A stretch of 37,600 nt of DNA from a virus (taxonomy: Duplodnaviria > Caudoviricetes). Below the pieces are notes generated by a model, which saw only the letters and a list, made by a program, of their open reading frames with translations, ran no database searches and had not been told where the DNA came from. The stretch covers positions 1 through 37,600 of IMG/VR virus record IMGVR_UViG_3300020045_001999. One strand, 5' to 3'. Of the stretch, positions 1 to 37,600 are shown piece by piece. Numbering within the stretch: position 1 is the stretch's first letter; each line of letters opens with the position of its first letter. A program made the translations under genes and the position numbers.

Positions 1-3000
1 CATTTTTACTATATTCTTGTAATTCTTTAAATGTATCTAATAAATTAATTTGAAAATTAATATCAGGATTTTTAGTTTTATTTTGATTTCTAAAATATTC
101 TAAATTTAATTTATATTTATTATATTGATTAGTATTTCTATCAAAAATATTTAATTTATCTGGAAAAAATGCAATTTGATGTTGTTTTTGAAGATGTTTA
201 ATAATAGATTTCATTTCTTCTTCAGAAACCTTAAGTTTTTTAACTAAATTATCAAATACTTTATTATAAGGTTCATTTATTTTTTCTAATTCACTATTAT
301 AAGTATTATTATCAATTTCATTAGAATCTAATTGACTTTGTAATTTGTCTTTTTTCCAATCAATATCTAATTTTTTATAATAATCTTTATAAATATTTCC
401 TAATTTAATATCATAAGTTTCATCTTTATTTAAAGCATCTATTACAATTTGTTTTTTTAATAATTCAATTTCATTACCAGTATCTTTTTTATTTGTTAAA
501 CTTTCTTTAGATTTTTGAAAATCAATATATTGTTTAATAATAGGATTTGCTAAAAAATTTACAACATATAAAGGATGTGTACCAATACGTAATAACATAT
601 TACCTACATTAGTAGTAGACATAGTCCAATTACCTTTAGATATATATGGATCTTTTGCAATATCCACAAATGCATTAAGAATAGCAGTTAATGAATCACC
701 AATTTTAACTTTCTTTAATTCAGATTTAAATTTATTAATATCTTCTTGAGAAGTACCTGGTTTAATCATTTCAGAAATATAATAATTTAAATCTTCATCA
801 GATAATTCTTCAGAAAATTCTTTATCAAATTTAGATTCTTTAGTGTCTGTATGATGACCCCATAATATATTTGTGACGTTATTTAAAGATAATTGTCCTT
901 CTCTACTAATATCAACCATTGCATTGGCTTCTTGACCAACACCAGCTTTACCGCCTAAAAAAGAATATCTTAATTTAGTATCTATTTCAGGATCAAACGA
1001 ATTCATAAATACAGTTGATTGTTCAGGATATAAAGCATTTAATTCTTTTTCAATAAAATCTATATCAATAGGTTTCATCACTGAAGAATACACATCAGGA
1101 TTTGTTAATACAGATTTATATAATTCAATTAATCTGTTTTGTAAACCTTTTTTAGTAATATTTTTAGAATCATATTTATCATATTCTAAACGTTTAGTTT
1201 CTTTATTTAAACTAAATGATGAAAACATCATATACATTTTATCAACGTCAAAATCTGAACCTGTTTTAGTTGTAATACCTGTATAAGCAACAACAGTATC
1301 TCCAGAAGCTTCTGGTAATATTCCTACAATACGTAATGAATCATTAGAAGCTAAACCTTGATTTGGAATACGATAACCTATAATATTTTCAAGTATATTT
1401 TTATCTATAACACCTTCAATATAATTACCATTTTCATCTGTATGACCAAATAATTCTTTATCTGTATATTTTCTCCAATTAGGTATTTTCTTTGCTAAAA
1501 ATGCACCTGAGATCAATATACTACCAGGTATAACAGTTTTACGACCTGTTTCAGGATGTGTGTAAATAGTAGGTTCTGATGTAGTATTTTCAGCATCAGG
1601 ATTCCATCTTACACCTTGTGCTTCTGCTTCAGATTTATTTAAACCAAAATTAGACATTTGAATAAATGAACCTCCATTAGTTTGAATTTTAATCAATCTA
1701 CTGTTCATTACTGAAGCAAAAATATTATATATTTTACCAGCAGATTGAGGAATACCTACAATAGTTGTTTCAGCATTTAATGCTTTAATTACATTTTCTG
1801 AACCACCACGTTTTTTTAATTCTACAATAAGTGATTTATAAAAACCAGATATATTTCCAATTTTAAAATCTTCACTAATTTTAAATTCTTTTTTAAGAGA
1901 TTCTAAACCTTCATTTGTAAGTCCTGTAACAGTTTTAACTATTTCATTAATAACATGTTGTCCTGATACATATTCCTTACCTAAAAAGAAATTTTCATTA
2001 ACCTTATTATGTATAAGACCTTGAAATATATTTTTTTGAATTTGACTACCTACAGCTAAATCTTTAAAGGTTTTAGTAGGTAAATCTTGTTGTAATTTCC
2101 AACCTCTATTATATAATGTTTGAGAATTTAATTGAAAATCATTTAAAATATTACCATCTTCATCATGTATTTTAGTAGGTTCAATAGATCCAACTTTAAC
2201 ACCATCAAAAGTAATGACTTCATCTATTTTATCAGAAATCATTTTATCATGTAATTTTTCTAAATCAGAATCTTTAACTAATGCTTGAGATAATACCGCT
2301 TGAGAATATTTTAAATATACAGGTTTACCTTGTTTATCTCTATAAAAATAAACACCTTTTAATGGTTGTGCAGCAAGTTTTAATTCTTTTTCAGTATAAA
2401 ACATTTCTTTACCAGAATTATCCATCATTTTATGATAAACACTTTCATGACTATCTGCACCAGTAGTCCATTTACCTAAAGCTTTAATTAAAAATTTCCA
2501 ACGTTGAGGTGTAATCCAAGCTTGAGCATCTGCACTATTTATATTAGAATAAGGTTTAGCACCATCTTTACCTAAACTTTCTACAAGTTTATCATAAAAA
2601 GGTGATTTACGCATTATACTTTGAATAGTTGCTATTTTAAATGTTTCGTTCCATTCATTTACTCTAAGTTGTAAGCCATCAGTATATGTAGCAGGTACAC
2701 GTTTTTTGTAATCAACCATGTTTTTATAATACGCTACATCACCACTAAACATTTTAGAAAATTCAATATTGTTTATCAATCCATTTACCATAAAATCAGA
2801 TGCTATTGCATAAGCTTTTTGTAATTCAGATATATTTCTATATTGTGTTTCTAATATTTTAGTATCTACTTTATTAGGTATAATTTGATCTTTTTCATTA
2901 CGTTTTAAAATATCAGATTCTTGTAAATAATTTAATGTTTGAATCCATCTTTTATGTAAATTTTCTTCTAAATATTGATCAAATAATTCATCTAATTCAG

Positions 3001-5299
3001 GATTTAAACCTTTTTCAAATTTTTGAAAATTTAATACACCATCTGTATATAATAATTCTATAATTTGCTTTTCTAAATCTGTTTGATTTTTAGAACCTAC
3101 ATTTAATTTTTCAAAATATTGTGATTTAAAAGCATTACCTGATTTATCATAGATATTATTAGTACCATATTTATAATGATAATGAGGTGTTAATTTATTT
3201 TCTTTAGAATTTTGTTGAGCTAATTCAACTTCATTTTGAGCTTCTAATTGTCTATTTAATTCAGAATAAAAGTAATCTTTAAAAATAGATTTAACTTTTT
3301 TAGTTAATTGTAATTGACCTTCTTTAATACCATTATAAGAAGCTACGTTTAATCCAAATTTTAATTGTAAATCTGTTGTTTTATCTGCAGGAGTTGTTGT
3401 TCTTGTAAAATCACCACTAATAACTTTATTTATATAATCAATCATATAATCATTATATGATAAACTTGTAGTAGTTTCATATTTACTATTAGAAGTCATT
3501 TGATTTAAAATACCTAAATCAATTTTATCTAATAATTTACGAGAAGCTTCAACTTGTTGTTCTTTATTAGAATATTCAATTTTATTACCATTAGTATCAA
3601 TTGAACCTGACAATACACCAATATAATATGAACCTAATGTATATTGACAAGATTTATATAATCTAATTAATAATTCAGGTTTTCTTTTCCATTGTTTTAC
3701 TGTAGTTGATAAATATGACGGATATGAATAAATCCATTTTTGTTTACCACCAGTTAATATAGTTGCATCAGAACCTTCCGATAACATATAGGCTTCAGTT
3801 CCAGCTAATTTACTAAATGTTTGAGATAAATTAATAAAACTATCATAATCTTTAGAAATATTTTCATATTTAGATTTAATACCTTTTACAACATATTCAG
3901 TTTGTTCAACTAATGTTTGTAAATTATTAATCATATCTTCTAAAGATATTTCTTTACCATAATTATCTAAAAATATTTGTAAACCTTCTTCTGTAGTTTC
4001 TACACCTAAAGCTTTTAAATAATCTTTAGTTTCATTAACTAATATTTCAAATTGATTTTGTTCTTTTTCTGTAGATTCAACTTTAACATTTTTTTTAAGT
4101 TGTTCGATTTTTAAACTTAATTTTTTAAGTAAATCAGAAGCATTATTTAATCTAACTAAAGAACCTTCTTTTAAAGTGTTATTAGATGTTAAAAAATTAT
4201 TTTGAAAATTTTCATCCCATTGATCTTTAATAGTTTTACTTTTAGAACCTGTATCAGATATTTGAAGTGTTTTATGTGTAACATTACCTTTAGAATCAAT
4301 ATTATATTGTGTTACAATATGATTGTTTTTAATAAGATTAAATGCTTGACTAAATTCACTTTTTTGATTTTCTGTAATAGTAGGACTATTTAAATAATTA
4401 TGTAATTCAGTAAGAAAAGGTTTTTTAGATAATATTCGATTTAAAGCATCTTTATGTAAATTAAATATATCTTCACCAGGTAAAGCTATTTCTTCACATA
4501 AAACACCTTGTAATGCAGAATAAACCATATCTCTATTCATAAAAGTAGGTTCATTCCATATAGGATCTAAATTATCTTTATCTTCAAGTAAACTTAATCT
4601 TAATTTAACATTTGTACTAACACTTTTCTTAGTACTTCTTTCTGCTGAATGTTGATTAAATACTGGATCTTTACCTTCTTCTTCTAAAAGCTCTACATCA
4701 CCTTCTTCATCTTCAACTATTTCAAGATTCATTTCTTTAAAAAATGTTTCTACATTTTCAACTAATTCATCTAAATAATTTAAAGAATCTTCTAAGGTTA
4801 ATGCTGAAAAATATTCACCTTCTTCTTCTAAAGATTTAATTTTATCTTGAATTTCTTTAACAATAAAGTTTTTTAAATTAGGTAAAGATTTAGATTCATC
4901 AAAATTAATATTATTAAAATCTAATCCTGATTTTTTAAAATATGTTAATGCTAATCTAGATTTAATTTTATTAATTTGATCATAATTCCATATAGAACGT
5001 AAACCTCTATTTACTAAAGGAAAATAAACTTTTTCATTATCTTTATTTAAATAATAATATTTTTTAGCTGTTTCATTATAAAACAACTTAGGTTCACCAT
5101 TTTCATCAGTTCTATCAGATAAAACTTTATTTTCATAATCATTTACAAAATCACCAAAATCTTTTTTAAACAACTCACTTTTAAAATGACTAAACATTTC
5201 ATCAGCAAGTTGTTCATTTTCTTTAGCTAATTTTGTATAGATTGTATCAAATAATATTGATTCAGCGTTACCTGTTATTGATATTCTTGTACATGCCAT
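1..5299 (-). CDS. Virion-packaged RNA polymerase (phi14:2 gp66-like), 3' end outside the window, >1766 aa
   Basis: Not in the ORF track because no stop lies in the window. Manual translation from ATG 5299 gives MACTRISITGNAESILFD. Spot checks are in the same frame: DAQAWITPQRW (~2500-2530), GYRIPNQGLAS (~1350-1380), catalytic GSDFDVDK (DFDVD at 1241-1255, residues ~1349-1353) and the left-edge codons. phi14:2 gp66 has DFDID at a similar position. Not every codon was checked for stops. Confidence 0.92.
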   Translation of the reverse strand, partial: MACTRISITGNAESILFDTIYTKLAKENEQLADEMFSHFKSELFKKDFGDFVNDYENKVLSDRTDENGEPKLFYNETAKKYYYLNKDNEKVYFPLVNRGLRSIWNYDQINKIKSRLALTYFKKSGLDFNNINFDESKSLPNLKNFIVKEIQDKIKSLEEEGEYFSALTLEDSLNYLDELVENVETFFKEMNLEIVEDEEGDVELLEEEGKDPVFNQHSAERSTKKSVSTNVKLRLSLLEDKDNLDPIWNEPTFMNRDMVYSALQGVLCEEIALPGEDIFNLHKDALNRILSKKPFLTELHNYLNSPTITENQKSEFSQAFNLIKNNHIVTQYNIDSKGNVTHKTLQISDTGSKSKTIKDQWDENFQNNFLTSNNTLKEGSLVRLNNASDLLKKLSLKIEQLKKNVKVESTEKEQNQFEILVNETKDYLKALGVETTEEGLQIFLDNYGKEISLEDMINNLQTLVEQTEYVVKGIKSKYENISKDYDSFINLSQTFSKLAGTEAYMLSEGSDATILTGGKQKWIYSYPSYLSTTVKQWKRKPELLIRLYKSCQYTLGSYYIGVLSGSIDTNGNKIEYSNKEQQVEASRKLLDKIDLGILNQMTSNSKYETTTSLSYNDYMIDYINKVISGDFTRTTTPADKTTDLQLKFGLNVASYNGIKEGQLQLTKKVKSIFKDYFYSELNRQLEAQNEVELAQQNSKENKLTPHYHYKYGTNNIYDKSGNAFKSQYFEKLNVGSKNQTDLEKQIIELLYTDGVLNFQKFEKGLNPELDELFDQYLEENLHKRWIQTLNYLQESDILKRNEKDQIIPNKVDTKILETQYRNISELQKAYAIASDFMVNGLINNIEFSKMFSGDVAYYKNMVDYKKRVPATYTDGLQLRVNEWNETFKIATIQSIMRKSPFYDKLVESLGKDGAKPYSNINSADAQAWITPQRWKFLIKALGKWTTGADSHESVYHKMMDNSGKEMFYTEKELKLAAQPLKGVYFYRDKQGKPVYLKYSQAVLSQALVKDSDLEKLHDKMISDKIDEVITFDGVKVGSIEPTKIHDEDGNILNDFQLNSQTLYNRGWKLQQDLPTKTFKDLAVGSQIQKNIFQGLIHNKVNENFFLGKEYVSGQHVINEIVKTVTGLTNEGLESLKKEFKISEDFKIGNISGFYKSLIVELKKRGGSENVIKALNAETTIVGIPQSAGKIYNIFASVMNSRLIKIQTNGGSFIQMSNFGLNKSEAEAQGVRWNPDAENTTSEPTIYTHPETGRKTVIPGSILISGAFLAKKIPNWRKYTDKELFGHTDENGNYIEGVIDKNILENIIGYRIPNQGLASNDSLRIVGILPEASGDTVVAYTGITTKTGSDFDVDKMYMMFSSFSLNKETKRLEYDKYDSKNITKKGLQNRLIELYKSVLTNPDVYSSVMKPIDIDFIEKELNALYPEQSTVFMNSFDPEIDTKLRYSFLGGKAGVGQEANAMVDISREGQLSLNNVTNILWGHHTDTKESKFDKEFSEELSDEDLNYYISEMIKPGTSQEDINKFKSELKKVKIGDSLTAILNAFVDIAKDPYISKGNWTMSTTNVGNMLLRIGTHPLYVVNFLANPIIKQYIDFQKSKESLTNKKDTGNEIELLKKQIVIDALNKDETYDIKLGNIYKDYYKKLDIDWKKDKLQSQLDSNEIDNNTYNSELEKINEPYNKVFDNLVKKLKVSEEEMKSIIKHLQKQHQIAFFPDKLNIFDRNTNQYNKYKLNLEYFRNQNKTKNPDINFQINLLDTFKELQEYSKN

Positions 5300-5314
5300 A
5301 TTTTATATTTTATA

Positions 5315-5346
5315 CAAATATACGAAATTAATTTGATATAAACAAA
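5315..5346 (-). promoter_or_regulatory. Bacteroidota primary-sigma (-33/-7) promoter for the vRNAP gene
   Basis: Minus strand TTTG-N20-TATATTTG matches the consensus TTTG-N19-21-TAnnTTTG and lies 15 nt upstream of the ATG. Confidence 0.85.
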
Positions 5347-8300
5347 TTAAAATCCACATATTTTTTTAATTTCTTTTTGTGAAGTTTCGTTATCTTTAAG
5401 TTCTTTATATAATTCATTAAAACTATTCTCCATATCTTTAGGATTAACTTTATCTGTCATACCTAATTGCTTAGCTGTAACCATTACAATTCTAGCTTTA
5501 GTTTTAGCATCTGAAGTTTTAAATATATCTTGAAGATTATCAGATTTAAGTATTTGAGTTGGTTTTGAATTATTTTTTTTAACCCATGTAAAATTAGAAG
5601 GATTAGATTCATTCCAAGCAACAATTTCATTATTATCTAAAATTAATCTAAATTGACCTTTTTTAATTTTATTAATATTTACAGAAATAACTTTTCCTTT
5701 TATTAATTCCTTAGTTGTGGGTTCTTTAGCTGTAATTTCTTTCCCTATTAATTCGTGCTCTATATCTTGTTGAGGTATAACTTCTGGTGGAGTTATTGGT
5801 ATAATGGTTTGAACAACATCATCACCAAATTGACCTTGTAAAGAAGCTAATAAATCTTCAGGATTTTCATAGTTAATTTCTTCAATGCTTTCAGATTTAA
5901 CTTCTTTTTTAGCTTTAGTATTGTTAACAGATTGATTTAAATAAATATTTGAATAACCTTGAAATGTTGGTTCATTAACTATAGCATTAGTTGTTAATAC
6001 AGAATAATCTGAATTTAAACCTAATAAATATTTAATATAATCATCATTATTAAATGTAGCAGTATTATCTTTAGTAATTAAAACGTTATGTCTTTTATAT
6101 TTAAGATATTCTACAATAGCTTGTTTTTGATTATCATTTAAATTATTTAAAGTATCTGTAGTATATGTATAACTTTCTAACTGACCACTCCATTCAGGAA
6201 TTTGAACATTAACTTTATGTAATAATTCACCTAAAGCTAAAGTACCATCTTTACCTAATATTAATTTAGTTTTAGCGTTTGTATTTTGAGAATAAACTAC
6301 AAAATTAACAAGTCTTTCTAAAGTAATATCTATTGAATCATTGTTACGTTTAATAAATTCAAATTCAGTTTTTAAATTTGGTAAATTATTGTTTATATAA
6401 GACTCTAATTCTTCAGATGTAAATTCTTGTTGTTTATTTAAAACATTGGAACGTAGTATAATTAAATCTAATACAGATTCTGCTTTTTCTTGAGTTAATC
6501 TGTTAATATTTAATTTAAGATAAAACATTTCACCATTAATCATTGGTATTTTTAAAAATACTTCACCTTTATTATTAGCAGATAGTGACTTAGTTTCATC
6601 TGTTACATCATTTGATGTATATTTAACTTCACCTTTGTTACTAACATAAACAGTATTCTTTTTAAAATATTTAATTTTATCATCTTCAGACATATCTTTA
6701 AATACATCTAAATCTAATATATTAGAATTTTGTTCACCTAATTTAAGCTCTCCTGTAAACTGTTTATTTACTTTACCTTCTATACCATTAAAGTCACCTT
6801 TATTTTCAATTAAAGCACTTACAATAGCTTTACGAAGAGGTAATGTTTCAACTTCAACAATTTTATTTGATTTAGATGTCATTGAATCTATAAAAGATGA
6901 TGCTGATTTAGTACCATTAGATAAAGTAACTTTAATAGGTAAATAATCTTCTAAATATTTAATTTCATCTTTAGTTAAATTTTCATTTTTTTTAAGTCTT
7001 TCAAAAATAGCATTCGCAGTAAATGACAAATCTTTTGAATTTACATCACCTAAACTAAAAGTAACTTTATCATTAGTTTTATTTCTAGATTCTTTTTCAT
7101 ATTTAACAAATTCTTTTAATTTATCAAATAATGGTTCACCAGTTTCTTGATTTGTACTAATAATTCTAGAAGCTCCTTGATTTTTAGAAACATTTAAAGG
7201 ATTAGTTCTTTCATCTAATTCTATAACTTTATTTGGATTTTCATCAAAAATATTATCATCACTATTAACTTCAGCAATATCAGATGTTTGTAATGTTTTT
7301 AATCCATTTTTTAAAATTTGATCACCAATTGATTCTTTTGTTTCAGGTTTTGTTTCAGTTCCAATAAATGAATCATTTTCAAATTTTTGTTTATCTTTTT
7401 CAAAATTTTCAACACGTTTAATTTCTTCTTGAATTCTTTTTTGTTCATTTAATAGTTTTAAATGATCATCTAATACTTCTTGAATATGGATATTTTCTTT
7501 AAATTCTTGAGGTAATTTTTTAACATATTTTAAAAGATCTTCTTTACTTTTAATAGATTTAATTTGACTTACAACATCTTCATGTTTTTGAACATTTTCT
7601 TCAGAAGTTAATTCTTCTAACTTAATATCTTCTTCAACATATTCATTAAAATATTCATCAATTAATTTACTTTGCCAAATATCAGAAATATCTTTTTTAG
7701 CTTTTTCAATTGAAGATGTTTTTTCATTTATATCCTCTAATGTTTTAACTAATAATGGACTTTTGTTTTTATAATCTTGTAATAATCTACCATTATCTAA
7801 TATATTATCACTATTTAAATTAGGATTTATATTTAGTTCTTCTAAAAGTTTAGTTTTTTTATCTTCTAATTCTTTTAAAGATTTTTCATTTTGTCTTAAT
7901 TCATGTTTAACATTTAAATAAGAAGCGTTTAATTTATTTAAAAATTCTTGTTTTTGTTCAGGTGTAGCTTTATTGCTTTTTAATTCGATTATATCTTTAC
8001 TAAAATCTTGAAATTTTTGATTTTCTTTTTGAAGATATTTTGCAGTTTCTAAAGTTTCTTTTATAAATGTTTTAGATTTATCTTTTTCATCTGCAGTTTT
8101 ATCTTTTTCAACAATTTCATTAAATTTAGAATCTTCATTTAATTTTTGTTCTAAAGCTTGAATACCCATTTCACCATTATGAATAGATGGTAAAATCATA
8201 TTGAATATAGCTTGTTGTTTTAATTGTTCTACTACTTGAGTATTTCCAGTTTGAACAGCTAAATCAAATAAATTAGATTGTTGTTCTGTAAAATTTAAAG

Positions 8301-9807
8301 CTCTTGCAACTTCTACTACTTTTTTATTATCTAATATTCTTTCAGTAGAATTTTCTTTAAATAAAAAATTACCATTACCATCTTTTTTATATATTTCAGT
8401 ATCAAAAGTATCGTTGAAATGAGTTATTTGACTTTGAATACCATCTAAAACAGTATTAGCTTGTTTTCTATTTTCAACATCACTTTTTCTACCTTGATAT
8501 GACATCATTGGTCCACCTAAAACACCTCCTAAAAATATAGCTTTCTGACCATCTGTTGTAGATAATGTATTAACATATTCTTTTGTAAATTCACCAATAC
8601 TAAAATCATTATTTTTACCAAGTTCTTTATTTAAAGCTTTATCTACAAACATTTTTTCAATGGTAGTTTGAGAACCTTCTTCAAAAAATCCTTCTGAGGC
8701 AAAAGCTTTACCTACTCTATTTAAAGAATTACCTGTTCTTTTTAATAAACTTTCTTCAGTTTCTTTAACAAATGTTTTACCTGCTTTACCCCAAATAGCT
8801 TTATGCATTATTGCGTTTGGTCCTAAAAGAACACCAACATTACTTACAAATGTATCACGCATTGCTAAAGCTCGTTGCTCTTTAAATATTTCTTCAGCTT
8901 TTAATGATGCATTTTTAGATAATTCATTATATTGTTCAATAGTTATTTGACCATTTCTTCTTTGATTATCTAAATCTGCTAATATTTTTAAAGATTCTTT
9001 TTGTATAAACTCATCTTTTTTTCCATCTAAACTATCACCAACACCTTTAGCTTCTGCTCCTGCTTCAAATATTGTATTACCCATAACAGCTAAACCACTA
9101 TCAATATTTTTACCAGTAATACCCATATATTTTAAAGCAGATACTCCAGCTTCAGTTTTTTCAACCATTCCTGCATATTTTGCAGATTTTGATAAACCAT
9201 TAATTAATTTACCACCAAGTCCAGCATATTCAAAAATAGCTCCAGGTACAAACATTGCAGCAATGAATCCAACACCATCAGCACCGTCTGTAGCCCAAAA
9301 TGAAGTAGAAGATATGTTATCCCATAAATTACCTTCTTTTACAGCTTTAGCGGTATAAACAGGAAGTAATTCTGTATTAATATCTTTATTTAAATTATCA
9401 AAAGTTCTTATCCACGCATTGTTAAATGCCATATCCATACCTTCACCATCTTCAACAAATGGCGATGCTAATATACCACCAATAACTCCAGGAAGTTTAG
9501 CAACTTCAGTTAATGCTTTTGAAGTTGCTCTAACAGCTCCTAAGCCTAATTGTGCTATTCCAGATTGTTCATTTGCACGATGTTCATTAATAGAACCTAA
9601 AGGATCGTTTTCATCAAAACTAGCATCAAAATTAAACCCTTTATCATATTTAGATTTTCCATATCCAGTATTATAAAAACTTCTATTATTAGAGGCTTGA
9701 GTATATTCTCTAAAAGGTCTTTGTTTTGGTTGTGATGTTATACTTCTAAATGTCTTTTTTTGTACTGGTCCAGGCGATGAATTTGAATTTATATCTTCTT
9801 CTTCCAT
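5347..9807 (-). CDS. Large virion cargo/ejection protein (1486 aa) next to the vRNAP
   Basis: Gly/Ala-rich hydrophobic N-terminal segments (GVGFIAAMFVPGAIF, AIFLGGVLGG), an EGFFEEGSQ motif and a long coiled coil. It sits between the cargo genes and vRNAP as in crAss-like phages. Confidence 0.7.
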   Translation of the reverse strand: MEEEDINSNSSPGPVQKKTFRSITSQPKQRPFREYTQASNNRSFYNTGYGKSKYDKGFNFDASFDENDPLGSINEHRANEQSGIAQLGLGAVRATSKALTEVAKLPGVIGGILASPFVEDGEGMDMAFNNAWIRTFDNLNKDINTELLPVYTAKAVKEGNLWDNISSTSFWATDGADGVGFIAAMFVPGAIFEYAGLGGKLINGLSKSAKYAGMVEKTEAGVSALKYMGITGKNIDSGLAVMGNTIFEAGAEAKGVGDSLDGKKDEFIQKESLKILADLDNQRRNGQITIEQYNELSKNASLKAEEIFKEQRALAMRDTFVSNVGVLLGPNAIMHKAIWGKAGKTFVKETEESLLKRTGNSLNRVGKAFASEGFFEEGSQTTIEKMFVDKALNKELGKNNDFSIGEFTKEYVNTLSTTDGQKAIFLGGVLGGPMMSYQGRKSDVENRKQANTVLDGIQSQITHFNDTFDTEIYKKDGNGNFLFKENSTERILDNKKVVEVARALNFTEQQSNLFDLAVQTGNTQVVEQLKQQAIFNMILPSIHNGEMGIQALEQKLNEDSKFNEIVEKDKTADEKDKSKTFIKETLETAKYLQKENQKFQDFSKDIIELKSNKATPEQKQEFLNKLNASYLNVKHELRQNEKSLKELEDKKTKLLEELNINPNLNSDNILDNGRLLQDYKNKSPLLVKTLEDINEKTSSIEKAKKDISDIWQSKLIDEYFNEYVEEDIKLEELTSEENVQKHEDVVSQIKSIKSKEDLLKYVKKLPQEFKENIHIQEVLDDHLKLLNEQKRIQEEIKRVENFEKDKQKFENDSFIGTETKPETKESIGDQILKNGLKTLQTSDIAEVNSDDNIFDENPNKVIELDERTNPLNVSKNQGASRIISTNQETGEPLFDKLKEFVKYEKESRNKTNDKVTFSLGDVNSKDLSFTANAIFERLKKNENLTKDEIKYLEDYLPIKVTLSNGTKSASSFIDSMTSKSNKIVEVETLPLRKAIVSALIENKGDFNGIEGKVNKQFTGELKLGEQNSNILDLDVFKDMSEDDKIKYFKKNTVYVSNKGEVKYTSNDVTDETKSLSANNKGEVFLKIPMINGEMFYLKLNINRLTQEKAESVLDLIILRSNVLNKQQEFTSEELESYINNNLPNLKTEFEFIKRNNDSIDITLERLVNFVVYSQNTNAKTKLILGKDGTLALGELLHKVNVQIPEWSGQLESYTYTTDTLNNLNDNQKQAIVEYLKYKRHNVLITKDNTATFNNDDYIKYLLGLNSDYSVLTTNAIVNEPTFQGYSNIYLNQSVNNTKAKKEVKSESIEEINYENPEDLLASLQGQFGDDVVQTIIPITPPEVIPQQDIEHELIGKEITAKEPTTKELIKGKVISVNINKIKKGQFRLILDNNEIVAWNESNPSNFTWVKKNNSKPTQILKSDNLQDIFKTSDAKTKARIVMVTAKQLGMTDKVNPKDMENSFNELYKELKDNETSQKEIKKICGF

Positions 9808-11612
9808 TAGTGTAATTGTGTATTTAAAATATATTCTTGAAATTGTGCATCTGTCATTGGATTTTCATCAACAGGTGTTCCATCATTATCGGTGTAAGAT
9901 ACATTATATGTGTCTGAACCTTTATTATATTTAACTTCAAAATTAGAAACTCCAAATTTTTCTAAAGCAGGAACTTTTAATTTGTGATATAAACCTGGCT
10001 TAGTATCTGTGATTTTAGTAATATTGTTTATTAAATTCATACCTTTCCATTGTGGTGTATCAAAATCATCCGCACCTCTACTCACATAAACCTGTATTGA
10101 TTTTTTAGAATCTGGATCATATAACAAACCTCTACGTGCACCAACATTTTGCTTTGGATTTGTAAAAATATTTCCAATTTGAGATTTACTTGTCATATCT
10201 CCACTATAATTAAAAGTATATTTACCTAATTCATCTGCGGGTATTAAATTACCTTTAGTATCTCTAACTTCATAAGCTCCTTGTTGAGCTCTTTCCATTA
10301 TTAATTCACTACTAGCTTTTTTATCTTTACTAATTTCTTTACTAGCAAATAATTTACCAACTTTAGATGAATTGGGATCTATGTATTTATTTTGTATAGT
10401 TACATCTTTATTTTCAGTTAAGTATTTTTTAACCGCATCTTGAATTTTTTGATCTTTTAATGATTTAGCATTAATTTTTTGAGTACGTTGAATACTTTTA
10501 GCTAATGTTAAATATTGTGAAGAATTTAAATATTCATTAAATACTTTTTCAGGATTTTGATTTTTTACTTTATCGTAGTACTCTTGCTGTTGTTCTTTAG
10601 TCATATGACTAAGATTTCTTGGTGGTGTTATGATTTGTTTATAATTTTTATTATAATTAAATTTAGATAAGTCATCATTATTAGTATTAACATTAACTCC
10701 TTCAACATTAACTCCTTCATAATTAGGATCTTCTGGATTTTCACCATCACCAGAACCACTAGGAGGATTTAACATATCATATGTTGTTTTATAATCTTTA
10801 TTTTGTTTAAAAACTTTAGCTCCTAATACTCTATTATTTATATAATCTAAATCTTCATTAGTAGTTCTTCCTTCAAAATCTCTACTAATTCTACCTTCTC
10901 CTGTCTTGTCTATAAATCTTGTTTTTAATGCTTTTAAAGCATTATTAAGTTGTTCATCATTAGTTTCTGTAACAATACTTCCTTGAGCGTTTGTCATTAC
11001 TACACCATGGTCTGTATTTTTAAATTGTAATCCTGAATTTAAAAGTTTTTCAGTAGTAGTAGAACCTAATGTACTCAATACATCTCTTATTCCTGTATCT
11101 AAATCAACATATTTAGGAGAACCTAAATTACCAATATTTACGATATTACCATCTTTATCTCGACCTTTCATGTCTGCATATTTTTGTCGATGTTCCAACC
11201 ATTTTTGTTCTAAAACATTTTGACCAAACGATTTATCTGCATTTTTCATAAAATCTTCTTTTGCTTTAGCTTCAGCAACTTTAGCAGCATTTATTTGACC
11301 AATTCTACCTGTAGGTGCAATTAAATCATTTCTTTCTTTTTGTAATTTATAAAAAGCTTCTTTACCAATTGAATCAATACCTCTTGAAGCTAAATCTCCT
11401 GATAAATTACCTAATTTACCTTCTAAATCTTGTTTTAACCTTAAAGCTTCATCATGATGTTCATTTAAAGGATCTGTAGCAATAGCACTTAACTCTGCTA
11501 AATTCTTTGACATTTCATTATGTTTTTGCCTTTTCATAAGTGGAACGAAGGCTAATTCTTGAAAACTCTGTGGTGTATATGCTGAAATCGAACCGTTGTC
11601 AAACCTATTCAT
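9807..11612 (-). CDS. Virion cargo/ejection protein (601 aa)
   Basis: N-terminal YTPQSFQEL motif and helical N-terminus. TAATG-coupled to both neighbours in the cargo cluster. Confidence 0.6.
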   Translation of the reverse strand: MNRFDNGSISAYTPQSFQELAFVPLMKRQKHNEMSKNLAELSAIATDPLNEHHDEALRLKQDLEGKLGNLSGDLASRGIDSIGKEAFYKLQKERNDLIAPTGRIGQINAAKVAEAKAKEDFMKNADKSFGQNVLEQKWLEHRQKYADMKGRDKDGNIVNIGNLGSPKYVDLDTGIRDVLSTLGSTTTEKLLNSGLQFKNTDHGVVMTNAQGSIVTETNDEQLNNALKALKTRFIDKTGEGRISRDFEGRTTNEDLDYINNRVLGAKVFKQNKDYKTTYDMLNPPSGSGDGENPEDPNYEGVNVEGVNVNTNNDDLSKFNYNKNYKQIITPPRNLSHMTKEQQQEYYDKVKNQNPEKVFNEYLNSSQYLTLAKSIQRTQKINAKSLKDQKIQDAVKKYLTENKDVTIQNKYIDPNSSKVGKLFASKEISKDKKASSELIMERAQQGAYEVRDTKGNLIPADELGKYTFNYSGDMTSKSQIGNIFTNPKQNVGARRGLLYDPDSKKSIQVYVSRGADDFDTPQWKGMNLINNITKITDTKPGLYHKLKVPALEKFGVSNFEVKYNKGSDTYNVSYTDNDGTPVDENPMTDAQFQEYILNTQLH

Positions 11613-13615
11613 TATATTTTTCCTATTTTAAAATTAGTATTAGGTGTATAATTAATTGAAGAATTAGTAAATTTATCAGCATTTCCAAAATTATATTTTT
11701 TATTTAAAGTTCCGTTTTTAACTTTTTCTTCAAAATCTTTAGTTAACATTTTTTCACCAGTTTTTTTATTTATGACATAATCACCATTAACATCATATCC
11801 TAATGCTTCAGCAATTTGATTTTTATTAACTTCTTCTTTACCAATAGAACCTAAATCTGTTCCAATAGAAGCTAAATATTTAGATTTTTCATTTCTATAA
11901 GCTGCTGCATTTTTTTCCCAATTTTCAGATTCTTGATGTTGAGTTTGAGTATTAAATTGATTAACACCTAAATTAAATGTTTGTGCTTTATCATCAGTAG
12001 CTCTATTTTCAGCATTAGCTTTCATATAAGCATCAGATAAAGCTTTTGTTTTATTTAATCCCGCTCCTAATATTGCATTTCTAATAGCTCCTTGAGATGC
12101 TCCAGATTGTGATAAACTATTTATTGTGTTTGTTAATTCTTGATTAGCTATATTTTGTAATTGCACTTCATCAACATATTGAGGTTTATATTTATCATCA
12201 AGTCTTTGAAGTCTTTGATTAACTGGTTTTTTTAATTTAGATAATTGATAAGCATTCATAGCTACTGGAGCATATTTTAATATCTTACCACCATTTTTAT
12301 CTAAATAATCACCAACTTTATTTGTAGTCTTATTAAATATAGAACCTTCTTTATTTTCTGAAATTTGTATAGTTTTACCTAAATCACCATATGTTTTATA
12401 AGAATTCCAACCTGAAGAATCTGGTACATTCATTTTAGATATTAATGGAATATTTTTATCATTATATTGTTGATTAATTGGACTTTGATACGCTTGATAA
12501 CCTACTTGAGGTATTGTATTAGTTGGTTTAAATATCGATTCAAAAGGGTACCTTTGATTAATATCAGACATACCTTCATTTGGTATAATTAGTGGATCTA
12601 CAGTTGTAGTATATCCCCCTCCTGCGTATTGTGTAGGTTTATTAGTTATATAACCACCTTTAGCAAAATTATTATCTTGAAATTGTTTATTATAAGATAA
12701 AGCTGCAGAATTCATAGCTTTAGCTCTATTAATATCATTATGTTTATGTGTAATATATCCTGAAACAATAGGATCCATAACCGACAATAATTTTTCTCCA
12801 AAATTAGTATCTTTACGCATTACTGTTTGTGCAGGATCTAAAAATCCATTAGTATAATCTCCACCTGTATTACCTCCTATTGATTGACCTAATGACTTAC
12901 CTGCTTTTTCTACACCTCTAAATAATCCTGCTACAGGAATAGCTTTACCAATAGTATCTTTAATTCCTTCAGTAGATTGCTTTAACTGAGGATTAATTGT
13001 ATCAACACTTTGATCAACAATTGGTGACTGAAATGAATTACCAAGAGCTGAAGCACCTTGTAAATAAGGTGACATTTTACCAGATAATCCTGACATACCA
13101 CCTGTTTGATTACCTACTTCAGATTGGGTAATATCTCCACCTGCAAAAAATTGTTTTTGTTCAGGTTCTTCAGTATATTCTTCCATTCCTTGTGGTATTT
13201 CACCATTCATCATATCAGGAACTTGTTGTTGATTAGATTGCATTGATTGAGCAATTTGTTCAGCACGTTGTTGTTCTTGTTGTTTAAGTGTTTCTTGAGC
13301 TTCTTTAAGACGATCTAATAGAGTATTTTTAGTTTCACTACTATATTTATCATATCGGTCTTTAAATTTATTATCTATTGCTTTAGATGCTAAAGCAAAT
13401 GTTTTACCTTTAATATAAGAAGGTAAATTCATTTCTTTAGTCATGTTTTCATCAATAGATAATCTATCAGAATAAATATAGTTTTTCTTTTTGGTTTCCC
13501 CTTCTTCAACTGTATTCATTTGACCATTTTGTGATTGACCCATAGGTACACCACCTAATGGATTTTGAGAATGTGAACCACCTTCATCAAATCTAGTAAG
13601 ATTATTGTTTTGCAT
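11612..13615 (-). CDS. Cargo protein 1-like virion protein (crAss001 gp45-like, 667 aa)
   Basis: N-terminal FDEGGSHSQNPLGGVPMG...VEEGE...YSDRL, repeated [FY]xxGG motifs and Q-rich low complexity. Directly downstream of the muzzle gene. Confidence 0.7.
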   Translation of the reverse strand: MQNNNLTRFDEGGSHSQNPLGGVPMGQSQNGQMNTVEEGETKKKNYIYSDRLSIDENMTKEMNLPSYIKGKTFALASKAIDNKFKDRYDKYSSETKNTLLDRLKEAQETLKQQEQQRAEQIAQSMQSNQQQVPDMMNGEIPQGMEEYTEEPEQKQFFAGGDITQSEVGNQTGGMSGLSGKMSPYLQGASALGNSFQSPIVDQSVDTINPQLKQSTEGIKDTIGKAIPVAGLFRGVEKAGKSLGQSIGGNTGGDYTNGFLDPAQTVMRKDTNFGEKLLSVMDPIVSGYITHKHNDINRAKAMNSAALSYNKQFQDNNFAKGGYITNKPTQYAGGGYTTTVDPLIIPNEGMSDINQRYPFESIFKPTNTIPQVGYQAYQSPINQQYNDKNIPLISKMNVPDSSGWNSYKTYGDLGKTIQISENKEGSIFNKTTNKVGDYLDKNGGKILKYAPVAMNAYQLSKLKKPVNQRLQRLDDKYKPQYVDEVQLQNIANQELTNTINSLSQSGASQGAIRNAILGAGLNKTKALSDAYMKANAENRATDDKAQTFNLGVNQFNTQTQHQESENWEKNAAAYRNEKSKYLASIGTDLGSIGKEEVNKNQIAEALGYDVNGDYVINKKTGEKMLTKDFEEKVKNGTLNKKYNFGNADKFTNSSINYTPNTNFKIGKI

Positions 13616-13637
13616 TTATAATTTATTTTAATGTTAT

Positions 13638-13670
13638 AAAAAAAGGAGAAGAAAATTAATCCTTCTCCTT
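13638..13670 (-). terminator. Intrinsic terminator
   Basis: Minus strand AAGGAGAAG-N10-CTTCTCCTT running into a T7 tract. Confidence 0.8.
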
Positions 13671-13700
13671 AAAGTTTATTGTAATATAAGTTTAGATATG

Positions 13701-13731
13701 TAAATATACAAAATATTTTATTATTATCAAA
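13701..13731 (-). promoter_or_regulatory. Variant -33/-7 promoter
   Basis: TTTG-N19-TATATTTA, one mismatch to TAnnTTTG. Intergenic, and preceded by the same TTTTG seen before the -7 box of the promoters at 21812 and 36694. Confidence 0.5.
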
Positions 13732-13762
13732 ACTTTTTATTAATTATTTTATTTAAATATTT

Positions 13763-16700
13763 TTAAGATGTAGTATAAAATACTGACACATCATGTAAAA
13801 TCATCTTATAATTAGACTGATTATCAAATTGTAATTTTAATTTAATATAAGGTGCACGTATTCTATTTCTATTTTCCCGAGGTATCAACGCATTCCAATC
13901 ACGGAATTTTCTACGTAAATTATTATTTCTACCAACTACAAGTGGTACTAAATTACTATTTTGATAATCATTATATGCTTGAATATGGGTTATAGTTTTA
14001 TCAACTTGATCGACATTATTCAAAGTAATATCAGATTTAAAGTTAATATTGTCAAATACACAATCTTTATCTGATTCAGGATTAACATTTAATATAACAT
14101 ATGACGGATATTTAATATCATAAAATTCATTATAATTACCTGAGTATTGTTTATATAATTTATTTATATCAGGATGTGTTGTAATAAAATGTTCACCTTT
14201 ACTAATATATATACTTGGTATATAATCATAAAAAGATATAAAATTTTGTTTCATTTCATTGTATGAAATAGTAAAAGATTTATTTTCTTGATGAAAACTC
14301 ATAAATACTTCATTATTAATATAATCATACCCAGAAGATATACCTTGTTTAATTAAAGGATTGTCTATTTTAAGTTGATTTAAGACACTATTATTTAAAA
14401 AATGTGTATGTAATCCTTTTGCATCAGAAACTCCTTTAATGTTACCTTGAAATGTGTTAAATGATCTATTTAAACAATCATAATAATATATACCTCGTGG
14501 AGAAGTTACTATAGACCATTTATTAATAGTACCGCTATCTGTAGAAATATATTTATAATCTTGAAGAACATTACCTGTACCTAATTCAATTGCCAAACCA
14601 TCTCCACCTTGTATTTGAACTCTAGGATTTATCGATATAAATGAAAAGGCTTTATCTTGTAAACTATATATTTCATCATTAAACGACACTATGTTATTAA
14701 TGGGTCCAAATTTACCATCTAACGTAATAATATCATTTTGTAAAATATCTGTCCAACTATCTAGTAATTCCCCTGCTAATTTAAGTTTTGTAGAAATTAT
14801 ATTTGTATCAAATTTATTTCTTTTTTTAATATTATAATTTATGTTACGTCGATTAATTAAATTTGGTAATTGAGAATAAACTTTATTATATTTATGATAA
14901 TCATCATTTCTATACATAAATTTATCATCCCATGCATTTAAACTTAAATCATTTCTATTTTTTAAATCAACAGTTGTTTCAGTATAATATTCTACAATTT
15001 CTTCATATTCTTTTGTACATTGATCATTAGTTTCACCATTTTTACGATTGATTCTTAAAAATTTAAAAAAGTTTACAAAAGTATCTCCTGGAGATTCTAT
15101 ATAATTTACACTTTCTAAAATATGTTTATAATTACCAATTTCTAAATAATTAGTTCTAAGTTTATCTTCCCAAGAATTACCACCGTAAATACCACCTAAA
15201 TATATTTCATAATCATTTTTAATTATTTCACCAATAATTCCTAAATTATCTTCGAGAATATTAAATTGATTAAATATAGATTCTAAAGTTGGTCTATTCC
15301 AGTTTTCAATAGTTGAATCGTTAGTACCATCATCAGTAACTAATGTTATACATCGTTGACCTTCATCATTTACAGAAACTATTTTTCTATTACAATTACC
15401 ATCATCTTTCCAAGAACTATCACCATCTGTAATAATACTTTCTAAAGAATTTGTATATCTGTAATTAGCATCATTATTATAAGTTGTATAACTTTGACCT
15501 TTTTCTGTTAATTCTGGTTTACCATATATGTTAATAATATTATTAATATTTATAGGAATATAATAATTAGTATTTGAAATAGTATTTAAAAATATTTCAA
15601 AATCTTGAAGTAGTATGTTTTTTGATAAAAAAACAGTACCATCATTAACATCAATATTAATATTAATTTGACCTTTAAAATCAACATTTGAATTAATTAT
15701 TAAATAATAATTAAATAATTCTGATTCTATATCAGGAGTATATATAAAAGATTTTGTGTCTGTAATTATATTAGTTCCAATTACATTAGTTAAACTATTA
15801 ACAATATTATTACCAGATGGATCTGAAGCTATAAACACATCATAATTATCAGTATTATTTAATATATCGGGTATTATTTCATAAGAAATATTTAAATTAT
15901 TATAAATATTATCTAATATAATACTAATTGTTTTTAATGAGGGTTTTGTTATATTATTATTAATATCTATACCTAACACTGGGTTTAAAGAATTTGTTAT
16001 TGAAATTATATTATTGTTATATAATACATTATTTTCTAAAACATTCCCATAACCTCTATAATATAGATTTTTTTCAACAGAATTAGGTTCTTTTCCTCCG
16101 GGATGAGCTATTATACCGGTATCTGTTGCAGCATAAGCTAAACCTCTAATCCAATCAAAAGGACCGTATTGATTAGATAAACAATTTAATGTTTTAATTT
16201 CACCTTCTATATTTGAATCATCGGAAAGATTAATTTCTTTAGCCCAGTTTGAATTATATTTATTTTTAAGTAAACCTTTTATTTTTAATTTTAAACCATT
16301 TGACATTGACTGATTAAAATAAAATAATGTTTCTGGAGAATACATTTGTAACATTGAATTAAATTGATACGATCTTCCAGTTGTATCTTTAACATAATGA
16401 GCTCTCCAACATTCTGTATTTGGACCATCATCTCTACTCATTTCTGCTAAATGTTCACATTTATATAAAGGTTGGGTAGATCCAAAATCAGTTAAAGCAT
16501 TACAATTTCTTAATAAAATATTAGGTAATTTTGGTTTAGCTTTTGAATTATCTTTAATAAAATTAATATCTTGATTATCTAAAGTACTATTAATATTAAA
16601 CATCATTGTACCTAATAAACCATTTGATATAATAGTTCTATCTTTTAAAGTTCTTTCAGCAATTAGTATTTTATAACCTATTGGTTTCTCATAATCATTT

Positions 16701-18232
16701 TTAAAATTAGAAGACGTATTTAACCATACATAAAAATCAGATTTTAATGTAACTTTAAAAGTATTATAATTACCTTCTAAATTCCCACTTAATGATTTAA
16801 AATCAGCTATCCATAATGGTAATGAAACTTGACCATAACTATTATAAAACTGAATTCCAGATCTATATAATTCTTCATCTTTAAAATACATTGATTCATC
16901 ATTAAAAGTTAATGATTGAGTAAGTTCATATTTTAAATATTTACCTTCACCACCAAATGTGATTCCATCATATTGATATTTATAACTATTATAATTTAAA
17001 TTAATGGAATCAAATTTATCATTAGGTATGTTTGTAAAAGAATTTGTAATTACTCTTCTATCTACTAAATTACTTGTAACAATATTGTTGTTTGTATCAT
17101 AATAAATATTATGATGTACTATACAATTTTGTAAATTATTAAAACTATATGCCCTAACATCTAAATTAACTTCAAAATTTTTTTCTTCATAATTTGCTAA
17201 AAATAATCTATTATCTTTAGATGCAATATGTTTTGGAATAATAATATCAGAACCTAAAAAAACAAATTCTTCTAAAGATAAATGTTGTATAATTGTATTA
17301 TCATCAAAAATTTCAATTTTACGATTAGTAGGTATTTCTCTATCTTCAATTAATGATATAATAGGTATTTCATTATATGAATTATATTTAATAGAATATA
17401 CTTTAATATTTGTATAATTTATATCTATTTCATTTATTTCAACTAATGGAACAACACCTACTAATTCGTTTATTTCACCTCCACCTAATATTCCTTTATC
17501 TAAAGTTATTAACTTACTAAATGGACTAATTTTTGTTTGTGAAGAATTTAATTTATATAAATTATATGCATATTGTATTTTACCTGATGTGTGATTACCT
17601 CCTGATAATTTTCTAGTAATTAAAGGTTCGGATAAAGTATATCTACCTGACATATTAATTACATTTTCAGAAATATCTATTAATTCTTCTAAATCACCAT
17701 TTAAAACACTATGTTTAATATTTATGACTCTAAGTTGTGAATTACCGTCAACCCAATAAACTTTATCTAATAATTCATTTTCAAAATTATTTATAACTTG
17801 TATTGGTTTTTCAATAGAAAAATTTAAATTTCTTAAATATAATAATGTAATATCATAATTATCATATGAAACTTTCCATATACAATCAAAACCGTTATTG
17901 TCTGTTGTAAATAATATGATATATTCTCTACTATTAGAATGACCTATAATTTTTTGTTCTAAACTTTGAGTATTATAATTTATTTCAGATGTTGTATAAT
18001 TTAAAATTTTATTATTATAATTAATTATTTTATTATTATAATCGATTATAGGTGTTGGAATTGTTAATATTAAACTATTACCTTTTTCATTAGTTACAGA
18101 ACCTGTACTTTGTGTATCTGTTGCTATTATTCTTATATTTCTACCTTCAAAATAAAATTTATTTGAAAATTTTGATTGTGAAATATCTTGTATCATACCA
18201 TCGTATGAATGTGTTATTGCTTTATTAGCCAT
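13763..18232 (-). CDS. Tail muzzle / stabilization protein (crAss001 gp44-like; P22 gp10 analog), 1489 aa
   Basis: GMIQDIS..KF, YFEGRNIRI, VYWVDG, GDTFVNFF and C-terminal RRKFRDWNALIPR..NRIRAPY motifs, plus size and position after a ring gene. Confidence 0.8.
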   Translation of the reverse strand: MANKAITHSYDGMIQDISQSKFSNKFYFEGRNIRIIATDTQSTGSVTNEKGNSLILTIPTPIIDYNNKIINYNNKILNYTTSEINYNTQSLEQKIIGHSNSREYIILFTTDNNGFDCIWKVSYDNYDITLLYLRNLNFSIEKPIQVINNFENELLDKVYWVDGNSQLRVINIKHSVLNGDLEELIDISENVINMSGRYTLSEPLITRKLSGGNHTSGKIQYAYNLYKLNSSQTKISPFSKLITLDKGILGGGEINELVGVVPLVEINEIDINYTNIKVYSIKYNSYNEIPIISLIEDREIPTNRKIEIFDDNTIIQHLSLEEFVFLGSDIIIPKHIASKDNRLFLANYEEKNFEVNLDVRAYSFNNLQNCIVHHNIYYDTNNNIVTSNLVDRRVITNSFTNIPNDKFDSINLNYNSYKYQYDGITFGGEGKYLKYELTQSLTFNDESMYFKDEELYRSGIQFYNSYGQVSLPLWIADFKSLSGNLEGNYNTFKVTLKSDFYVWLNTSSNFKNDYEKPIGYKILIAERTLKDRTIISNGLLGTMMFNINSTLDNQDINFIKDNSKAKPKLPNILLRNCNALTDFGSTQPLYKCEHLAEMSRDDGPNTECWRAHYVKDTTGRSYQFNSMLQMYSPETLFYFNQSMSNGLKLKIKGLLKNKYNSNWAKEINLSDDSNIEGEIKTLNCLSNQYGPFDWIRGLAYAATDTGIIAHPGGKEPNSVEKNLYYRGYGNVLENNVLYNNNIISITNSLNPVLGIDINNNITKPSLKTISIILDNIYNNLNISYEIIPDILNNTDNYDVFIASDPSGNNIVNSLTNVIGTNIITDTKSFIYTPDIESELFNYYLIINSNVDFKGQININIDVNDGTVFLSKNILLQDFEIFLNTISNTNYYIPININNIINIYGKPELTEKGQSYTTYNNDANYRYTNSLESIITDGDSSWKDDGNCNRKIVSVNDEGQRCITLVTDDGTNDSTIENWNRPTLESIFNQFNILEDNLGIIGEIIKNDYEIYLGGIYGGNSWEDKLRTNYLEIGNYKHILESVNYIESPGDTFVNFFKFLRINRKNGETNDQCTKEYEEIVEYYTETTVDLKNRNDLSLNAWDDKFMYRNDDYHKYNKVYSQLPNLINRRNINYNIKKRNKFDTNIISTKLKLAGELLDSWTDILQNDIITLDGKFGPINNIVSFNDEIYSLQDKAFSFISINPRVQIQGGDGLAIELGTGNVLQDYKYISTDSGTINKWSIVTSPRGIYYYDCLNRSFNTFQGNIKGVSDAKGLHTHFLNNSVLNQLKIDNPLIKQGISSGYDYINNEVFMSFHQENKSFTISYNEMKQNFISFYDYIPSIYISKGEHFITTHPDINKLYKQYSGNYNEFYDIKYPSYVILNVNPESDKDCVFDNINFKSDITLNNVDQVDKTITHIQAYNDYQNSNLVPLVVGRNNNLRRKFRDWNALIPRENRNRIRAPYIKLKLQFDNQSNYKMILHDVSVFYTTS

Positions 18233-18261
18233 TTCTTCAAAAAATGAAATTATATGTATTG

Positions 18262-18846
18262 TTATACATAGATTAAACTTGTTTTATTTTTTCTATTTCT
18301 TTTTACATTTAATGCATCTATTAAATAATAATAACTTACATTTTTTGCAAAAGAGGCTTCTTTTATTCCACTATAAAAAATACCAGTTTGAATATCTAAA
18401 ATTATTTTTTTATTAAATTCAACTCTATTTTTAATTTGTTCTTCAGATTGTTTTACACCTTTTTTAGATTCAGCCATTTTTAATTTTGTTTCATCTGAAA
18501 CTTTTGGTTTCTTTTTAGCAGAATTACTCATTTTTAATCTAGTATAATCACTAATTTTCCCTGACTGATTTGTAGTATTAGTTAATAAACAATTTAAACC
18601 TCCATTTAAAACATTATAAAAATCTTGCCAATATCGTTCTCTTATGTTTAATTGATTAATTTCACATTCTTCAATAATTTCAAAGTTATGATTATTTACA
18701 TTATGTTTTAAAAAAGATCTGTAAAGTTTTGATTGATATTTACAATTTGATAATTGTAAATATTGTTTAAATCTTTTTTCAATATTTTTACTTTGTCCTA
18801 TATAAACTCTATTAGTTGGACTTGTTATTTTATATATTCCTATCAT
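18262..18846 (-). CDS. Free-standing GIY-YIG homing endonuclease with NUMOD3-like repeats
   Basis: MIGIYKITSPTNRVYIGQSKNIEKRFKQY (GIY-X9-YIG plus catalytic Arg), RERYWQ..YN, and SDETKLKMAES-type repeats. The probable start is ATG 18846, just after the upstream TGA, rather than 18879. Confidence 0.88.
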   Translation of the reverse strand: MIGIYKITSPTNRVYIGQSKNIEKRFKQYLQLSNCKYQSKLYRSFLKHNVNNHNFEIIEECEINQLNIRERYWQDFYNVLNGGLNCLLTNTTNQSGKISDYTRLKMSNSAKKKPKVSDETKLKMAESKKGVKQSEEQIKNRVEFNKKIILDIQTGIFYSGIKEASFAKNVSYYYLIDALNVKRNRKNKTSLIYV

Positions 18847-18847
18847 A

Positions 18848-19591
18848 TCATCTAAAAACTCTACGACGTTCTTTTTCACCCATCTTTTTAAATTTATTTT
18901 GATGTGCTGTAGTATTTATAATTAATCTATTTAAAGAATTCATCATAGATTCCATTTTATCTAATCCAGGCATTGTTAGTCCTGTTTGAGCAGATGCTAC
19001 ATAAAAATATCTTTTTTGTTGTATATATTCAAAAGCTTTATCTGTAATTTTACCCATTAACCATAACGGTTCTAAATATCTACTTAAAATATAATATTCT
19101 AAAGCTAATTGAACTTTTTGATTGTCTGGTATTAAAGGATAACCTTCTTCATCTGTAGCAATTGCTTTATAAGATATTTCAATACATCCATCACTCATAG
19201 AAGTAAATATAATACCATTTTGAATTTTATATGTAAATTCATTTCTACGATGATTACCTCTTAAATCAAAGTCAGTATTTTGTTCATTTGTAAATTCTTC
19301 AGGATCTAAGTGATATACATTAGTAGCTTCTCTCATAGCTATTGGTTCACTTGTATTACCATCAAAGTATTCAACACCTTCTATATATAATAAATCACAA
19401 GGTAATTCAGCTTTATATGAAGTTAAATTAAGACGTTCTAATTTGTTAAGATACATGACAGGTGCACCAAGTAACTTAATTATTTCTAAAGCATATTCTG
19501 CAGCTTCTTCGTATGTAAGTTCTTGTGCTAAAGGATTTTTCATAATCGACCATATAATCGATCCTAAAGATTTAAAGTTACTATTTGTCAT
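18848..19591 (-). CDS. Tail ring / tubular protein (crAss001 gp43-like; P22 gp4 analog)
   Basis: YKAELPCDL, YKIQNGIIFTS and ISYKAIATDEEGYPLIPD motifs. Lies upstream of the muzzle gene. Confidence 0.75.
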   Translation of the reverse strand: MTNSNFKSLGSIIWSIMKNPLAQELTYEEAAEYALEIIKLLGAPVMYLNKLERLNLTSYKAELPCDLLYIEGVEYFDGNTSEPIAMREATNVYHLDPEEFTNEQNTDFDLRGNHRRNEFTYKIQNGIIFTSMSDGCIEISYKAIATDEEGYPLIPDNQKVQLALEYYILSRYLEPLWLMGKITDKAFEYIQQKRYFYVASAQTGLTMPGLDKMESMMNSLNRLIINTTAHQNKFKKMGEKERRRVFR

Positions 19592-20118
19592 ATTTGATAT
19601 AATAAAAATGCGTCATATTTATCTTTGTTTTCATCTTTTATTCTTTTACCTAATAATCTAGCAAAAGATCTAGTTGTTTTAAATCTATAATATTTTTTAT
19701 TTTTAAAAGAATATATATATTTTTTAAGATATATTCCAAAAACATATTTAGATGTATGATAATTAGAAAATCTAACTAAAAGCTTTTTTTCTTTAGCTTC
19801 TTCATCTTCATTCCATAAATTATTTGTTGTAACCCAATCTACAGGCGCAGTATTAACTAATTTACCATCAACTATTTTAGGTATTTGTTTTGTTTTTTTA
19901 ACAGTAATAGAAGCCCCTAAATAAGGTAATTGATAATCTAAGTTATCTTCTATTATATATTCTGTTATTTTTTTATTAAAATCCGCTATAATATTATAAA
20001 ACTTTTTATTTGTAATATCTAATTCAGGATATTCTTTTTTAAAGTATTTATAATAATCAGCCATTCCATAATCTCGTTTTATTTTACCATTCGTCCTTTT
20101 ATTCTTTATTATCATCAC
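19588..20118 (-). CDS. IHF/HU-like basic DNA-binding protein conserved in crAss-like phages
   Basis: Basic protein with LPYLGASITVKK, PVDWVTT.NLW and YRFKTTR motifs. Typical position between ring genes. Confidence 0.7.
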   Translation of the reverse strand: MMIIKNKRTNGKIKRDYGMADYYKYFKKEYPELDITNKKFYNIIADFNKKITEYIIEDNLDYQLPYLGASITVKKTKQIPKIVDGKLVNTAPVDWVTTNNLWNEDEEAKEKKLLVRFSNYHTSKYVFGIYLKKYIYSFKNKKYYRFKTTRSFARLLGKRIKDENKDKYDAFLLYQI

Positions 20119-20791
20119 TATTATTTTGATTATCTTCTTGTATATTTAATCGTTTAAGTTTTTCGTTTACTATTTCATTTTTAATTAAATCTATATAATG
20201 AGGTTGTAATGGATAATTAGATGTCATTTCATCAAAACAAGGTAATGATGTTGATGTACAACTACAACAATTTGTATAATTAGATAATTCTAAAGGATCT
20301 TCAAATACACCTGTAATTGTAATACATTCTAATAAATTTAAAACATCATCTTCACTTATTAAATATATATATTTATCATTATCTAAAAATGCAAACACTG
20401 CTCTATTAAAAGGTGAATATTGTGAATAGATAGCTTTTTGTTTAGTTACAAAATTAAATGGTACTGATATACGTTCTGTAGGTTTAACAGATGTTATTGC
20501 AGATTTAATATGTAATTCTAATGGTTGAGGAATAGGTCTTTTAGTTCTAAGTATAGTTTCACAACTTAAATCTAAACCACATTCATTTACAGATACTCTT
20601 TCTAAACCTAAACATAAAGTTTGTGTTACAGAAACATCTGTAGTTCGTTGATAATTATTCAGTTCTTGTCTTAAATACTTAGCTCTTTTAATACCATATA
20701 AATATATAATATATTCATTTGATAATTCTGAGTCATCAGTATAATCTTTTAATTCTTCACGAACATCATAAATAATATTTTCTAAAATCAT
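20099..20791 (-). CDS. Tail ring protein (crAss001 gp40-like)
   Basis: RAKYLRQ, QTLCLGLE, ILRTKRPIP and ITITGVFEDP motifs, plus synteny. Confidence 0.65.
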   Translation of the reverse strand: MILENIIYDVREELKDYTDDSELSNEYIIYLYGIKRAKYLRQELNNYQRTTDVSVTQTLCLGLERVSVNECGLDLSCETILRTKRPIPQPLELHIKSAITSVKPTERISVPFNFVTKQKAIYSQYSPFNRAVFAFLDNDKYIYLISEDDVLNLLECITITGVFEDPLELSNYTNCCSCTSTSLPCFDEMTSNYPLQPHYIDLIKNEIVNEKLKRLNIQEDNQNNSDDNKE

Positions 20792-20802
20792 TTTTTTTGT
20801 AT

Positions 20803-20839
20803 AAAAAAAAGGTACTCAACTTTATGAGTTAAGTACCTT
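20803..20839 (-). terminator. Intrinsic terminator after the metallophosphoesterase
   Basis: AAGGTACT...AGTACCTT stem running into a T8 tract on the minus strand. Confidence 0.8.
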
Positions 20840-20853
20840 CGTTATGTTTATTT

Positions 20854-21786
20854 TTATAAATTCATCATTATATTTATTGGAACTTCTCCTTGAAGAACCA
20901 CACCACATGCTATTGCAGGTTTTGGACCTTCTTTACCATATGCCATTGCGTAAGAATGATGATCAACTCCACATCCCGTTTGCATTCCAAATATTTTAAA
21001 TTTAGCACCTACACACCAATCAATATATGCTTGACTATGTAAATGACCTTGTACTACAGATTGTAAATCTCTTCTAATTCTAGCTCTTGCAGTACCACCT
21101 TCACCATGAATATATAAAACATCATCAATTTCAATTGAATCTGAAAATATCCATCCTGGTGTACCTAATACTTCAGCATAATCTTTAATCCACAATTTAG
21201 ATAAACCACTTGAATAAGCTTTACGCATTATTAATCTATCATGATTACCTATAATAACAGTTGCTTTAGGAAAAGCACTATACCATTGTTTAATACGTTG
21301 TATAGCTAATTTAAGTTCTTGTCCTGCACTGTGACCATCAGGATCAGTTTCATGATACGAACTTGCATGATTGTCTATTATATCACCTATAAATACTACT
21401 TCATCGCATTTGTATTTATTATATGTTTCAATACAATGTTCTAAATAACCATCTAAACAAAACGGTTCATGTAAATCTCCAATAACTAATACATTTTTAC
21501 CAGATTTAGATTTTTTAATATTTTCTTTAAAGGAATCAAACGGTAAGTAACCTGTAGTAAAAGCGTTTTTAAATACATCTTGTGATGTTTTAAAATCTTT
21601 ATCTAATGTGATTTTAAATCTTTTACTATCTTTTCCAGGTCTATTTTTAAATTCTCTACGAACTTCTTGTAAAGCTTGATAACATAAATCTTCATCACAT
21701 TCTAAAATTGTTGATAATTTATAAGCTCCAAATTTAATATATCCAGGTTTTCTTTTTAAGAAATCTTTAATTTCTTCTAAAATCAT
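20854..21786 (-). CDS. Calcineurin-like metallophosphoesterase with an N-terminal helical extension
   Basis: Complete motif set: GDLH, GDIID, GNHD, IHG, GHLH. Confidence 0.9.
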   Translation of the reverse strand: MILEEIKDFLKRKPGYIKFGAYKLSTILECDEDLCYQALQEVRREFKNRPGKDSKRFKITLDKDFKTSQDVFKNAFTTGYLPFDSFKENIKKSKSGKNVLVIGDLHEPFCLDGYLEHCIETYNKYKCDEVVFIGDIIDNHASSYHETDPDGHSAGQELKLAIQRIKQWYSAFPKATVIIGNHDRLIMRKAYSSGLSKLWIKDYAEVLGTPGWIFSDSIEIDDVLYIHGEGGTARARIRRDLQSVVQGHLHSQAYIDWCVGAKFKIFGMQTGCGVDHHSYAMAYGKEGPKPAIACGVVLQGEVPINIMMNL

Positions 21787-21811
21787 ATTTTAATTTTTTA
21801 AAATTATTGTA

Positions 21812-21843
21812 CAAAGGTACAAAATATATTTGACATTTCCAAA
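21812..21843 (-). promoter_or_regulatory. Bacteroidota -33/-7 promoter
   Basis: TTTG-N20-TACCTTTG, a perfect consensus match 25 nt upstream of ATG 21786. Confidence 0.88.
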
Positions 21844-21871
21844 TAAAATAGCAATTATTTTTTAATTTATT

Positions 21872-23377
21872 TTAAATCCATGATGAACTACCATCAGTTA
21901 TATATTCATTAGTTACTTCGTTAAAGAGATTTTTTTCTTTTGTTACATTTACAGAACCTATTAACTCTATACCATTAGTGTATTTATTTAAGAAATTACC
22001 ACCTATCATGGCATCATCACAATTATTTAAGATTATTCCACTTGGTATTGAAATTATCGCATTTCCTTGTAATTGATTATCTTTGATTCTCACGAAAGGC
22101 ATATTTTCAATATAAATAGCTGTTGAGTTAATAGCACTTCCATAAACAAGTATATCATTTCCAATAATTTTCATTGAATTTTGAGGAGCACTTGATACTC
22201 CTTTAACAATAATAGCTATTATTCCAGATGATGTGTGATTTATTTTGTTATAAATAATATCAAACTTACCATTATTTGTTCCTGAATTATCAACAAACAC
22301 TAAAGCTCTATTATAAGATACATCAAATCCTTGTGATGTCATTGCTAAGATATTATTATTTTCAAATGAACCATTAGCACCATTAACAGCACGAACAGCA
22401 CTTGGACAAGCTTTGAAATAATTATGGTGTATCATACAATATTCTCCATCTTCACCAAGTGTAATGCATGTTTGAAGATTATTAGTATAGTTAGAAGTTC
22501 CTAAAAATTCATTCGCAAATATATTGCAACCCTCAGAAGAAACACCTCCATTTAATGCACTTATTGAAATTGCGCTTCTTCGCCAATTTTTAAAAGTATT
22601 GTTGAAAATTTTAAATGAACCGCTACCAGTTAAAATATTTATAAAGTCATAATCGGCGTATGAACCATAAGTACCAATAAAATTAAAACCAGTTATAGAA
22701 ACCCTATTACAATTTGTAAAAGTAAATAATGCGTTTGTTCCTGCTAAATTATTTTCTTTAATAACTGCTCCGTCACCAACAAAATAAAACTCATCTAAAT
22801 TATCAATTGTAATACCATTAAACTTATACGTTCCGCTTGGAAAATACATCATTTTAACTCCATTTGCTTTGCAGTAAGCAATCGCATTAGTCAAATAAGT
22901 TGACATTGTAGCAGCTGTTTGCGTAGCATTATTAGCTAAAATTTTATCTTTATCTGCCTGTACAGTAACAAAAGATAAAAAATTCAATCTATTTGTTGTT
23001 ATTGCTGTACTTGCAAAAACAATATCTGCCATTGAGGCAACACTATTACTTGCGCTTAATGTAGTATTGGCATTTAAAGCATCTAATTGATTCTGTGGTA
23101 GGGGTGTCGCTCCACCCTGATTAAAACCCCCAGTATTTTCAGTATAAAAATCTATAAAAGCTTGTTCATTTACAAAAGGAGTATTTGCTTCATCTATTAA
23201 ATCTGAAAAAGAAATACCTTTTAAACCATTATAGGTTAATCCTTCAAAGTCATATACTGTTTCTAATGTTTTATCTTTGTATACAAAAACGTTTTTAGCT
23301 AAACCTTGATATTGTTTTCCAGCAATTGTATCTTCTATAATTATATAATTATTTTTTTTATATATTTTAAATGCCAT
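21872..23377 (-). CDS. Right-handed beta-helix (pectate-lyase-like) tailspike / polysaccharide depolymerase
   Basis: AIAYCKANG..MYFPSGTY cap motif followed by Asn/Ile-rich beta-helix rungs (IFNNTF, IHHNYF, IIGNDI, IKDNQL). Confidence 0.8.
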   Translation of the reverse strand: MAFKIYKKNNYIIIEDTIAGKQYQGLAKNVFVYKDKTLETVYDFEGLTYNGLKGISFSDLIDEANTPFVNEQAFIDFYTENTGGFNQGGATPLPQNQLDALNANTTLSASNSVASMADIVFASTAITTNRLNFLSFVTVQADKDKILANNATQTAATMSTYLTNAIAYCKANGVKMMYFPSGTYKFNGITIDNLDEFYFVGDGAVIKENNLAGTNALFTFTNCNRVSITGFNFIGTYGSYADYDFINILTGSGSFKIFNNTFKNWRRSAISISALNGGVSSEGCNIFANEFLGTSNYTNNLQTCITLGEDGEYCMIHHNYFKACPSAVRAVNGANGSFENNNILAMTSQGFDVSYNRALVFVDNSGTNNGKFDIIYNKINHTSSGIIAIIVKGVSSAPQNSMKIIGNDILVYGSAINSTAIYIENMPFVRIKDNQLQGNAIISIPSGIILNNCDDAMIGGNFLNKYTNGIELIGSVNVTKEKNLFNEVTNEYITDGSSSWI

Positions 23378-23380
23378 TTT

Positions 23381-23989
23381 TTATTTTTTAATATTAATAA
23401 ATCTTAAATCGTAATCTATAAATCCTGATTTTGTTAAAGGATCATATGAACCTGAAAATAAATCTCCTCTTTTATTTTGAAATCTTAAATTTAATTTATA
23501 ACTAGGTTTTTCTAAATTATATAAATATAGTCCCCCGCCACTATATAAAGCAAATACTGTTTTCTTTTCAGGTAGTCTAGCTTTAACTGTTATTGTAGGA
23601 GCTATTTTAAAAAGCTCTCCTTTAGTTTCTGTAAAGATTGATACATCAGCTATACTATCATTAAAATCGTTCTTGTATTGTCTTATTTTAGTTGCATCAA
23701 TAAACATTTCTGTTTTAATTGAATCTGTACTTTTTTCAAAAACTTTAACTTCAACTGTATCAATTTTTCCTTTTATAAAAATAGTATCACCTTTTATTGT
23801 TTTATATTTAGTTATAATTTTAGTTTTTATTTTAGAAGGTTTATAGATTGTATCAAATTGTTTAACTAATTTTGTTTTATAACTAATTTGAGTATCTTGC
23901 CTATTACAACTTCTTTGAAAATAAATAAATATTAAAGCTAAAAATAATAGCAAATAAGGTATTGTATTTTTATTTAAATATTTTATCAT
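23381..23989 (-). CDS. Membrane-anchored spanin-like lysis protein
   Basis: N-terminal hydrophobic helix followed by RSC, and amphipathic beta-strands at the C-terminus. ATGA-coupled to the endolysin. Confidence 0.5.
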   Translation of the reverse strand: MIKYLNKNTIPYLLLFLALIFIYFQRSCNRQDTQISYKTKLVKQFDTIYKPSKIKTKIITKYKTIKGDTIFIKGKIDTVEVKVFEKSTDSIKTEMFIDATKIRQYKNDFNDSIADVSIFTETKGELFKIAPTITVKARLPEKKTVFALYSGGGLYLYNLEKPSYKLNLRFQNKRGDLFSGSYDPLTKSGFIDYDLRFINIKK

Positions 23990-24483
23990 TTAGGTAATCT
24001 TTTAATTACTGATTGCATCACTGCTTTTAATTGTTTAGCATAATCAGGTGCAGTAGCATATCCTGCTTTTGCAATTTCTTCAAAGAATTTTTCAGGATTA
24101 TTTTTAACTAGTAAAGCTTTTGAATATCTTGGATTTTTTAAAAAGAAATTTACATGATCTGTGAAAGCTAATTCTGCAGAAGGATATTTTCTAAAATAAT
24201 CTTTTACAGTATATTTAAATTTATTTCCTGCTTTTACAATTTTTAATATAACAGGAAATTTAACTTTATCTGTAGATAAATATTCTGTAGTAGTAATTAG
24301 TTGTTCATTACCATTTACACCATCAGTATCTTTAATACCAAAAAAGTTATTTCCCACAACCTTTTGACCCCAACCACTCTCAAGTGCACCCTGAGTTAAA
24401 GGTATTAAATAATGAAATCCTGTTTTACTTTCTACTTTTTTAGCTTCAGATAAATATGTTTTTACAAATTGTTCTGGTGTCAT
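23986..24483 (-). CDS. Endolysin, GH73 glucosaminidase (FlgJ-like)
   Basis: LESGWG (catalytic Glu), NNFFGIK, FRKY and GYATAPDY motifs. Confidence 0.9.
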   Translation of the reverse strand: MTPEQFVKTYLSEAKKVESKTGFHYLIPLTQGALESGWGQKVVGNNFFGIKDTDGVNGNEQLITTTEYLSTDKVKFPVILKIVKAGNKFKYTVKDYFRKYPSAELAFTDHVNFFLKNPRYSKALLVKNNPEKFFEEIAKAGYATAPDYAKQLKAVMQSVIKRLPK

Positions 24484-24857
24484 TATTTATTATTTTTTTT
24501 ATATAATTCAAATTCTCTTTTAAGTTTTTCATGATCTCTAGATAATTCATTATATTTATCTGTCAACTCTCTGTGTAGTTTTTCCCAATTTTGTGATTGT
24601 TCAACTTCTTTAGCATACGCTAATTGTATATCATTAAATTGACTTTGAATATTTCTATAATCAATTCTTAATTGCTTAATATCTTCTTTTAATCCTTCTC
24701 TGTCAGATTTTAATTCATCTACTAAACCACTATATATATTTTCAACTTTTGTTAAAAAGTCTGCTTTTGAATTTTTTTTGTTTGTAAAATATGTAATAAT
24801 TGTAGTTAAGCTACCACCTCCTAATATACCTTGCCAATTTTCTATTATCCAATTCAT
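24483..24857 (-). CDS. Holin/antiholin-like protein (N-terminal membrane segment plus coiled coil)
   Basis: WQGILGGGSLTTIITYF followed by a basic stretch and a heptad coiled coil. TAATG-coupled to the endolysin. Confidence 0.55.
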   Translation of the reverse strand: MNWIIENWQGILGGGSLTTIITYFTNKKNSKADFLTKVENIYSGLVDELKSDREGLKEDIKQLRIDYRNIQSQFNDIQLAYAKEVEQSQNWEKLHRELTDKYNELSRDHEKLKREFELYKKNNK

Positions 24858-25048
24858 TTATTTTTTAATATTTTTGATGTTTTTATTATACCTATTGAAA
24901 TCATTATTATTCTAAATAACGTTTTAATCCAAGGTTGAACACCTAAATCATCTAATAATTGAGTAAATAAATCTGTTGTAGCATCTAATATACCTCCTAT
25001 TAAATATATGAAAGGTATTCCGTATGTATAAAAATATTTTTTTAACAT
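24854..25048 (-). CDS. Small two-TM membrane protein, holin candidate
   Basis: 64 aa with two hydrophobic segments and a Lys-rich C-terminus, at the head of the lysis cassette. Confidence 0.55.
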   Translation of the reverse strand: MLKKYFYTYGIPFIYLIGGILDATTDLFTQLLDDLGVQPWIKTLFRIIMISIGIIKTSKILKNK

Positions 25049-25050
25049 AA

Positions 25051-26112
25051 TTAAAGTTTCATTATTCTTAAACGTACTACATATGGTTGCATATTATTAT
25101 GTGCTTCACAAGAACCTTCTGTACCACCACTTAACCCACCTGTTAAACTTGTAAAATTATCCCATATGTCTGCACCACCAGGTGTTCCTCCACCTGTTGA
25201 TCTTGAACCAAAAGAACTAATATCTTCTGTTTGAGAAATAACATGTTTGTGTTTTGGCATTTCACTTATTGAAAGTTGATGTTTTTCTTCACCACCTGTT
25301 GTTTCAGGATCATCATAATCTAATTGATTTCCATATCCAACAACTACTAAACCTGTATCGTCAGGTACAGTAATGGTTTGACCATTGTAAATATGTGTTG
25401 CACCATTCATTATAGCCCAACCTACTCTTTCATTTATACCTAAACCACTACCATCAAAATTACTACCTAAATATAATTTATCACATACAACTTCTTTTGT
25501 ATCTCCTTTTAACCATCCAATATTTCCATTTGTATTATTTATAGATATTACATAAGGACTTAAAGAAGTTCCAGCTCCAGTTATTGTAATTCCTGTTCCA
25601 GACTGATATAATTTACCATCTATTTTATAAGGATCTAATGTTGTACCTGTGCCTGTTACAACAATTTGTAAACCGTTAATAATTTTTGTAGAAGAACCGT
25701 TTGCAATTGTTGGCTCAACAGCCAATTGTATTTGTGTATCAGTTTCTACTATATCTACAGTGCCGTCTAAACAAACTATTTCTTTAATATTATCCAATAC
25801 TGCATATTCTAATTTAAAAAAATTATATGTTTTATTAGAATAATCGACATTAAAAATAGGAGGCATTGAAGGATATGTAAAATCTAAAGGTATTAAACCA
25901 GTATTTTCTTCACCTGTCTGAACTTCTCTCCATTCATAAATTGTTCTTTCTTCTTGACAAAATATTTTTATACCGTCAATATATGTAAAAGCTAAATTAT
26001 TATCAATTCCTAAATATGCTAAAGTTGATTCATTTATACAATATTCTTTTACATTTAATGGTATTTGAGAAGGTATATTTAAACCACCTGTTATATTTTC
26101 GTAAGTTTGCAT
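25051..26112 (-). CDS. Tail fibre protein with a C-terminal tail-collar / His-motif tip
   Basis: Two (V/I)TGxGTxxxPY repeats, GWAIMNG, GGEEKHQLSISEMPKHKH and AHNNMQPY motifs. Confidence 0.75.
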   Translation of the reverse strand: MQTYENITGGLNIPSQIPLNVKEYCINESTLAYLGIDNNLAFTYIDGIKIFCQEERTIYEWREVQTGEENTGLIPLDFTYPSMPPIFNVDYSNKTYNFFKLEYAVLDNIKEIVCLDGTVDIVETDTQIQLAVEPTIANGSSTKIINGLQIVVTGTGTTLDPYKIDGKLYQSGTGITITGAGTSLSPYVISINNTNGNIGWLKGDTKEVVCDKLYLGSNFDGSGLGINERVGWAIMNGATHIYNGQTITVPDDTGLVVVGYGNQLDYDDPETTGGEEKHQLSISEMPKHKHVISQTEDISSFGSRSTGGGTPGGADIWDNFTSLTGGLSGGTEGSCEAHNNMQPYVVRLRIMKL

Positions 26113-26756
26113 TATTTTATTATTTTTATTTTAATATCTCCGTGACTATAATTATTTTTAGATACAAATAAAGTTAAATTATGGCTATCAATATATGTTC
26201 TTGTAAATTGATCAGTTATATTATTATTTAAATTATCAAATATATTTAAATTAGAATTTAATGTATCAAATGCGGCAAATATTATTTTACCTATTTTAGA
26301 ATAAGTTATTATTTTACCTAACGCAAAATTTTCATAAGAATCATATTCTTTATTATTAAAATAATCAGTAATTATAACTTCATCAACAATTGATTGAAAA
26401 ATACTATTTAAACCATCATATTGCCAATAATATATTTTAGGAAAAGTATTAATTTGATTACAATCTTCTATTTCTGCTTGTGTAAACGTTTGTTTTACAG
26501 GCATTATATATTTTTGTATATTAGTAATTTTACAAATACTTTCAGAATTAAAATATATTTTTCTATATAAGTCTATTAATTCTCTTCGTTGTATTTGTGT
26601 TAATGTCATACAACAATTATCTAGTAATTTATAAATAATATTTAATATGTATAAATTTATAGAATTTAATTTACCATTTAATTTACCTTGATTATATATA
26701 TTATCTAAAGAACTAATCAAAACTGAAGTATGATTTTGTTCGTTTATTTCTAACAT
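26112..26756 (-). CDS. Putative tail hub protein B-like with a C-terminal extension
   Basis: Synteny (after the hub A-like gene, before the fibre), helical Cys-containing N-terminus, TAATG coupling on both sides. Confidence 0.45.
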   Translation of the reverse strand: MLEINEQNHTSVLISSLDNIYNQGKLNGKLNSINLYILNIIYKLLDNCCMTLTQIQRRELIDLYRKIYFNSESICKITNIQKYIMPVKQTFTQAEIEDCNQINTFPKIYYWQYDGLNSIFQSIVDEVIITDYFNNKEYDSYENFALGKIITYSKIGKIIFAAFDTLNSNLNIFDNLNNNITDQFTRTYIDSHNLTLFVSKNNYSHGDIKIKIIK

Positions 26757-27334
26757 TATGTTGCTTGGTTAAATTTACCACATGAATTACATTCAACTTG
26801 TTTACAAGTTTTACATTGTTTTAATTCACATAGTTTTTTTAATTTATTAATAGAAGCAATAGCTTGTAAATAAAAACCTAACTCTATTGACTTTTCGATA
26901 GAATCTATTAATAAATTTATTGTTACTACTAAATTTTTATTTGTTAAATTATTACATGTACTACAATCTGTTATTTCACTTTTAAGTAAATATTCTAACA
27001 TACACGCGTAATATGGTAATAAATTATATGTAATACCTAATGCTGGTAATAAGCATGTAGGACATTCTTCAGTTGGAGCATCACTTTCTACTTCTATAAA
27101 ATATATATCTTCAAATTTTAATATACCTAATTCTGTAGCTGATACAATAAATACTTCTTTATTATTTACATTTTCTACTTTATAATGTAAATTTGTGGAT
27201 AATGAATAATCTTTAAAACTATTCATATCCCATAATAAAATAGATGTAATATTATATCCTAAATCTGTCTCAACATCAATGGCTAATTTACTACCATTAT
27301 CTATAATTGAAAAATTGTTAATTGTTATTGCCAT
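26756..27334 (-). CDS. Putative tail hub protein A-like, Cys-rich
   Basis: N-terminal beta domain (ITINNFSII.NGSKLAIDV) and several CxxC pairs. Follows the auxiliary capsid gene. Confidence 0.55.
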   Translation of the reverse strand: MAITINNFSIIDNGSKLAIDVETDLGYNITSILLWDMNSFKDYSLSTNLHYKVENVNNKEVFIVSATELGILKFEDIYFIEVESDAPTEECPTCLLPALGITYNLLPYYACMLEYLLKSEITDCSTCNNLTNKNLVVTINLLIDSIEKSIELGFYLQAIASINKLKKLCELKQCKTCKQVECNSCGKFNQAT

Positions 27335-27342
27335 TTTTATAT

Positions 27343-27380
27343 AAAAAAAGGAGTCAAGAGTTCAAAACTCTTGACTCCTT
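27343..27380 (-). terminator. Strong intrinsic terminator after the auxiliary capsid gene
   Basis: Perfect 15-bp inverted repeat AAGGAGTCAAGAGTT / AACTCTTGACTCCTT running into a T7 tract. Confidence 0.92.
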
Positions 27381-27397
27381 ATAATTTAGGTTATTAT

Positions 27398-28420
27398 TTA
27401 TGATGTAGCTAAGTTAGCAGGAACATCAGCATTTGTAGATATAGCTGTTCTAATACTTGTTAAAATTGTATTAGTAGCTGCATTATTTGCTAAAGTATCT
27501 GTAACTTTATTTACTAAAACAGTAAGAACTTTATATTGTCTTTCTACTGAAGTTTCTTTACGTGGAGAATAATATTTAATTTGAATAGTATTATAAACTC
27601 CTGCAGGATCTGCATAATATGGTGTAGCAAAATCAGCTGGATAACCAGTTTGTCTGTACACTTCATATTTCATACCTTTAACAAACCATTCAAAATTAGC
27701 TGCAAATTTAGCAGTTCCTGAACCAGGATTAGCTGTAGTAACAACAGTAGCTGTTAATAAACCAATATTTTGTTGAGGTTGTGTTAAATCTTGAATATTT
27801 TGATAAGTTTTAGCAAGTACATCAAATTCAATTAATCTACCTTCAATTTTACCAGGAATAAATTTTTGAACTTTTCCTGTAATTGTAAATCCTAATGGTG
27901 AAGCATCTGTATTCGTTACAAATTCTGAATCACCCCTTTTAATAAGATTTTTTCTTAATGATGCTAAAACACCATCTCTAATAGTAGTAGCTGTAATTCC
28001 TGTAATATTAGCACCAGTCGTGTAATAGCCGGAAATAACAGCAAAGTTTTCAGGAGATAATGAACCACCATCATTATATAATCTAATTTCTACAACATAT
28101 GTATGATTAGCAAGTACGTTTCCTGTAAACCCAGCAATAGAAACAGATTTTTGAGTTTCAGCTGTATATGCTTTTAACGTTACTTTTTCAACATATTTAG
28201 GATCAATAACATCTGAAAATTCATAGTTTAATCCTTTACCAGCATCACCTGCTGTTTTTTGAACTAATTTAAAAGGTTTATTAGCTGCCACAGCTAAGCC
28301 GTCTTCACTTAATACTTTAAGTGCTTTGTTAGCAGCAGTAGCTACAAACGTTTGAATAGTAGCTTCTGAAGCAGCAGTATTACCAATTATTAATTCACCA
28401 ACTTGATTGGTTCCGTACAT
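27398..28420 (-). CDS. Auxiliary capsid (decoration) protein, crAss001 gp36-like
   Basis: Thr/Ala-rich, with SDVIDP, GSGTAK..ANFEWF..G...YRQTGYP and YNTIQIKY motifs. The strong terminator after it fits a high-copy protein. Confidence 0.7.
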   Translation of the reverse strand: MYGTNQVGELIIGNTAASEATIQTFVATAANKALKVLSEDGLAVAANKPFKLVQKTAGDAGKGLNYEFSDVIDPKYVEKVTLKAYTAETQKSVSIAGFTGNVLANHTYVVEIRLYNDGGSLSPENFAVISGYYTTGANITGITATTIRDGVLASLRKNLIKRGDSEFVTNTDASPLGFTITGKVQKFIPGKIEGRLIEFDVLAKTYQNIQDLTQPQQNIGLLTATVVTTANPGSGTAKFAANFEWFVKGMKYEVYRQTGYPADFATPYYADPAGVYNTIQIKYYSPRKETSVERQYKVLTVLVNKVTDTLANNAATNTILTSIRTAISTNADVPANLATS

Positions 28421-28435
28421 AATTTATATTATTTT

Positions 28436-29014
28436 TTAATTAATATTATATTCATTATAATAAATGAATGTTGTTTTATTTAGTTTTTGATTCTTTAACC
28501 ATCTTAAAAAAGTTGTTTTAGGAATCGTTATTATTTTTAATAATTCACTTATTGTATTATAAATTTCTTTTGTTTCAGTATTTATAATTTTTTGTGATCT
28601 ATAATGAATTTTATTTTTATATGGATTATTACCATACATTGGATTATTAATACCGTTTCTTTTACCTTTTAATGAATTTGATATTTTAGATTTTAATTCT
28701 TCAGATTTAACACATCCTACTGCACCATCACCACCGTCTGTTAAATTTACAAGTGTTCCAAGACCTAAGTCTTTTCTACCATAAAATTTAATTAGATATT
28801 TTTCAATTTCTTTTGCTTCATTATTTGTTAAATTATTAAAAAGAATTTCAATATTATAATCTGTTTTATTTATAATATTATTCCAATATTTACTTCTTCC
28901 AGTAATTTTTTTAGATCTTAATCCTGAAGCTTTTCTTTTATCTGAATCTAATTCAATACCAATGTAAAAAATATTATTAGTATCAAGTCTTCGATGTTGA
29001 TAAACTATTGCCAT
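28436..29014 (-). CDS. Free-standing GIY-YIG-family homing endonuclease with NUMOD3
   Basis: IVYQH...IFYIGI, AKEIEKYLIKFYGR, LVNLTDGGDG, SEELKSKISNSLKG and NPMYG motifs, with a C-terminal HTH-like tail. Confidence 0.82.
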   Translation of the reverse strand: MAIVYQHRRLDTNNIFYIGIELDSDKRKASGLRSKKITGRSKYWNNIINKTDYNIEILFNNLTNNEAKEIEKYLIKFYGRKDLGLGTLVNLTDGGDGAVGCVKSEELKSKISNSLKGKRNGINNPMYGNNPYKNKIHYRSQKIINTETKEIYNTISELLKIITIPKTTFLRWLKNQKLNKTTFIYYNEYNIN

Positions 29015-29016
29015 AT

Positions 29017-29751
29017 TTATTCATTTCTTTGATCTAATTGAATCTTAGATTCTAAATTAGAAGGTTTATAATCTCTCAATGCTAATTCTACAGCTCTATC
29101 TAATATTTCAGGATGTATTTCTTGATTAAGTTCACATTCTTGTATTGTAGATAAACCATTTATAGTTAAACCTTCACCTGGAAAACTAGTATTTAAATTT
29201 GAGATTATAATTGGTTTTGGATATTTAATATATCTAATTTTATATTCATTAATATCATATTTAGATATTAATTCTACAATTTTATCATTATTTATTTTAG
29301 ATATATCTAATCTCCAAATTTTATTTTTATTAGGTCTTTTAAAAGGATTAGAATATTGAATATTAAATTCATCATGGGTTTTTGGAACAATATTAAATTG
29401 TTTTTCACCACAATTATTTAAGTTACATTTAGCAGATTCATATATAATTATAAAAACATCATCAGGTATTTTAAATACTTTTGAATCAGTTGTTAATTTT
29501 ATATTTGTTGTAAGAACTGTATTTGTATTAAATTCTTTAACTAATTCTTTTAAATCAACTCTTCTTTTTTCAGAATTTTCAAAACCTTTTTCTTTTCTAT
29601 TACTAGAAGAATCATAATAATCTTTTACTAATTCTAATTGAGCTTTAGTAAGATATACTGACAATTCATAATCGTCTATACTAGGAGCACTTTGAGTAGC
29701 AATTGAATTATAATGAATATTAAATTCGTTTCTAAATTCTAAATTAGTCAT
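29017..29751 (-). CDS. Tail ring protein (crAss001 gp34/gp35-like)
   Basis: YELSVYLTKAQ, GFENSEKRRVDL, NPFKRP, YIKYPKPII and IHPEILDRAVELA motifs. Confidence 0.75.
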   Translation of the reverse strand: MTNLEFRNEFNIHYNSIATQSAPSIDDYELSVYLTKAQLELVKDYYDSSSNRKEKGFENSEKRRVDLKELVKEFNTNTVLTTNIKLTTDSKVFKIPDDVFIIIYESAKCNLNNCGEKQFNIVPKTHDEFNIQYSNPFKRPNKNKIWRLDISKINNDKIVELISKYDINEYKIRYIKYPKPIIISNLNTSFPGEGLTINGLSTIQECELNQEIHPEILDRAVELALRDYKPSNLESKIQLDQRNE

Positions 29752-29754
29752 TTA

Positions 29755-30600
29755 TTATTTTTTTAAAAGTTTAGCTTCTATCAAACCTCTAACATCTTGA
29801 TGTTTTGGATTATCTAAATAAGCAACTGTATTTTCAAAAGTAGGAACTTGACTATTTTCACATAAATCTAAACCATCAATTGTAGAATATTTATTACCTG
29901 ATTTTTTAATAATACCTTTTTCTTCAGCATTCTGAATTAATAGTTTTGTTTCAAATTTAGAATCTTTAATTAAATCAACAAAAGCTGTTGGTTTAGTATC
30001 AATAAATTCTTCAACTTTAGTTTGTAACCATTTAATAGTTGAATCTCCAGAAATAGGTTTATTAGTAAGTAATTTAAGTACACCTAATAATTTATCTTTA
30101 TCATCTTCAATTTTACCATATAATTTAAATGCTTCTTTTTTAGAATCAAATTCAACTTTTTTCTCAGTCATTTCTTCATCACCTGAAACAATTACAAACT
30201 CATATGTTTGTTTTAAATTTCTATCTTTCCAATTTGGACAAATATCATTTTTATAAGATAGTAAAATTTTATATGAAATATAATCTAAAGGATTACTTAA
30301 ATCTAATATATTATCGTCTTTAAATAGAGATACATAATGTTCTTTCCAAAAATCTTCGTATACAGATAATTTTAATCCTGTAACACTTTCTAAATATTCT
30401 TTTTCATCTTTTGTTAAAACATTAGCTAATGAACCGTTTCTCATAAGTGGTGTACAATATCTTTTTACAGATCCTGATAACATTCCACCTGATATAACAT
30501 GGTCTTCACCAACATTAGATGCCATTCCTTTTTTTCTTTTAATATATTTTACAGTTACTTTTGTATCTGGTAATGTAAATTTCTCTAATACTTCTCCCAT
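29755..30600 (-). CDS. Conserved crAss-like protein downstream of MCP
   Basis: LTKDEKEYLE, FW, and LDLSNPLDYISYKIL motifs. Typical post-MCP position. Confidence 0.7.
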   Translation of the reverse strand: MGEVLEKFTLPDTKVTVKYIKRKKGMASNVGEDHVISGGMLSGSVKRYCTPLMRNGSLANVLTKDEKEYLESVTGLKLSVYEDFWKEHYVSLFKDDNILDLSNPLDYISYKILLSYKNDICPNWKDRNLKQTYEFVIVSGDEEMTEKKVEFDSKKEAFKLYGKIEDDKDKLLGVLKLLTNKPISGDSTIKWLQTKVEEFIDTKPTAFVDLIKDSKFETKLLIQNAEEKGIIKKSGNKYSTIDGLDLCENSQVPTFENTVAYLDNPKHQDVRGLIEAKLLKK

Positions 30601-30622
30601 TGTATCTTCTTATTAATTATTT

Positions 30623-30651
30623 AAAAAAGGGATGATTTTGGGCTCATCCCT
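30623..30651 (-). terminator. Intrinsic terminator after MCP
   Basis: AGGGATGA-N8-TCATCCCT running into a T6 tract, 13 nt after the MCP stop. Confidence 0.85.
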
Positions 30652-30664
30652 AAAAGCCTATTTA

Positions 30665-32150
30665 TTAATCTAAAATTGCTGGTTTGAAAGTCATAGTTCT
30701 AGAAGGATCTTTAACCATCGCTCCTGTACCACACATTGCTGTCATAGTAGCACTATCTTCCATTAATTGCATTACTCCACCTCTACGTCCAGAGAAAGGA
30801 TCTCTAATACCAGCCATATAACCACGTAGTTCATCATCACCACGTACTTTAATTTTTTGGATATTAGGCTCTTCCATTGAACCAATGTAAAGAATATCAT
30901 AACGATATGATTCAGCAACACCTCCGTCTGGATGAAGAATTTTGTTACGAACTTTATCATCATACATTGGATCTACTTCCAACATAATTTTGATATTATT
31001 AGGAGCTAACCATTCTGTAAATTGGAAACCACCTTTAAATGCGTTTTCATTGAATTTAGAAGTTGTTTTGTTGATAGCATTTTGATTAGTGTTATCAAAC
31101 ATTGACTTCCAACCAGAAGCAGCTGCAGTTGCAGCTCTATTAAATTGAGCAGCCCCTCTTTCACCAGTACGTAACATAAATGTACGTTCGTCCCAATCTA
31201 ATTTACCTTCTGATAATTCAGACAAAGCATCTTCTAATAAACGCATTGAGAAAATATTATAAGTAATAGTATTACTTACTTCCATTTGTTCTCTAATTCC
31301 AGAACCTGCTTTAATTTCAATATTAGCATTACCTTTATTCAAGAAACGTCCGTTTTCATCTCTGTTTGTTTTACCAAACATAATTGTACGTGATTTAATT
31401 CTTGAGAAAGCTTTTTCAAATTGCCAATAAACTTCCTGCATCCATGTTGCAGATTTATGAACTTTTCCAGTATTAGGATCTCTTGTTTCAATACCAGCAA
31501 AATAAACTGGTTCTATTTTACAATCAATCATTGCTCCAGAAACTTTATGTTCCATACGCAATGTAGAAACTGAGTTTCTCATTAAATAAGGTGAAGTAAA
31601 TTGAATACCAGCACCTTGAATAGAAAGTTCATCTTCAGAGTAAGCACTTTCAATAGAGAATCTATTTCCAGCTACAAGTTCATCTCCAGGAATACCTGCT
31701 AATGATTCTTGACCACCCCAAACCTCACATTCATAAACGTAAAGACTTCCTTCTTCAAAAGGTTCATCTAAAATTCTAATTTGGTAAACGTCTGGTCTTG
31801 GACCTGCAATAACATGCATTTTAGTAAACCATTTTTCTCCAAATACTAATTGGAATTTTGTTCTAGCTACACCAACACCTACAGTATTAGTATCTACCAC
31901 AGAACCTTGAAATCTTGCTTCTACAAGTGGAATATTTCTTTCATCACTTCCAACTACTTTCCATACGAAATCATCAGCTGTATTTAATACTTTTTCAGGG
32001 AACAAAGACAAAGTTGTATCTAAGTTTTTCATTCCTGAGTTTTGTAACAACACAGTTGTTAATGGAGAAACTAATTGTGGTTGACTTCCAAAAATAGCAC
32101 CAATGTGATTTTTTAGGGTAAGCCCACTCCAAGCTTTTCCCTTTGTCATT
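30665..32150 (-). CDS. Major capsid protein, exon 2 (join 32413-32432 + 30665-32150; 501 aa spliced)
   Basis: Crassvirales MCP motifs WSGLTLKNHIGAIF, IKAGSGIREQME, TGERGAAQF, DPMYDD..RNKILHP.GG.AESYRYDI. Confidence 0.92.
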
Positions 32151-32412
32151 CATTTATGTTCACATAGAATCGTTAATCCTATATCGGGAATTTACCCAGC
32201 TTAATATTACTATTAAGATCAGACTATATCATCATCCCAATAGGATGTTCTGCGCTTCCACTCACTTGAGTGTACTTCCTTACGGAATAGTCGTTGCACT
32301 TTTCTTATTAAATAAGACTTAGCTCAGGATTGTCCTTGTTAAACAATAGGATATTCCCTGAATTCACAGAATTTTCGATAGTAATTACTTACTAAAGTCG
32401 CCTTTGACAAAA
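32151..32412 (-). ncRNA. ORF-less group I self-splicing intron, subgroup IA2, in MCP codon 7
   Basis: Core motifs P AAUUCAGGGAA, Q AAUCCUGAGC, R GUGCAACGACUA and S GAUAUAGUCU. Helices P1 (U.G at the splice site), P2, P3, P4, P6a, P7, P7.1, P7.2, P8, P9 and P10 can be drawn, and the intron ends in G. Splicing restores MSLGKFV-MTKGKAW. Confidence 0.95.
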
Positions 32413-32432
32413 ACGAACTTACCTAAACTCAT
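32413..32432 (-). CDS. Major capsid protein, exon 1 (20 nt, MSLGKF plus GT of Val7)
   Basis: ATGAGTTTAGGTAAGTTCGT follows an A-rich leader and ends in the U that pairs with the IGS G. LGKF matches the N-terminus I recall for crAss MCPs. Confidence 0.88.
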
Positions 32433-32474
32433 AAATTTTTATTATTATTTATTATTATTTATACTTGTTACATT

Positions 32475-33071
32475 TTATTTAAAACATTCAGTGTAACCCT
32501 TGAATATTATTTTTGGTATATATTTATTAACTTCTTTTAATAAATTATGTTCTAAATAAATAGCGTCATATTTATTTAATGTTAAAGTTTCTAATATTTC
32601 AACTTTATATGGTATTTTCCATATTCTTTTATTGATTGATTTTGATAATCCTATTTTATAAAAAATAGTACCATCTTCTTCAATCATTTTAAATTTATAA
32701 AAAATTAAAGATTCTTTTAACCATTCTTCTTTATATCTTTCAGCTAATGTTATATTATAACTACCTCTATTTATAGGTAATGGATTTAATAAGCGAAAAG
32801 CTTGTCTTTTTAATTTTTTCCTGATTGTTATTTTATCTTTATTTACTTTTTCATATTCTAAATTTTTTGTTATTATTTCTGTTTTATTTATTAAATAATA
32901 TTCTTTTCTTTTTAATTTAATTTTATCAATATTGTTTTGTCGATAATTTTCATTTTTAATTAAAATTTCTTCTTTATTATTTAAATATTTTAAACGTTGT
33001 TTTTCTTTTAGAATTTCTTTATTTTTTAATCTATATTCTTTTTGATATAAAGATTTTTCTTCAGTTGTCAT
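32475..33071 (-). CDS. Free-standing putative endonuclease: five 15-aa basic repeats plus a C-terminal GIY-YIG-like (T5orf172/MUG113-type) domain
   Basis: Repeats of the type xxEYxxxNKExIxxK. The C-terminus carries IFYKF...FYKIGLSKSINKR...LEH...FKGYTECF. Confidence 0.7.
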   Translation of the reverse strand: MTTEEKSLYQKEYRLKNKEILKEKQRLKYLNNKEEILIKNENYRQNNIDKIKLKRKEYYLINKTEIITKNLEYEKVNKDKITIRKKLKRQAFRLLNPLPINRGSYNITLAERYKEEWLKESLIFYKFKMIEEDGTIFYKIGLSKSINKRIWKIPYKVEILETLTLNKYDAIYLEHNLLKEVNKYIPKIIFKGYTECFK

Positions 33072-33077
33072 AATTTA

Positions 33078-34154
33078 TTAAAGAACCAATTCACTACCAA
33101 ATCCTGAACCTGAATAACTGTTAGGATCCGTTAGATAACCTGGTTGTCCGTTATCTTCAAACTTTACTTTACGTAAAGCTTTTTCTAAATTTTTTGTTGC
33201 AGACGAAGTTGCTGTTGTTTTTATTTTTGTTAAATCTGAAAAACCATTTGTTAGTTCATATAAGTAATACATTTTTGTATCAAACTCAATTGGGTTTTTA
33301 GATCTATCATTCATAAATTTGTTTTCTAATTCTCCAGTTGTTGGATTTTTAGCTACAACTTCAGTCATTGTTTTAAATACTTTATCACCAATTGCTTTAG
33401 TGTTAGGTATTCCTTTAATTACTTCTTTAGATTCAAATACAAATTGTTTAATTTGATTATTAATCTGCTCTTGTTCTTTCGCTTGATTAATTTTATCCTG
33501 TTCAACTCTTTGTAATTCTAAAGCAGCTTGTTTTGATTCAAATATTTTTAAACTTTCTTTAGATTCTAATGCGTCTTCTAAAAGCATATCTTCACCTAAA
33601 TCAATTGTTTTACGTAACATTTTACGAGCTCTATCTTCCGATAAACCTTGATTAATATAATCTCTTAAAATTATATCTTTAGCTACTTCTAGATTTTCTT
33701 TTAAATAATCTTCATCAATAGCATCTAATTCAATCAATGCTTTTTTAGAAGTTGCAATTTTTTCTAAATCTAAATTTGAAATATAATCATTAACTTTTAA
33801 ATTAGCTTGATTTTCAATTTCAACTTTTAAAGCATTTGTAAAATCATCTACTGTTTTAATTTCTTTAGAAGACTCTAGTGAAGGTAATAAACCTTGTTCA
33901 AAAAGAACATCTGAGATAGAAGAATATAAGTTGGGAGAAGAATCATCATCTGAATCATCACCTTCACTACCATCGTCTTCATCACTATCTACGTCCTCTG
34001 AGCCTTCACCCTCGATAGTTTTAATATCATTATTTGTATCTACATCTTCTGTATCTACATCATCATTATCATTCTCGTCAGTATTAATAAACTGACTATC
34101 AAAATTTAGTTCCTGACCGTTACTAAAAATTGACATTAAATCTTCATCTTCCAT
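33078..34154 (-). CDS. Acidic scaffold-like protein between portal and MCP
   Basis: Asp/Glu-rich disordered N-terminus and helical coiled-coil body, in the conserved Crassvirales position. Confidence 0.65.
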   Translation of the reverse strand: MEDEDLMSIFSNGQELNFDSQFINTDENDNDDVDTEDVDTNNDIKTIEGEGSEDVDSDEDDGSEGDDSDDDSSPNLYSSISDVLFEQGLLPSLESSKEIKTVDDFTNALKVEIENQANLKVNDYISNLDLEKIATSKKALIELDAIDEDYLKENLEVAKDIILRDYINQGLSEDRARKMLRKTIDLGEDMLLEDALESKESLKIFESKQAALELQRVEQDKINQAKEQEQINNQIKQFVFESKEVIKGIPNTKAIGDKVFKTMTEVVAKNPTTGELENKFMNDRSKNPIEFDTKMYYLYELTNGFSDLTKIKTTATSSATKNLEKALRKVKFEDNGQPGYLTDPNSYSGSGFGSELVL

Positions 34155-34183
34155 AATTTTTCTCCCGTTATTTATAAAGTTTA

Positions 34184-34215
34184 CAAAGATAAACTATTTG
34201 TGAGCTTATTCCAAA
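34184..34215 (-). promoter_or_regulatory. Bacteroidota -33/-7 promoter for the scaffold-nuclease-MCP operon
   Basis: TTTG-N20-TATCTTTG, a perfect consensus match. Confidence 0.88.
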
Positions 34216-34257
34216 TAAATATAGTAAAATATTACATTTTTAATAAGCTCCTAATAG

Positions 34258-36663
34258 CTATTTCATACTTTTCTTTTTAATTCTATTTATACTTTGATCT
34301 ACTTTTTTAGCTTCCATAGTATCTTTATGTTTATCCATATCTTGTTTTAATGCTAACATTTTTTCATAATGAGAGTTTTTAACTTTCTCTTTATCTAAAT
34401 TTAACTTTTCTACATCTAATGGATTAACTACACCATCATCTTCAACAACTTCGTCAGGTTGCATACTTAGTTTAAGCTGTTCAATATAAATTTTAGTATC
34501 AGAATCTTTATCAACTTTATACTGTTCTAATTCTAATTTTCTATTTTCTAATTCAGCAGCTTGTTGCATCGCAGCTTGATTATCTTTAGATTGTTGTTGA
34601 GATGCTTCAGAGTTTCTTTGATGTACGGCTTCCTCTGCTTCTTCAAGTCTTCTTCTCATATCAGATAATGAAGGACTAAAATATATATCCATAATCGTAG
34701 ACATTGTTCCTCCATTTTGTAAAAAGGCTTGAGCATTTTGTTTAATCATTGATTCTAATTCTTGAGTTTTAGAACTTGATGTTAATACTAAACCATAATC
34801 ATTTTCACAAAATTCATCTGAATCTAAATTTAATACTTGAATAGATTGGTCATCTAATATATATTGTACTTTTTTATTATTACCTTTTAAAGCAACTTTA
34901 GCTGTTTCTAAAAAACATTCTAATGCTCTAATTTTAAATTGTTCATGTAACATAAACCAATATTCAGTAATATGACTAGATTGATTAACAGAACGTTCTA
35001 CACCACCAACAGTTTCTCTATTTGAGATTTGACCTTGACGTTGAGCAGATACTCCTGCAATTTCACCCATTTCCATTTTGATAAACTCAAGTAATTGAAT
35101 ATGTTGTTGTATGTACGAACCTGTTTCCATGTCCATTACACGACCACCTTGTGTATTCATACTACCTGCAAGTTTACCTGTAGAAGCTCCTTGTTGACCT
35201 TCTTTAAACGAATCTATTACTGCAATTTTATTTACTACAGCAAAATGCATCCATTTTTCAATTTCCCAGTTTTCAGGAACTTTAGCAATATCCAATTCAA
35301 ATATTTTACCATAATTTGTAGATATAGCTTTATTAAGTCTATCCCAAATTACATCATACATATATTGATAGTTTTTACATCTATCAACTAATGACACTGC
35401 TTTAGATTGATTTGTATTATATATTTGACCAATAATACCAGGACTACATATAGATGGATTACTTATTTTATTATATTGAACTTTTCGTGGTTTAACATTA
35501 AGATAAATATCTTTACCTATTTTAACTCCTTCCCACCATTCATTAACCCATAATGAAACAACTTCTTCACCTAAATCTTTATTTGGAATATATTCTTCAG
35601 ATGCAATTTTATATTGCTCTTCACCATATTCATCATAAAATTTAACACGTTTAACTTCTTTTAATGATTTCCAAAATACTTTTAATACACGTATATTACC
35701 TGTATCATCTGTATAATTAGAACCAAAGAAATGACCATTAAGTTCTGCTAAATTAAATATAGTATCATACATTCCTTCAACTCCAGTATTCAAAGCATCA
35801 CGTAAAAGAACGTGATTGTTTTGATCATCTGAATATGAACCTTTAGAAGAGGTTTGAGTATATTCCATTATATAATCTATATCTTCAGGTTTTAATTCAT
35901 CATGATATACATCTATAATAGTATGTGGACTCCAATGATCTTGTATAATAATAATAGAAGAATCTTCTATTCTATCTGAATTACCACTTCTTACACTATG
36001 TACTTTAAGTGGATTTAATTTTTTAAGTACAGGTTCATCATGAATTATATCACATTGAACAATTTCTTCTGCAAATATTAAAGCTTCTTTAAAACAATCA
36101 TTAAAAATCCTATCAAATCTTTGTTCTTGACTATAATGTTTAAGAATTTGATTAGCCATTCTTTCACGAATATCTTGCCAACTATATTTCATATGTTTAG
36201 CAAGTTCATCCATTTTAACTTTTAATTCATCTTCTTCATAATTAGCTTGTAAAAATTCAGTAAGTTTTTGTTGAAGAAAAGCTTTTTTATCTTCTTCTTT
36301 TTTACTAATAGCATCAGCATTTGTGACAATAACAGACCAATCAAATCTACGTTTAATTTCTTCACCAACTAATAGATCTATTTTAGGAACCATTATTGGA
36401 TGATGAGGAATATTGTCTGGTACAAATGAAGCATCTATTTGATGTGGATTAACTACATTTGTTAAATCTCTAATATCTACAATACCATTATAAAGATTAA
36501 GATTTATAATTTTATTTTGAAGACTTTTTCTTACTCTTTCATTATTATAAAATGAATGACGATCTGCATAATCAACACAATCTCTACGCCATTCTTTATT
36601 TTTTTGTTTGTAAGGTAATCTTTGTCTTGGTAGAATCAAAGAATTTATTCTAGGTGTTGACAT
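34258..36663 (-). CDS. Portal protein (801 aa)
   Basis: LPRQRLP..QK..EW, PKIDLLVGEE, WVNEWWEG.KIG and GVSAQRQGQISNRETVGGVERS motifs. Directly follows terL. Confidence 0.92.
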   Translation of the reverse strand: MSTPRINSLILPRQRLPYKQKNKEWRRDCVDYADRHSFYNNERVRKSLQNKIINLNLYNGIVDIRDLTNVVNPHQIDASFVPDNIPHHPIMVPKIDLLVGEEIKRRFDWSVIVTNADAISKKEEDKKAFLQQKLTEFLQANYEEDELKVKMDELAKHMKYSWQDIRERMANQILKHYSQEQRFDRIFNDCFKEALIFAEEIVQCDIIHDEPVLKKLNPLKVHSVRSGNSDRIEDSSIIIIQDHWSPHTIIDVYHDELKPEDIDYIMEYTQTSSKGSYSDDQNNHVLLRDALNTGVEGMYDTIFNLAELNGHFFGSNYTDDTGNIRVLKVFWKSLKEVKRVKFYDEYGEEQYKIASEEYIPNKDLGEEVVSLWVNEWWEGVKIGKDIYLNVKPRKVQYNKISNPSICSPGIIGQIYNTNQSKAVSLVDRCKNYQYMYDVIWDRLNKAISTNYGKIFELDIAKVPENWEIEKWMHFAVVNKIAVIDSFKEGQQGASTGKLAGSMNTQGGRVMDMETGSYIQQHIQLLEFIKMEMGEIAGVSAQRQGQISNRETVGGVERSVNQSSHITEYWFMLHEQFKIRALECFLETAKVALKGNNKKVQYILDDQSIQVLNLDSDEFCENDYGLVLTSSSKTQELESMIKQNAQAFLQNGGTMSTIMDIYFSPSLSDMRRRLEEAEEAVHQRNSEASQQQSKDNQAAMQQAAELENRKLELEQYKVDKDSDTKIYIEQLKLSMQPDEVVEDDGVVNPLDVEKLNLDKEKVKNSHYEKMLALKQDMDKHKDTMEAKKVDQSINRIKKKSMK

Positions 36664-36693
36664 ATATAATTTATTAAATTTAATAATAACTTG

Positions 36694-36725
36694 CTAATAT
36701 ACAAAATAAAAAGTGTTATTCCAAA
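36694..36725 (-). promoter_or_regulatory. -33/-7 promoter for portal (one mismatch)
   Basis: TTTG-N20-TATATTAG. Shares ATTTGGAATAA at -33 with the 34184 promoter. Confidence 0.72.
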
Positions 36726-36745
36726 TAATTTATAAGAAATAACAC
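36703..36745 (-). terminator. Possible terminator after terL, overlapping the portal promoter
   Basis: GUGUUAUUUC / GGAAUAACAC stem followed by UUUUUAUUUU. Confidence 0.45.
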
Positions 36746-36753
36746 AATTTATT

Positions 36754-37600
36754 CTATCTGCTAATAGCTTTTTTAGCATTCCAATTTTTTTCAAAGAATT
36801 TATCTTGTGTAAGTGTTTTTCTTTGTTTATCTTGATTAGCTATCATTGAGTTAGTTCTTTTAACTCTATCTTCTCTCAACAAAAATAACATACCTGCTGC
36901 TGATACACGGTCAAAGTTACCATCACTATTCCAAGCTACACATTCTTCTAGATAAGGAATACTTCTAATATGATGTAATTTTAAACTATTATCTTCTTCA
37001 TCAGATTCATTATATTGTGTTAACATATACTGCGCTTGTAATAATCTTCCCCATTTATTAATTTCTTTATTAGCATGTGTACCTTTAGCTTTATTACCAT
37101 ACAAATTAGTAGCTTTCACCATATCCATATCACGAAGTATTTGAGGTACATCACATAAATAATGTAAACAATTACGTGCATCAAAATAACTAAATAAACC
37201 TTTTAAATTAGATTCATAATTAGCTTCACCATTATAAAATTTTAACATACGTAATGCTGTTTCATAAGCATCGTTTGCTAATCTAGGTCTTCCTGTATAT
37301 TCACATACAATTCTATCTGTAAATGTGTCCATACCAATTATACTAAACAATGAAGTTCCTGTGTCCGCATCAATAGGGTCAATACCAAATATATATCTAC
37401 CTCTAGCAATTTCACCATTAGCATTTTTCTTTGGCATTTCAAATATTTCTAAACAACCTGTTCTATCTGTATCAGAACTATCATACGCTCTAAGTGGGTG
37501 TTTATCTGTAGATAAATTCCATTTAACATTACCTTCATTATCATATACTAACTCACCTATATAATGTTCAGCTAAAAATGATTCTTTTTTAGGACCAATA
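36754..37600 (-). CDS. terL: Terminase large subunit, C-terminal RNase H-like nuclease part (5' end outside the window)
   Basis: The frame is open to the right edge (IGPKKESFLAEHYIGEL...GCLEIFEMP). Motifs YIFGIDPID, EYTGRP, YESN and GNFDRVSA. Confidence 0.92.
   Translation of the reverse strand, partial: IGPKKESFLAEHYIGELVYDNEGNVKWNLSTDKHPLRAYDSSDTDRTGCLEIFEMPKKNANGEIARGRYIFGIDPIDADTGTSLFSIIGMDTFTDRIVCEYTGRPRLANDAYETALRMLKFYNGEANYESNLKGLFSYFDARNCLHYLCDVPQILRDMDMVKATNLYGNKAKGTHANKEINKWGRLLQAQYMLTQYNESDEEDNSLKLHHIRSIPYLEECVAWNSDGNFDRVSAAGMLFLLREDRVKRTNSMIANQDKQRKTLTQDKFFEKNWNAKKAISR

Follow-up and report, generated by a model that had tools for sequence, protein, structure and literature searches.

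The start of the major capsid gene in a 37.6-kb virus record (the window, which is the whole record and is ~37% complete) has been called at an ATG preceded by an apparent intergenic gap, and the question raised by this locus is whether the gap is a spacer or a hidden part of the gene. The preferred answer, to which a probability of about 0.8 is assigned, is that codon 7 of the capsid gene is interrupted by an IA2-type group I intron that has no ORF and likely self-splices, and that this intron is likely a passenger of the adjacent T5orf172-type nuclease gene.

Genome setting and exons of the capsid gene

The minus-strand genes are arranged in the order terminase, portal, gene-77-like, capsid, gene-75-like, ring and auxiliary capsid, which is the structural block of the Crassvirales. 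The called capsid ORF matches Crass_capsid (PF23898, E 9e-167) beginning at profile position 9 and phrog_11589 beginning at profile position 10, and the PF23898 match taken with the portal/gene 77/capsid/gene 75/ring/auxiliary capsid order identifies the product as a Crassvirales major capsid protein. In capsid sequence the window is closest, among isolates, to Cellulophaga phage phi14:2 (Steigviridae), at 62% identity, and judging from this closeness the host would be a member of the Bacteroidota. A promoter and terminator scan of the window gave matches at chance level. A split terminase gene was considered and ruled out, the terminase frame being open to the contig end.

The interval 32151-32432 given in the preliminary description is composed of exon 1 (32432-32413) and the intron (32412-32151), and the gene is divided as follows.

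32413..32432, minus strand: first exon (20 nt) of the major capsid gene, comprising six codons and two bases of Val7
32151..32412, minus strand: group I intron of 262 nt with no ORF and with IA2 features, terminal G at 32151 (RF00028 match, helices and RNA joint)
30665..32150, minus strand: second exon of this gene, whose second base, 32149, begins an in-frame ATG (Met8) (PF23898, phrog_11589)

The split of the capsid gene after 20 nt stands as first described, the joined exons forming a single open frame of 501 codons with the restored N terminus MSLGKFVMTKGKAW. Read without splicing, the frame of exon 1 has room for 15 codons before a stop at 32387-32385. The public gene call on the contig is a 494-aa product (P0001), showing that the caller did miss exon 1, as had been anticipated from the in-frame ATG at the second base of exon 2.

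Counts of related loci are given for the best 80 of 188 IMG/VR loci. The capsid gene is uninterrupted and the intron absent in 80/80 of these, so that empty alleles exist of the gene that intron removal restores in the window. A 7-residue (in a few cases 6-residue) xxGKFV-like peptide directly precedes MTKG in 80/80, and homologs beginning at MTKG with no LGKF-like peptide, named at the outset as the observation that would count against the split, are not seen in this set. Met8 is likewise invariant in all 80. The intronless gene of locus L002, with 99% protein identity, has a start equal to exon 1 of the window at 19/20 bases. Among 119 listed homologs (the window's own left out), 99 carry the N-terminal extension, 40 start with the same 14 residues (MSLGKFVMTKGKAW) and 20 are called from Met8 (e.g. 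P0008, P0012, P0021 and P0024). The Met8-called homologs may conceal an intron like that of the window, or their starts may just have been miscalled; P0046, P0050, P0055 and P0067 are placed on contigs >10 kb. The 494-aa homologs are not countable as intron alleles, their clusters mixing 494- and 501-residue forms and many of the contigs being short. From phi14:2 to crAss001 the N-terminal peptide is kept, LGKF being found also in the crAss001 capsid protein of known structure (7QOF), and the accessible text of the crAss001 structure paper (PMC10172136) describes no role for the first residues.

Fold and subgroup of the intron

The preliminary description read the gap as a complete group I intron and proposed a covariance scan, which has now been run with RF00028. 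The full model is matched at 32422-32200 on the minus strand with 117.9 bits (cut-off 50, E 2.8e-30), RF00028 being the sole Rfam match in the whole record, and all helices named earlier are fully paired. P1 is formed by 32416-13/32401-32398, with the splice-site U.G pair at U32413.G32401, and P10 by 32411-05/32148-42 (7 bp). The other helices named earlier are P2 (32394-89/32384-79), P3 (32371-65/32254-48), P4 (32362-57/32328-23), P7 (32292-88/32226-22), P7.1 (32287-84/32279-76), P7.2 (32272-68/32263-59), P8 (32247-43/32237-33) and P9 (32217-11/32206-00). P5, P6a, P9.1 and P9.2 are also found, extending the earlier helix list, and a possible 2-bp P9.0 is judged by eye. The fold thus has a P3-P9 core with the guanosine site in P7, and its ends have the group I hallmarks of U32413.G32401 at P1, terminal G32151 and the 7-bp P10. 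The intron segment has a fold z-score of -3.2, with 1/200 shuffles folding as well. A terminal G at 32147 was ruled out, as it is out of frame, lies within P10 and differs from the RNA joint. Two elements within the intron define its alignment with the exons and its subgroup.

32398..32411, minus strand: internal guide region, formed by the P10 5' strand (32411-32405) and the P1 3' strand (32401-32398)
32259..32287, minus strand: P7.1 and P7.2 hairpins with a GUA linker, the IA2 signature in PMC3428280

Assignment to IA2 by GUA-joined P7.1/P7.2 follows PMC3428280, the GUA linker being as in the T4 nrdB intron, and PMC4227781 adds a three-part P9 domain (P9.0, P9.1 and P9.2) as a mark of the subgroup. 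P9, P9.1 and P9.2 are found in the window, with P9.0 by eye, giving an extended P9 domain. The IA2 assignment made earlier from P7.1/P7.2 is therefore upheld from these features, the covariance match itself being to the general RF00028 model.

RNA evidence for splicing

Of the 24 listed sequencing runs 8 were compared. A 118-nt contig in the metatranscriptome runs X15 and X16, which belong to one study and seemingly contain the same reads, joins 32150 to 32413 and skips exactly 262 nt, reproducing the predicted junction; the short side of this joint is 30 letters against the tool's bar of 31, with likeness set to 88. There is no substitution over 32413-32497, and the contig thus reaches into the 3' end of the nuclease gene described below; it has three gaps, and the stretch includes an A/T repeat. 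The spacer from the nuclease gene to the capsid start codon (32433-32465, minus strand) is a short A/T tandem repeat, the copy number of which may vary between strains. The same two runs also contain an unspliced intron-exon 2 contig (32121-32276) extending across the 3' junction, with two differences, one a change from G.U to A-U in P9.2 and the other in the P8 loop (structure judged by eye), and both keep the fold. Run X19, from another study, covers intron bases 32195-32397 without substitution. The 32150-32413 joint is absent from the RNA runs X17 and X19, and also from X1, X2, X4 (DNA-type runs) and X7 (of doubtful RNA type), which are uninformative on the joint because none of these four covers the intron allele.

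The same joined contig could be produced by an intronless, nuclease-carrying allele with the layout of locus L007, the sample being represented here by its RNA runs. The exon-1 end in the joined contig is that of the window, a form present in 2 of the 80 intronless loci (best 80 of 188), and this rarity makes an intronless allele less likely. Suspicion of an assembly artefact or a dead remnant might arise from the finding that three search patterns, one joining P7 to exon 2, one joining the terminal G to exon 2 and one taken from intron P4-P5, gave 0 matches, and thus no second DNA copy of the intron allele, in IMG/VR or JGI contigs (the window's record perhaps excluded). The specific pairing of P1 and P10 with the window's exons and the presence of intron sequence in RNA-library contigs of two studies (the 32121-32276 and 32195-32397 stretches) render such an origin vanishingly improbable. 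A pattern of exon 1 plus the guide gave 2 matches, with neither an Rfam nor a capsid match, and a blastn search of 50,697 phage records retrieved distant introns only, none covering 80% of the query. Confidence in the existence of the intron and in its splicing is high.

The intron is likely removed by self-splicing to give a normal 501-residue protein. From group I chemistry (reviewed in PMC3984707), a guanosine bound at P7 would attack the U.G site in P1, after which P10 would align exon 2 and the exons would be ligated after the terminal G. We infer, rather than observe, that virions need this reaction, since a Met8 start on unspliced RNA could give a 494-aa protein. Splicing would then be dispensable or regulatory, with a capsid protein seven residues short as the one product or as a second form. 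Some 12 A-rich bases that are left unpaired separate P9.2 from the in-frame ATG at 32149, and start sites in Bacteroidota are A-rich and often have no Shine-Dalgarno sequence; the intron-containing contig in the RNA runs and the invariance of Met8 (80/80, best 80 of 188 loci) point in the same direction. However, the conservation of the N-terminal peptide from phi14:2 to crAss001 argues for its retention, P10 would cover Met8 while splicing proceeds, an ATG in another frame overlaps at 32153, and the unspliced contig may represent precursor or DNA. Such translation from Met8, whether as the one source of capsid protein or beside the spliced route, is judged improbable, and a little less probable again is a capsid switch, in which unspliced RNA would yield a capsid protein without its conserved N-terminal arm and spliced RNA the full one, so that ribozyme activity would govern how much of each form is made or when heads assemble.

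The adjacent endonuclease gene

Upstream of the capsid gene lies an ORF that was not mentioned in the preliminary description.

32475..33071, minus strand: putative free-standing homing endonuclease of 198 aa, with a long N-terminal helix and a C-terminal T5orf172/GIY-YIG-type domain

Residues 103-198 give Atlas TM values of 0.77-0.86 to predicted models of the T5orf172 type, and Tyr-125, Lys-139, Gly-141, Arg-149, Glu-174 and Glu-195 are invariant in 19 aligned sequences. The invariant Tyr, Arg and Glu are presumably the catalytic residues of the GIY-YIG pattern, so that predicted models and alignment together describe a GIY-YIG-type fold with these residues conserved. Sequence profiles and solved structures support this weakly, Pfam T5orf172 (PF10544) giving E 0.023 for the window's protein, below cut-off, and matching 2/19 family members. 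Foldseek returned nothing at E 0.001, the top match being the UvrC GIY-YIG domain (E 0.27); the nuclease profile had 0 matches in the PDB; the VIA structure list was filled by matches to the long helix; and the single-sequence model of the C-terminal domain (pLDDT 61) is too weak for a search. The ORF is described as a putative homing endonuclease of the T5orf172/GIY-YIG type.

The stop codon of the nuclease gene is 42 nt from exon 1, and an ORF-less intron with a free-standing nuclease gene at this distance has the layout of collaborative homing. A nuclease homolog is found at the same place in 5/80 loci (best 80 of 188), the gene thus being an optional neighbor of an essential gene, and two more were located by a nuclease search. 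The intron is absent in 7/7 of these other nuclease-carrying capsid loci, indicating that the pairing of intron and nuclease is not obligatory. The window and L007 nucleases have 46% identity only.

A second homing endonuclease gene (28436-29014, minus strand; phrog_314, weak NUMOD3) is placed between the ring and auxiliary capsid genes, where one is present in 3/67 loci that span both of these genes. The two endonuclease genes bracket the capsid, gene-75-like and ring genes, an arrangement likened to the "HEG islands" of Barth 2023 (PMC10448857), and L050 and L051 also have both. GIY-YIG homologs occur elsewhere near or within the capsid region in L014, L016, L039, L043, L059, L060, L074, L077, L078 and L079. 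The capsid region of the relatives is a hot spot for GIY-YIG genes.

A foreign patch at the start of exon 2

Superposing the window on its relatives highlights one short segment of exon 2 directly adjacent to the insertion site.

32114..32149, minus strand: patch of 36 nt opening exon 2, a likely co-conversion tract, unlike close nuclease-less relatives and like nuclease-carrying L007

The patch has 9/36 mismatches to L002 compared with 4.1% elsewhere (binomial P 1e-5, the segment having been chosen afterwards), and the next worst 36-nt segment has 6. To L007 it has 1/36 mismatches, a level of one or none being reached by 11% of other 36-nt segments, and L007 has the window's base at 9/9 of the patch differences compared with 24/59 of those elsewhere (Fisher P 8e-4, post hoc). 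A pattern search of IMG/VR for the patch returned 1 stretch, the L007 contig. The patch is absent in 6/7 other nuclease-carrying loci, so that any placement of the cut site is tentative. A DNA contig of run X2, with neither nuclease nor intron, has 6 differences in 440 flanking bases, its divergence from the window being confined to 32116-33073. The exon-2 start shared by the window and L007 (9/80, best 80 of 188 loci), and not the L002 form, is the one required for P10. The type of Ser15 codon does not follow the presence of the nuclease in general, with AGY in 4/7 and TCA in 3/7 nuclease loci and AGY in 11/76 others.

From this comparison, the nuclease would cut nuclease-less capsid alleles somewhere in codons 7-19, and repair off the donor would have to copy all that lies between the cut and the nuclease gene. 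The intron lies within this span and so would be co-inherited. Free-standing nucleases that cut away from their own gene, with repair extending from the cut to the gene and accompanied by co-conversion, are described in PMC2988022. The optional nuclease (5/80, best 80 of 188 loci) and the foreign patch together suggest that the intron hitchhiked with the adjacent nuclease gene, a sequence-based reading rated at somewhat better than even odds.

Two other histories were weighed. GIY-YIG enzymes cut some way off their binding site, and a patch 7-34 nt downstream could therefore fit strict collaborative homing, with the nuclease recognizing the site where the intron is inserted and with the intron protecting the donor allele. 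An ORF-less intron beside a free-standing nuclease also fits the definition of collaborative homing in PMC3984707 and the case of ICP1 terL. However, the 7/7 intronless nuclease loci indicate that such enzymes protect their own allele without an intron, and L007 has the same silent patch with no intron, making recognition of the insertion site unlikely. Equally unlikely is an independent arrival of the intron, whether by loss of an internal nuclease, reverse splicing or ordinary recombination, with the adjacent nuclease a coincidence. The nuclease is without an intron at every other locus seen, and a lost intronic nuclease is given as an alternative origin of such loci by Barth 2023 (PMC10448857). 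Related introns exist in other genes, a general intron core pattern being present at 83 IMG/VR loci in other gene contexts, none of which is matched by tblastn with nine structural proteins of the window. Chance co-occurrence is nevertheless unlikely with the nuclease in 5/80 only (best 80 of 188 loci), no intron allele without the nuclease was seen among the loci compared, and P10 fits the patch allele. Two related IA-type cores ~1.5 kb apart are present in L104/L105 and in L165/L166, on phage contigs of 181 and 257 kb.

Discussion

At codon 7 of the capsid gene, a selfish element of a familiar kind occupies a site new for it, with no sign of new chemistry. It provides a well-supported insertion site, with a 20-nt exon 1, for ORF-less Crassvirales capsid introns outside the described gut groups. 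Introns of this kind escape notice as exon 2 opens with an in-frame ATG and surveys of endonuclease domains miss those with no ORF, and a like arrangement may lie behind some of the 20/119 homologs with a Met8 start call. Natural alleles occur in three states (empty, nuclease only, and nuclease plus intron), a small set in which to test how introns and free-standing nucleases come to be paired, a step called unclear in Barth 2023 (PMC10448857).

Comparison with known systems

The T4 td and nrdB and the Pf-WMP3 polymerase introns (PMC3428280) have in common with the window intron P7.1-GUA-P7.2, P9.0/9.1/9.2 and a compact core. Identity to the T4 introns is 68-74% over 77-99 nt, and the window intron differs from all three in having no internal ORF and a different host gene. 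Jug phages are reported to have numerous short introns, the splicing of which is visible in metatranscriptomes (PMC12880540).

Among crAss-like phages, the Delta and Zeta groups were reported in Yutin 2021 (PMC7886860) to have capsid genes with group I introns, and a review repeats this (PMC10136315). These introns likewise interrupt the Crassvirales major capsid gene and complicate annotation, whereas they were found through encoded endonuclease domains in gut phages and the window intron has no ORF, is placed in codon 7 and belongs to a clade nearest phi14:2. A literature search conducted mostly outside subscription journals and the Yutin 2021 supplements returned no paper on a codon-7 capsid intron or on an intron in phi14:2-like phages; Supplementary Fig. 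12 of that work could list the codon-7 site. The uncultured phages cr111_1 and cr128_1 (RefSeq) also have a Crassvirales capsid gene in two parts, in these cases split mid-gene with a homing endonuclease gene within the gap. In cr111_1 (L180; NC_055880.1, 11436-12350) the split is near codon 150 with ~900 nt containing the endonuclease gene, and RF00028 gave no match at cut-off.

In collaborative homing, as in S-PM2 psbA with F-CphI and in T7-like phages, and in the trans homing of the T4 nrdB intron by mobE (reviewed in PMC3984707 and PMC2988022), an ORF-less or defunct intron is moved by a nearby free-standing nuclease, and the window has the same components. The nuclease targets the insertion site in collaborative homing (PMC3984707), whereas the silent patch in the window points more to passive co-conversion. 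A further parallel is ICP1 terL (Barth 2023, PMC10448857), where a short exon 1 is likewise unannotated, exon 2 is called as the whole gene and a T5orf172 gene lies beside exon 1, outside the intron. The host gene in ICP1 is a terminase, with splicing common to all isolates and proven by RT-PCR, whereas the window intron is rare, its transfer probably recorded in a cluster of changed exon bases.
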